DNA from: Flectonema sp. DT1601
Lineage: Eukaryota
Length of the DNA: 64,000 nucleotides
NCBI GenBank assembly: GCA_964019425.1
Contig: OZ025792.1
Span: 1,054,001-1,118,000 of the forward strand
Reading direction: 5' to 3'
In this document: in pieces, positions 1 to 64,000 of the stretch
Layout of the letters: each line of letters starts with the position of its first letter
Numbering within the stretch: the stretch's first letter is position 1
Notes under the pieces: model-generated
Database searches by the model: none
What the model saw: the letters and a program-made list of their open reading frames with translations, nothing else
Told to the model about the DNA's origin: nothing
Program-made: the position numbers and the translations under genes

Positions 1-481
1 ACACATGGATGCCATTATCACAGAGTGCAGCTGATGATCAAAAGCACTCGGATTGCGATATGACTACGAGAGATTTTAAGGCTACCATGTTAAGGAAAAC
101 AAGTATCGTAGAATCACAATGATGATAAACTACGAGACCATAACCCGTGAAACTGTGTCGACAATACTCCTCCTCCTTGCAAGATTATTCACGTATAAAG
201 TCGCGCCTAAAAAATACTAACAAAAAAAAGTGCAATTCTTTTGCTATCTTTTACATGCAAGCATCTAAAGTGGATATTGAATAAAGTCTCGTCTACAAGT
301 ATTGACAATGTTGACTCAGTTTTCACTTACTTCAAGAACTACAAAAGTATTGTTTTCCAGAGTTTGCGGGAAAATATTTTTTTCTAAATCGTTTTGTTGG
401 AAATGAGAGACATCAAGTAGTCTGAGCTGACCAACAGATCAGTAGCTAAACTGAATTAACGACACCTTGTAGTGATAGTCA

Positions 482-760
482 AGAGAGAGAGACAGAGAGA
501 GAGAGACGGAGAGAGAAAGAGAGAGCTTGCTTTATCTACTAGTTAGTTAGTGAGTGAGTACTAGAATTTCTAATCATCAGAAACTACAAAAGTATTGTTT
601 TCCAGCGGAAATTAATTTTTTCTAAATCGTTTTGTTGGGAATGAGAGACATCAAGTAGTCTGAGCTGACCAACAGATCAGTAGCTAAACTGAATTAACGA
701 CACCTTATGAGTAAGATGGAAATCAAATAACTTGCCGCGTGAAAACTTACCAATGCAATT
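482..760. repeat. (GA)n microsatellite plus conserved downstream module; copies at ~7278, 16748, 24350, 43752 and partial copies at 380, 34925, 43655
   Basis: (GA)n followed by gcttg.t.tatctactagttagttagtgagtgagtactag... and aatgagagacatcaagtagtctgagctgaccaacagatcag. Confidence 0.85.
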
Positions 761-1444
761 TCAATTAAAATAAAAATAAATAAAAAGCTGCAACTTGTTC
801 AAGAAACCGAAACTGAACCACCAAAAAATTACAACAGAAGTACTCTTAATAAAAGACAGTACTGAACTACAACGACGATAAATCAAATCACTATGGCGGT
901 GAGCAAACAAAAGAAGAAAAAAAACGAAACCTTAGGGGATAACTTGATAAAAGTAACTTGAAACTGGCTAAAACAAAAATAGGGACACAAATTATCATCC
1001 TGCGCTTCAACTAATTAATTGACAACACAGTTCGGCCAGAGTCATAAAACAATTGAGGAAAGATAAATAGAAATTAATAAAAAAAGAATAAGAGAACACC
1101 GCAAAGTGCCAACCAAATAAAACCCATAACAAAATGAACCTGTACCCTTGATCACTACCATGCGACGTATGAATGTCGAGGAAAGATAAAAAACTGAGAG
1201 CAGATGCAAACAAGAAATACAAAACTGAAGGCCTCGCGCAAGAATAAAAAAAAGAAAAGCATAGGCAACAGCAGCCCCAAGGTTACAACATCGGGTTTTA
1301 CCTTCCCATTTCCTCCAGGGTATTAAAAACGCTCGTGTCAAAGTGAGAAACGGGGCGTGTGACCGTAACAATTCAGCCATAGCTCAAAAAACAACTCGAA
1401 CTTTAGAGACTTGGGGCAGCAAACAAAGAACAGCAGTATGATAA

Positions 1445-4400
1445 CTAAATTTCAATTATCTTGGAATTTCTCTTCTTATCCAGGAATTCTTGTTTCATTA
1501 AAGAAAGCTCTAAAGAAGCTTCCCCTGTTGGTAAATTCCTCATCGTCAACACTGAACCAGAATTCGATGTCCTTGAAAACGAAGCCAACGGATGCATCGA
1601 TGGCAACGGCGACAACGCATCACTCATCGACAATCCCAAACTCGATCTCATCGGCATTGACTCGCTTACTACAGAAGTCTCATCAAGCTTCTTATTCTTT
1701 TCCCAATGTCTTTGTTGTACTCGAGTTCGAATACCCTTGCACAGAATGTATCCTTCAACAAGAACATCAATTCCTGACTTAACTATTAAAATAATTACCG
1801 AAGCAAATAACAAAGTAGAAGCGACTTCGAAAACGTAGTGTCCGGTGTTCTCTTCGTAGTAACCTGCTGCCATGCAGAAAAGAGCAGCCGCCTGGAGACC
1901 GAGGAGGACGAAGTCGACAGTGCTGTCACGTGCTCGACAGTGCGGCCACAGAATTGCTTCGAGTACAAGGAGAATTAGAAAGAGAAATCCTTCAAAAAGT
2001 TTCTTGTGGCCGCACTGAATTAAAGTTCTGGTACTGAGAGACTCCATAGCACTGATCGCAAGCATCGAAGCAAACTCCACAATACTAAACCAAACTACTT
2101 CTTGACGAAATGATCCAATCACTGTTCTGTAACGATTCACCCAATGAAGCTCAACATGATTGCTGACCCATTCTCCAGGTCCCATCAACAGTCGCTTCAA
2201 TCCATAACGAGCATCGTCAGCGTACACTGCCTGACTAGGAACTCCCTTCCTGCATTCTCTAAAGATAACTATTGGAACAGCAACACAACCACAACACGTT
2301 ACCAATCCTATTATAAAGTGAAATGGCGTATTCGGGTAGCTCACAAGAGACATCCCACCTTGTGTCGTACCTTGGTATAAGAATTGGAAGACGAACAACG
2401 GAGCCGAAGGAAATCTCAGTAATCCCTGAGTGTCCAAACCATTGAACAACTTTGGGGCACAACTCGTACCTCCCCGTTCTGCTATCTTCAATATGAAGAA
2501 ACACAATACCGCAAACCCGAATGATATCATCACATTCCCAGCCACCATTCCAAGCGCATAACTGTCTCCAATTTTCCACTGTGTCGGGTGTAGAGGTCGA
2601 GGGTACTCCCTCGATGAATTATTCTCATTTCCAGCACGACAGCTTCCAGATATCGCAACCAACCGCAAGGCTGGTCCTGCTGATGCACCGGCTCCCAAAG
2701 CAGAAGCCGCCGCAGCCGCAGAACCCACCCCTTCAACGGTTTCCGCTGTCTTCTTGTCGATCACTGGTGGAACTTCTGTTGGAGGTGCGGCAGTCTCAGG
2801 CACGCTAGTGGAAGGAACAGGAGTAGGAAGTAACGGAGAAGGCATCGGTGTCGGAATTAATGTTGGAATTGATGTTGGAGGTAATGTTGGCACAGCGGTT
2901 GGTATTACAGGAACGGAAGTTGGCACTGCAGTTGGTACAGCTGTCGGTACGGTCGTAGGTATGGCTGTCGGAACAGCTGTTGTAACAATCGGTCGGATTG
3001 TTGGAACAGCTGTTGGCACCGCAGTCAGTAGGGTTGTAGGAATTGCGGTAGGCACTGCAGTGGGGACAATCGTTGGTACAGCAGTTGGCATCGCGGTCGG
3101 TATGGCTGAAGGAATTACGGTAGGCACGGCTGTTGGCACCGCAGTAGGTATGGTTGTCGGAACAGCTGTCGGCACTGCACTGGGGACAATCGTTGGTACA
3201 GCAGTTGGCACCGCGGTCGGTATGGTTGTCGGAACAGCTGTCGGCACTGCAGTGGGGACAATCGTTGGTACAGCAGTTGGCACTGCGGTCGGTATGGCTG
3301 TAGGAATCGCGGTGGGGACAGCTGTTGGCACCGCAGTGGGTACTGCCGTTGGCACTGCAGTCGGTATGGCTGTGGGAACAGCTGTTGGCACTGCAGTGGG
3401 TACTGCCGTAGGAACGGCTGTCGGAATAGCGGTGGGGACAGCTGTTGGCACTGCAGTGGGTATTGCCGTTGGAACAGCCGTTGGTACGGCCGTCGGCACT
3501 GCTGTCGGAATGGCTGTTGGAACAGGTGTTATTCTTCCGTAGAGCCTACAGCTACCGCTTGATTTCTTGACGGTGTAAATATAGTCTGAGACTGAAATAA
3601 TTTCATCAGCAGCATTTGCTACGGTTTCGGCAATTCCACCGTCGAATACTGGAAGACTGGGACCGATACCGTAAGCTACTCCTGGAGTGTCTCCATGTTG
3701 ACAGGTTACGTCTAACATATTACCAGGGTTAGCTGTTACGCGGCTAAATAACGAAGTACCCAATCCACCGAAGAAAGTATTGTCTCCTACGGCAAAGACA
3801 TATCCGTTGCAGGCAACAATGCGTTTGAGTCTGTTCACGTCGTTGAAATATGTCGCCGAAGACCCTCTGCTGCTTAGTGAATTGATACCTGGAGTACTGG
3901 TTGAGATTTCACTGAGGAAAAATATCTCCCCAGTGGACTCGTCTACGGTAATCGATCCGATGTCTTGATTTCTTAAGAAGCTTCCTGAACTGTCTACAGT
4001 TCCCATGGCAATGTCTGCCATTTCGAAGTATACTATCCCTTCGTTTTGACATGCGCCATAGATAGTAGTTCCCTTAGCAGCGAGTTCAAGACAACTTCCA
4101 GTGTATGGAAATTCCATCGCATTCGCAGTGTCAATTGCGCCACCACCAAGAATAGGAAATACATGTAGCTTACCAGGTTCAGCAGCAACCAAATAAGGTG
4201 TTCCTCCGATAGTTATTGAAGTAGCAGTAATAATGTTTGAAGTGTAACTCTCTGTTGACATAGCTGAGCACTGAGTAGTTTCAGGATCAAACTGTCTGAT
4301 CCGAATATCAGAAATTGAGTACATCCACTTGTCATAAACAGCCATTGTTCCTAATGTAGGAGTGTATCCAACACCATCAAGCATTGCTGTTTTGTAGCAT

Positions 4401-4468
4401 GTTGCTAATTGCACCACAGTCAGAAGGATGAAAAAAGTCCCCACATGCCTGAAGGTACTTGCCGCCAT
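1445..4468 (-). CDS. Surface/adhesion-receptor-like multi-pass membrane glycoprotein, paralog 1 (~1007 aa; bodonin/DGF-1-like architecture)
   Basis: Intact ORF. The track start at 4516 is TTG; the likely start is the ATG of [24 protein letters not shown] (signal-peptide-like). Then a Cys-containing ectodomain, a PTAV stalk, an LHPTQW motif and several hydrophobic helices. Confidence 0.9.
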   Translation of the reverse strand: MAASTFRHVGTFFILLTVVQLATCYKTAMLDGVGYTPTLGTMAVYDKWMYSISDIRIRQFDPETTQCSAMSTESYTSNIITATSITIGGTPYLVAAEPGKLHVFPILGGGAIDTANAMEFPYTGSCLELAAKGTTIYGACQNEGIVYFEMADIAMGTVDSSGSFLRNQDIGSITVDESTGEIFFLSEISTSTPGINSLSSRGSSATYFNDVNRLKRIVACNGYVFAVGDNTFFGGLGTSLFSRVTANPGNMLDVTCQHGDTPGVAYGIGPSLPVFDGGIAETVANAADEIISVSDYIYTVKKSSGSCRLYGRITPVPTAIPTAVPTAVPTAVPTAIPTAVPTAVPTAIPTAVPTAVPTAVPTAVPTAIPTAVPTAVPTAVPTAVPTAIPTAIPTAVPTAVPTIVPTAVPTAVPTTIPTAVPTAVPTIVPSAVPTAVPTTIPTAVPTAVPTVIPSAIPTAMPTAVPTIVPTAVPTAIPTTLLTAVPTAVPTIRPIVTTAVPTAIPTTVPTAVPTAVPTSVPVIPTAVPTLPPTSIPTLIPTPMPSPLLPTPVPSTSVPETAAPPTEVPPVIDKKTAETVEGVGSAAAAASALGAGASAGPALRLVAISGSCRAGNENNSSREYPRPLHPTQWKIGDSYALGMVAGNVMISFGFAVLCFFILKIAERGGTSCAPKLFNGLDTQGLLRFPSAPLFVFQFLYQGTTQGGMSLVSYPNTPFHFIIGLVTCCGCVAVPIVIFRECRKGVPSQAVYADDARYGLKRLLMGPGEWVSNHVELHWVNRYRTVIGSFRQEVVWFSIVEFASMLAISAMESLSTRTLIQCGHKKLFEGFLFLILLVLEAILWPHCRARDSTVDFVLLGLQAAALFCMAAGYYEENTGHYVFEVASTLLFASVIILIVKSGIDVLVEGYILCKGIRTRVQQRHWEKNKKLDETSVVSESMPMRSSLGLSMSDALSPLPSMHPLASFSRTSNSGSVLTMRNLPTGEASLELSLMKQEFLDKKRNSKIIEI
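2790..3530 (-). repeat. 12-bp-unit coding minisatellite encoding the ([12 protein letters not shown])n stalk; equivalents at ~11470-12225, 20160-20955, 27000-27615, 37290-38205, 46580-47565, 56230-56530
   Basis: Tandem tetrapeptide repeats visible in the DNA and translation of all seven paralogs; boundaries approximate. Confidence 0.95.
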
Positions 4469-4610
4469 ACTGTGTGGGTGGCTGTGAGTGAAGAACATGT
4501 AAAACATAATACTCAAATAACTTCGTCAATCAATTCTACTCTGATGAGGGGCATCTTGTCAATTGAAACTTCTGCATAATTGTGATAACTGATGCAAAGA
4601 TGAGAATAAG
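4469..4610 (-). promoter_or_regulatory. Invariant 142-bp 5' block upstream of every paralog, including a pyrimidine-rich tract and CAG acceptors (candidate trans-splice acceptor)
   Basis: Reads identical in all seven copies (e.g. 13157-13298, 39144-39285, 57496-57637). The minus strand reads ...gttttacatgttcttcactcacAGccacccacacAGtATG. Confidence 0.5.
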
Positions 4611-5013
4611 GGAACAGAAAAGAAACTACAATAACCAAAACACACTCAGCCTAATATAGGTTAAACGTGTAATCTCAGAGGATTATTTTTGTTAGTTCCG
4701 TGTTGATTATGAAAATCAACGTTATAAAAGGCAAAGACGAGAGAAGATAAGAGAAGAGAGACAAAAAGGATCGAGTGATCGTTTCCTTAGCACTCCATGT
4801 TGATAACAGGACGGGCTCAACGTAAACAGCAGGAAGACAGAAGTGAACATTCACTACATGTGATCACATTCTGAAGATTATAATGCTGAAGAAATAAACC
4901 TCATTAAGACCCAGGTAAGAATCGGTGATTAAGATAATCAAAAGAAAGATTGAAGTGAGGATGACTAACAGGAAGGAACAACAAAAAATTCATCAAATTG
5001 AAACAGTTGACCT

Positions 5014-5542
5014 AGTTTAGTTTAGTTAGCAAAATACAAACTGATGACTACGAGGGGTCTGGATAGCCCGCATCAGTAAGGACCCAATCGCGAAGATTGT
5101 AGTTTCATAGTATTGGCTGGAAGTGATCGACTTCCAGCCTCCACCTTGCCCAGAGGCTAACAGGTTGTAAACAACTAAAGAAAATAAAAGAGAAACGATC
5201 TGGGAGTGGGGGGGAAGGTGAAAAAAAATAAAAAATCTTCTTTCTTTCATATACATCTTTCTTTATAATACGACCACATGTGCCATATGCCCACACTCCA
5301 CGAAAGAAAATAGAAAACCCCGGAACAGTACCGAGGATCGTTCACCCCCAGTTGTCCAAAGCATTATAATTGTACTGTGCTTACCGAAAAGCTTTAGGAA
5401 TGTACCACAAAAAAAACTGGGCAGCACATAGCCATATCACTCAGCAAGAAATGAAAACCAAAAGGATCAGGTAAGATGACAGTCAGTTTAAGGTCATAAC
5501 TGCGCCGGACCAACAAGAGTAAAAGCATTATAACATTATAAC
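5014..5542 (-). mobile_element. SINE-like non-autonomous retroposon (family A) with (CTAA/CTAAA)n 3' tail
   Basis: Flanked by a 15-bp direct repeat TGAAACAGTTGACCT (4999-5013, 5543-5557). The paralogous sites near 13680, 22420, 29087 and 43048 are empty. Related copies or fragments lie at ~6780-7070, 8983-9280, 16235-16545, 23975-24145, 29995-30880, 33547-34010 and 41235-41685. Confidence 0.75.
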
Positions 5543-6341
5543 TGAAACAGTTGACCTGTCGTCATCCTTGGATAAGTAAATAAAAATAAAAATAAAGATA
5601 AAGACAACTCACTCAAGGCAGAGATAAGGAATCGCTAAACGCAGGCAACAAAGTCTTGGAATCAATAAGAATGCAAGATAATATAAAATAAAAGGAAAAA
5701 AAGAAAACAAAAAAAGGTTTGCCACGTGCAGCTGTGACTGCCACAGTTCAACATAGTTCTACCAAGTAAATGATTGAAAATGATCTACAAGTAGATTTCA
5801 TAAAAAAAATAAAATTCGTACACTAGTTACTGAAAGCTTGCATGATTTGTACTAATTATTTGTTTGATTCCCTCCGTAAACAAAGCGAATTAAAGAAGCG
5901 ATAAAGTGTATGCGACGTCTGTGAAGGACTACGAGGCATTATTCCATCAAAAGATTAACGAAAGAAAAGAATTCAAATGCGACTCGAAAAAAAAAAAAGA
6001 AAATGATAATAAAACGTTTCGAAGTAAATTCAACGAAGCAGTTATATCAAAAAGGGAAAAAAAGAAATATAAAGAAAAGTATTTGAGTTAAACTCAGTTT
6101 ATCATAAAAAAGTGCACTAAAACAAAATATAAAAAAAAGAAAGTTAAATGCCACAAAACACTGTGGAATACGATATCAAGTACTTGACCAAAGAAATATT
6201 TGTAGTTGCTAATCAAAGAATAATTACGTTTTGAAAAAAGAAAACAAGGGAAAACTAAACTTTTTGCCTTATTGACCAGAAGACGTTATCGGATCTGGTA
6301 ATTCGGAGACTACGTACTATGCCCCGTAGTCTGTTGCAACT

Positions 6342-6608
6342 TATTTATTTATTTATTTTATTTATTTACGAAGCCTAGGAAGCCAAAAGCCAGGAAAAGC
6401 TCACAGAGTAACAGTTATATCGCTACAGCAACCGTGAGACTCTCACAGACGATAAAAGACGTAGAATAACCTGGAACAAATGACTACCTAAACCCACCGT
6501 CCACGCGAGCAGACAGTGTTAGAGACGGCTGATAACGCCAATTTTCGTCAAAGAGAGGGAGAACACGACACATTAGATCAGAAAATATGAAATAAAGTAA
6601 TGACATAT
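6342..6608 (-). mobile_element. Second short retroposon-like repeat (family B) with (TAAA)n/poly(A) tail
   Basis: Interrupts the sequence gcaactta|cccttaaacaaag, which is contiguous near 16060 and 23800. Homologs at ~22815-23030 and 53415-53630; the last has a poly(T) run at the same end. Confidence 0.55.
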
Positions 6609-9600
6609 CCTTAAACAAAGTTAAAAGAAAAAAACAGTTCTTATTATAATGCGACAAGCGGCTTTTGTAATAAAAACAAAAAAAGTATAACGTTTCGAGG
6701 ATATTCTAAAGTTCATTAATGAGGGCGTGGGGGGACTTAGATAAATAAATCAATGTTAACACGTAACAAATTGGACACAATCTGGGAGCGGGGGGAAGGA
6801 AGGTGAAAAAAAAATTATTAAAAATCTTTTTTATTCCATATATAGCATCTTTCTTTATAATACGACTATATGTGCCATATGCCCACATACCACGACGGAA
6901 AATTGAAATTCCCGGAGCAGTTGTCCAAAGCATTGTAGTTGTATGGTGGGCTTACCGAAAACTTTATAAAGGTACCACGAAAACTGGGCAGCACATAGCC
7001 ATATCACTCAGCAAGAAATGAAAACAAAAGGATCAGGCAAGACGATAATTAATTTAAGGTCATGACGGAGTCGGACGTTTTTTTAATATAGAAAACTGTT
7101 CAAGGGAAAAGGGAAAAAATTACAAAAAAAAAAAAATACTTCTGAGATGTTCGCATTTATTTTATCTGAAACACGTAGAATGGTATCACAAAACACTACA
7201 CAAATAAAAAGTGCAGCTGATGTGACAATAGCACTCGCAGCGTGATACGCGGAGTTGCTACCATGATATGATAGTCAAGAGAGGGAGAGAGAGAGAGAGA
7301 GGGAAAGAGAAAGAGGGAGAGGGAAAGAGAGAGAGAGAGAAAGAGCTTGTTGTATCTACTAGTTAGTTAGTGAGTGAGTACTAGAAATTCTAATCATCAG
7401 AAACTACAAAAGTATTGTTTTCAAGGGGAAATTAATCTTTTCTAAATCGTTTTGTTGGGAATGAGAGACATCAAGTAGTCTGAGCTGACCAACAGATCAG
7501 TAGCTAAACTGAATTAACGACACCTTATGAGTAAGATGGAAATCAAATAACTTGCCGCGTGAAAACTGATCAATGCAATTTCATTAAAATAAAAGAAAAA
7601 TAAATAAAAAGACATGGAGACAACATGAGTTTGTTTTAAAAAAAAAAGTATCGAACTAACGATGATGAAATAAACACCAAGCCTAACTAAATATATTTGG
7701 TGGAGATGAAACAAAATACTTTGTGGAGTATCACGGTAGTGGACTGAAGACTTATCGTGCAGGGTTTCATTACACCCGGCCTTGTGCTAATGAATTAGAA
7801 CATTCGAGGACACATCTCTTTACGGATTTATTCCAGGCAGTAGTTATCAGACTCGTCTGAGTTACAATTCTGAGCTACTATTCTGGGGGGAAAAAAAAAA
7901 AAAAGGGAGAACAAAAAAAAGATTGGAGTAGTTCTAACAAGAGTTAGCCCTTCACCCGATCGATCTAGTTCGATCCCGCTACTGAGCATATTACTAGTGC
8001 GGGCTGGGCCCTCTTCATAGATCCGAAGTCTCAGGGTGTGAAGAAACACTGAAGATCAAACCTAAATGGCGTCCACTGTAGTGGGTGATAGACAGATAGA
8101 ATGAGTTTATCATAATAAAAATTCCACCAAATCAAAATATAAAAAAAAAAAGAAAAGCTGTTCCATAAAAACACTGGAATACGTAGTTTCAGGAGCCTTA
8201 ATCTTATACTACTTGTCCCTCTTTTAGGGACTTCATTCCAGTTTAATGATGGATAGAATTGATAAGGAAGTCCAATACATTACTTACTGAGCATCGGGTT
8301 AACTCCTTAGAGCTACGAGGCAATAGATCCAATCTTATTACAATTGTGCTTCAGCTGACGGGGCATAATGAGCTCGGTATGACATTGTCAGCTTTCCACC
8401 TTATCCGATTGTTGTCAGGAAATGATATGAGGATACAATAAGAAAAAAAAAAATTAAAATTAAAATTGAACAAAACTTGATTAAATATAGTAATACATGA
8501 TAACTATAAAACCTAAAATTTTCAGAACAACAAATTTTATATACTGGGAAAGATCTGCAAGGGTTGAGCAAAAAAACAAAAAAATTCCAGCTGACTCTAT
8601 AGGAACAGAAAAAAAGAGGCAACCAACAAATCAGTAACTAAACCGAATGACCGACACCTTATGAGCAAGATGGAAATCAAATAACAAAATAAAAATAAAT
8701 ATAAAAAGTCACGCAACTTTTTCAAGAACCCGAAGTTGAACCGCCAAAAAAATGCAACACAAATATTCTTAATAAAAGTTAGTTAGTATTAATAATTATC
8801 AGTCAAAAGAGGGAGAGGGCGGGAAGTTAGTTAGTTAGTATCATTAATTTAAGAACAGAAAAGTGAGAATAAGAAAAGTAGAGATTAGTAAAAGAAAAGT
8901 ATTCATTTCTGCAGTTTCCTAACATCAAAGGGTAATAGAATATGTAGTTTCAACAAACAAATAATAATGGTTGGTTTCGGAAGTTAGTTAGTTAATTAGT
9001 TAGTTAGCAAAATACAAACTGATGACTACGAGGGGTCTGGGTAGCCCGCATCAGTAAGAACCCAATCGCGAAGATTGTAGTTTCATAGTATTGGCTGGAA
9101 GTGATCGACTTCCAGCCTCCACCTTGCCCAGAGGCTAACAGGTTGTAAACAACTAAAGAAAATATAAGAGAAATGATCTGGGAGTGGGGGGGAAGGTGAA
9201 AAAAAAAAAAAAAAAATCTTCTTTCTTTCTTTCATATACATCTTTCTTTATAACACGACCATATGTGCCATATGCCATATGAAGTTAGTATTAATAATTA
9301 TCAGTCAATCAAAAAGAAGTCGTAGGAGATTTCGGGCTAAGAGTAAAAACAATCTTTCTTCGGACCATTCCCCTTACCCAGCCCTCTTCAGCGAAGAAAG
9401 CAAGGGGGACACTGATGGTTAGTTATATAATCCAATGTTACTTTATATTATGAGTGCTCTAGAGAGGGTAACTCACAGTAACAGAGGACCCAATCCGTAG
9501 CCATATCCGAATATTTCGCATGGATTGTTGAAGTAGCATCGACTGAAAGATTAATGAATACCTATCTCCAGCTAAAAGACAGTACTGAACGACGATGAAA

Positions 9601-9639
9601 CAAAAATGCTGGTGAGCAAATAAAAGGAGAACAAAAAAC

Positions 9640-10141
9640 GAAACTGTAGGGAATACCTTGATACTATGATCAAAAACAAAACAACTTGAAACTGGCAACT
9701 TTTAAGTTGAACCACAACCAACATAAGGACGATTTCTCTAAGAAATGAAACAGAGACAATATGAGCTTGCACCATATCAAGATGTACAAAAAAGAAACAA
9801 AAAGATACTAATCTACTATTCCAATCAATACCACCATTGGAATAGTTTCAGATATTTGAGTATGCCATCTCTCATTTCTCTTGTGTGGTTAGTATCTCTT
9901 AATTCATCTTTTGACTGTTATCACAGAGTTGGCTCTCGGACGTGTTTCTTTTTGTTCTTTTAGTATCAAGCGAATCGAAATCACCCTTTGCTTTTTATAT
10001 CTTTTTCTTGGTCACTACCATGCGACGTATGAATGTCGAGGAAACATTAAAAAGGGAGAGCAGATGGAAACAAGATTAGCGTAAGAAATAAAAAACTGAG
10101 AGTCTCGTTAAAGAATAAAAGGGAAACAACAGGAATATCAA
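9640..10141. repeat. 3' flank shared by paralogs 2, 3 and 4 (copies ~18340-18834 and ~25230-25654)
   Basis: Near-identical by direct reading. Confidence 0.85.
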
Positions 10142-13100
10142 CTAAATTTCAAATATCTCGGAATTTCTGTTCTTATCCAGGAATTCTTGTTTCATTAAAG
10201 AAAGCTCTGAAGAAGCTTCCTCTGTTGGTAAATTCCTCATCGTCAACACTGAACCAGAATTCGATGTCCTTGAAAACGAAGCCAACGGATGCATCGATGG
10301 CAACGGCGACAACGCATCACTCATCGTCAAAGGCATTGACTCGCTTACTACAGAAGTCTCATCAAGCTTCTTATTCTTTTCCCAATGTCTTTGTTGTACT
10401 CGAGTTCGAATACCCTTGCACAGAATGTATCCTTCAACAAGAACATCAATTCCTGACTTAACTATTAAAATAATTACCGAAGCAAATAGAAAAGTAGAAG
10501 CGACTTCGAAAATATAGTGTCTGGTGTTCTCTTCGTAGTAACCTGCTGCCATGCAGAAAAGAGCAGCTGCCTGGAGACCGAGGAGGACGAAGTCGACAGT
10601 GCTGTCACGTGCTCGACAGTGCGGCCAGAGAATTGCTTCGAGTACAAGGAGAATTAAAAAGAGAAATCCTTCAAAAAGTTTCTTGTGTCCGCACTGAATT
10701 AAAGTTCTGGTATTGAGAGACTCCATAGCACTGATCGCAAGCATCGAAGCAAACTCCACAATACTAAACCAAACTACTTCTTGACGAAATGATCCAATCA
10801 CTGTTCTGTAACGATTCACCCAATGAAGCTCAACATGATTGCTGACCCATTCTCCAGGTCCCATCAACAGTCGCTTCAATCCATAACGAGCATCGTCAGC
10901 GTACACTGCCTGACTAGGAACTCCCCTCCTGCATTCTCTAAAGATAAATATTGGAACAGCAACACAACCACAACACGTTACCAATCCTATTATAAAGTGA
11001 AATGGCGTATTCGGGTGGCTCACAAGAGACATCCCACCTTGTGTCGTACCTTGGTATAAGAATTGGAAGACGAACAACGGAGCCGAAGGAAATCTCAGTA
11101 ATCCCTGAGTGTCCAAACCATTGAACAACTTTGGGGCACAACTCGTACCTCCCCGTTCTGCTATCTTTAATATGAAGAAACACAATACTGCAAACCCGAA
11201 TGATATCATCACATTCCCAGCCACCATTCCAAGCGCATAACTGTCTCCAATTTTCCACTGTGTCGGGTGTAGAGGTCGAGGGTACTCCCTCGATGAATTA
11301 TTCTCATTTCCAGCACGGCAGCTTCCAGATATCGCAACCAACCGCAAGGCTGGTCCCGCTGATGCACCGGCTCCCAAAGCAGAAGCCGCCGCAGCTGCCG
11401 AACCCACCCCTTCAACGGTTTCCGCCGTCTTCTTGTCGATCACTGGTGGAACTTCTGTTGGAGGTGCGGCAGTCTCAGGCACGCTAGTGGAAGGAACAGG
11501 AGTAGGAAGTAACGGAGAAGGCATCGGTGTCGGAATCGATGTTGGAGGTAATGTTGGCACAGCGGTTGGCACAGCGGTTGGTATTACAGGAACGGAAGTT
11601 GGGGCCGCAGCTGGAACAGCTGTCGGTACGGTCGTAGGTATGGCTGTAGGAATTGCGGTAGGCACTGCAGTGGGGACAATTGTTGGTACAGCAGTTGGCA
11701 CCGCGGTCAGTATGGCTGTAGGAATTGCGGTAGGCACTGCAGTGGGGACAATCGTTTGTACAGCAGTTGGCACCGCGGTCGGTATGGCTGTAGGAATTGC
11801 GGTAGGAACTGCAGTGGGGACAATCGTTGGTACAGCAGTTGGCACCGCGGTCGGTATGGCTGTAGGAATTGCGGTAGGCACGGCTGTTGGCACCGCAGTA
11901 GGTATGGTTGTCGGAACAGCTGTCGGCACTGCACTGGGGACAATCGTTGGAACAGCAGTTGGCACCGCGGTCGGTATGGCTGTAGGAATTGCAGTAGGAA
12001 CGGCTGTTGGCACCGCAGTCGGTATGGTTGTCGGAACAGCTGTCGGCACTGCAGTGGGTACTGCCGTTGGCACTGCAGTCGGTATGGCGGTTGGAACGGC
12101 CGTAGGAACGGCCGTCGGAATAGCGGTGGGCACAGCTGTTGGCACTGCAGTGGGTATTGCCGTTGGAACAGCCGTTGGTACGGCCGGCGGCACTGCTGTC
12201 GGAATGGCTGTCGGAACAGGTGTTATTCTTCCGTAGAGGACACAGCCACCGCCAGTTGATTTGACAGTGTAAATATAGTTTGAGACTGCAATAATTTCAT
12301 CGGCATCATGCGATATGGTTTCAGCAATTCCACCGTCAAAGACCGGAAGACTGGGACCTGTACCGTAAGCTACTCCTGGAGTGTCTCCATGTTGACAGGT
12401 TACGTCTAACATATTACCAGGGTTAGCATTTACACGGCCAGGTAACGAAGTACCCAATCCACCGAAGAAAGTATTGTCTCCTACGGCAAAGACATATCCG
12501 TTGCAGGCAACAATGCGTTTGAGTCTGTTCACGTCGTTGAAATATGTCGCCGAAGACCCTCTGCTGCTTAGTGAATTGATACCTGGAGTAGTGGTTGAGT
12601 AATCACTGAGGAAAAATATCTCCCCAGTGGACTCGTCTACGGTAATCGATCCGATGTCTTGTAAGAAGCTTCCTGAGCTGTCTACAGTCCCCATGGCAAT
12701 GTCTGCCATTTCGAAGTATACTATCCCTTCGTTTTGACATGCGCCATAGATAGTAGTTCCCTTAGCAGCGAGTTCAAGACAACTTCCAGAGTATGGAAAT
12801 TCCATCACATTCGCAGTGTCAATTGAACCACCACCAAGAATAGGAAATACATGTAGCTTACCAGGTTCAGCAGCAACCATATAAGGTGTTCCTCCGATAG
12901 TTATTGAAGTAGCAGTAATAATGTTTGAATTGTAACCCTTTGTTGAAACCGTTGCGCACTGAGAAATTTCAGGATCAAACTGTCTGATTAGAGTATCAGA
13001 AATTGAGTACATCCAGTTGTCATAAACAGCAATTGTTCCTAAACGAGGATTGTATCCAATAGCATCAAGCAATACTGTCTTGTAGCATGTTGCTAATTGC

Positions 13101-13156
13101 ACCACAGTCAGAAGGATGAAAAACGTCCCCACATGCCTGAAGGTACTTGCCGCCAT
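10142..13156 (-). CDS. Surface multi-pass membrane glycoprotein, paralog 2 (~1004 aa)
   Basis: Intact ORF with the same architecture and a near-identical membrane domain to paralog 1. Confidence 0.9.
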   Translation of the reverse strand: MAASTFRHVGTFFILLTVVQLATCYKTVLLDAIGYNPRLGTIAVYDNWMYSISDTLIRQFDPEISQCATVSTKGYNSNIITATSITIGGTPYMVAAEPGKLHVFPILGGGSIDTANVMEFPYSGSCLELAAKGTTIYGACQNEGIVYFEMADIAMGTVDSSGSFLQDIGSITVDESTGEIFFLSDYSTTTPGINSLSSRGSSATYFNDVNRLKRIVACNGYVFAVGDNTFFGGLGTSLPGRVNANPGNMLDVTCQHGDTPGVAYGTGPSLPVFDGGIAETISHDADEIIAVSNYIYTVKSTGGGCVLYGRITPVPTAIPTAVPPAVPTAVPTAIPTAVPTAVPTAIPTAVPTAVPTAIPTAVPTAVPTAVPTAVPTTIPTAVPTAVPTAIPTAIPTAVPTAVPTIVPSAVPTAVPTTIPTAVPTAVPTAIPTAIPTAVPTAVPTIVPTAVPTAIPTAIPTAVPTAVQTIVPTAVPTAIPTAILTAVPTAVPTIVPTAVPTAIPTAIPTTVPTAVPAAAPTSVPVIPTAVPTAVPTLPPTSIPTPMPSPLLPTPVPSTSVPETAAPPTEVPPVIDKKTAETVEGVGSAAAAASALGAGASAGPALRLVAISGSCRAGNENNSSREYPRPLHPTQWKIGDSYALGMVAGNVMISFGFAVLCFFILKIAERGGTSCAPKLFNGLDTQGLLRFPSAPLFVFQFLYQGTTQGGMSLVSHPNTPFHFIIGLVTCCGCVAVPIFIFRECRRGVPSQAVYADDARYGLKRLLMGPGEWVSNHVELHWVNRYRTVIGSFRQEVVWFSIVEFASMLAISAMESLNTRTLIQCGHKKLFEGFLFLILLVLEAILWPHCRARDSTVDFVLLGLQAAALFCMAAGYYEENTRHYIFEVASTFLFASVIILIVKSGIDVLVEGYILCKGIRTRVQQRHWEKNKKLDETSVVSESMPLTMSDALSPLPSMHPLASFSRTSNSGSVLTMRNLPTEEASSELSLMKQEFLDKNRNSEIFEI

Positions 13157-14157
13157 ACTGTGTGGGTGGCTGTGAGTGAAGAACATGTAAAACATAATAC
13201 TCAAATAACTTCGTCAATCAATTCTACTCTGATGAGGGGCATCTTGTCAATTGAAACTTCTGCATAATTGTGATAACTGATGCAAAGATGAGAATAAGGG
13301 AACAGAAAAGAAACTACAATAACCAAAACACACTCAGCCTAATATAGGTTAAACGTGTAATCTAAGAGGATTATCTTTGTTAGTTCCGTGTTGATTATGA
13401 AAATCAACGTTATAAAAGGCAAAGAAGAGAGAAGATAAGAGAAGAGACACAAAGAAAGGATCGAGTGATCGTTTCCTTAGCACTCCATGTTGATAACAGG
13501 ACAGGCTCAACGTAAACAGCAGGAAGATAGAAGTGAATCGCAGGTCACATTCCGAAGATAATAATGCTGAAGAAATGAACCTCATTAAGACCCAGGTAAG
13601 AATCGGTGATTAAGATAATCAAAAGAAAGATTGAAGTGAGGATGATTAACAGGAAGGAACAACAAAGAATTCATTGAACTGAAACAGTTGACCTGTCGTC
13701 ATCCTTGGATAAGTAAATAAAAATAAAGATAAAGACAAAAAACAAAACGAATTAAAGAAGCGTTTTGGTGACTCCGAAAACTGCAAACGCAATCAACAAA
13801 AAGGCATTCTGAAAAAAACAATGCAAATTAAAACATGACATAATCAAAACACATTATGGAAGAAGAAGATGCGCAGATTAAAAAAAAAAACCCCCCAAGA
13901 TAGGAGATCTGTACAATGCTCAACAACCAAAGATTCGAGAATTTTAATAAATAAATATCTGCAGAGGTGGGTGAATGCTTCCCTCCGTAAACAAAGCGAA
14001 TTAAAGAAGCGATAAAGTGTATGCGACGTCTGTGAAGGACTACGAGGCATTATTCCATCAAAGGATTAACGAAAGAAAAGAATTCAAATGCGACTCGAAA
14101 AAAAAAAAGAAAATGATAATAAAACGTTTCGAAGTAAATTCAACGAAGCAGTTATAT

Positions 14158-15884
14158 GAGGCGGTGCAGAAACCCCCCACCAATTTTTACCAGGCTATTC
14201 TGTGGGCACTAATACCCAATCTGAGCTCACCACCCCACGAAAATACTATCCAAAAAACACAAATCCGGTACTGGGGCATCCTCTAACTGCTCACCAGTTT
14301 CAAAATTCCATTTTTTTTTGACTGTTTCTGGTACTTTTGCCTTGTATCTCTGTTGGTTGCCCTCAAAATACTCAAAAACCAGCTTAGCAGCTACGTTGCA
14401 GAAATTTGTTTACACCTGGGTTCCTATGAAGACTGGAATGATAGGAACAGGAGAAGTGATGAGACAGGAGAATCATAGATCCCGTGAGAACTGCAGAGTA
14501 CGATATCGGGTGGTGATTCTGAGTCACCCTTACTGGCAGTGATGGTTGAGCAATGTGAGCATGCTGCTCACAATAAGTACACCCTCAGGGTTACTGGAGT
14601 TTTTCTAGAATCTATAACTGCTCGAGGGAGCTGCTACAAGCTCTATGTTCCAGTGGCTGGGGATAGCAGAAGTGAATGGGATAGAAGTAGGAAAGGAATT
14701 GTGGAAGAACTGGGACAAGAAGGTGGAGTGAGTGGTTGCCTGTCAGTTGTAACACCTGACATGAAAAATCAGGTTCAAGATGAACTGGTAACCTCGAGTG
14801 GTACCATAGTATAAAACTCCTCCATGTATCAAGAAAAAGGAGAGAGGCGGTTACTGTTGCTGTTGAAAACATGATGTAATGGATGGATCTCTGGGGCCTT
14901 CAACATCATCGTAACTTCCTTCTGGCGCTCATAAAGTCCGAAGCTGAGAAGCGAACAACAATGAGAGGAATTATTGAAATAGATTCTCACATTGGAGATA
15001 AGAGACATGTCAGGTGTATTGAGAAGATACATCTAATCCATCCTGGTGACTATATCATGACTCTGGATTATAAAGAAAAGGGCTTCTAATGCCAGAAGGG
15101 CCAAATTCCCCTTTCTATCAACAGGGGAAATAGTCTGCTTGGATGTGTACTACATGAGCAGTTTGGAACTGAGGTTCAGTGTGGCCATAACAACTTCCTA
15201 CTCCCACACATCAACTAGAATGCGATAGTAACGTATCCGGTTATGAATAAGTTCTTCTTGATGTCTGAGAATGATAAGATGATTCACTATTGGGCTGATG
15301 CTGGTAGGCACCTTGAGAACACAACCGTCATCAGCCTGTTCTGTAAAATAAGTAATAATCAGCTTGGGTTAACTTTTTCCCTAGTCGGCATGGCAAGTCC
15401 GAATGTGATCGACACTTTGGCAATATCACATCTGCGCTGACACTCGCATCTAAATCGTAGGAAATCTGGGCCTTCAAGAAAAGCAAAATTTCAAACACAA
15501 TTTCTACCAGTGCTACACAGCTTACAAGGCGAGTGTTACTAGAAACAGTCAAAAAAGTGAAATTTTTAAACTAGTGGGCAGTAAATTGGAGTACCGGATT
15601 TGAGTTTTTTTGGATAGTATTTCCGTGGGGTGGTGAGCTCGGATTGGGTGTTAGGTTCCCACAGAATAGCCTGGTAAAAATTAGGGGTAATTTGATACTG
15701 TTCAAGCTCAAAAGGAACAACAATTTGGGGGGACTTGGATAAATAAATCAAGGTTAACATGCAACAAATTAGACATGAATCATTATGACTGGATTCTGTC
15801 CATACAAAATCGCATGCTTTAAATAAACTACCAGAGAAAGAAATGCTGTCAAGTCAAATTGGGAGGGGGTTTCTGCACATCCTC
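14158..15884 (+). mobile_element. Degenerate TIR DNA transposon, Sola-like (GAG...CTC ends, 4-bp ATAT TSD)
   Basis: Termini GAGGCGGTGCAGAAACCCCC and GGGGGTTTCTGCACATCCTC. Subterminal ~160-bp inverted repeats (14175-14333 vs 15538-15688). ATAT at 14154-14157 and 15885-15888; empty site gttATATcaa at 6041-6050. Broken DDD-type motifs inside. Confidence 0.8.
14880..15440 (+). pseudogene. Disrupted DDD transposase remnant of the Sola-like element
   Basis: Motifs MTLDYKEK (D at 15066), IHYWADAGRHLEN (D at 15297) and, after a frameshift, FPSRHGKSECDRHFG (15389-15409); interrupted by stops. Confidence 0.6.
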
Positions 15885-18834
15885 ATATCAAAAAGGGGAA
15901 AAAAGAAATATAAAGAAAACAGTTAGTTATTACATGAGTTTATCATAAAAAAGTGCACTAAAACAAAATATATTAAATTATTAAATCAGTTTAGTTAGCA
16001 AAACACAGAACTGAGGACTACGAGGGGACTACGTACTATGCCCCGTAGTCTGTTGCAACTTACCCTTAAACAAAGTTAAAAGAAAAAAACAGTTCTTATT
16101 ATAATGCGACAAGCGGCTTTTGTAATAAAAACAAAAAAAAGTATAACGTTTCGAGGATATTCTAAAGTTCATTAATGAGGGCGTGGGGGGACTTAGATAA
16201 ATAAATCAAGGTTAACACGTAACAAATTGGACACAATCTGGGAGCGGGGGGAAGGAAGGTGAAAAAAAAATTATTAAAAATCTTTTTTATTCCATATATA
16301 GCATCTTTATAATACGACTATATGTGCCATATGCCCACATACCACGACGGAAAATTGAAATTCCCTGAACAGTACCGAGGATCGTTCACCCCCAGTTGTC
16401 CAACGCATTGTAATTGTATGGTGGGCTTACCGAAAACTTTATAAAGGTACCACGAAAACTGGGCAGCACATAGCCATATCACTCAGCAAGAAATGAAAAC
16501 AAAAGGATCAGGCAAGACGATAATTAGTTTAAGGTCATGACGGAGTCGGACGTTTTTTTAACATAGAAAACTGTGGGAAAAAATTACAAAAAAAAAAAAA
16601 AAAAAATACTTCTGAGATGTTCGCATTTATTTTATCTGAAACACGTAGAATGGTATCACAAAACACTACACAAATAAAAAGTGCAGTTGATGTGACAATA
16701 GCACTCGCAGCGTGATACGCGGAGTTGCTACCATGATATGATAGTCAAGAGAGGGAGAGAGAGAGAGAGAGAGGGAATGAGAAAGAGAGAGCTTGCTGTA
16801 TCTACTAGTTAGTTAGTGAGTGAGTACTAGAAATTCTAATCATCAGAAACTACAAAAGTATTGTTTTCTAGGGGAAATTAATCTTTTCTAAATCGTTTTG
16901 TTGGGAATGAGAGACATCAAGTAGTCTGAGCTGACCAACAGATCAGTAGCTAAACTGAATTAACGACACCTTATGAGTAAGATGGAAATCAAATAACTTG
17001 CCGCGTGAAAACTTATCAATGCTACTTCATTAAAAGAAAATAAAAATAAATAAAAAGACATGGAGACAATATGAGTTTGTTTTAAAAAAAAAAGTATCGA
17101 ACTAACGACGATGAAATAAACACCAAGCCTAACTAAATATATTTGGTGGAGATGAAACAAAATACTTTGTGGAGTATCACGGTAGTGGACTGAAGACTTA
17201 TCGTGCAGGGTTTCATTACACCCGGCCTTGTGCTAATGAATTAGAACCATCGAGGACACATCTCTTTACGGATTTATTCCAGGCAGTAGTTATCAGACTC
17301 GTCTGAGTTACAATTCTGAGCTACTATTCTGGGGGGAAAAAAAAAAAAAAGGAAAAAAGGGAAAGAAATATAATTGAGCCTTTGATCTTGTTCGGTAATT
17401 CCTGAGGGTGAAGTATAATGGGGGTTAAAGAATCACTTGCATAGGGCTTGGTGCTGCTATCAGAAACACCCTTTACGAACACACACAAAACGTTTTTGCT
17501 TTTTCGTAGTCGCAAAAAGATTGGAGTAGTTCTAACAAGAGTTAGCCCTTCACCCGATCGATCTAGTTCGATCCCGCTACTGAGCATATTACTAGTGCGG
17601 GCTGGGCCCTCTTCATAGATCCGAAGTCTCAGGGTGTGAAGAAACACTGAAGATCAAACCTAAATGGCGTCCACTGTAGTGGGTGATAGACAGATAGAAT
17701 GAGTTTATAATAAAAAAAAGTACACCAAATCAAAATATAAAAAAAAAAAGAAAAGCTGTTCCATAAAAACACTGGAATACGTAGTTTCAGGAGCCTTAAT
17801 CTTATACTACTTGTCCTTCTTTTAGGGACTTCATTCCAGTTAATTTTCAGAACAACAAATTTTATATACTGGGAAAGATCTGCAAGGGTTGAGCAAAAAA
17901 AAAAAAAAATTCCACAGCTGACTCTATAGGAACAGAAAAAAAGAGGCAACCAACAAATCAGTAGCTAAACCGAATGAACGACACCTTATGAGTAAGATGT
18001 GAAATCAAATAACAAAATAAAAATAAATAAAAGGTCGCTCAACCTTTTCAAGAACCCGAAGTTGAACCGCGAAAAAACGTTTCACAAGTATTCTTAATAA
18101 AAGACAGTACTGAACTACAACGACGATGAAACAAAAATGCTGGTTAGCAAATAAAAGGAAAAAAGAATTGGCTTTATCTTCAACTATACAGAAAATAATA
18201 ATATAACACCGTGATGTTTTGTTTGTGCACGAAACCGTGAACCGACTTAAACTGATAAAGCTAAAGGAGGTTTACGTGTGCTGCCAACATTCTTTTTAGT
18301 TCTTACAATACTTGTTAAATGCAAAAAAAAAAAAAACCAAACTGTAGGGAATACCTTGATACTATGATCAAAAACAACTTGAAACTGGCAACTTTTAAGT
18401 TGAACCACAACCAACATAAGGACGATTTCTCTAAGAAATGAAACAGAGACAATATGAGCTTGCACCATATCAAGATGTACAAAAAAGAAACAAAAAGATA
18501 CTAATCTACTATTCCAATCAATACCACCATTGGAATAGTTTCAGATATTTGAGTATGCCATCTCTCATTTCTCTTGTGTGGTTAGTATCTCTTAATTCAT
18601 CTTTTGACTGTTATCACAGAGTTGGCTCTCGGACGTGTTTCTTGTTGTTCTTTTAGTATCAAGCGAATCGAAATCACCCTTTGCTTTTTATATCTTTTTC
18701 TTGGTCACTACCATGCGACGTATGAATGTCGAGGAAACATTAAAAAGGGAGAGCAGATGGAAACAAGATTAGCGTAAGAAATAAAAAACTGAGAGTCTCG
18801 TTAAAGAATAAAAGGGAAACAACAGGAATATCAA

Positions 18835-21800
18835 CTAAATTTCAAATATCTCGGAATTTCTGTTCTTATCCAGGAATTCTTGTTTCATTAAAGAAAGCTC
18901 TGAAGAAGCTTCCCCTGTTGGTAAATTCCTCATCGTCAACACTGAACCAGAATTCGATGTCCTTGAAAACGAAGCCAACGGATGCATCGATGGCAACGGC
19001 GACAACGCATCACTCATCGTCAAAGGCATTGACTCGCTTACTACAGAAGTCTCATCAAGCTTCTTATTCTTTTCCCAATGTCTTTGTTGTACTCGAGTTC
19101 GAATACCCTTGCACAGAATGTATCCTTCAACAAGAACATCAATTCCTGACTTAACTATTAAAACCATTACCGAAGCAAATAGAAAAGTAGAAGCGACTTC
19201 GAAAATGTAGTGTCCGGTGTTCTCTTCGTAGAAACCTGCTGCCATGCAGAAAAGAGCAGCCGCCTGGAGACCGAGGAGGACGAAGTCGACGGCGCTGTCA
19301 CGTGCTCGACAGTGCGGCCAGAGAATTGCTTCGAGTACAAGGAGAATTAGAAAGAGAAATCCTTCAAAAAGTTTCTTGTGTCCGCACTGAATTAAAGTTC
19401 TGGTATTGAGAGACTCCATAGCACTGATCGCAAGCATCGAAGCAAACTCCACAATACTAAACCAAACTACTTCTTGACGAAATGATCCAATCACTGTTCT
19501 GTAACGATTCACCCAATGAAGCTCAACATGATTGCTGACCCATTCTCCAGGTCCCATCAACAGTCGCTTCAATCCATAACGAGCATCGTCAGCGTACACT
19601 GCCTGACTAGGAACTCCCTTCCTGCATTCTCTAAAGATAAATATTGGAACAGCAACACAACCACAACACGTAACAAATCCTATTATAAAGTGAAATGGCG
19701 TATTCGGGTAGCTCACAAGAGACATCCCACCTTGTGTCGTACCTTGGTATAAGAATTGGAAGACGAACAACGGAGCCGAAGGAAATCTCAGTAATCCCTG
19801 AGTGTCCAAACCATTGAACAACTTTGGGGCACAACTCGTACCTCCCCGTTCTGCTATCTTCAACATGAAGAAACACAATACTGCAAACCCGAATGATATC
19901 ATCACATTCCCAGCCACCATTCCAAGCGCATAACTGCCTCCAATTTTCCACTGTGTCGGGTGTAGAGGTCGAGGGTACTCCCTCGATGAATTATTCTCAT
20001 TTCCAATACGACAGCTTCCAGATATCGCAACCAACCGCAAGGCTGGTCCCGCTGATGCACCGGCTCCCAAAGCAGAAGCCGCCGCAGCCGCCGAACCCAC
20101 GTCTTCAATAGTCTCGGTCGTCTTCTTGTCGATTGCTGGTGGAACTTCTGTTGGAGGTGCAGCAGTCTCAGGCACGCTAGTGGAAGGAACAGGAGTAGGA
20201 AGTAACGGAGAAGGCATCGGTGTCGGAATTAATGTTGGAATTGATGTTGGAGGAAATGTTGGCACAGCTGTTGGTACGGTCGTCGGTATTGCTGTTGGAA
20301 CAGCTGTTGGTACAGCTGTTGGTATTACAGGAACGGAAGTTGGCACTGCAGTTGGTACAGCTGTCGGTACGATCGTCGGTACGGCTGTCGGAACATCTGT
20401 TGCACCAATTGGTCGGGCTGTCGGAACTGCGGTAGGGACAGCCGTTGGAACTGCGGTCGGAATAGCAGCTGGAACAGCTGTCGGTACGTTCGTAGGTATG
20501 GCTGTTGGAACAGCTGTTGTACCAATCGGTTGGGCTGTCGGAACTGCGGTCGGAACAGCAGTAGGGACAGCAGTTGGCACTGCGGTAGGAATGGCTGTTG
20601 GAACAGCTGTTGTACCAATCGGTCGGGCTGTCGGAACTGTGGTCGGTACAGCAGTAGGGACGGCAGTTGGCACTGCGGTGGGAATGGCTGTAGGGACAGT
20701 CGTCGGCACCGCGGTCGGAATGGCTGTTGGAATTACAGTAGGAACGGCTGTAGGCACTGTGGTCGGAACGGCCGTTGGAATTGCAGTAGGAACGGCTGTC
20801 GGAATTACAGTAGGGACGGTTGTCGGCACTACGGTCGGAACGGCTGTTGGAATTGCAGTAGGGACGGTTGTCGGCATTGCGGTGGGCACAGCTGTTGGCA
20901 CTGCAGTGGGTATTGCCGTTGGAACAGCCGTTGGTACTGCAGTCGGAACAGGTGTCATCCTTCCGTAGAGCCTACAGCTACCGCTTGATTTCTTGAGAGT
21001 GTAAATAAAGTCTGAGACAGCAATAATTTCATCAGCAGCATTTGCTACGGTTTCGGCAATTCCACCGTCGAAGACTGGAAGACTGGGACCGATACCGTAA
21101 GCTACTCCTGGAGTGTCTCCATGTTGACAGGTTGCGTCTAACATATTACCAGGGTTAGTTTTTACACGGCCAGCTAACCGCCCTACAGGCAATCCGCCGA
21201 AGAAAGTATTGTCTCCTACGGCAAAGACATATCCGTTGCAAGCAACAATGCGTTTGAGCCTGTTCACGTCGTTGAAATATGTCGCCGAAGACCCTTTATT
21301 ATTTAGGCGTTTGATACCTGGAGTAGTGGTTGAGTATTCACTGAGGAAAAATATCTCCCCAGTGGACTCGTCTACGGTAATCGATCCGATGTCTTGTAAG
21401 AAGCTTCCTGAGCTGTCTACAGTTCCCATGGCAATTTTTACCATTTCGAAGTATATTATCCCTTCGTTTTGACATGCGCCATAGATAGTAGTTCCCTTAG
21501 CAGCGAGTTCAAGACAACTTCCAGTGTATGGAAATTCCATGGCATTCGCAGTGTCAATTGAACCACCACCAAGAATAGGAAATACATGTAGCTTACCAGG
21601 TTCAGCAGCAACCAAATAAGGTGTTCCTCCGATAGTTATTGAAGTAGCAGTAATAATGTTTGAAGTGTAACTCTTTGTTGTCATAACTGAGCACTGAGTA
21701 GTTTCAGGATCAAACTGTCTGATCCGAATATCAGAAAACATGTAAATCCACTTGTCATACACAGCCATTGTTTCTATTGCACCGTGTCCAACAGCATCAA

Positions 21801-21888
21801 GCAATACTGTCTTGTAGCATGTTGCTAATTGCACCACAGTCAGAAGGATGAAAAACGTCCCCACATGCCTGAAGGTACTTGCCGCCAT
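18835..21888 (-). CDS. Surface multi-pass membrane glycoprotein, paralog 3 (~1017 aa)
   Basis: Intact ORF, same architecture. Confidence 0.9.
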   Translation of the reverse strand: MAASTFRHVGTFFILLTVVQLATCYKTVLLDAVGHGAIETMAVYDKWIYMFSDIRIRQFDPETTQCSVMTTKSYTSNIITATSITIGGTPYLVAAEPGKLHVFPILGGGSIDTANAMEFPYTGSCLELAAKGTTIYGACQNEGIIYFEMVKIAMGTVDSSGSFLQDIGSITVDESTGEIFFLSEYSTTTPGIKRLNNKGSSATYFNDVNRLKRIVACNGYVFAVGDNTFFGGLPVGRLAGRVKTNPGNMLDATCQHGDTPGVAYGIGPSLPVFDGGIAETVANAADEIIAVSDFIYTLKKSSGSCRLYGRMTPVPTAVPTAVPTAIPTAVPTAVPTAMPTTVPTAIPTAVPTVVPTTVPTVIPTAVPTAIPTAVPTTVPTAVPTVIPTAIPTAVPTTVPTAIPTAVPTAVPTAVPTTVPTARPIGTTAVPTAIPTAVPTAVPTAVPTAVPTAQPIGTTAVPTAIPTNVPTAVPAAIPTAVPTAVPTAVPTARPIGATDVPTAVPTIVPTAVPTAVPTSVPVIPTAVPTAVPTAIPTTVPTAVPTFPPTSIPTLIPTPMPSPLLPTPVPSTSVPETAAPPTEVPPAIDKKTTETIEDVGSAAAAASALGAGASAGPALRLVAISGSCRIGNENNSSREYPRPLHPTQWKIGGSYALGMVAGNVMISFGFAVLCFFMLKIAERGGTSCAPKLFNGLDTQGLLRFPSAPLFVFQFLYQGTTQGGMSLVSYPNTPFHFIIGFVTCCGCVAVPIFIFRECRKGVPSQAVYADDARYGLKRLLMGPGEWVSNHVELHWVNRYRTVIGSFRQEVVWFSIVEFASMLAISAMESLNTRTLIQCGHKKLFEGFLFLILLVLEAILWPHCRARDSAVDFVLLGLQAAALFCMAAGFYEENTGHYIFEVASTFLFASVMVLIVKSGIDVLVEGYILCKGIRTRVQQRHWEKNKKLDETSVVSESMPLTMSDALSPLPSMHPLASFSRTSNSGSVLTMRNLPTGEASSELSLMKQEFLDKNRNSEIFEI

Positions 21889-24800
21889 ACTGTGTGGGTG
21901 GCTGTGAGTGAAGAACATGTAAAACATAATACTCAAATAACTTCGTCAATCAATTCTACTCTGATGAGGGGCATCTTGTCAATTGAAACTTCTGCATAAT
22001 TGTGATAACTGATGCAAAGATGAGAATAAGGGAACAGAAAAGAAACTACAATAACCAAAACACACTCAGCCTAATATAGGTTAAACGTGTAATCTAAGAG
22101 GATTATCTTTGTTAGTTCCGTGTTGATTATGAAAATCAACGTTATAAAAGGCAAAGAAGAGAGAAGATAAGAGAAGAGACACAAAGAAAGGATCGAGTGA
22201 TCGTTTCCTTAGCACTCCATGTTGATAACAGGACGGGCTCAACGTAAACAGCAGGAAGATAGAAGTGAACATTCACTACATGTGATCACATTCTGAAGAT
22301 AATAATGCTGAAGAAATAAACCTTATTAAGACCCAGGTAAGAATCGGTGATTAAGATAATCAAAAGAAAGATTGAAGTGAGGATGATTAACAGGAAGGAA
22401 CAACAAAGAACTCATCAAATTGAAACAGTTGACCTGTCGTCATCCTTGGATAAGTAAATAAAAATAAAAATAAAGATAAAGATAAAGATAAAGACAACTC
22501 ACTCAAGGCAGAGATAAGGAATCGCTAAACGCAGGCAACAAAGTCTTGGAATCAATAAGAATGCAAGATAATATAAAATAAAAGGAAAAAAAGAAAACAA
22601 AAAAAGGTTTGCCACGTGCAGCTGTGACTGCCACAGTTCAACATAGTTCTACCAAGTAAATGATTGAAAATGATCTACAAGTTGTTTAGTTGTCTAAATG
22701 ACCGAGAGAATCGATCCCTTGTTATTCCATGCTTTATCATACAAGACGAACGCCTGCTTTGGACACGCTGGTTTGTTCACAGTAACTTCGGTGGTCGACC
22801 CGAATGCGTATGTAAAGCCAGGAAAAGCTCACATGGTAACAGTTATATCGCTACCAGCAACTGTGAGACTCTCACAGACGATAAGAGACGTAGAATAACC
22901 TGGAACAAATGACTACCTAAACCCACCGTCCACGCGAGCAGACAGTGTTAGAGACGGCTGATAACGCCAATTTTCATCAAAGAGAGGGAGACCACGCCAC
23001 ATTAGATCAGAAAATATGAAATAAAGTAATGATAAGAAAGAGAAATAATATCATAAAAAAGTGCACTAAAACAAGATATAGAAAAAAGATGTTACATGCC
23101 ATAAAACACTGTGGAATACGTAGTTTCAGGGGGGCTAGCATATATTTGTTTTTTGATCAGCTGAGTTCGATCTCTTCTACTGCGGCTTGTTTTATAATAA
23201 CGAGTGCGAGGTCTCCTTCATCGGAGCTGTAGTCGTCTTTCTTACGCTTTTCCCAAGTGTTGGTGAAGATTTCATCCAAGGGTGTCATTGTACAGTCGTT
23301 ATCGTTATTATTATCCTGCAGAGTTTTTCTTAAAATCACGTGAAAACAATATTCTGGATGTTTAAAATGTCTGTCAAAATGGTCGAATGACAGACCTCGG
23401 TCTGTCACTACTTTGAGAATGTTTTGAAGTGATCACTCGTACACCAGCTTTGTTTAAAATGAATGCCAAAAGGAAAAAAAAGAGAAATGATTTGGGAGTG
23501 GGGCAACTTAGATATAAATCGGTTAACGCGTTAGCTCTAACAAATTAGACATCAATCATGCGAGTGGGGGCAAAAAAGAAATTTTGACAACGAAAAAACA
23601 GCAACGACTTTATTGCATTAAAAACAAAATTAATATCAAGTACTTGACTGAAAAGATATTTGTAGTTATTAATCAAAGAAAAATTACGTTTAGAAAAAAG
23701 AAAACAAGGGAAAACTATACTTTTTGCCTTATTGACCAGAAGACGTTATCGGATCTGGTAATTCGGAGACTACGTACTGCTATGCCCCGTAGTCTGTTGC
23801 AACTTACCCTTAAACAAAGTTAAAAGAAAAAAACAGTTCTTATTACAATCTGACAAGCGGCTTTTGTAATAAAAACAAAAAAAAGTATAACGTTTCGAGG
23901 ATATTCTAAAGTTCATTAATGAGGGCGTGGGGGGTGAAACCTTGACAATGTAAAAAAACGAAAATTGAAATTCCCGGAACAGTACCGAGGATCGTTCACC
24001 CCCAGTTGTCCAAAGCATTGTAATTGTATGGTGGGCTTACCGAAAGCTTTATAAAAGCACCACGAAAACTGGGCAGCACATCACTCAGCAAGAAATGAAA
24101 ACAAAAGGATCAGGCAAGACGATAATTAGTTTAAGGTCATGACGGAGTCGGACGTTTTTTTAACATAGAAAACTGTGGGAAAAAATTACGAAAAAAAAAA
24201 AAAAAAAATACTTCTGAGATGTTCGCATTTATTTTATCTGAAACACGTAGAATGGTATCACAAAACACTACACAAATAAAAAGTGCAGTTGATGTGACAA
24301 TAGCACTCGCAGCGTGATACGCGGAGTTGCTACCATGATATGATAGTCAAGAGAGGGAGAGAGAGAGAGAGAGAGAGGGAAAGAGAAAGAGGGAGAGGGA
24401 GAGGGAAAGAGAGAGAGAGAGAAAGAGCTTGTTGTATCTACTAGTTAGTTAGTGAGTGAGTACTAGAAATTCTAATCATCAGAAACTACAAAAGTATTGT
24501 TTTCAAGGGGAAATTAATCTTTTCTAAATCGTTTTGTTGGGAATGAGAGACATCAAGTAGTCTGAGCTGACCAACAGATCAGTAGCTAAACTGAATTAAC
24601 GACACCTTATGAGTAAGATGGAAATCAAATAACTTGCCGCGTGAAAACAGATCAATGCTAATTCATTAAAAGAAAATAAAAATAAATAAAAAGACATGGA
24701 GACAACATGAGTTTGTTTAAAAAAAAAAGTATCGAACTAACGATGATGAAATAAACAACAAGCCTAACTAAATATATTTGGTGGAGATGAAACAAAATAC

Positions 24801-25654
24801 TTTGTGGAGTATCACGGTAGTGGACTGAAGACTCATCGTGCGTTATCAGACTCGTCTGAGCTACAATTCCGGGGGAAAAAAAAAAGGGAGAGAAAAAATG
24901 ATTGGAGTAGTTCTAGCGAGGGTTAGCTCTTATGACGAACTTCTGCGAAAGCATTCGACAAGAATGTCCTCATTCATCGATCTAGTTCGATCCCGCCACT
25001 GAGTATTACAAGTGCGGGCTGGGCCCCCTCTTCATAAATCAGAAGTCTCTCAAGGTGTGAAGAAACACTGAAGAAAATAAAAATAAATAAAAGGTCGCTC
25101 AACTTTTTCAAGAACCCGAAGTTGAACCGCGAAAAAACGTTTCACAAGTATTCTTAATAAAAGACAGTACTGAACTACAACGACGATGAAACAAAAATGC
25201 TGGTTAGCAAATAAAAGGGAAAAAAAAAAACTGTAGGGAACATAAGGACGATTTTTCTAAAAACAGATACAGAGACAATATGAGCAATATCAAGATGTAC
25301 AAAAAAGAAACAAAAAGATACTAATCTACTATTCCAATCAATACCACCATTGGAATAGTTTCAGATATTTGAGTATGCCATCTCTCATTTCTCTTGTGTG
25401 GTTAGTATCTCTTAATTCATCTTTTGACTGTTATCATAGAGTTGGCTCTCGGACGTGTTTCTTTTTGTTCTTTTAGTATCAAGCGAATCGAAATCACCCT
25501 TTGCTTTTTATATCTTTTTCTTGGTCACTACCATGCGACGTATGAATGTCGAGGAAACATTAAAAAGGGAGAGCAGATGGAAACAAGATTAGCGTAAGAA
25601 ATAAAAAACTGAGAGTCTCGTTAAAGAATAAAAGGGAAACAACAGGAATATCAA

Positions 25655-28555
25655 CTAAATTTCAAATATCTCGGAATTTCTCTTCTTATCCAGGAATTCT
25701 TGTTTCATTAAAGAAAGCTCTGAAGAAGCTTCCTCTGTTGGTAAATTCCTCATCGTCAACACTGAACCAGAATTCGATGTCCTTGAAAACGAAGCCAACG
25801 GATGCATCGATGGCAACGGCGACAACGCATCACTCATCGACAATCCCAAACTCGATCTCATCGGCATTGACTCGCTTACTACAGAAGTCTCATCAAGCTT
25901 CTTATTCTTTGCCCAATGTCTTTGTTGTACTCGAGTTCGAATACCCTTGCACAGAATGTATCCTTCAACAAGAACATCAATTCCTGACTTAACTATTAAA
26001 ATAATTACCGAAGCAAATAGAAAAGTAGAAGCGACTTCGAAAATGTAGTGTCCGGTGTTCTCTTCGTAGAAACCTGCTGCCATGCAGAAAAGAGCAGCTG
26101 CCTGGAGACCGAGGAGGACGAAGTCGACAGTGCTGTCACGTGCTCGACAGTGCGGCCACAGAATTGCTTCGAGTACAAGGAGAATTAGAAAGAGAAATCC
26201 TTCAAAAAGTTTCTTGTGTCCGCACTGAATTAAAGTTCTGGTATTGAGAGACTCCATAGCACTGATCGCAAGCATCGAAGCAAACTCCACAATACTAAAC
26301 CAAACTACTTCCTGACGAAATGATCCAATCACTGTTCTGTAACGATTCACCCAATGAAGCTCAACATGATTGCTGACCCATTCTCCAGGTCCCATCAACA
26401 GTCGCTTCAATCCATAACGAGCATCGTCAGCGTACACTGCCTGACTAGGAACTCCCCTCCTGCATTCTATGAAGATAACTATTGGAACAGCAGCACAACC
26501 ACAACACGTAACAAATCCTATTATAAAGTGAAATGGCGTATTCGGGTAGCTCACAAGAGACATCCCACCTTGTGTCGTACCTTGGTATAAGAATTGGAAG
26601 ACGAACAACGGAGCCGAAGGAAATCTCAGTAATCCCTGAGTGTCCAAACCATTGAACAACTTTGGGGCACAACTCGTACCTCCCCGTTCTGCTATCTTTA
26701 ATATGAAGAAACACAATACCGCAAACCCGAATGATATCATCACATTCCCAGCCACCATTCCAAGCGCATAACTGTCTCCAATTTTCCACTGTGTCGGGTG
26801 TAGAGGTCGAGGGTACTCCCTCGATGAATTATTCTCATTTCCAGCACGGCAGCTTCCAGATATCGCAACCAACCGCAAGGCTGGTCCCGCTGATGCACCG
26901 GCTCCCAAAGCAGAAGCCGCCGCAGCTGCCGAACCCACCCCTTCAACGGTTTCCGCCGTCTTCTTGTCGATCACTGGTGGAACTTCTGTTGGAGGTGCAG
27001 CAGTCTCAGGCACGCTAGTGGAAGGAACAGGAGTAGGAAGTAACGGAGAAGGCATCGGTGTCGGAATTAATGTTGGAATTGATGTTGGAGGTAATGTTGG
27101 CACAGCGGTTGGTACAGCAGTTGGTATTACAGGAACGGAAGTTGGCACTGCAGTTGGTACAGCTGTCGGTATGGTCGTCGGTACGGCTGTCGGAACAGCT
27201 GTTGTAACAATTGGTCGGGCTGTTGGAACTGCGGTAGGAACAACAGTAGGGGCAGCAGTTGACACTGCGGTCGGAATTGCTGTTGGAACAGAAGTCGGTA
27301 CAGCAGTAGGGACAGCCGTTGGCATAGCAGTTGGAACAGCTGTTGTACCAATCGGTCGGGCTGTCGGAACTGTGGTCGGTACAGCAGTAGGGACAGTCGT
27401 CGGCACCGCTGTCGGAATGGCTGTCGGAATTACAGTAGGAACGGTTGTCGGCACTACGGTCGGAACGGCCGTTGGAATTGCAGTAGGGACGGTTGTCGGC
27501 ACTACGGTCGGAACGGCTGTCGGAATTGCAGTGGGCACAGCTGTTGGCACTGCAGTGGGTATTGCCGTTGGAACAGCCGTTGGTACTGCAGTCGGAATGG
27601 CTGTCGGAACAGGTGTTATTCTTCCGTAGATGCTACACCTACCAGGTGATTTTTCGAGAGTGTAAATAACGTCTGAGACTGCAATAATTTCATCAGCAGC
27701 ATTTGTTACGGTTTCGGCAATTCCACCGTCGAAGACCGGAAGAGTGGGACCGATACCGTAAGCTACTCCTGGAGTGTCTCCATGTTGACAGGTTACGTCT
27801 AACATATTACCAGGGTTAGTTATTACACGGCTAGTTAACGAAGTAGCCAATCCACCGAAGAAAGTATTGTCTCCTATGGCAAACACATATCCGTTGCAGG
27901 CAACAATGCGTTTGAGTCTGTTCACGTCGTTGAAATATGTCACCCCAGTCGTTTTACTGCTTAGTAAACCGACACCTGGAGTATTGGTTGAGTATTCTGA
28001 GATGAAATATATTTTATTGGTGGACTCGTCTACGGTAATCGATCCGATATCGCTGTATCCTACGTAGCTTCCTGAGCTGTCTACAGTTCCCATGGCAATG
28101 TCTGCCATTTCGAAGAAAACTATCCCTTTGTTTTGACATGCGCCATAGATAGTAGTTCCCTGAGCAGCGAGTTCAAGACAACTTCCAGAGTATGGAAATT
28201 CCATCGCATTCGCAGTGTCAATTATACCACCAGCAAGAATAGGAAATACATGTAGCTTACCAGGTTCAGCAGCAACCAAATAAGGTGTTCCTCCGATAGT
28301 TATTGAAGTAGCAGTAATAATGTTTGAAGTGTAACCCTTTATTGACATAGATATGCACTGAGAAGTTTCAGGATCAAACTGTCTGATTAGAGTATCAGAA
28401 ATTGAGTACATCCACTTGTCATAAACAGCCATTGTTCCTAAACGAGGAGTGTATCCAGCACCACCAAGCAATGCTGTTTTGTAGCATGTTGCTAATTGCA
28501 CCACAGTCAGAAGGATGAAAAACGTCCCCACATGCCTGAAGGTACTTGCCGCCAT
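25655..28555 (-). CDS. Surface multi-pass membrane glycoprotein, paralog 4 (~966 aa)
   Basis: Intact ORF, same architecture. Confidence 0.9.
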   Translation of the reverse strand: MAASTFRHVGTFFILLTVVQLATCYKTALLGGAGYTPRLGTMAVYDKWMYSISDTLIRQFDPETSQCISMSIKGYTSNIITATSITIGGTPYLVAAEPGKLHVFPILAGGIIDTANAMEFPYSGSCLELAAQGTTIYGACQNKGIVFFEMADIAMGTVDSSGSYVGYSDIGSITVDESTNKIYFISEYSTNTPGVGLLSSKTTGVTYFNDVNRLKRIVACNGYVFAIGDNTFFGGLATSLTSRVITNPGNMLDVTCQHGDTPGVAYGIGPTLPVFDGGIAETVTNAADEIIAVSDVIYTLEKSPGRCSIYGRITPVPTAIPTAVPTAVPTAIPTAVPTAVPTAIPTAVPTVVPTTVPTAIPTAVPTVVPTTVPTVIPTAIPTAVPTTVPTAVPTTVPTARPIGTTAVPTAMPTAVPTAVPTSVPTAIPTAVSTAAPTVVPTAVPTARPIVTTAVPTAVPTTIPTAVPTAVPTSVPVIPTAVPTAVPTLPPTSIPTLIPTPMPSPLLPTPVPSTSVPETAAPPTEVPPVIDKKTAETVEGVGSAAAAASALGAGASAGPALRLVAISGSCRAGNENNSSREYPRPLHPTQWKIGDSYALGMVAGNVMISFGFAVLCFFILKIAERGGTSCAPKLFNGLDTQGLLRFPSAPLFVFQFLYQGTTQGGMSLVSYPNTPFHFIIGFVTCCGCAAVPIVIFIECRRGVPSQAVYADDARYGLKRLLMGPGEWVSNHVELHWVNRYRTVIGSFRQEVVWFSIVEFASMLAISAMESLNTRTLIQCGHKKLFEGFLFLILLVLEAILWPHCRARDSTVDFVLLGLQAAALFCMAAGFYEENTGHYIFEVASTFLFASVIILIVKSGIDVLVEGYILCKGIRTRVQQRHWAKNKKLDETSVVSESMPMRSSLGLSMSDALSPLPSMHPLASFSRTSNSGSVLTMRNLPTEEASSELSLMKQEFLDKKRNSEIFEI

Positions 28556-31500
28556 ACTGTGTGGGTGGCTGTGAGTGAAGAACATGTAAAACATAATACT
28601 CAAATAACTTCGTCAATCAATTCTACTCTGATGAGGGGCATCTTGTCAATTGAAACTTCTGCATAATTGTGATAACTGATGCAAAGATGAGAATAAGGGA
28701 ACAGAAAAGAAACTACAATAACCAAAACACACTCAGCCTAATATAGGTTAAACGTGTAATCTCAGAAGATTATTTTTGTTAGTTCCGTGTTGATTATAAA
28801 AATCAGCGTTATAAAAGGCAAAGAAGAGAGAAGATAAGAGAAGAGACACAAAGAAAGGATCGAGCGATCGTTTCTTTAGCAGTCAATTAAAGCGGGACAG
28901 GCTCAAGGAAAACAGCAGGAAGACAGAAGTGAACATTCACTACATGCGGATCATATTCTGAAGATAATAATGCTGAAGAAATGAACCTCATTAAGACCCA
29001 GGTAAAAATCGGTGATTAAGATAATCAAAAGAAAGATTGAAGTGAGGATGATTAACAGGAAGGAACAACAAAGAATTCATTGAACTGAAACAGTTGACCT
29101 GTCGTCATCCTTGGATAAGTAAATAAAAATAAAGATAAAGACAACTCACTCAAGGCAGAGATAAGGAATCGCTAAACGCAGACAACAAAGTTAACTTAGT
29201 TAGTATTAATAGTTATCAGTCAAAAGAAGGGGAGAGGGCGGGGAAATTCAATCGAACGCAAAAGTTTGTAGCACAACAAAACTTAACTTAGTTAGTTAGC
29301 AAAATACAGAACGGATGACTACGAGGTCGGGTAGCCCACATCAGTAAGGACCAATCGCGAATATTGTAGTTTTACGGTTGATGGTTTTATATTGAAAAAA
29401 CTAGAATAAGAAAAGAGAAATGATCTGGGGTGGGGACTTGGATAAATAAATCAAGGTTAAAGCTCTGGGGGAAATTTGATACGATGCGAAAAGATTTACC
29501 TGGGAAGAATGATCTGGGGGAAGGTGAAAATAAGAAGGAAAAAGATTGTTCCATTTACAGCATCGTTCTTTATAATGCAACTACCAAGAAAATAGAAACC
29601 CCGGAACAGTACCGAAGACCGTTCCAGTTAAAGTTAGTATTAATAATTATCAGTCAATCAAAAAAAAAAAAAAAAGCAAAATCTCGTAGGACAACAAACA
29701 AGTTGGTTTAGGGCTAAGATTAAAAACAATCTTTCTTCGGACCATGCCCCTTACCCAGCCCTCTTCAGCGAAGTCTTAGTTAGTATCATTAATTTTAGAA
29801 CAGAAAAGTGAGAATAAGAAAAGTAGAGATTAGTAAAAGAAAAGTATTCATTTCTGCAGTTTCCTAACATCAAAAGGGTAATAGAATATGTAGTTTCAGG
29901 AGCCTTAATCTTATACTACTTATCCCTTTTTAGGGGAGTATTAATGGTTATCAATCAACTAAAAAATCAACAAAATTTTAATTAATGCAATTTGTTAGTA
30001 AGCAAAACACAGAACAGAGGACTACGAGGGGTCTGGGTAGCCCGCATCACAATCGCGAAGTTTGGGATGCGTAGTAGTTTTATAGCTTCGGCTGGAAGTG
30101 ATCGACTTCCAGCTCCCACCTTGCCCAGAGGCTAACAGGTTGTAAACAGCTTAAGAAAATAAAAGAGAAATGATCTGGGAGTGGGGGTGAAACTTTGACA
30201 ATGTAAAAACAGTAACAACTTTAGATATTAAAGAAAACAAAATTAATATCAGGTACTTGACTGAAAAATATTTGTAGTTGTTAATCAAAGAAAATTACCT
30301 TTAGAAAAAAGAGAAAATAAAAAGAAAAAATATAAAGATATAACTATATTTTTTTTCTTATTGACCAGAAAACGTTGTCGAATCTGGTAATTCGGGGACC
30401 ACGTACTAACAGGTTGAGCGTCCCAGGCCCTGTAGTCCGTTACAACTTACACTTAACCGAAGTTAAAAGAAAAAAACAGTTCTTATTCTAGCTAGTTCGT
30501 AGCACACGAACTAGCTAGAATACAGCTTAAGAAAATAAAAGAGAAATGATCTGGGAGTGGGGGGAAGGTGAAAAAAATAAAAAATCTTCTTTCTTTCATA
30601 TACATCTTTCTTTATAATACGACATGTGCCATGTGCACTCCACAAAAGGAAAATAGAAAACCCCGGAGCAGTACCGAGGATCGTTCACCCCCAGTTGTCC
30701 AAAGCATTATAATTGTACTGTGGGCTTACCGAAAAGCTTTAGGAATGTACCACAAAAAAAACTTGGGCAGCACATAGCCATATCACTCAGCAAGAAATGA
30801 AAACCAAAAGGATCAGGTAAGATGACAGTCAGTTTAAGGTCATAACTGCGCCGGACCAACGAGTAAAAGCATTATAATTGTAACGGTAAAAAAAAAAAAA
30901 ATAAATAAAAAAGATCTGACATGTGCAGCTGCGACAGCCATCAACCTTGTTCTTCTAAGAAAATCACCAATTACGAAAAGAAGAAGGAGATGCACAGATG
31001 TACAAGTAATCCACATCAAGAGTGAACCTGTATGGTATTCTCAACCTCCAATACCCGAGAAAATTAATAAATACATATCCGCAGAGAAGGCGAAAGCCTC
31101 CGTGAACGAATACAACATATGCATAAAGTGTATGTGGCGTCTGTGAAGTGTCACGAAACGTGATGCCATCCAAAGACTAACATTTGTATCAATTAAACAC
31201 AACTTGAAATTACGAAAGCCGATAGGACCTGTTTTCCGTACAAAGACAAGTCGCATTAAAAAAAAAGAAAAAAAAAAAAAAAAAAAGTGAAAATTTTGAA
31301 ACCGTAAAAACAGTAACAACTCTAGGTATTAAAAAAAAAAAGGATAGATAGATAGTATCATTAATTTAAGTACTGAAATGAGCATAAAAAATAGAGATAA
31401 GTAAAAGAAAAGCATCCATCTGCAGTTACCTAACATTTAGGGTAATAAAATATGGTCCCATATTCGCAGGTGTCATTGTAACATCCATATCAGACTGAGC

Positions 31501-31779
31501 TTTTAATAGCATCATATGGAAACTATGTTCTGTAGTTCGGTACATCTTGTCAAAATGATCGATTTTTTGTCTTTAAGAATGTCATGAATGATCATGGATT
31601 CAGATGAGACTAGCGCAACAATAAAGTGTGTCATCCTTGTTTTCGCTTTATGAAAAATAAGTGCTGGCTGTATCAGGATATTCGAAATCTGCCGGGTTAA
31701 CGAAGTACTCAATTTTCCTATTGAATTTGGTCATGCAAGCCATGTTAAGTACCTGTAGCGAGAACCAACCATCTGGTGA

Positions 31780-32960
31780 TGGTTTATGCTCTGAGTTGTT
31801 CGGTTTGAGTTTTAGAGATTCTTTATAGTATCGTTGGTAAGCCGAAAATAACAAGATTCAAGTACAGTAGGTTTAGAAACCTGCCCAAAATCAATCACAC
31901 ACACTTAAACTGTGGTGAGGGTAATATAAAAGTTTAGTGCAGATAGAAAATGAAGAAATAAAAAAGTAAACAAAAAAAAGTGGTTTATGATCTGAGTTGT
32001 TGGGTTTGAGTTTTAGAGATTCTTTATGGGATCGTTGTTGGTTGTTTTGCAGAAAACTAAAGTTAATTCTATCGATATATAATAGATAGATAAGGAAGTC
32101 CAATACATTGCGTACTGCGCATCACTGATACAGCAAACTAAAGAGCATCGGGTTAAGAAAAGTTAGTTAGTTAGCGAGTCCGACATACCATCGAGTACTG
32201 GTTAGATAGACACGACAGGGTGGAATGGTTAACCACCTGTGAGTCCCCAATACTACAACATTATGTAATCCCTGAGAGGATCACTTTTTTAGCTCCAGAG
32301 AGGAATTCCAATGTTCGAGAGACCCAAAAACTAATATCAAGAACTCGACTGGAAAAAAAGAAATATTTGTAGTGGTTACTCAAAGAGTACTAACCGTATC
32401 AGATTCTATAGCTCGTGTTTTACTAAGCCGAAAATAACAAGATTCAAGTACAGTAGGTTTAGAGTTAACCTGCTCAAAATAAATCACACACACTTAAACT
32501 GTGGTGAGGGTAGTATAAAAGTTTGGTGCAGATAGAAAATGAAGAAATAAAAAAGTAAACAAAAAAAAGTATTCATTTCCAAAGACTGCAACAATAAAAG
32601 TGACTCATCCCTGTCTTTACTTTATGTAAAATAAACGCTGCAGTTGATTCCAGATAATATCGAAATCTACAGGGTCGACAAAATAAGTATTCCTTTTACT
32701 TAATTCTGTTAGCAAGCCACTATCAGGTGATGGCTTATGATCTGAGTTGTTGGGTTTGAGTTTTAGAGATTCTTTATGGGATCGTTGTTGGTTGTTTTGC
32801 AGAAAACTAAAGTTAATTCTATCGATATATAATAGATAGATAAGGAAGTCCAATACATTGCGTACTGCGCATCACTGATACAGCAAACTAAAGAGCATCG
32901 GGTTAAGAAAACTAATATCAAGAACTCGACTGGAAACGGCGATGGCTTCTGCTCTGAGTT
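31780..32960. repeat. Local imperfect tandem duplication
   Basis: 31840-31980 repeats at 32425-32570, and 31981-32160 repeats at 32730-32910. Confidence 0.8.
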
Positions 32961-35957
32961 GTTCGGTTTGACTTTAGTCAGCTGCTGTATAATAGCAGTA
33001 AGAAATAAAAAGAATTGGCTTTATCTTAAACAACACAGAAGAGTTAACTCTGATGTTTCGTTTGCACAGCACCGGGGGGGAAAAATGGCACATCGGGACC
33101 CCACCCGTCACACCTTGTGAGCAAAAAATATGCCAGAAAGTAAGAAAAAGAGAAAGAATAACAAAAGGGTTGGTGGATGATAAGAATTTAAACCTAATAA
33201 CAAAAAAAAAAAAAAAAAAAAAATTCTGCAACAACTGATAATATATCAAAATACAACCTTACAAAAGACCTGTCGTAATATAATTCAGACAAAGTATAAC
33301 ATCACTAGTCCATTATTATATTCGTTACAGTCTTGTTGACTTCTAACTATCCCAAAAGACTAAAGCATTTATAACACAACAATAGCACGTAGTCTACAGA
33401 CTTTACCTTCTCGTTGTTTAGTTGATTTGTTATTTAACAAAAAAAAAAATTTTTAAAAAAAATACAAATAACTACAAGCTTATCAACTTCAAGAAATAAA
33501 CCCTTAACGACAACGTGTGTTTCCAGTGTTTTTGTTGCAACAAAAAGTTAGTCAGCTAGCAAAATACAGAACCGAGGAGTCTGAATAGCCCGCAGAAAAT
33601 CGCAAAGATTAGTTTTATAGCTTCGGCTGGAAAGTAATCGACTCCCACAATGCCAGAGGCTAACAGGTTGAAAAACAAATAGAAAAAAGAAAAAAAATGA
33701 TCTGGAAGTAGGGGGAAGGAAGGTGAAAAAAATTGAAAACCTTTGTTTATTCCATACAGAGAATCCTTCTTTTTTCGACTAAATGTGCCATATGCCCACA
33801 TACCACGAAAGAAAATAGAACCCCACAGTACTGAGGATCGTTCACCCCCAGTTGTCCAAAGCATTATCATCGTATGGTGGGCTTACCGAAAGCTTTATAA
33901 AAGTACCACAAAAACTGGGCAGCACATAGCCATATCACTCAGCAAGAAATGAAAACAAAAGGATTAGAGACGATAGTTAGTTTAAGGTCATGACTGCGCC
34001 GGACCGAAAAAGTGTACCTTACTTACGTAAGCAGCAGACATAAATTGAATAAAATAAAAAGAAAAATAGGGGATTTATTTTTTTTACTCCCAAATTTTAG
34101 TAAGTTATCTGGCAATTTTTGAGAGCAAACCTATTTTTCTCAAAAAAAAAAAAACATAAACGGGGAACAAGAATAACACTTATCCAAAAGGCTGGTAAGT
34201 GATTTGGGTATCGTACGTACTGCACGCATGAAGTGTACCGCATGAAGTGTACCATGCAGCGCAGCTATGTAGCTCCATTATAAAGATGTGTTCTACCACA
34301 TTGGTATTGATTGGTGTATCAGAGGATAAAGGTATCTAAATATTACCATATCAAAAAAATATAAGAAAAAAAAAAAGACAACACAAAGAGTCACTGGAAA
34401 GGTTGAGAACGTTATCAAAAGAAAAAGATCTCACTAAGCAATGCAACATGACATCACACAATTCATTCGTTGATCAGACATCAATGGTTTGATTATGCTT
34501 TGACACACTCTGACGAATAACTAACAAAAAGTTTATAAAAAAAAATAAAGAAGCAGACAAGAGAAAACGACACAACGAAAGGTTCCAGCGACCGTTTCTT
34601 GAGCACTCCATATTGATACGTAAACAGCACGAAGACACAAAATGTGAATCGCGGGTCACATAGTGAAAATAATGCTGAATAAATAAACCTTATTAAGACC
34701 CAGATAAGAATCGAAAAACCCGCAACATGACGGTCTAATTGTCCTGAACATTAATATACAAGATTTAAGATAAAACACATTTATTGTATCTCAAACACGT
34801 GGATGCCATTATCACGAAACTACACAATAAAAGTGCAGCTGATTTAAGGAAAACAAAAAATCGCTTAATCGCAAAAGAATCACAATGATAAACAACGGAA
34901 TCACAACGTCAACTTTATTCAATCTTTTCTAAATCGTTTTGTTTGAAATGAGAGACATCAAGTAGTCTGAGCTGACCAACAGATCAGATAGCTAAACTGA
35001 ATTAACGACACCTTATGAGTAAGATGGAAATCAAATAACTTGCCGCGTGAAAACTGATCAATGCTAATTCATTAAAAGAAAATAAAAATAAATAAAAAGT
35101 CGCGCAACCTTTTCAAGAACCTGAAGCTGAACCGCCAAAAAAAACACAACACAAGTATTCTTAATAAAAAATTGTACTGAACTACAACGACGATGAAACA
35201 AAATTACTATGGTAGTGAGTAAACAATAGAAGAAGAAAAAGGAACTTTGGAATCACTTACTGCTGCTAGACCCAAGATAACTGCGAACTTGATAATGCAT
35301 GTTGAAAGAAGACATTTAAACATCAACGTAGTCAGACTTCATTCATAGACCCACAGACGGTATTCATGAAGCGAACAAAAGGGAAACAATAATTGACCAA
35401 CGAAACTTCATTCTGCACATCAACTTATACTTTACGACCAGCGTCATAAAACATTCGAGGGAATTATAAAAAAGAATAATGGGCCAGCGAGTTTTTTTTC
35501 ATCTACTAATTTACAACACAGTACCGTCACTACTAAGAATTATAAAATAGAAGTCAATAAAAAAATCAATAAAAAGAGAAAACGATAACTCCACCGCAAA
35601 GTGTCAACTAAACAGAAACCCATAACAAAATGAACCTGTACTCTTGACCACTACCATGCGACGTATGAATTACGAGGAGAGATTAAAAAAATTAAAACAA
35701 AAGTTTCTGAAGAATAGGAATTTATAAAAAAAACTTAGGCAACAGCAGCCCATGGGTCCAACACGAGGTCACACCTTCCCCTTACCTCCAGGGTATTAAA
35801 AGGAGTCGTGTCCAAAGGGAAATGGGGAGTGCGACGGTTAACAATTCAGCCATAGTTCAAAAGCAACTCGAACCATCAGCGTTGATGCAGCAAGAACAAT
35901 AGTATGCAGCAGGCAGTAGGCAGGCAGTAATAAATCACTGTTGATGAACTGCAACAA

Positions 35958-38900
35958 CTAAATCTCAATTATCTTGCAACCTCTGCCATTCCTATCCAGG
36001 AATTCTTGTTTCATTAAAGAAAGCTCTGAAGAAGCTTCCCCTGTTGGTAAATTCCTCATCGTCATCATTGAACCAGAATTCGATGTCCTTGAAAACGAAG
36101 CCAACGGATGCATCGATGGCAACGGCGACAACGCATCACTCATCGTCAAAGGCATTGACTCGCTTACTACAGAAGTCTCATCAAGCTTCTTATTCTTTTC
36201 CCAATGTCTTTGTTGTACTCGAGTTCGAATACCCTTGCACAGAATGTATCCTTCAACAAGAACATCAATTCCTGACTTAACTATTAAAATAATTACCGAA
36301 GCAAATAGAAAAGTAGAAGCGACTTCGAAAATGTAGTGTTCGGTGTTCTCTTCGTAGAAACCTGCTGCCATGCAGAAAAGAGCAGCTGCCTGGAGACCGA
36401 GGAGGACGAAGTCGACGGCGCTGTCACGTGCTCGACAGTGCGGCCAGAGAATTGCTTCGAGTACAAGGAGAATTAGAAAGAGAAATCCTTCAAAAAGTTT
36501 CTTGTGCCCGCACTGAATTAAAGTTCTGGTATTGAGAGACTCCATAGCACTGATCGCAAGCATCGAAGCAAACTCCACAATACTAAACCAAACTACTTCT
36601 TGACGAAATGATCCAATCACTGTTCTGTAACGATTCACCCAATGAAGCTCAACATGATTGCTGACCCATTCTCCAGGTCCCATCAACAGTCGCTTCAATC
36701 CATAACGAGCATCGTCAGCGTACACTGCCTGACTAGGAACTCCCCTCCTGCATTCTATGAAGATAACTATTGGAACAGCAGCACAACCACAACACGTAAC
36801 AAATCCTATTATAAAGTGAAATGGCGTATTCGGGTAGCTCACAAGAGACATCCCACCTTGTGTCGTACCTTGGTATAAGAATTGGAAGACGAACAACGGA
36901 GCCGAAGGAAATCTCAGTAATCCCTGAGTGTCCAAACCATTGAACAACTTTGGGGCACAACTCGTACCTCCCCGTTCTGCTATCTTTAATATGAAGAAAC
37001 ACAATACTGCAAACCCGAATGATATCATCACATTCCCAGCCACCATTCCAAGCGCATAACTGTCTCCAATTTTCCACTGTGTCGGGTGTAGAGGTCGAGG
37101 GTACTCCCTCGATGAATTATTCTCATTTCCAGCACGGCAGCTTCCAGATATCGCAACCAACCGCAAGGCTGGTCCCGCTGATGCACCGGCTCCCAAAGCA
37201 GCAGCCGCCGCAGCTGCCGAACCCACCTCTTCAACGGTTTCCGCCGTCTTCTTGTCGATCACTGGTGGAACTTCTGTTGGAGGTGCGGCAGTCTCAGGCA
37301 CGCTAGTGGAAGGAACAGGAGTAGGAGGTAACGGAGAAGGCATCGGTGTCGGAATCGATGTTGGAGGTAATGTTGGCACAGCGGTTGGTACAGCAGTTGG
37401 TATTACAGGAACGGAAGTTGGCACTGCAGTTGGAACAGCTGTTGTACCAATCGGTCGGGCTGTCGGAACTGCAGTTGGAAGAGCAGTCGGAATGGATGTG
37501 GGGACAGCTGTTGGTGGCACAGCATTCGGTATTGCAGTAGGTACCGCATTAGTAGGAACAGTTGTTGTTGGCATGGCTGTCGGAACAGCTGTTGGCACAG
37601 CAGTAGGTACTGCAGTTAGTACGGCAGTAGGAACGGTTGTGGTCGGTATGGCTGTCGGAACGGCTGTTGGAATCGCGGTGGGGACATCTGTTGGTGGCAC
37701 AGCATTCGGTATTGCAGTAGGTACCGCAGTAGTCTGAACAGTTGTTGGCACTGCAGTCGGTAAGGCTGTGGGAACGGCTGTTGGAATCGCAGTGGGGACA
37801 TCTGTTGGTGGCACAGCATTTGGTATTGCAGTAGGTACCGCAGTAGTCTGAACAGTTGTTGGCACTGCAGTCGGTAAGGCTGTGGGAACGGCTGTTGGAA
37901 TGGCTGTCGGAACTGCAGTCGGTAATGCTGTGGGAACGGCTGTTGGAATCGCAGTGGGGACAGCTGTTGGCACTGCAGTAGGTAATGCTGTGGGAACGGC
38001 TGTTGGAATCGCAGTGGGGACAGCTGTTGGCACTGCAGTCGGTAAGGCTGTGGGAACGGCTGTTGGAATCGTAGTTGGTATGGCTGTAGGAACTGCAGTC
38101 GGTAAGGCTGTGGGAACGGCGGTGGGGACAGCCGTTGGAACGGCTGTTGGCACAGCTGTCGGAACTGCAGTAGGTATTGCTGTTGGCACTACAGCCGGAA
38201 CAGGTGTTATTCTTCCGTAGATGCTACACCTACCAGATGATTTTTTGTAGGTGTAAATATAGTTTGGGACTGAAATAATTTCATCAGCAACAATAGCTAC
38301 GGTATCGACAATTCCACCGTCGAAGACTTTAAGGCTGGGACCGATACCGTAAGCTACTCCTGGAGTGTCTCCATGTTGACAGGTTACGTCTAACATATTA
38401 CCAGGGTTAGTTGTTACACGGCTAGATAACGAAGTAGCCAATCCACCGAAGAAAGTATTGTCTCCTACGGCAAAGACATATCCGTTGCAGGCAACAATGC
38501 GTCTGAGTCTGTTCACGTCGTTGAAAAGTGTAGACGAAGTGGTTCTGCTGGTTAGTGTACTAACACCCGGAGTAGTGCTTGAGATTCCTTGGATAAAATA
38601 TATCTCTCCAGTGGACTCGTCTACGGTAATCGATCCGATGTCTTGATTTCTTAAGAAGCTTCCTGAGCTGTCTACAGTTCCCATGCCAATGTTTGCCATT
38701 TCGAAGTATATTATCCCTTCGTTTTGACATGCGCCATAGATAGTAGTTCCCTGAGCAGCGAGGTCAAGACAACTTCCAGTGTATGGAAATTCCATCGCAT
38801 TGCTAGTGGAAATTGTACCACCAGGAATAGGAATTACATGTAGCTTACCAGGTTCAGCAGCAACTATATAAGGTCTTCCTCCGATGGTTATTGTAGTAGC

Positions 38901-39143
38901 AGTAATAATGTTTGAAACGTAATTCCCCCCTGTAGGCGATGAGAACCGACCAGTGTTAGAATCAAACCGTCTAATCCGAGCGTCAGAAATTGAGTACAGC
39001 CACCTGCTATATGGAGCCATTGTTCCTAATGTAGGAGTGTATGAAGCATCATCAAGAAAAAGTGTTTTGTAGCATGTTGCTAATTGCACCACAGTCAGAA
39101 GGATGAAAAACGTCCCCACATGCCTGAAGGTACTTGCCGCCAT
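35958..39143 (-). CDS. Surface multi-pass membrane glycoprotein, paralog 5 (~1061 aa)
   Basis: Intact ORF; ectodomain nearly identical to paralog 6. Confidence 0.9.
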   Translation of the reverse strand: MAASTFRHVGTFFILLTVVQLATCYKTLFLDDASYTPTLGTMAPYSRWLYSISDARIRRFDSNTGRFSSPTGGNYVSNIITATTITIGGRPYIVAAEPGKLHVIPIPGGTISTSNAMEFPYTGSCLDLAAQGTTIYGACQNEGIIYFEMANIGMGTVDSSGSFLRNQDIGSITVDESTGEIYFIQGISSTTPGVSTLTSRTTSSTLFNDVNRLRRIVACNGYVFAVGDNTFFGGLATSLSSRVTTNPGNMLDVTCQHGDTPGVAYGIGPSLKVFDGGIVDTVAIVADEIISVPNYIYTYKKSSGRCSIYGRITPVPAVVPTAIPTAVPTAVPTAVPTAVPTAVPTALPTAVPTAIPTTIPTAVPTALPTAVPTAVPTAIPTAVPTALPTAVPTAVPTAIPTAVPTALPTAVPTAIPTAVPTALPTAVPTTVQTTAVPTAIPNAVPPTDVPTAIPTAVPTALPTAVPTTVQTTAVPTAIPNAVPPTDVPTAIPTAVPTAIPTTTVPTAVLTAVPTAVPTAVPTAMPTTTVPTNAVPTAIPNAVPPTAVPTSIPTALPTAVPTARPIGTTAVPTAVPTSVPVIPTAVPTAVPTLPPTSIPTPMPSPLPPTPVPSTSVPETAAPPTEVPPVIDKKTAETVEEVGSAAAAAAALGAGASAGPALRLVAISGSCRAGNENNSSREYPRPLHPTQWKIGDSYALGMVAGNVMISFGFAVLCFFILKIAERGGTSCAPKLFNGLDTQGLLRFPSAPLFVFQFLYQGTTQGGMSLVSYPNTPFHFIIGFVTCCGCAAVPIVIFIECRRGVPSQAVYADDARYGLKRLLMGPGEWVSNHVELHWVNRYRTVIGSFRQEVVWFSIVEFASMLAISAMESLNTRTLIQCGHKKLFEGFLFLILLVLEAILWPHCRARDSAVDFVLLGLQAAALFCMAAGFYEENTEHYIFEVASTFLFASVIILIVKSGIDVLVEGYILCKGIRTRVQQRHWEKNKKLDETSVVSESMPLTMSDALSPLPSMHPLASFSRTSNSGSMMTMRNLPTGEASSELSLMKQEFLDRNGRGCKIIEI

Positions 39144-39407
39144 ACTGTGTGGGTGGCTGTGAGTGAAGAACATGTAAAACATAATACTCAAATAACTTCG
39201 TCAATCAATTCTACTCTGATGAGGGGCATCTTGTCAATTGAAACTTCTGCATAATTGTGATAACTGATGCAAAGATGAGAATAAGAGTAAAATAATTTCA
39301 TTACCTTGTCTTCAACAGAGTTAGAAAGATTGGGTGTAGACTCCCAATAACCACTACTGGGAATCAGTTGCGTGGTACAAATGAATAATATTAAGAATGT
39401 TCTCTCT

Positions 39408-40183
39408 GTCCATTTGATATCAAATTTTGATTGAAGTAAGCAAGCTAGCGAGTCCAACAAGCCACCGTAGGTGGTATTATTTTATTTTATGAGATTTTTC
39501 GCTATTGGCGCCTGATAACGTCATTTTCGTTGTTCACTGGATATGAACTAGGTCCTGTGTTCGGTCCCATTTGCCCCTGTCAGTGAAGGAAAGTCAAGGA
39601 TTTCGTTTCTGATCGAGTTTTTTTTTGGTCGGCACCCTTCGAGAAGGAAGAGCTGGTTGGAGGGAGCACCACAGAATAGTCATTTGATGGCTTTCCGCCA
39701 GTGCTGAATTAGAAGATGATCCGAATGAAATTATTGGACCCCCCCAACAGCGAAAATCTCTTATTTTAATATAGAAAAAAGTCAGATTAGAAAAAAAAAG
39801 ATGAACTCAAAATAAAGAAAAAATATTCATTTCTGCAATTTCCAAACATCTAAGGGCAATAGAATATGTAGTTGCAGGTCTTAATCATATACGTAGTACC
39901 AGTTAGGTAAACGCCAAAGAGAACGAGAGAGGACAATAACCCTGTAATGAAATGATTGTTTTGTTAGTTTCGACACGAAGCATACTAGTGTATCCTCAAT
40001 GCTTCAACTTTAAACGGATCAAAGTAGGATGAAAACAAGAAACTGAAAGGACGATAAGGAATCTTGGGGATGGGATAGATGAGAGTGGGGTTTCTTTTTT
40101 TCTTTAATATTTTTATTTTAACTGCATTGACAGTGGACAGAGGATTTATTTTCAGAGTCCCGTTTTTTTTTTAAAGTGGCTAC
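39408..40183. repeat. ~775-bp segmental duplication, second copy ~49362-50137
   Basis: Near-identical sequence by direct reading; both copies run into the MULE remnant. Confidence 0.85.
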
Positions 40184-41120
40184 ATTCAAAATCATATACT
40201 GGGGAAGGTTGCAGCGTACCTCAAAAAAGCACATGCGTGGACACAGTCTGTTCAGGCACCAAATAGGCGCACGTCACAACTTTTTTTCATTCGCGATGAC
40301 CTTCACCAAGCGGGTACTTTCGAAGCTGTGGGGATTACACTACAATATTAGTTTGAATGTTTTTGCAAGAGAGAGTGATGGGAATACCTTCGTACATTTC
40401 CCCTGACCTACTTACAGGATTAACACTGTAACAGGCTGCTTCGACGTTAAGGGCCTCCACCTTGGCCTGCACGCGCTCTATTACCCCATCGTCGTTGCCT
40501 GTATCTTCCATGTAGAACCAAGGAGAAAGCTCTCGGCCAGGTTGTAAGCCCATAATTACGGGCTTTTATGTAGCACATTGCCCATGATGATGGGTCTTTC
40601 CCCTTCAGGTACTTCTGGAATTCAGGTTCGAGGGTGTCGAACACTTCCTCGTACTTCTCCTCCGATGATGTCATTCGAAGTTTCTTAAACTTCGACACGG
40701 CTTCTTTGCTCTTGAACGCAACCTTTATGTTGCGTTCCATGTGGGCTGAACTGACATCAGCGCTTATCCCTCGAAGAACCCTTCACCAAGCGTGCTGCGA
40801 CACTTGTCAAAAAACCACCCCCAGGTGTTTTGTTCTCGTTTCCTGTGATGGCAAAGGCGATTGGGAACTCTCGCCCAGAAGCATCCATGCCCAACAACGT
40901 TATAAAATTCCCGACGTAATACCCTTTCAGGGAGCCCATCGGTCCCCCTAAAACCTTGGGGACAATGTTTTGCCCCGTTGATGGGACCTCGCGAAGGTAG
41001 GGCCTCAAATAGCAGCAGCGACGTAGGGCAACGTGCCCCATCCAAAAACCGTGCAACCGGCAGCACTTCAGAAGAAGGACGTACGCTGTTCTTGAATGGT
41101 AGTGATATCCTTGAATCAAA
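40180..41120 (-). pseudogene. Mutator/MULE transposase remnant
   Basis: LKGYYVGNFITLLGMDASGREFPIAFAITGNENK matches the MULE DDE core pattern. Downstream KR*CQFSPHMERNIK and W..CY..RNYGLTT; stops and frameshifts present. Confidence 0.7.
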
Positions 41121-42311
41121 TAGTAAGCTATTAAACCGTATTGTCTCGAGGGTTGAGATGGGAATAATAAATAGTTACTATTAATGGTTATCAGTCAATA
41201 AAAAAATCAACAAAATTTTAATTAATGCAATTTGTTAGTAAGCAAAACACAGAACAGAGGACTACGAGGGGTCTGGGTAGCCCGCATCACAAATGCGAAG
41301 TTTGGGATGCGTAGTAGTTTGATAGCTTCGGCTGAAAGTGATCGACTCCCAGCGCCCAGAGGCTACAGGTTGAAAAATGAAGAAAAAAAAAGAATTGATC
41401 TGAGAGTGGGGGGAAGGAAGGTGGAAAAAATTAGATATCTTTTTTTATTCCATACATAGAATCTTTCTTTATAATACGACTATATGTGCCATATGCCCAC
41501 ATACCACGAAAGAAAATAGAAAACCCCCGGAACAGTTCACCCCCCAGTTGTCCAAAGCATTATCATCGTATGGTGGGCTTACCGAAAGCTTTATAAAAGT
41601 ACCACAAAAACTGGGCAGCACATAGCCATATCACTCAGCAAGAAATGAAAACAAAAGGATCAGGAAAGACGATAGTTAGTTTAGTTAGAATATGAGTTTA
41701 TTATAAAAAAGTGCACTAAAATAAAATATAAAAAAGAAAAGTTATAAAAACACATTGTTCTGCTGTTCCATAATACACTGTGGAATACGTAGTTTCAGGC
41801 CTTAATCTTATACTACTTGTCCCTCTTAGGCCTTCATCAGTAAGTTCTAGGGACTTCATTCCAGTTAAATAATAAATCGGATCCATCAATTGGTCTATTT
41901 CAAAAGAACTGATTTCTTAATGTCCATCGGAGCTCGCCAGGACGGGCTAGCATATATTTGCTTTTGATCAGCGTTCTATCTCTATAGTTAGTTTAGTTAG
42001 TTAGTTTAAGGTCATAACTGTGCCGGACCAACAAATAAAATATCTTTTCCATTCCACATATGAAAACATTTGTTCATTAGATAATCACGTGTGTCAAATT
42101 CCGCCATACCACAAAAGAATATATTTCCACAAAAATTGGGCAACACGAATTCAGTATACCCATCTGCAATCAAATAAGAATCTCACATTTGACAGTCAGT
42201 TTAGGTCTTAATTGCTCCTAACCTGACTAAAAGTATCGCAAATATCAAAAAAAAGGAAAGCACGATCAGTTTAGGGTCTTAGCTGCACCGGCTTCTGAAA
42301 CTGACTATCGC

Positions 42312-42343
<32 letters not shown>

Positions 42344-43754
42344 GAGGAAAGAAAAATCGAAATAAAAAGACGGAAAAAAGAAATCGCAGCATTACCCTCC
42401 TTGATTGAAGAAGATATTAATAACAATATTTCCTTTTTTTTTTTTTTTTTTTAAAAAGGAAATATTTCTTGTGAGGAAAATCTACAATTCCTGGCCCGCA
42501 AATGCAACCCTGCTAGACTTCCTAAGTAATCTCGTGAGGAAAAATTTACGAATTCTTTTTATCCAGTAGAATACATCCTTAACGAGATCAAGTCTTCACA
42601 GAATTATTCCTCTGCGGTAAAAGAAGAAGAATCGGAAAAAGAAAAAAAAGAATCACTGCACAAGTAAAACAATAACAAACAGGATGTGACATCGTAATTT
42701 TATTTGAGCTCAGTTGAGCTTCCATTGTTGAATTACTCCGAAAAAATAACATTCACAAAGTTCGTAAAAAGCAAAGAAGAGAGAAGATAAGAGAAGAGGC
42801 ACAAAGAAAGGATCGAGCGGTCGTTTCTTTAGAACTCCATGTTGACAACTAAAAGCGGGACAGGCTCAAAGTAAACAGCAGGAAGACAGAAGTGAACATT
42901 CACTACATGTGATCACATTCTGAAGATAATAATGCTGAAGAAATAAACCTTATTAAGACCCAGGTAAGAATCGGTGATTAAGATAATCAAAAAAAAGATT
43001 GAAGTGAGGATGATTAACAGGAAGGAACAACAAAGAATTCATCAAATTGAAACAGTTGACCTGTCGTCATCGTTGGATAAGTAAATAAAAATAAAGATAA
43101 AGACAAAAAACAAAACAAAACTAATTAAAGGCAGCGACAAGCAATCGCAAAACCCAGGCAACAAAGTCTGTTCTTTCACATGAGGATTTTAAATCTTTTT
43201 CAGTTTCTTTCTCAGATTAAATTGCAGGTATTCTCGTGTCGTGTAAAATAAAGTACCCTGAAAATAGAATCTTCCAGGGTGGGAAAAAGAGGGAAAAACT
43301 GATAATCCGCAGGGTTACTCGTACAACTCAAATCTGCAAAGCAGAATAAGAGAATAAAAAAAACTAAATTTAAATAATTAACACAGTTGAAACGGAAACT
43401 AACGGGGCGAGAACAGAATTGAAGAAGAAGATGCACAGATTGTAAACTAATACATCCCATTGGGGATCTGTACAGTTCTCAACACCAAATATCCGAGAAA
43501 CATAATAAATACACCTCCGCAGAGAAGGCGAAAGCCTCCGTAAATGAAATAAATATAAGAAGCGATAAACCGAACGCAGTGTCTGTGAAGAACTACGGAT
43601 TCAACGAAAGAATAGAAAGAAGAAATAAAGACATAATAGAAAGCGTAATTAATTTTTTCTAAATCGTTTTGTTGGGAATGAGAGACATCAAGTAGTCTGA
43701 GCTGACCAACAGATCAGTAGCTAAACTGAATTAACGACATAGTGATAGTCAAGA

Positions 43755-43810
<56 letters not shown>

Positions 43811-45235
43811 AAGAGAGAGCTTGCTTTATCTACTAGTTAGTTAGTGAGTGAGTACTAGAATTTCTAATCATCAGAAACTACAAAAGTATTGTTTTCCAGG
43901 GGAAATTAATTTTTTCTAAATCGTTTTGTTGGAAATGAGAGACATCAAGTAGTCTGAGCTGACCAACAGATCAGTAGCTAAACTGAATTAACGACACCTT
44001 ATGAGTAAGATGGAAATCAAATAACTTGCCGCGTGAAGACTTGCAATTTCATTAAAAGAAAAATAAAAAACAAAAATAAATAAAAAGTCGCGCAACTTTT
44101 TCAAGAAACCGAAACTGAACCGCCGAAAAAATGCAACACAAATATTCTTAATAAAAGACAATACTGAACTGCAACGACGATGAAACAAACACCAAGCTTA
44201 ACCAAACATATTTGGTGGTGAGGAAATAAAATAAATAGAGAGGAAGAATAACATAACGCCGCCGAATTTAAGAACATAACCGTGAACTTGATACTGTTCA
44301 TGTTGTGACAAAACACATTTGAATATCAACGTAGTCACATCAAGTTCAACTTCTTTCATAAAGTGAACAAAAGAAAACCAAACAAGAAATGGGACTTCTC
44401 CAACAATGATACAATCCAATGAGGGACACGATGAAGTATGACATTCGCGCATTAGCTTTGTTTAAAATGAATGCAGCGGCTTTTTTTGGGTAATCAAGAC
44501 ACTTTTGCTCAACAGTTAGAAAAAAGATACTACTTGTCCTTCTTAGGCCTTCATCAGTAAGTTCTGAGGGACTTCATTTCAGTTTATTAATAAATCAGAT
44601 TTATCAAAATGTCTATTTCAAAAGAAATGATTTCTCAAAGTCCATCGGAGCTCGCCAAGATGGGCTAGCATATATTTGTTTTTTGATCAGCTGAGTTCGA
44701 TCTCTTCTACTGCGGCTTGTTTTATAATAACGAGTGCGAGTTCTCCTTCATCGGAGCTGTAGTCGTCTTTCTTACGCTTTTCCCAAGTCTCGGTGAGGAG
44801 TAAAATTCCTTCGCTCAAAAGTGTCATTGTACAATTAGCAAACAGTGATGACTTTTGTTCACTGGTGTCAGCAACTACATTCTGATGTTCTTCTTGGGAT
44901 CCTCCTAGTTGCTCACAAGGAGAGTAAACATGTTAAACGTTACATTTAGACTCGTCCTTGTAATATTTTGTCAATTAATTAGCTAATTGATAATACAGTA
45001 CGATCAGCGATAAAAACATTCGACGGAATTGTAAAAAAGAAATCAATAAAAAGTGAAAACGAGAATGGATTTACCTTCCCCTTATCTCCAGGGTATTAAC
45101 AACGGTCGTGTCCAAAGGGCGTGTGACCGAATCATTTCAGCAAAACAACCATCGGAGAGTTGATGCAACAAGAAAGAAGAACAACAGTATGCAGTAGGCA
45201 GGCAGTAATAAATCACTGTTGATGAACGACATCAA

Positions 45236-48200
45236 CTAAACTTCAACAACAATATCGGAACTTCTGCCATTCCTATCCGTGAATTCTTGTCTCATTAAAG
45301 AAAGCTCTAAAGAAGCTTCCCCTGTTGGTAAATTCCTCATCGTCATCATTGAACTAGAATTCGATGTCCTTGAAAACGAAGCCAACGGATGCATCGATGG
45401 CAACGGCGACAACGCATCACTCATCGACAATCCCAAACTCGATCTCATCGGCATTGACTCGCTTACTACAGAAGTCTCATCAAGCTTCTTATTCTTTTCC
45501 CAATGTCTTTGTTGTACTCGAGTTCGAATACCCTTGCACAGAATGTATCCTTCAACAAGAACATCAATTCCTGACTTTAGTACTAAAACATTTACCGAAG
45601 CAAATAGAAAATTAGAAGCAATTTCGAAACCGTAGTATCCGGTGTTCTCTTCGTAGTAACCTGCTGCCATGAAGAAAAGAGCAGCTGCCTGGAGACCGAG
45701 GAGGACGAAGTCGATGGTGCTGTCACGTGCTCGACAGTGCGGCCACAGAATTGCTTCGAGTACAAGGAGAATTAGAAAGAGAAATCCTTCAAAAAGTTTC
45801 TTGTGTCCGCACTGAATTAAAGTGCTGGTATTGAGAGACTCCATAGCACTGATCGCAAGCATCGAAGCAAACTCCACAATACTAAACCAAACTACTTCCT
45901 GACGAAATGATCGAATCACTGTTCTGTAACGATTCACCCAATGAAGCTCAACATGATTGCTGACCCATTCTCCAGGTCCCATCAACAGTCGCTTCAATCC
46001 ATAACGAGCATCCTCAACGTACACTGCCTGACTAGGAACTCCCTTCTTGCATTCTCTAAAGATAACTATTGGAACAGCAACACAACCACAACACGTAACA
46101 AATCCTATTATAAAGTGAGATGGCGTATTCGGGTGGCTCACAAGAGACATCCCACCTTGTGTCGTACCTTGGTATAAGAATTGGAAGACGAACAACGGAG
46201 CCGAAGGAAATCTCAGTAATCCCTGAGTGTCCAAACCATTGAACAACTTTGGGGCACAACTCGTACCTCCCCGTTCTGCTATCTTCAACATGAAGAAACA
46301 CAATACTGCAAACCCGAATGATATCATCACATTCCCAGCCACCATTCCAAGCGCAGAACTGCCTCCAATTTTCCACTGTGTCGGGTGTAGAGGTCGAGGG
46401 TACTCCCTCGATGAATTATTCTCATTTCCAATACGACAGCTTCCAGATATCGCAACCAACCGCAAGGCTGGTCCCGCTGATGCACCGGCTCCCAGAGCAG
46501 AAACCGCCGCAGCTGCCGAACCCATCTCTTCAACGGTTTCCATAATCTTCTTGTCCATCACTGGTGGAACTTCTGTTGGAAGTGTGGCAGTCTCAGGCAC
46601 GCTAGTGGAAGGAACAGGAGTAGGAAGTAACGGAGAAGGCATCGGTGTCGGAATTAATGTTGGAATTGATGTTGGAGGAAATGTTGGCACAGCAGTTGGC
46701 ACTGCCGTTGGAATTGTTGTAGGCACGGCTGTCGGAACTTCAGTTGGAAGAGCAGTCGGTATTGCGGTGGGGACAACTGTCGGCACTGCAGTCGGCATGG
46801 CTGTTGGAACGACTGGCACCGCAGTAGGCACAGCTGTCGGTATGAATGTTGGAACAGTAGTTAGAATTGCGGTTGGAACAGCAGTTGGCACCGCAGTCGG
46901 TACTGCCGTTGGAACAGCTGTAGGAATGTCTGTCGGAATTGCGGTGGGGACAACCGTTGGCACAGCAGTGGGTATTGCCGTTGGAATGGCTGTTGGAATG
47001 GCTGTCGGAATTGCGGTAGGGACAGCCGTTGGCACAGCAGTGGGTATTGCCGTTGGAATGGCTGTTGGAATCGCGGTGGGGACATCTGTTGGTGGCACAG
47101 CATTCGGTATTGCAATAGGTACCGCAGTAGTCTGAACAGTTGTTGGCACTGCAGTCGGTAAGGCTGTGGGAACGGCTGTTGGAATCGCAGTGGGGACAGC
47201 TGTTGGCACTGCAGTCGGTAATGCTGTGGGAACGGCTGTTGGAATCGTAGTTGGTATGGCTGTCGGAACTGCAGTCGGTAATGCTGTGGGAACGGCTGTT
47301 GGAATCGCAGTGGGGACAGCTGTTGGCACTGCAGTCGGTAAGGCTGTGGGAACGGCTGTTGGAATCGCAGTGGGGACAGCTGTTGGCACTGCAGTCGGTA
47401 AGGCTGTGGGAACGGCTGTTGGAATCGTAGTTGGTATGGCTGTAGGAACTGCAGTCGGTAAGGCTGTGGGAACGGCGGTGGGGACAGCCGTTGGAACGGC
47501 TGTTGGCACAGCTGTCGGAACTGCAGTAGGTATTGCTGTTGGCACTACAGCCGGAACAGGTGTTATTCTTCCGTAGATGCTACACCTACCAGATGATTTT
47601 TTGTAGGTGTAAATATAGTTTGGGACTGAAATAATTTCATCAGCAACAATAGCTACGGTATCGACAATTCCACCGTCGAAGACTTTAAGGCTGGGACCGA
47701 TACCGTAAGCTACTCCTGGAGTGTCTCCATGTTGACAGGTTACGTCTAACATATTACCAGGGTTAGCTGTTACGCGGCTAGATAACGAAGTAGCCAATCC
47801 ACCGAAGAAAGTATTGTCTCCTACGGCAAAGACATATCCGTTGCAGGCAACAATGCGTCTGAGTCTGTTCACGTCGTTGAAAAGTGTAGACGAAGTGGTT
47901 CTGCTGGTTAGTGTACTAACACCCGGAGTAGTGCTTGAGATTCCTTGGATAAAATATATCTCTCCAGTGGACTCGTCTACGGTAATCGATCCGATGTCTT
48001 GATTTCTTAAGAAGCTTCCTGAGCTGTCTACAGTTCCCATGCCAATGTTTGCCATTTCGAAGTATATTATCCCTTCGTTTTGACATGCGCCATAGATAGT
48101 AGTTCCCTGAGCAGCGAGGTCAAGACAACTTCCAGTGTATGGAAATTCCATCACATTGCTAGTGGAAATTGTACCACCAGGAATAGGAATTACATGTAGC

Positions 48201-48499
48201 TTACCAGGTTCAGCAGCAACTATATAAGGTGTTCCTCCGATAGTTATTGAAGTAGCAGTAATAATGTTTGAAACGTAAATCCTACCTGTAGGCGATGAGA
48301 ACCGACCAGTGTTAGAATCAAACCGTCTAATCCGAGCGTCGGAAATTGAGTACAGCCACCTGCTATATGGAGCCATTGTTCCTAATGTAGGAGTGTATGA
48401 AACATCATCAAGAAAAAGTGTTTTGTAGCATGTTGCTAATTGCACCACAGTCAGAAGGATGAAAAACGTCCCCACATGCCTGAAGGTACTTGCCGCCAT
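45236..48499 (-). CDS. Surface multi-pass membrane glycoprotein, paralog 6 (~1087 aa)
   Basis: Intact ORF with the longest stalk and a more divergent membrane domain. Confidence 0.9.
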
Positions 48500-49140
48500 A
48501 CTGTGTGGGTGGCTGTGAGTGAAGAACATGTAAAACATAATACTCAAATAACTTCGTCAATCAATTCTACTCTGATGAGGGGCATCTTGTCAATTGAAAC
48601 TTCTGCATAATTGTGATAACTGATGCAAAGATGAGAATAAGAGTAAAATAATTTCATTACCTTGTCTTCAACAGAGTTAGAAAGATTGGGTGTAGACTCC
48701 CAATAACCACTACTGGGAATCAGTTGCGTGGTACAAATGAATAATATTAAGAATGTTCTCTCTGTTGAATGCGAACTTTGCACAATCCAAGCAAAGGTTA
48801 GCAGGACGTACGCTGTTCGTGTGAATGGAAGTGATATCTTTTTGAACAAGAATTCTGCTGTTCAGCAGTTTGTTCGTCTCCAGAGTTCGTCACTGCGGCT
48901 TTCCTTCGCTTGGCCTTCGTTTCCCGTTTCTTCCATTCACGGAATTGTTTATGGAATTAATCCAACGTTGCTGCATATAATGAGTGCAACCCAATCCGTA
49001 ACCGTTTCCGAAGACTCAGTATGGATTGTTGAATTAGCTTCAACTGAAGTGATGTAATATAATTTATAGAAAAATAGACATATTTTAGTTTTAACTATTG
49101 AACTCTAAAATAAAGAATAAAATGAACGAAATTGAAAAAA
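48500..49140. repeat. 5' flank shared by paralogs 6 and 7 (second copy ~57496-58130; partial copy in paralog 5)
   Basis: Near-identical by direct reading. Confidence 0.85.
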
Positions 49141-50142
49141 AATATTTATTTATTTATTCATTTATATAATATTATTAAAATAAAATAAAGGTGTATGAGT
49201 TTATGTTTTGGGAGAGATGAATAACAAAAAATCAAAAAATATTTCCACTCACACTCAACTATCAATATGCAGAAGATGTGAGCCTTTATGGCCACCAGAC
49301 GCTCTTTCTACACCTGACAGTAAGACAAGCCCCACATGGTAGTGACCAGAGTTAGTATTGGTTCCATTTGATATCAAATTCTGATTAAAGTAAGCAAGCT
49401 AGCGAGTCCAACAAGCCACCGTAGGTGGTATTATTTATTTTATGAGATTTTTCGCTATTGGCACCTGATAACGTCATTTTCGTTGTTCACTGGATATGAA
49501 CTAGGTCCTGTGTTCGGTCCCATTTGCCCCTGTCAGTGAAGGAAAGTCAAGGATTTCGTTTCTGATCGAGTTTTTTTTTGGTCGGCACCCTTCGAGAAGG
49601 AAGAGCTGGTTGGAGGGAGCACCACAGAATAGTCATTTGATGGCTTTCCGCCAGTGCTGAATTAGAAGATGATCCGAATGAAATTATTGGACCCCCCCAA
49701 CAGCGAAAATCTCTTATTTTAATATAGAAAAAAGTCAGATTAGAAAAAAAAAGATGAACTCAAAATAAAGAAAAAATATTCATTTCTGCAATTTCCAAAC
49801 ATCTAAGGGCAATAGAATATGTAGTTGCAGGTCTTAATCATATACGTAGTACCAGTTAGGTAAACGCCAAAGAGAACGAGAGAGGACAATAACCCTGTAA
49901 TGAAATGATTGTTTTGTTAGTTTCGACACGAAGCATACTAGTGTATCCTCAATGCTTCAACTTTAAACGGATCAAAGTAGGATGAAAACAAGAAACTGAA
50001 AGGACGATAAGGAATCTTGGGGATGGGATAGATGAGAGTGGGGTTTCTTTTTTTCTTTAATATTTTTATTTTAACTGCATTGACAGTGGACAGAGGATTT
50101 ATTTTCAGAGTCCCGTTTTTTTTTTAAAGTGGCTACAAATGG

Positions 50143-50530
50143 GTGTCGAACACTTCCTCGTACTTCTCCTTCGATGATGTCATTCGAAGTTTCTTAAACT
50201 TCGACACGGCTTCTTTGCTCTTGAACGCAACCTTTATGTTGCGTTCCATGTGGGCTGAACTGACATCAGCGCTTATCCCTCGAAGAACCCTTCGCCAAGC
50301 GTGCTGCGACACTTGTCAAAAAACCACCCCCAGGTGTTTTGTTCTCGTTTCCTGTGATGGCAAAGGCGATTGGGAACTCTCGCCCAGAAGCATCCATGCC
50401 CAACAACGTTAGAAAATTCCCGACGTAATACCCTTTCAGGGAGCACCCATCGGTCACCCTAAAACCTTGGGGACAATGTTTTGCCCCGTTGATGCAGGGA
50501 CCTCGCACGAAGTGCATCAAAAGAATGGAA
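50143..50530 (-). pseudogene. Internally deleted second copy of the MULE remnant
   Basis: Near-identical to 40632-40995. A further fragment at ~51905-51985 matches 40996-41075. Confidence 0.7.
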
Positions 50531-52751
50531 GGTTTCAATGCTAGGCCTTGTAGTAGCCACAGCCGAGGAAGGCTGAGTTGCAGCCCTCTTCAGCGAAGAA
50601 AGCAAGGGGGACACTGCGGTGTCAGGCCTGTCCTACTCATCGCATTTGCCCTTCTCAGCCAAGGGAACCACGTCAACATGGTTATTTCTTTTACCATTTA
50701 ACACAGTCCCCCTATTTAATTTTTAGTTAGTATTAATAAATATCAGTCAATCAAAAAAAAGGCAAAATTTCGTAGGACAACAAACAAGTTGGTTTCGGGT
50801 TAAGATTAAAAACAATCTTTCTTCGGAGTTAATTTTTAGTTAGTTAGTTAGTTAAAAAGAAATTTCTTTTACTGAACGGCGAAAAGAAAAATCGTCACTT
50901 TCAGCGAGCGAAAATGACACTATCAGGCACCCCAAAATCCCTTATCATAATGAAAAAAAAGAAAACTCAATCGAGGCAGAGATAAGGAATCGCTAAACAC
51001 AGGCAAAAAAGTCTTTGGAATCTATGAGAATGCAAGATAATATAAAATGACAAAAAAAAAAATAGCAAAAGCATTCAGTTTTTTCAGTTCTTTCTTTCCT
51101 GTATAAGTCTCAACTTGTTTCTCTATTAAACTACCTTAACAACTTATATAACCAAAGCAATCTCCTGAATCTGTAGAATAGTACCCCGTATGTACGCAGA
51201 TCTGGGTTACCTCCACACATGAGGTGCGAATGTGACTACATATTTCTCTACAACTAAATTGCTTAAACTCTACAAGTCGATAATTAAAAACGAAATAAGA
51301 ATTCATGCGCCTGTTATCTGGTTATTGACAGCTTGCATGATTTGGTACCAATTATTTGTTCCTTTTATTGTTGCCAAAATGGCTTATGTTGCTTGTTTAA
51401 CTCCAACACACTGAAGTTGTAAATTCAATTTAAAAAAAAAAAAATAGCACTCTGAAAAGGGAGAGGAAAAACTGATGATCCGTAAGGTTGACTCGTGCAA
51501 TCCTGTCTTAACAGTTATGTATAAGAAAAGAGAGAAGAACGTAAATTAGGGATTTACTTTATACTCCAGATTTTAGTAAAATTATATTTTATATACCATA
51601 ATTACACTCGCTCACAGGTACAAAAATTTACCTTTTTTTTTTGGTTCAGCTTTTAGATGCAGTTCTGCTTCAAGAAGTCAGGTCACCGACAGATCACCTG
51701 TGAATTCATCAACAAGCCGGACTGTCCTTCGAGATAGTTGGTGACTTCAACCCGTTCTCCCTCTGTCTGCACCTGCGACAGCTTCAGCTATGTCACTCAC
51801 TCAGGAACTTTGTCGGATCTCTTTGCGCCGATCCCTTCTTGCCGAAATATCTGTAGTGTATTTACGACTCTAGGGTATATCTCCCTCGTTGAACAGCCAG
51901 TAGTGGTAGGGCCTCTAATAGCAGCAGCGACGTAGGGCAACGTGCCCCATCCAAAAACCGTGCAACCGGCAGCACTTCAGAAGACCCAACCACACTCACC
52001 AGCAGGGCACATAAGACATTCCATAGGAAGTACATGGTTGCTTAAGAAGAAGTACAGAGACACCTGCTATATAACCCTGCGGGACAACTTCTTGCTGTAT
52101 GAATTATTGTTGTATCTCAGGTACGAAATTTAATTATGGGTATAAAATATGGTTTTAGGAGTATAAATGTATTTTTTTTCATTTATTTGGGATGATTTTC
52201 TCTCTAAATAAAATAGTCGAAACAGAAAATTATAGAATGAAGAATATAATGCACAGATTGAAAAAAATAATACGGGGGATCTGCGCAATTCTCAACAACA
52301 AAATACCCGAGAAACTTAATAAATAAGTCTCTGCAGAGCGGGTGAATGCTTCCCTCCGTGAACGAAACGAATTAAAGAAGCGATAAACCGTACTGCGAGG
52401 CGTTTATTCCATCAAAGGATTAACGAAAAGAAAAGAAAGAAGAAATAAAGACAAACGTTTGTATTAATTTATAAAAACAACGTTATAAAAAACAAAATAA
52501 TATAACCTTCCGTAGTGAACTCAACGGAGTGGTCAAAGATGAGATAAAGTAACACGAGCGACGAACAAAAAAAAAAGACTTCCCCGAACCGAATAGCGTT
52601 GCAATAGCTGAAACATGATTTAAATCGAACTATAAAAAAGAAAAGTTACGAAAAACATTATTCTGCTGTTCCATTTAATATCGTAGATTACGCAGTTTCA
52701 AGTTTTAAGACTTGTTTTATACCATTTTAAGACATTAGTTAGCGGTCAAAA

Positions 52752-52966
52752 AGCCACCGAGTACCAGTTATATCCCCAAAGAGAATCAGGTAGCTCTTCA
52801 AGGATCCCTAATACTACGGTAGCAGATTGTGAACCTAATCCCAAGAGGATTATATTGTTAGTCTCCACACGAGGCATACTAAATCAAGATATCTGTAACC
52901 TCAATACTTCAACGTATCACTAGCAAGAAAGAATATTGAAAAACATGAAATAAATAAATAAGGAAA
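52752..52966. repeat. ~215-bp repeat, second copy 59451-59670 immediately upstream of the LINE
   Basis: Near-identical by direct reading. Confidence 0.8.
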
Positions 52967-54855
52967 CTAGGAGATGAGATTGGGGGTTCTCAATTTCTTT
53001 CGTTTAAGATTCTTATCTCCAGGGGAAACTTTCGCCGAGAGATGAGATCTCATTTCTATAAACGGGTGGTATGACGTGCAAGAGGACAACAGTTCTCTGT
53101 AGGGTGACCTAGCTCTGCACACAATACCGTACTTTGTACTCAGTAAAAGTTCCAGAGAGAACACTACCAGGACTTGAATCATAACTCAACTCTTCTCGTT
53201 GTATCAAGACTTGTGCTCTATTAATGGTGGTAATGGAGCCCTGCTATCAGGCTCCTTCATTGGTGTAATTTATGGAAACTTTGGAGGCTACTTGAAAATA
53301 TAATTTTTCGCTCAGGCCATCGGTTTTTTCAAACCTTAAGTTAAAATTCAAAAATTTAAAAACTTTCGAGTGGAATCAAAAGTTTTCCCTTTACGTAAAA
53401 CATAATCAAACACGTTTTTTTTTTTTTTTTAAGCCTAGGAAGCCAAAAGCCAGGAAAAGCTCACAGAGTAACAGTTATATCGCTACCAGCAACCGTGAGA
53501 CTCTCACAGACGATAAGAGACGTAGAATAACCTGGAACAAATGACTACCTAAACCCACCGTCCACGCGAGCAGACAGTGTTAGAGACGGCTGATAACGCC
53601 AATTTTCGCCAAAGAGAGGGAGAACACGCCTTTTATACCGCCACACCACAAAGATAAAAAAAACATGACAGAGGGAAATACAAGATATTAATATTGGAAC
53701 GGGCTTACCGAAGCAATAGAAAGAAACAATGCAACAACCTGACAACACTAATAACAAAACTAATACTGAAGGAATAGAATCAAAAGGAAATTCATATGAC
53801 AGCAAGAGAGCCATGTTATGAAAATATTCATTTGAATATCATGTAGTCATAGCTGATTGGACTTCATAATCACACTTGGTATTTATTAGGTGAACAAAAG
53901 GGAGACAAAATAAGAAATTATCAAAAAAACATCGGATCTTACCTTCAGGGTATTAAATGCGATGGTGTATAAAATGAAATGGGGGAGACTTGGATGGGGG
54001 GGGGGGACCTTTGATACGATACGAAAAGATTTATCTGGGGGGTAACTTGATTCTAATATTAAATGGAAAGCAACTTGAAACTGGCAAAAACGAGAATAGG
54101 GTTCGGCCAAACCTGGTTGCAATATAAGAAATCAACAGTTGGTATCGATAAAAAATCCCATATGTGCTGTCGAATATGGAGATTCGGGGGCCACGTACTA
54201 CAGGTTGAGCGCCCCATGCCCTGTAGCCCGTTACAGTTTAAAATAGTATTCCTTCACACTTCAAAGGTAAATAAATATTAAAGGAAAATTAAAAAAAGAA
54301 AACTATTTTTGCAAAAATAATAAAAGAAATAAAAAATAAAAATAAAATATAAATTATTTCTGGTTCGTAGCACACTACCAGTGGAGCACATCTCGCAATT
54401 AGAGGGGGGGGGACCCTCAGGGGGGGGACTTGGATAAATAAATCAAGGTTGGGGTTTGTATGTTCGATTTTGTAAAAATTACAACTGTGTTGTATCATAA
54501 AAACATAAAGATAATTTAACATTAGTTTTAGTTACAGTGACTAAGGGTGATGCGCAACTTAGCATAATAAAGTAACTATTTAGGTTTCGAGAGGAATCCA
54601 TATATATCGTACCTCTATTCTCTCTCATCGGTGTAGAAGTAAGTCAGTCAAATGTTGAGACTCATTCCAGTTTGCAGGACTGGAATGTAGTTACTTTAAG
54701 TTTCATGTTCATAATAAAAAGCATATTCCTTAATGTTACTTGTTCGAAATGGGGGTATGGCTCAAAGACAACTCGAATCTTCAAAGACTTGGGGCAGCAA
54801 GAAAAGAAGAACAAGACAAGAAGTGTAATTAATCACAATTGATGAATGATAATAA

Positions 54856-57495
54856 CTAAATCCCAATTATCTTGGAACTTCTACGATTCCCATCTTTAAA
54901 AGAATCCCCATCCAGGAATTCTTGTCTCATTAAAGAAAGCTCCAAAGAAGCTTCCCCTGTTGGAAAATTCTTCATCGTCAACACTGAACCAGAATTCGAT
55001 GTCCCTGAAAACGAAGCCAACGGATGCATCGATGGCAACGGCAACGGCGACAACGCATCACTCATCGACAATCCCAAACTCGATCTCATCGGCATTGACT
55101 CGCTTACTACAGAAGTCTCATCAAGCTTCTTATTCTTTTCCCAATGTCTTTGTTGTACTCGAGTTCGAATACCCTTGCACAGAATGTATCCTTCAACAAG
55201 AACATCAATTCCTGACTTAACTATTAAAATAATTACGGAAGCAAATAGCAAAGCAGAAGCAATTTGGAAACCGTAGTGTCCGGTGTTCTCTTCGTAGTAA
55301 CCTGCCGCCATGAAGACAAGAGCAGCCGCCTGGAGACCGAGGAGGACGAAGTCGACGGCGCTGTCACGTGCTCGACAGTGCGGCCACAGAATTGCTTCGA
55401 GTACAAGGAGAATCAGAAAGAGAAATCCTTCAAAAAGTTTCTTGTGTCCGCACTGAATTAAAGTTCTGGTATTGAGAGACTCCATAGCACTGATCGCAAG
55501 CATCGAAGCAAACTCCACAATACTAAACCAAACTACTTCCTGACGAAATGATCTAATCACCGCACTGTAACGATTCACCCAATGAAGCTCAACATGATTG
55601 CTGACCCATTCTCCAGGTCCCATCAACAGTCGCTTCAATCCATAACGAGCATCGTCAGCGTACACTGCCTGACTAGGAACTCCCTTCCTGCATTCTCTAA
55701 AGATAACTATTGGAACAGCAACACAACCACAACACGTAACAAATCCTATTATAAAGTGAAATGGCGTATTCGGGTGGCTCACAAGAGACATCCCACCTTG
55801 TGTCGTACCTTGGTATAAGAATTGGAAGACGAACAACGGAGCCGAAGGAAATCTCAGTAATCCCTGAGTGTCCAAACCATTGAACAACGTTGGGGCACAA
55901 CTCGTACCTCCCCGTTCTGCTATCTTCAACATGAAGAAACACAATACTGCAAACCCGAATGATATCATCACATTCCCAGCCACCATTCCAAGCGCAGAAC
56001 TGCCTCCAATTTTCCACTGTGTCGGGTGTAGAGGTCGAGGGTACTCCCTCGATGAATTATTCTCATTTCCAGCACGGCAGCTTCCAGATATCGCAACCAA
56101 CCGCAAGGCTGGTCCCGCTGATGCACCGGCTCCCAAAGCAGAAGCCGCCGCAGCTGCCGAACCCACCTCTTCAACGGTCTCGGTCGTTTTCTTGTCGATT
56201 GCTGGTGGAACTTCTGTTGGAGGTGCGGCAGTCTCAGGCACGCTAGTGGAAGGAACAGGAGTAGGAGGTAATGTTGGCACAGCGGTTGGTACAGCAGTTA
56301 GTATTACAGGAACGGAAGTTGGGACTGCAGTTGGAACAGCTGTCGGTACGGTCGTCGGTATGGCTGTTGGAACAGCTGTTGTACCAATTTGTCGGGCTTT
56401 TGGAACTGCGGTCGGAACAGCAGTAGGGACAGCAGTCGGTATTGCAGTTGGAACTGTTGTTGGTACAGCCGTTGGTACTGCGGTTGGCAGTGCGGTTGGT
56501 ACTGCGGTTGGTACAGCCGTAGTTGGCAGTGCTACCGTAACACCTACACTTACCATAGGTGGTTTTTGGAAGAGATTACACAAACCAGTAGATTTCTTGA
56601 TGGTGTAAATATAGTTTGGGACTGCAATAATTTCATCAGCAACAATAGCTACGGTTTCGGCAATTCCACCGTCGAAGACTGCAAGACTGGGACCGATACC
56701 GTAAGCTACTCCTGGAGTGTCTCCATGTTGACAGGTTACGTCTAACATATTACCAGGGTTAGTTATTACACGGCTAGTTAACGAAGTAGCCAATCCACCG
56801 AAGAAAGTATTGTCTCCCACGGCAAATACATATCCGTTGCAGGCAAAAATGCGTTTGAGCCTGTTCACGGCTTTGTAAGTTGACGACGTAGATGATTTAC
56901 CGATTAGTTCACTGACAGTTGGAGCATTGGTTGATACCCTACTGACGACAAATACCTTTTGAGAGGACTCGTCTACGGTAATCGATCCGATGTCGCCGTT
57001 TTTTAAGAAGCTTCCTGAGCTGTCTACAGTTCCCATGGCAATGTTTGCCATTTCGAAGTATATTATCCCTTCGTTTTGACATGCGCCATAGATAGTAGTT
57101 CCCTGAGCAGCGAGTTCAAGACAACTTCCAGTGTATGGAAAATCCATCACATTCGCAATGTCAATTGCACCACCAGCAAGAATAGGAATTACATGTAGCT
57201 TACCAGGTTCAGCAGCAACCAAATAAGGTGTTCCTCCGATAGTTATTGAAGTAGCAGTAATAATGTTTGAAGTGTAACTACTTGCTACTGTCGTAAAGCA
57301 CTGATTAATTTCAGGATCAAGCTGTCTGATCCAAGTACTAGTAAATATGTACATCCACTTGTCATAAACAGCCATTGTTTCTATTGCACCGTATCCAACA
57401 GTACAAACCAAAGATGTTTTGTAGCATGTTACTAATTGCACCACAGTCAGAAGGATGAAAAACGTCCCCACATGCCTGAAGGTACTTGCCGCCAT
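54856..57495 (-). CDS. Surface multi-pass membrane glycoprotein, paralog 7 (~879 aa)
   Basis: Intact ORF with the shortest stalk and a divergent ectodomain. Confidence 0.9.
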   Translation of the reverse strand: MAASTFRHVGTFFILLTVVQLVTCYKTSLVCTVGYGAIETMAVYDKWMYIFTSTWIRQLDPEINQCFTTVASSYTSNIITATSITIGGTPYLVAAEPGKLHVIPILAGGAIDIANVMDFPYTGSCLELAAQGTTIYGACQNEGIIYFEMANIAMGTVDSSGSFLKNGDIGSITVDESSQKVFVVSRVSTNAPTVSELIGKSSTSSTYKAVNRLKRIFACNGYVFAVGDNTFFGGLATSLTSRVITNPGNMLDVTCQHGDTPGVAYGIGPSLAVFDGGIAETVAIVADEIIAVPNYIYTIKKSTGLCNLFQKPPMVSVGVTVALPTTAVPTAVPTALPTAVPTAVPTTVPTAIPTAVPTAVPTAVPKARQIGTTAVPTAIPTTVPTAVPTAVPTSVPVILTAVPTAVPTLPPTPVPSTSVPETAAPPTEVPPAIDKKTTETVEEVGSAAAAASALGAGASAGPALRLVAISGSCRAGNENNSSREYPRPLHPTQWKIGGSSALGMVAGNVMISFGFAVLCFFMLKIAERGGTSCAPTLFNGLDTQGLLRFPSAPLFVFQFLYQGTTQGGMSLVSHPNTPFHFIIGFVTCCGCVAVPIVIFRECRKGVPSQAVYADDARYGLKRLLMGPGEWVSNHVELHWVNRYSAVIRSFRQEVVWFSIVEFASMLAISAMESLNTRTLIQCGHKKLFEGFLFLILLVLEAILWPHCRARDSAVDFVLLGLQAAALVFMAAGYYEENTGHYGFQIASALLFASVIILIVKSGIDVLVEGYILCKGIRTRVQQRHWEKNKKLDETSVVSESMPMRSSLGLSMSDALSPLPLPSMHPLASFSGTSNSGSVLTMKNFPTGEASLELSLMRQEFLDGDSFKDGNRRSSKIIGI

Positions 57496-59820
57496 ACTGT
57501 GTGGGTGGCTGTGAGTGAAGAACATGTAAAACATAATACTCAAATAACTTCGTCAATCAATTCTACTCTGATGAGGGGCATCTTGTCAATTGAAACTTCT
57601 GCATAATTGTGATAACTGATGCAAAGATGAGAATAAGAGTAAAATAATTTCATTACCTTGTCTTCAACAGAGTTAGAAAGATTGGGTGTAGACTCCCAAT
57701 AACCACTACTGGGAATCAGTTGCGTGGTACAAATGAATAATATTAAGAATGTTCTCTCTGTTGAATGCGAACTTTGCACAATCCAAGCAAAGGTTAGCAG
57801 GACGTACGCTGTTCGTGTGAATGGAAGTGATATCTTTTTGAACAAGAATTCTGCTGATCAGCAGTTTGTTCGTCTCCAGAGTTCGTCACTGCGGCTTTCC
57901 TCGGCCTTCTTTTCCCGTTTCTTCCATTCACGGAATTGTTTATGGAATTAATCCAACGTTGCTGCATATAATGAGTGCAACCCAATCCGTAACCGTTTCC
58001 GAAGACTCAGTATGGATTGTTGAATTAGCTTCAACTGAAGTGATGTAATATAATTTATAGAAAAATAGACAAATTTTAGTTTTAACTATTGAACTCTAAA
58101 ATAAAGAATAAAATAAACGAAAATTGAAAAAATATAAAAATATTAAACTAAAATAAAACAATAGTCAGTAATCATTAGTTATCAGTCAATCAAACAAATT
58201 CGTCGGACAAAAGACAAATAAATGAGTAGAAATTTTGTTTCTTTTATTATTCATCGTAATTAACATAACTCAGCTTAAATGGTAAATAAATAACCATATT
58301 GACGTGGTCTCTTTGCTGAGAAATAGTGAAAACACGAAATAAATTACTCTTCGGTTCCGTATAACGCTGTGGAAAACGAAGTCTCAGGCCATAATCTTAT
58401 ACCACTTGTCCTCAGTAAGTTCTAAGGGACTTAATTCTATATTGAAGTTGCTATCGTTCTAAGACAAAAAAATCATCGGAGTTCTCCAGGATTGGGAGCA
58501 ATGCTTATTTTCTTTTGTTTAATTTAATTCCTTTTATCTTTGACGGTCTGCCCCTTTCCGTATTAAAGTCGAGTTATTAATTGAGTTCTTCATCTATTTT
58601 GCGTTTAATTTTATTCTTAGCATACCATCAATAGTCCTGTATTCACAGGTGTCATTGTAACATCCTTTTCAGAGTGAAATTCTATAGTTCGGTACATCTT
58701 GTCAAAATGATCGAATGGGGGTCTTTGATCTTTTTTGTCTTTAAGAATGTCACGAATGATCATGGATTTAAATGACACTAGTGCAACAATAAAGTGTGCC
58801 ATCCTTGTCTTTTCTTTCTAGGATTCAAATAAGATGCAACCGATACATGAAACGTTTCTCGGGATAATAAAAAGAGTTGTAGAGTTATAAAAAAAAGCGT
58901 GGCCAGAGCCTTTTTTTCCCCTTTCTTTTTTCCCTTCATGCTTGTGAAAAATTAATTAAATGGCAAAATATATGGCTGTGCCAGCCGAGGACAATAAAAC
59001 GCATTTAAAGTAATCATCGCGTTTGCCCTTCTCAGCAAAGGGAAGGGCCGAGTTTATGTTTACGGGATGAAACTTTGACAATGTAAAAACAAATAACAAC
59101 TTTTAGGTATTAATACAAAATTAATATCAAGTGCGACCGAAAGAAATATTTGAAAAAATTAACTAACGAGTGGTGCATGAGTTTATGTTTATGGGAGGGA
59201 TGAATAAAAAATTAAAAAGGTTTCGAATCACACTCAACTATTAATATGCAGAAGGTTTTTGAGCCTTTAAGGCCGCCAGACGCTTCTTTTAACACCTGAC
59301 AGTAGTTGACTAGCGTCTGTGAAGGACTACGAGGCGTTATTCCATCAAAGGAATAACGAAAAGAAAAGAAAAAAGAATTAGAGACCAACATTTGTATCAA
59401 TTTAAATACAACGCGAAATCATTAGTAAATAAGCTAGCGGGTCCAACAAACCACCGAGTACGTTATATCCCCAAAGAGAATCAGGTAGCTCTTCAAGAAT
59501 TCCTAATACTACGGTAGCAGATTGTGAACCTAATCCCAAGAGGATTATATTGTTAGTCTCCACACGAGGCATACTAAATCAAGATATCTGTAACCTCAAT
59601 ACTTCAACGTATCACTAGCAAGAAAGAATATTGAAAAACATGAAATAAATAAATAAATAAATAAGGAAACCTGATGATAGGATAGAGTGGGATTTCTTAT
59701 TTGGGAAAACCTACAGATCCACCCCCAGGTTTGGGGAAACGTACACTACGGTCACGGCCTTGTGTAACTTTTTTGACCCCTGGATATGTGTTTAAATCCG
59801 CAAAATCGAAGACGACCTAC

Positions 59821-59836
59821 TTTCTGTACTTTATTG
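59821..59836 (+). other. Spliced-leader-derived motif TTTCTGTACTTTATTG in the LINE 5' UTR
   Basis: Exact match to the conserved 3' 16 nt of the kinetoplastid/diplonemid SL exon (recalled from memory); sense orientation, 64 nt upstream of the ORF1 ATG. Confidence 0.75.
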
Positions 59837-59900
59837 ATTTCCTACCATTACCTGGTGAGAGTCGATTTTGTGCGGGTTTTCTGACAGACATAAAACTATA

Positions 59901-61325
59901 ATGAGCAGTTGTAAGGAGCTGCTTTTGGATGTGATGCGGTTAGTACAAGAAGTGGAGAAAGGACTAGCAGGAGAAGAAAAGAGAAGGAGGGTTTTGACTC
60001 TCACGATGAGAGTGCTGGAGCAGCTGACGGAGGACTCCGGAGAGAAACAAGGAGAGTCGTCAAAGAGAAAGACGACAGAGCAAGAGAGGAAGGGGAAGGA
60101 GTCCGGGGGACAACGACAGGAAGCGGCGAGCACGGTGAGGGATGGAAATGATGGAGGCCCGACGCCAACTACCAACAACAAGAAACCCACTCTGCCAGAG
60201 TGGTACATTCACGCAGCGTGGGCTAAAGCAACACCTACGCTTAAATTCTCAGAAGCAATCGATGCCTCCAAAAACAACGCGGACGGACTCGTGCTCATCA
60301 GCTCAAAGGCTGATTATGAAGCACTGAAGCAAACACGAACGAAGGGCGACTGGACTGCCATCTCAAAGTCTAAACTGTTTAAAACAACAGTCCCAGTCGC
60401 ACTTCCAGTCGTAAAGAAGTGCGGAACCTGCGTCATTCGTAGGGTATTTGTCACCCCGATTTGTGGCAAAGATTTCACTGCCGCAAGAGAAGACGCCATC
60501 GAGCCACCACAGCCGGACCCAGTTCTATTCGTACAAGACTGGAGTAAATCAGCAGAGAGCACTCTCACCACTAAGGTGAAAGAATTAATTAAAAAGTGGG
60601 AGCTGAAGACATCGCCCTTCGGATTTAAAAAATGCGATATGCACACATCTATGGCGATCCGTGTGCCAAACTTCAGAATTTCTGAAATTCTGGAATACAA
60701 CAACAGCGACACCTCCAGTGAGAAGAGAGATCTATTCATCAGAAACCCATCTTGGTCTAATGGCCAAGACTCTTGGAACACAGTTCAGTTCGTTAAGGAC
60801 TTGGGCTTCAAAGCGGTGCTGGGCAAACTTTCAGTTCTTTCAGCAATCAAAGGTAGCTTCTACATCACGAAGTTCCGAGAGTGCTTTGGGCTGAAAGTTC
60901 AACCCGGGTTTACTCAAAAAGTGAGAGAATCACTCGGGGATTCTCTGAAACCCGCACTGCCGACTGGTCAGCGTTTTATAATTAAATCACTGGCTATTAA
61001 GAAGTTCACGACGCAACAGATCAGCGATCACCTGTTGCACGCATACAAGTGGAGTCACACAATTGTGGCTAGTTTTCATAAGGGAGGCAACAAAACGTTA
61101 ATTGCAATCTCTGAATCGGTTCCATCACCAAGCTTCGTCGACATGGGTAAAGATGCGTACCTTGTAATCAACATGGAAACTAAAAGAGAAAAGCCGGTCA
61201 AATTGGGGCCGACCTTCAACCCGGGCAAGGGTCCAGTTATATCTGGTGATCTGAAGCGACACTGTGCTGAAGAACCAACCGATACTACTGAAACGACTGA
61301 TGTGGAAATGGATAATTCAAACTGA
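59901..61325 (+). CDS. LINE ORF1 protein (474 aa from ATG 59901)
   Basis: Long basic ORF directly upstream of and in frame with the APE-RT ORF; charged helical N-terminus and acidic C-terminal tail. Confidence 0.8.
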   Translation: MSSCKELLLDVMRLVQEVEKGLAGEEKRRRVLTLTMRVLEQLTEDSGEKQGESSKRKTTEQERKGKESGGQRQEAASTVRDGNDGGPTPTTNNKKPTLPEWYIHAAWAKATPTLKFSEAIDASKNNADGLVLISSKADYEALKQTRTKGDWTAISKSKLFKTTVPVALPVVKKCGTCVIRRVFVTPICGKDFTAAREDAIEPPQPDPVLFVQDWSKSAESTLTTKVKELIKKWELKTSPFGFKKCDMHTSMAIRVPNFRISEILEYNNSDTSSEKRDLFIRNPSWSNGQDSWNTVQFVKDLGFKAVLGKLSVLSAIKGSFYITKFRECFGLKVQPGFTQKVRESLGDSLKPALPTGQRFIIKSLAIKKFTTQQISDHLLHAYKWSHTIVASFHKGGNKTLIAISESVPSPSFVDMGKDAYLVINMETKREKPVKLGPTFNPGKGPVISGDLKRHCAEEPTDTTETTDVEMDNSN

Positions 61326-64000
61326 CTTGACAAACGAACACCGTCAACTTCAAATTCTAAAAATGACTCACATCATAGTAAAGTTCTGGTGAAGCCGACT
61401 ACTGTAACAGCACCGACTATCTCTCAAACTGAAAAAGAACTGACCCGAAGTTTATTACTGCTGGCAGGCGACGTTGAACGCAACCCTGGACCTGAAAATT
61501 CGTTACTCTCAGTGTTGAGCTGGAACTGTAGATCGATAAGTCAGAAGGGGTCTTATATTCAAAGACTCCTTTCTCACTACTCGCCGGATGTACTGTGCTT
61601 ACAGGAAACCTGGTCGAAGGAACACATTTCGCACCCTGGCTATTATACATATAGGAAGGACAGAAATACAAAAGGTGGTGGCATTATAATAATGGCAAAG
61701 AGATGCTTCTCACAAGGAATCAGTGATGAAGAATTGTTTTCGAGAACAAGCGGTATCGAAGCTATGATGCTGAATGTTGGTGGTGTCAATGTTATTAACG
61801 TTTACGCTCCCCCTGGGTGTATCATTAGAGAAGATGATCTTCCGATCACAACGAAGTCTATTATTGCGGGCGACTTCAACGCACACAACCTCGTCTGGTC
61901 TACCAGGACAACCAAATCTGGTAAAGAATTATTTAATTGGGCGGATCGCAATGACGTTCTCGTAGCAAACAGACCTGGTCAAATAACTCGGCCCAAACAC
62001 GACATTCCTGGCGGTGGTACCTCACCTGACGTTATATTCTTTAAAGGATCAATTGTATTAGAAGAATTTTCAATCATAAATGAAGACAGTAAACATAACT
62101 CGGATCATCGACCTCTACTCGCTATCTTCGACACAATGGCTCACCTCTCTCAAGCAACAGTTGGAGCAAGGAAACGAACTGTCTGGGATTTCAAATCTAC
62201 AAACTGGAGTGCTTTCAGACAGCAACTTGATAGAAGAATTGATAGGGCTAAGTTCTCGGATGATGCCACTGGTAATGTTGGATTATTAAATAACATAATA
62301 CATGAAGTAGCTGCGAGGAACGTGCGGAGGAGAATCTTATTTAAGGGCAAGCGCCGACGTAAGTGGAAGACCTCTTCACCTGAATCTATAAAATCAAAAG
62401 GTAGTCACCTGAAAGACCAACTGAGGAAGGGGAACAACTTTAACTTCGCCTTCAAGAAGATTAAAGAACTCCAACAGGACGCTGGTAAGGACATCAGCGT
62501 ATCAAATATATCTGAGAACGATTTACCTGCAGCATTTCTGGACCTCTTTGTGGCCGATGGGGATGCTGCTAAACTCGAAGCCCCTTCATTGAAGAAAGAA
62601 GACTTGGAATTGGACATCTGTTGTGACTTCACAGATACCGAGATATCAGCAGCAATTAAAAACCTGAAGCCTCGCAAAGCAGCAGGCCCTGACGGTATTC
62701 ACAACGAAATGCTTAAGAACTTATCTCAGAAGGCAGTTGACTGTTTATTAAAGGTGATCAATTCTTCGTGGAGATCCTCCAATGTTCCATATCTTTGGAA
62801 ACAGGGGTTAATCAAACCGATGTTCAAGTCGGGCAAACCGCGGAACGATATTAAAAGCTACAGACCAATCACACTCACTTCGGTTGTTGGCAAACTGGCT
62901 GAGAGGTTGGTGTACGACAGGCTCATGCATTGGCTTACCGAAAACTCAGCACTCAGTCCGATTCAAGCTGGCTTCAGACGGGGCAGAAATACCTGCGAAC
63001 AAATCACAATTCTGGTGGACGCCATGGTAAACAACCACACGAAGGGGAGGAGGTCAGTCTTCTTGTCATTCGATTTCACAGCAGCCTTCGATAGGATTAA
63101 CCATCGAATTTTACTTTCAAAACTACAAAGAATGGGCATCCCAACCTTCATCGTTCGATGGATAACGGACTTTCTAACCAATAGGAAGGTCAGAGTTGAT
63201 GCAAATGGACATTTCAGTAAGTTTCGTACGCTGTCAAAAGGAGTGCCTCAAGGATCAATCTTAGGCCCACTACTCTATTTAATATATGTTGACGATCTGT
63301 GTAAGATTCTCTCACAAGAGAAGGAAACGACTTTGACCGCACTGTATGCAGACGACACCGCTTGTGCAGTATTTGGCTCGACCATGGACGAAGCAATCTC
63401 AAACGCTCAACGAATACTTGACATCGTTGACAAGTGGTGCCGTGATAATGACATGGCACTTTCAGTCTCCAAGACTTGCGCTCTGAAAATGGATATTCAA
63501 TCGAAAGAAGTAACCCTGACTGATACTAGCGACCGCGAACTCTTATTCTCAAAATCACTGGAAGTACGTTCGTTAGATATTGACTATTTTGATCTAGACA
63601 GCGTGATCAACACGACGACGACAAGGCCCACTTTACTGAGTGGTGAAACGATCCTCGAAGTAGAGGGGAAACCCATCAGGACTCAACAAGAATTAGAAGA
63701 TTTACTGATGTTGAACATCCACGACGAGATGAATGTCAAAGCGAAAATTAAAATTGCCTTCCTACTGCCGATCACGGACTCAGTGAAATATCTGGGTGTT
63801 TACATTGATAACAGGCTCAGGTTTGATAAACAGTTAGAGAAAATACACGACGAACTGAAGAAAGGGATCTCCCTTCTGCAGTGCCTCCAGCCATATGAAT
63901 TGGACTACAAGACCCTAAAGATGGTTAAAAACTTGTACGTGACAGCGAGGATTTCCTATGCACTGGACAGCTTTGGTTGGTTGCTCAACCAGCATAAAAC
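61326..64000 (+). CDS. LINE ORF2: linker + 2A peptide + AP-endonuclease + reverse transcriptase (partial; no stop in the window)
   Basis: Manually translated and open throughout. APE motifs: SWNCRS, LCLQETW, NVYAPP, AGDFNAH, TSPDV, SDHRP. RT motifs: KAAGPDGI, YRPITLTS, QAGFR, DFTAAFD, GVPQGSILGP, YADD (63345-63356), KYLGV (63786). Confidence 0.95.
61434..61493 (+). other. 2A-like StopGo (ribosome skipping) peptide KELTRSLLLLAGDVERNPG/P
   Basis: Exact D(V/I)ExNPG-P consensus with an upstream Leu-rich segment, in frame, a few residues before APE motif I. Confidence 0.9.

Follow-up and report, generated by a model that had tools for sequence, protein, structure and literature searches.

A spliced leader tail at the 5' boundary of a LINE-type retrotransposon as a probable relic of trans-spliced element RNA

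Results and discussion

In the 64,000-nt stretch of DNA analysed here (the window), a LINE-type retrotransposon carries at its 5' boundary an exact 16-nt copy of the 3' end of a euglenozoan spliced leader (SL). On balance, this SL tail is best read as the relic of a trans-spliced RNA of the element, marking the 5' end of this copy at a tRNA-like target, a reading that we hold to be fairly probable. Counted in its favour were the start of the SL tail at the point where homology to two other loci breaks, the survival in the window of positions +1 to +3 of that tRNA-like target, and the lack of an HDV-like ribozyme fit. By analogy, the locus would work like an SL-relict retrocopy, except that its carrier is a retrotransposon. 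The features are compiled in Table 1.

Table 1 Features of the element and its surroundings, in positions of the window
Feature	Position	Strand	Basis
Antisense neighbour of the element, closest of seven tandem host genes that encode mucin-like membrane proteins	54856..57534	-	Reading frames, clusters
Head, a repeated 115-nt segment, read as target-site flank	59700..59814	+	Protein matches of P0197/P0199 and P0198
Probable first three bases (+1 to +3) of the tRNA-like gene split by the insertion; junction 59817/59818	59815..59817	+	Start of the P0197 cloverleaf
Junction bases TAC	59818..59820	+	Sequence compared with the Diplonema sp. SL
SL tail, exact 16 nt, Diplonema-type/euglenozoan SL 3' end	59821..59836	+	Sequence, shuffles, Markov models, SL comparison
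5' UTR of the element; predicted pairing with the SL tail, hairpin 59824-59875	59837..59900	+	Folding
ORF1, 474 aa, no Pfam family	59901..61325	+	Identical to a protein on 7 contigs
ORF2, in frame after the ORF1 TGA, runs off the window	61326..64000	+	Identical in 869/869 residues to a 1305-aa protein on 6 contigs
Putative 2A-like motif	61452-61493	+	DVERNPGP at 61470-61493
APE domain	about 61515-62117	+	PF03372/PF14529
RT domain	about 62844-63515	+	PF00078

The spliced leader tail

On the forward strand, CTAC (59817-59820) is followed by TTTCTGTACTTTATTG (59821-59836) and then by AT (59837-59838). The preliminary description of this DNA had reported this motif in sense orientation, the AT in place of a GT donor and the lack of a further occurrence in the window. 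Each was read again in the sequence, and the 16-mer is the sole match in the 64 kb even with up to two mismatches tolerated. It equals the 3' end of the SL of Diplonema sp., which may not be the SL of the host (Bitar et al. 2013; PMC3795323, supplement, excerpt); several kinetoplastid SLs end in the same 16-mer (PMC3795323, excerpt). The match starts directly after the last internal AG of the Diplonema sp. SL and stops exactly at the SL 3' end, 64 nt before ORF1, so that 16 of 39 nt are retained and the first 23 nt of the SL are missing. Sense orientation, a position upstream of an ORF and the lack of a GT donor are features of SL-relict retrocopies, all present here.

A coincidental match is very improbable. 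The exact 16-mer occurred in none of 100 shuffles of the window, and Markov models of order 1-5 gave an expectation of 1.2-2.4e-4 per window and 2-4e-7 per 200 nt; an SL suffix of at least 10 nt was absent from the rest of the window. Scanning many windows will yield some 16-mers, and 9 of the 123 metagenome matches listed (see below) lie internally without SL context. Against chance, however, stand the expectation of about 3e-7 per 200 nt, the right lineage, the sense strand and the coincidence with the homology break.

Metagenome contigs from JGI were scanned for the exact 16-mer, giving at least 123 matches at 120 loci or more. Among the matches listed, 107 of 123 were located within 25 nt of the record end, and CAG preceded the 16-mer in all 70 listed near-end matches with three or more bases in front, as in SL-capped transcripts. 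The 16 internal matches listed were made up of six following CAG, one tandem second copy and the nine without SL context. TAC preceded none of the 123 matches listed, and hence no SL variant resembling that of the window was seen among them. Likewise, no relatives of the 11 ORF1/ORF2 queries were encoded at the 120 SL-motif loci listed. The junction bases TAC may be SL bases minus the internal AG, may have been copied from within the SL tail by a slip-back, or may be untemplated; CTAC fits the SL if exactly the acceptor AG is deleted. A search for relatives of the antisense ORF that ends in the SL tail returned no protein.

The SL cap plays a role in translation, and the preliminary description had offered as one explanation a retained SL mimic, an internal SL-like piece that permits translation without trans-splicing. 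This explanation found no support and is the least probable of those considered. The position 64 nt before the ORF1 start would suit it, as would the translation, though poor, of unspliced RNAs from the L1Tc promoter (PMC1874656, excerpt). However, the piece consists of 16 of 39 nt, lies internally and lacks the capped 5' part (the first 23 nt), the tail is predicted to be paired rather than exposed, and none of the present observations links the 16-mer to translation.

Left flank and insertion site

The evidence on other loci is at the protein level, the stop-free frame 59686-59898 serving as a proxy for DNA; the proxy search is blind to copies with an identical 5' end, as the window's own frame is not called as a protein. 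Two proteins were found among two candidates and a third by cluster look-up. P0197 and P0199, encoded on contigs of 126 and 663 kb, agree with the window frame from 59701 in 39 of 39 residues, and the first base of the window that is incompatible with them is 59818, three nucleotides before the exact SL match. Duplication or allelism of one locus may account for the two. In P0198, the sharing covers 59705-59793, with small indels, and then ends. Upstream, the sharing reaches to 59700 (P0199) and 59703 (P0198), the three sequences beyond being different; homology of the left flank to 52734-52972 stops at 59667.

Past the break, P0197 and P0199 back-translate to a full tRNA cloverleaf scoring 35/35 (21 pairs and 14 conserved positions). 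Among 20 start residues tried, this best cloverleaf begins only at the codon equal to window positions 59815-59817, the next best score being 31. Null searches, which are a looser upper bound, reached a maximum of 33 in 12,000 of the 16,814 stop-free peptides of the window and of 32 in 8,000 shuffles; the tRNA pattern was first recognised by eye and scored afterwards. All eight tightly constrained pairs can pair, the bases of the D- and T-loops are mostly fixed by the genetic code, and a T run then follows the tRNA-like sequence. At the level of back-translation, the cloverleaf thereby has the A and B boxes and the T-run terminator of a tRNA gene. The anticodon is NGC. tRNA-Ala needs G3:U70, but the position equivalent to 70 is G, and the sequence is therefore called tRNA-like rather than a typical tRNA-Ala. 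ARAGORN reported no tRNA in the window apart from four relaxed-threshold calls elsewhere in it.

As read from the proteins, P0197 and P0199 lack the SL tail at the junction. Most simply read, both would represent the empty site, and the element would start at 59818-59821, after the first three bases of the tRNA-like gene; a copy of the element was thus likely inserted between bases 3 and 4 of a multicopy tRNA-like gene. The start of the SL at the homology break, together with the euglenozoan host, supports the proposal of the preliminary description that the motif is a relic of a reverse-transcribed trans-spliced RNA. That description had placed the motif inside the 5' UTR; the motif is real, and its better place is the 5' boundary of the element. 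The segment of about 120 nt upstream of it does recur at other loci, as had been considered for further copies of the LINE, and yet in the two of the three with a visible continuation it leads to the tRNA-like gene, not to a LINE.

The head folds ordinarily (z +0.55), and a 20-mer taken from it matched none of the viral contigs searched. Together with the tRNA-like gene, the head may make up a mobile unit of recent origin whose 5' end is fixed (P0197, P0198, P0199; 59700-59817). Further assignments for this region were considered and rejected. The head is, at the protein level, unlikely to be the element's own 3' end: no protein examined reads into it, the tail of P0199 fits none of the five ORFs in any frame beyond the background length, and three like 5' boundaries contradict random truncation. 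Divergent snRNA genes driven by tRNA boxes are a trypanosome arrangement; such a gene was dismissed here as the sharing stops too soon upstream. For a hammerhead core noticed by eye at 59671, there were neither fitting stems nor an Rfam match. The 71-codon stop-free frame at 59686-59901 contains no ATG, its TAA overlaps the ATG of ORF1 (TAATG), and it is probably due to chance, since it spans the inferred junction.

The retrotransposon, its relatives and the host

The order of an APE and an RT domain identifies an APE-type non-LTR retrotransposon (LINE), whose best match among solved structures is LINE-1 ORF2p (E 3e-21). CRE, SLACS and CZAR elements use a restriction-like endonuclease, whereas the element described here has an APE; this, and the lack of the SL 5' half upstream, bears out the earlier view that it is not of the CRE/SLACS type. 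RNase H exceeded the Pfam cut-off in two of five full-length ORF2 proteins scanned, not in the ORF2 type of the window.

ORF1 is identical to P0169 (0/474 differences) and ORF2 to P0121 over its visible part (0/869 differences), and by this sequence identity the family is young and multicopy. The ORF2 cluster has 37 members, the ORF1 cluster 18, and two sister ORF2 clusters comprise 101 and 42. Many of the 15 ORF2 and 15 ORF1 members listed are shortened, as expected of dispersed copies with 5' truncations. Copies with an intact ORF1 start are present on at least 14 contigs. The truncated copy P0182, one of eight listed members with an ORF1 start, ceases to match the window some 20 nt ahead of the ATG, which indicates that 5' ends vary within the family; its upstream peptide matches nothing in the window. 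In the 199 proteins examined, a translation of the SL beside element sequence was not encountered, which is a weak test.

The closest named relatives are transcripts of Flectonema neradi, with identities of 52% and 46% for ORF2 and of 44% for ORF1, followed by relatives with about 36% over a third of the query. An ORF2 profile retrieved two distant RT loci from prokaryote genomes, and an ORF1 profile no relative among 116 pattern matches in metagenome contigs. The model of ORF1 is of low confidence (pLDDT 50), shows repeated small alpha/beta units and matched no fold at E 0.001 and no Atlas entry. Residues of about 205-425 (60510-61180) appear in this low-confidence model as two or three alpha/beta units, the first with an RRM-like order of strands and helices.

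ORF2 has no in-frame ATG before the 2A-like motif, and all 15 listed ORF1 members stop at the same place. As judged from the reading frames, expression of ORF2 would need read-through and 2A release, or re-initiation. A short out-of-frame ORF with its ATG at 61363 ends at a TGA that overlaps a GTG at 61389. Two Flectonema isoforms of one ORF2, P0004 and P0150, differ just 5' of the 2A-like motif, one of them having a methionine there, and this difference possibly reflects alternative 5' ends for ORF2.

The element lies antisense to the local gene array, as the preliminary description had stated: seven tandem genes occupy 1445-57534 on the minus strand. They encode proteins of 892-1100 aa with a variable N-terminal domain, a stalk of PTAV repeats and a conserved multi-pass C-terminal part that resembles DGF-1_C-like clusters; between the genes, short dispersed repeats make up mosaic spacers. 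Clusters similar to the array genes are mostly euglenozoan, one having DGF-1_C on 45% of its members, while the top entry is mostly Streptophyta. The protein relatives of the element and of the array genes make a euglenozoan, diplonemid host likely. In Diplonema papillatum, essentially all mRNAs carry the SL and genes are organised in unidirectional arrays (PMC10161547, excerpt).

The 5' UTR and its pairing with the SL tail

The segment 59821-59903 folds with -19.7 kcal/mol (z -2.8), a value reached by 1 of 200 shuffles; the reverse strand (z +0.7) and the UTR alone (z +0.2) are ordinary. This fold was equalled in 0 of 2,000 shuffles of the SL tail only, in 25 of 2,000 of the UTR only and in 22 of 2,000 of both. 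The energy gained by SL-UTR pairing, -9.7 kcal/mol, compares with -2.8 +/- 2.3 kcal/mol in 107 natural SL-mRNA ends from other organisms, one of which pairs as strongly. The p value of about 0.01 for the hairpin is post hoc, one of four segments folded, and the stems include six G-U pairs. The predicted SL-UTR pairing is a lead, hinting at an SL that recurs at the junction. If the pairing is real, the UTR has evolved beside the SL. AG sites in the UTR end at 59859, 59861 and 59887. The last belongs to a T/C run ending in CAG (59877-59887), which resembles a splice acceptor and is separated by 13 nt from the ATG of ORF1. Pyrimidines account for 75% of the stretch formed by the SL tail and the 17 nt after it.

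A template jump, in which the SL piece came from a free SL exon or another mRNA and the RNA of the element itself was not trans-spliced, is highly unlikely. LINE chimeras with small RNAs are known from the parts of the literature consulted, and the irregular TAC bases have the look of an untidy junction; on the other side, the join is exactly at the SL 3' end, as splicing produces, and the pairing of UTR and SL exceeds that of 106 of the 107 natural SL-mRNA ends.

The hairpin, which links the SL tail to the sequence downstream, would equally suit a decayed piece of an SL RNA gene (59821-59900, exon end and intron with GT changed to AT) that now serves as UTR. A T-rich stretch at 59866-59872, read by eye, which we take to be similar to an Sm motif, points the same way. 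So does the length of 64 nt, near that of the 75-nt intron of D. papillatum (PMC10161547, excerpt). In contrast to the layout of an SL RNA gene (39-nt exon, GT donor, intron of about 75 nt), 16 exact nucleotides are followed here by AT, no GT donor is present, and, compared by eye, the sequence in front of the SL tail agrees with no more than 4 of the first 17 SL bases. Rfam gave two weak and irrelevant matches on 57500-61500, a result to be read with the reservation that Rfam may not hold an SL RNA family. Such an origin is accordingly as improbable as the template jump.

The same arm of the UTR (59862-59880) can form a second helix with the head (59794-59809). Its p value is about 0.01-0.017 by alignment (34 of 2,000 shuffles; 20 of 1,984 window tiles) and 0.07 by duplex energy (145 of 2,000 shuffles), and its ensemble pair probability is about 0.15-0.24 versus about 0.65-0.75 for the main SL helix. 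A search of 59650-59905 for HDV-like ribozymes gave no match with our own descriptor, which is uncalibrated on a known ribozyme and matched 3 of 30 shuffles.

These observations bear on a fixed 5' end of the family, which we regard as unlikely, if less so than the preceding alternatives. An ancestral SL-tipped copy would have hit the tRNA-like repeat and captured the 115-nt head as promoter or leader. With their start near 59700, full-length copies would have kept the head, TAC and the SL tail as they were, the lost internal AG blocking re-splicing at that place. The sharp boundary at 59700-59703 in three contexts, the head-UTR helix (p about 0.01-0.017) and the match of CTAC to an SL with exactly the acceptor AG removed agree with this, as does the retention of the 5' promoter by L1Tc and ingi, which stay unspliced (PMC1874656, excerpt). 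The first three of these points were counted against the relic of a trans-spliced RNA, since the boundary of the head also fits the 5' terminus of a mobile element, the head-UTR helix must then be chance and the loss of exactly AG has no explanation. However, both loci with a visible continuation run into the tRNA-like gene and the T run rather than into a LINE, the 39/39 identity of the head to its paralogues would make the capture very recent, and the head has neither an unusual fold nor an HDV-like fit.

Proposed mechanism

If the SL tail is the relic of a trans-spliced element RNA, a precursor RNA of the element would have been trans-spliced at an acceptor just before 59837, yielding a capped, translatable mRNA. 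Target-primed reverse transcription of this mRNA by the ORF2 protein would have come to a halt within the SL, after copying 16-20 nt of it. The end of the cDNA would then have been joined after base +3 of the tRNA-like gene, possibly via one shared C, and at this joining either the internal AG of the SL was lost or three bases were added by slippage. Because the UTR is predicted to fold back on the SL tail, the SL at the junction would be a recurring feature of the mRNAs of the family and probably not a single accident.

The copy itself would depend on read-through transcription from upstream, as whatever the parent had 5' of the acceptor was lost in splicing. The same junction can be spliced repeatedly only if a parent retains its own acceptor, and two kinds of copies are thus predicted: longer, unspliced parents and SL-tipped daughters. 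A relic that keeps CAG would provide an acceptor and gain a second 16-mer in the next round, in the way in which the dinoflagellate DinoRL gain extra SL units (PMC12014239, excerpt). The window has a single 16-mer with no AG before it.

A further-reaching proposal is tentative and in our judgement rather doubtful: a lineage of LINEs without promoter or ribozyme of their own would replicate via trans-spliced mRNA, its UTR having evolved pairing with the SL, so that full-length copies are routinely SL-tipped and insert at tRNA-like genes, sites that offer transcription. The promoter of a LINE occupies the 5' end, the part that a transcript loses on trans-splicing. Such a diplonemid lineage, if true, would be the opposite of the solution of L1Tc and ingi; trypanosome LINEs evade the loss of the promoter by unspliced RNA (PMC1874656, excerpt). 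The SL tail that bounds a young, intact LINE in the sister lineage suggests that the other route works too, and with this element the persistence of mobile DNA under polycistronic transcription can be tested directly. SL tails might also serve as a tag for counting retroposition in diplonemid genomes, as relict SLs do in dinoflagellates. A single aberrant copy, if it proves to be that, would be an ordinary though neat relic.

Comparison with known systems

Similar to the present case, the DinoRL of dinoflagellate retrogenes are 3' parts of the SL in DNA 50-100 nt before the start codon; they comprise the part 3' of the internal AG of the SL, to which the 16-mer is the euglenozoan equivalent. 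In contrast, their carriers are host genes; in the present euglenozoan the retrotransposon itself is the carrier, and its DNA lacks the AG (PMC5585692, PMC12014239, excerpts).

L1Tc and ingi share with the present element the APE-RT architecture, a trans-splicing euglenozoan host and a 2A-like motif before the APE (PMC1874656, PMC5814959, PMC3708506, excerpts), and RNase H, part of the comparison as far as these sources go, is present in close relatives of the element. Motifs of the 2A type before the APE are also described for L2, CR1 and others, mostly single-ORF elements (PMC3708506, excerpt). L1Tc and ingi have one ORF, unlike the element with its separate 474-aa ORF1 (PMC1874656, PMC5814959, PMC3708506, excerpts), and a Pr77 promoter/HDV ribozyme where we found an SL tail in the DNA and no HDV-like fit. 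L1Tc RNA is transcribed from +1 by an internal promoter and stays unspliced (PMC1874656, excerpt), none of 19 ingi/RIME cDNAs carried the SL (PMC1874656, PMC5814959, excerpts), and unspliced RNA was regarded by Heras et al. as a general trait of these trypanosomatid LINEs (PMC1874656, excerpt). The element is kept apart from L1Tc/ingi on the basis of its ORF1 and of the HDV descriptor, the latter uncalibrated on a known ribozyme.

CRE, SLACS and CZAR are likewise non-LTR elements beside an SL sequence in a euglenozoan genome, but their insertion point lies within the SL gene, between nt 11 and 12; no SL gene is involved here, and the target is likely tRNA-like (PMC5814959, excerpt). An association with tRNA genes is known from the TRE elements of Dictyostelium (PMC5006619, PMC5911963, excerpts), comparable to the likely tRNA-like insertion at the one site considered here. 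The literature searched (including PMC8061765 and PMC12621601, in excerpts), mostly without subscription journals, contained no report of an SL-tipped LINE in diplonemids.

Partial SLs were also observed within metagenome records. At L055 (126-157, minus strand), 2,962 nt within the record, a second 16-mer stands behind a partial SL, an arrangement with the appearance of a genomic SL relic that was spliced again; internal partial SLs also occur at L083 and L094. The 5' ends of L021 and L047, both transcript-like contigs, consist of an SL and a second partial SL of 34 nt, followed by long ORFs, and reflect either a relic SL in a euglenozoan mRNA or a library artefact.

Follow-up and report, generated by a model that had tools for sequence, protein, structure and literature searches.

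The analysed window (the whole stretch of 64,000 nucleotides) carries a young LINE retrotransposon with two ORFs, whose host is likely a diplonemid. The element belongs to an intact multi-copy family that retains ORF1, has no usable AUG for ORF2 and carries a 2A-like peptide 55 codons past one shared stop. Our preferred reading, held tentatively and at somewhat less than an even chance, is that the shared Asn-UGA-C stop is read through, the linker is translated and a 2A skip releases the endonuclease-RT from Pro. A minority of ribosomes would read through the ORF1 stop and translate the 32-codon linker in frame 0, and the predicted skip at the 2A would yield a free endonuclease-RT protein with Pro as its first residue; readthrough would thereby set a high ORF1p:ORF2p ratio. 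The original prediction had proposed this combination of readthrough and 2A. The stop is indeed shared, and the coding-like codons directly after the TGA together with the terminal Asn are consistent with a programmed event at this site, whereas the readthrough itself is something we infer. Readthrough, reinitiation and trans-splicing each predict distinct reporter outcomes for the 170-nt junction. The features are collected in Table 1.

Table 1. Features of the element and of its ORF1-ORF2 junction, in window coordinates
Feature	Position	Strand	Description
Spliced-leader relic	59821..59836	+	3' 16 nt of the euglenozoan spliced leader; sole site within 3 mismatches (window, both strands)
5' leader	59837..59900	+	64 nt between the relic and the ORF1 ATG
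ORF1	59901..61325	+	474 aa; ATG 59901, TGA 61323-61325; no Pfam match
Family-wide ORF1 stop	61320..61328	+	Asn codon, TGA and CTT (AAC TGA CTT); 15/15 listed copies
Linker	61326..61421	+	32 codons; frame 0 open, ATG-free, A/C-rich, unstructured; first 19 codons a polar, disorder-type peptide
Out-of-frame (+1) ORF	61363..61392	+	9 codons; ATG 61363; its TGA (61390-92) overlaps the in-frame GTG
First AG after the AG-free stretch	61377..61378	+	Follows 104 AG-free nt spanning the stop; candidate trans-splice acceptor without a pyrimidine tract
In-frame near-cognate codons	61386..61391	+	CTG GTG; CTG with G at -3 and +4
2A-like peptide	61422..61493	+	Helix, LLLLAG, DVERNPG/P; skipping predicted
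Second copy of the ORF1-ending 9-mer	61424..61432	+	Frame from which ORF2 is offset by +1
ORF2 after the skip site	61491..64000	+	APE ~61515-62063, RT ~62844-63515; continues beyond the window

Pfam profiles PF03372, PF14529 and PF00078 all scored above cut-off and placed an APE endonuclease ahead of a non-LTR RT in one ORF, so the element is an APE-type non-LTR retrotransposon (LINE). The best PDB sequence matches for its ORF2 were L1 ORF2p, and its Atlas neighbours were clusters with RT, APE and RNase H. Intact ORF2 records of 1304-1305 aa were found, including the full-length record P0032 (1305 aa). Among sister families, P0035 and P0036 had the Pfam RNase_H domain above cut-off and P0037 had it below; P0032 and P0034 had none. 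Copies were dispersed over many contigs (18 ORF1 and 37 ORF2 cluster members), with full-length ORF1 members 99-100% identical, and the closest named relatives came from the diplonemid Flectonema neradi. No ORF1 relatives were found in JGI metagenomes or IMG/VR, the RT-motif scan of GTDB genomes returned 0 matches, and none of the 30 IMG/VR loci recovered by a scan for 2A plus WN matched ORF1 or ORF2 by tblastn. For the stop and the linker, the family-level evidence consists of protein records and the DNA of a single copy.

The structure model of ORF1 consists of an N-terminal helical pair followed by RRM-like domains at ~200-288 and ~354-429 (mean pLDDT 49, low confidence), and its comparison with RRM domains gave Z scores of 6.4-7.9, within the range of common folds. 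Foldseek returned no match for the model at E<=0.001 and the ESM Atlas none for ORF1. The tail of the protein is acidic and ends in Asn. Upstream, matches to host repeats end at 59656, and Rfam gave no match at gathering score over the window, with two sub-threshold chance matches near the 5' end of the element. Of the 14 consensus rows for euglenozoan leaders listed in the consulted part of the source (PMC3795323), 7 have a 3' end identical to the relic ahead of ORF1. The RNA from which this copy or one of its ancestors arose was probably trans-spliced.

The ORF1 stop position was common to all 15 listed copies of the 18-member cluster, with C-termini of MDNSN in 12 and MDSN in 3. A sense codon in other copies, which the original prediction had named as fatal to itself, was not seen in these 15. 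With the stop shared by all of them, the TGA was judged to be neither a nonsense mutation private to one copy nor an error of sequencing. None of the listed copies had a single continuous ORF1-ORF2 frame, and a fused ORF1-ORF2 protein was found in 0 of 6,580 candidates of 831-2370 aa, a search that bears on the point weakly. A reassigned UGA code receives no support from the window, in which the ORF1 and ORF2 frames have no further TGA and the 7 host genes, all of one gene family, end in TAG-T; these TAG-T ends also count in favour of readthrough.

The residue before the stop also recurs. Asn was the last residue of ORF1 in 5 of 6 families. The tails of these families cannot be aligned and, when anchored at their ends, share only 0-5 of 25 residues; with the query omitted, the probability of this recurrence is 3e-5 at the observed 5% Asn and 2e-3 at 15%. 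For this count, P0084, P0087 and P0089 (N-terminal fragments) and P0088 (a repeat protein, probably spurious) were dropped from 10 matches, P0090 was handled separately and P0002 was added from another search; two of the six ends (P0083 and P0086) are single fragmentary records. In the consulted part of a study of yeast without New1, P-site Asn codons are linked to stalling at stops, an effect called weak, and UGA-C is termed a weak extended stop (PMC11160720). The Asn codon and the +4 C would weaken termination at the ORF1 stop, and the terminal Asn could alternatively be a protein-level signal. A conserved Asn at this position would, if confirmed, add a new signal for termination.

Downstream of the stop, the architecture first described for this DNA was confirmed in all its coordinates. 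ORF1 and ORF2 lie in one frame with only the TGA between them, and no further stop interrupts this frame before the window ends (891 codons). The 55th codon after the stop encodes the G of DVERNPG, which ends at 61490, and P begins at 61491. The first in-frame ATG past the stop is at 61692 (codon 123), behind the WN and QETW motifs and inside PF03372 (residues 64-246); because it sits within the endonuclease, no AUG is available for a whole endonuclease. The linker also holds an out-of-frame ATG at 61363, which the earlier description had omitted. Within the family, then, a conserved single in-frame stop is followed by an open, coding-like frame.

How far this departs from chance depends on the feature considered. 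The 32 codons preceding the 2A helix were stop-free in 15% of dinucleotide shuffles, and a linker both in frame and open has a chance of ~5%, which is modest by itself; the junction is raised above chance because the shared stop, the coding-like codons after it and the terminal Asn across families come together. Only one of the 19 codons following the TGA encodes a hydrophobic residue or a stop, a composition found in 85 of 39,952 host intergenic windows (0.2%) and in 1 of 20,000 base shuffles, the statistic being post hoc and picked after looking. The codon-position chi-square was not significant for the first 19 codons (P 0.19) and was significant for all 32 (P 0.02).

The peptide that follows the linker has the core (GDxExNPGP type, here DVERNPGP) and the upstream hydrophobic helix of a 2A, and 2As were found in sister families too; neither of two 2A screens from 2026 has the string DVERNPGP in its main text. 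The idea that the 2A replaces a protease was not upheld, since LINEs are not known to use a protease. We hold, with more confidence than any route of entry, that the 2A would give ORF2p one N-terminus whatever the route into the linker. LINE 2As may have a simple role, that of making the enzyme N-terminus independent of the translation route.

Entry varies among the relatives. In F. neradi, P0036, P0066 and P0067 have a Met upstream of the 2A and P0035 has one at the start of the endonuclease, while 3 of 15 listed family-B records begin just ahead of the 2A. One F. neradi transcript has P0085 as its second ORF. For the element itself, the database gene caller begins 5 of 15 listed ORF2 records at the GTG of 61386-61391, and copy P0050 begins one codon past it, having either lost a codon in frame or gained an ATG. 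In the decayed sister copy P0090, the sequence looks like an ORF1 tail in the +1 frame that continues into ORF2 (17/20 residue pairs); 0 of 8,139 control windows match as well. This suggests a +1 junction in that sister family, barring a hidden second indel. P0090 was rejected as a genuine single-ORF relative: its linker is the off-frame tail, its 2A core is NSGP and its endonuclease similarity stops near residue 267. A broader and rather doubtful proposal is that a diplonemid LINE clade keeps the Asn-UGA weak stop as a throttle, passed by frame-0 readthrough here and by a +1 shift in the sister family, with the downstream 2A erasing the leader. If so, the entry mechanism would be free to change while the ORF2p N-terminus stayed constant, and the LINE would be run by two serial recoding events on a spliced-leader-capped RNA.

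Several observations count against readthrough. Region 61323-61500 folded less stably than shuffles (z +1.14; single-sequence folding), and no 80-nt window starting from 61260 to 61470 had a negative z, which ruled out a 3' hairpin or pseudoknot stimulator; many readthrough sites have no 3' stimulatory structure. The context UGA-CUU also differs from the UGA-CUA motif. The sister families differ among themselves, with Met before the 2A in some and a likely +1 junction in P0090, human L1 makes ORF2 without its AUG, and the gag-UGA-pol junction of Tca2 gave no readthrough in a yeast reporter, according to the consulted part of that report (PMC2194720).

Part of this evidence favours termination followed by AUG-independent reinitiation within the linker at the CUG/GUG of 61386-91, perhaps once the short +1 ORF has been translated, with the 2A trimming the leader. 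We consider this the strongest rival, only a little less likely than readthrough though on balance improbable. The varied entry in sister families suits a frame-independent mechanism, the linker is unstructured, the CTG has G at -3 and +4 and the GTG overlaps the TGA of the short ORF; a slow Asn-stop would help to retain the ribosome on the RNA. Human L1 ORF2p, as described in the consulted parts of two reports (PMC4091050, PMC5972666), is AUG-independent and requires a completed upstream ORF. However, reinitiation does not predict the open frame-0 linker or the coding-like codons at 61326-61382. That segment has no near-cognate start, and coding selection there would therefore need ribosomes coming from upstream. 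Moreover, AUG 61363 would send scanning subunits into the wrong frame.

That out-of-frame AUG would be removed if a separate ORF2-only mRNA were produced by spliced-leader trans-splicing at AG 61377-78 (or 61382-83), with its start at CUG 61386, a route we regard as improbable. The relic marks the element RNA as a trans-splicing substrate, and the AG-free zone closes at an AG 8 nt ahead of the CTG; no AG gap in the element is longer than these 104 nt (P 0.002 against local shuffles, in a region that is poor in G). The stop sits in CTGAC, which resembles a branch-point consensus. However, a pyrimidine tract like the clear one that precedes the AG of a host gene in the window is absent here (41% A, 24% T), and the AG gap matches a general scarcity of G, with GC and GG gaps at the same place. 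The coding-like codons upstream of the AG would be left unexplained, and ORF2p would be parted from the full-length RNA to be copied.

The least probable routes are a cis-intron that removes the stop to give an ORF1-2A fusion, for which the many GT-AG introns of diplonemids speak and for which the listed records include no spliced copy, and a frame-0 layout that arose recently and by accident out of a +1 junction at an ancestral Asn-UGA, with ORF2 reached by mixed low-level bypass. The latter draws on the ORF1-ending 9-mer, which occurs just twice in the window (P 0.0014 against shuffles); its second site, at 61424, lies in the frame to which ORF2 is +1 and is homologous in position to the candidate stop in P0090; yet the +1 frame after the actual stop closes at 61390, and a duplication of the whole ORF1 end was rejected because the wider duplication was not significant against codon shuffles (P 0.14).

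Translation of ORF2 from bicistronic LINE RNA is still termed an open question in the literature, where LINE 2As have been linked to ORF1 loss and why some LINEs have a 2A is unexplained. Our literature search did not find a conserved in-frame stop, an AUG-less linker and a 2A together in a LINE. The novelty first suggested for this junction was in part too broad: in the consulted parts of the sources, ORF1 with a 2A-led ORF2 is known from CR1-26_BF, CR1-53_BF and CR1-1_LG and AUG-independent ORF2 from human L1.

Those three CR1 elements likewise have two ORFs and a 2A at the ORF2 start, but an in-frame shared stop or AUG-less entry is not among the features described in the consulted parts of the sources (PMC3708506, PMC3894237). 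Among unrelated metagenome 2A-APE loci sampled (n=12, 5 families), all 12 had an in-frame Met before the 2A, and one family had a visible ORF1, out of frame. Human LINE-1 resembles the element in its bicistronic RNA, its short spacer and ORF2p that can be made without AUG, but it normally has an ORF2 AUG, and the consulted parts of its reports propose reinitiation and mention no 2A (PMC4091050, PMC5972666). Candida albicans Tca2 also has a single UGA between structural and enzyme ORFs that must be bypassed, whereas it is an LTR element whose junction alone showed no readthrough in a reporter and for which the consulted part of the source mentions no 2A (PMC2194720). The ORF1p-2A-ORF2p of Cordylochernes scorpioides places a 2A between both protein domains, but the consulted part of its description (PMC13405545) presents them as a single uninterrupted protein and mentions no stop between them. 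Ingi/L1Tc of trypanosomes, as far as the consulted parts of the sources describe them, share a euglenozoan host and a 2A directly ahead of the APE, and their APE-RT-RNase H order recurs in sister families of the element, namely P0035 and P0036 (PMC5814959, PMC12278014, PMC3708506). They differ in having a single ORF without ORF1, where the element described here has a 474-aa ORF1 in many copies; they also have a 77-nt promoter-ribozyme that gives unspliced RNA, and the element carries a spliced-leader relic.

Translation of 59901-63998 confirmed the junction anatomy of the original prediction, in which ORF1 is separated by one in-frame TGA from a frame that runs on through a 2A motif. After the TGA, the frame remained open for 891 codons up to the window end, and the G of DVERNPG/P was codon 55. 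The earliest ATG in the ORF2 frame, at 61692, was located within the endonuclease domain. When dinucleotides were shuffled, the 32 codons preceding the 2A helix stayed open in 15% of cases, and therefore the layout alone is roughly a 1-in-20 event. The hexamer of an Asn codon plus TGA occurred at five sites across the element, three of which (61320, 61427, and 61438, forward strand) fell within 125 nt, one per frame.

Features at the ORF1-ORF2 junction and upstream of ORF1
Feature	Position	Strand	Description
Spliced-leader relic, 16 nt	59821-59836	+	Exact euglenozoan leader 3' end (PMC3795323)
ORF1	from 59901	+	474 aa; translation of 59901-63998
Sole TGA	61323-61325	+	Context AAC TGA CTT
Out-of-frame ATG, 9-codon ORF	61363	+	Closing TGA overlaps in-frame GTG

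A private nonsense mutation in a single-ORF element had been the alternative to a shared stop. All 15 ORF1 members listed (of 18) ended at the same site, 12 with MDNSN and 3 with MDSN, indicating that the stop feature is real and family-wide; these counts come from protein records, and the stop codon and frame were read as DNA in the window copy alone. Among the ORF2 members listed (15 of 37), five were called from GTG 61389, P0050 was called one codon later, and nine had internal starts or were fragments. As the gene caller writes GTG as M, an M in these records is no proof of ATG.

ORF2 carried APE and RT domains, and its search returned six clusters (E<=1e-30), of which ENA contributed four and Flectonema neradi two; five representatives compared had mutual identities of 42-67%. 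From 6,809 candidates, the ORF1 search returned three clusters: its own family (18 members), a sister family with 44% identity (20 members), and one protein of the diplonemid F. neradi. These relatives make a diplonemid the likely host. The ORF1p structure model, of low confidence (mean pLDDT 49), contained RRM-like domains (Z 6.4-7.9), which is suggestive only. On the reverse strand, 1445-57552 held a tandem array of seven paralogous ORFs of 898-1106 codons, likely surface membrane proteins, with N- and C-terminal hydrophobic stretches, a PT-repeat stalk (PF04886) that varies in length, and a TAG-T end in 7/7. Two short remnants on that strand (39575-39718 and 49528-49671), 57-58% identical to the ORF2 C-terminal Cys/His region, are 3' pieces of a related LINE duplicated along with the array.

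Several signs pointed to an event at the stop. The 19 codons past the TGA contained one hydrophobic or stop residue, a count matched by 85/39,952 host intergenic windows and 1/20,000 base shuffles, although this statistic was picked post hoc. A codon-position test was not significant for these 19 codons (P 0.19) and gave P 0.02 for all 32 linker codons; no near-cognate start was present in the linker upstream of CTG 61386. ORF1 ended with Asn in five of six families (P0001, P0002, P0003, P0083, and P0086) and with Gln in the most distant one (P0085), while the tails had just 0-5 of 25 residues in common. Thirteen of the sister-family members listed (15 of 20) ended with DFDLN, and two were truncated. 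Each of the five acidic, Asn-ending tails also had a Met among the last 15 residues; P0085 had neither the final Asn nor this Met. In yeast without New1, Asn codons preceding the stop accompany weak stalling, and UGA-C is termed a weak extended stop (PMC11160720). By analogy, slow termination at Asn-UGA-C is plausible, and these data do not separate readthrough from reinitiation.

We tentatively consider readthrough the most likely route to ORF2: ribosomes would pass the ORF1 TGA, and 2A skipping would then free ORF2p. Better supported than this route is that 2A would fix the N-terminus of ORF2p, whatever the entry. Against plain readthrough, folding revealed no stable RNA structure 3' of the stop, the Tca2 junction gave no readthrough in the reporter described in PMC2194720, and entry into ORF2 differed between clade members. 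In F. neradi, P0036, P0066, and P0067 had a Met upstream of 2A, and P0035 had one at the endonuclease start. In sister family B (15 of 101 members listed), three started just ahead of 2A, six started within the endonuclease, and six were fragments; in family C (15 of 42 listed), eight started within the endonuclease. The N-termini of the F. neradi isoform transcripts P0036/P0066 and P0067 differed and converged exactly where the 2A helix begins.

P0090 comes from another family and is decayed; in it, the ORF1 end continued into 2A-APE with no stop. Read one base earlier, residues 39-58 admitted Gln or Pro at 17/20 positions, reached by 0/8,139 control windows, and Asn plus TGA was possible directly afterwards. 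If a single indel lies there, ORF2 of that family would be +1 relative to ORF1, a reading taken from one protein record. The 9-mer ending ORF1 in the window repeats at 61424, matching this relation (P 0.0014). A shared Asn-UGA throttle, with in-frame readthrough here, a +1 shift in a sister family, and 2A removing either leader, is doubtful.

AUG-independent reinitiation, rather unlikely in itself, comes close behind readthrough; its precedent, also counted against readthrough, is human L1, in which ORF2p is produced without its AUG (reviews PMC4091050, PMC5972666). A separate trans-spliced ORF2 mRNA is improbable: the stop lies within a 104-nt AG-free zone whose end is 8 nt upstream of the CTG, but this zone is poor in G and, unlike the sequence preceding a host gene in the window, has no pyrimidine tract. 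Any other route is less probable still.

The spliced-leader relic lies 64 nt 5' of the ORF1 ATG. It could mark a 5' junction formed only once, or it could belong permanently to the element. Because it is a leader 3' end upstream of ORF1, the window copy or its ancestor was likely reverse-transcribed from leader-capped RNA. The 4 nt 5' of the relic also fit one published leader row when two bases were skipped.

A scan of JGI metagenomes for 2A sequences leading into an APE start yielded a small sample of 12 loci from five unrelated families. All 12 had an in-frame Met ahead of 2A, and thus the window layout is not the standard arrangement among the 2A-LINEs sampled; in the sole family with a visible ORF1, ORF1 was out of frame. 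The leaders ahead of 2A were long and hydrophobic (27-145 codons), with a Met-Pro-Val-Glu start common to two families and a similar leader in L041.

The novelty originally proposed held in part. ORF1 together with a 2A-bearing ORF2 was already known from three CR1 elements (PMC3894237, PMC3708506), and ORF1p-2A-ORF2p forms from a pseudoscorpion (PMC13405545). A LINE combining a shared in-frame stop, an AUG-less linker, and 2A was not found in the literature covered, which also included PMC10161547, PMC12278014, PMC5814959, and bioRxiv 2026.09.24.754024; most subscription papers, Repbase, and 2A-screen supplements were outside this scope. Section 8 of the D. papillatum genome paper includes ORFs of LINE type, deferring their rigorous identification, and a supplement row gives a 'Tbingi protein' orthogroup of 76 copies. 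Like the window element, Ingi/L1Tc has 2A ahead of APE, and its RNase H is also found in sister families of the element. However, Ingi/L1Tc is single-ORF whereas the window element has a separate ORF1, and therefore we do not class it as a member; L1Tc RNA is also unspliced, in contrast to the leader-capped RNA likely here.
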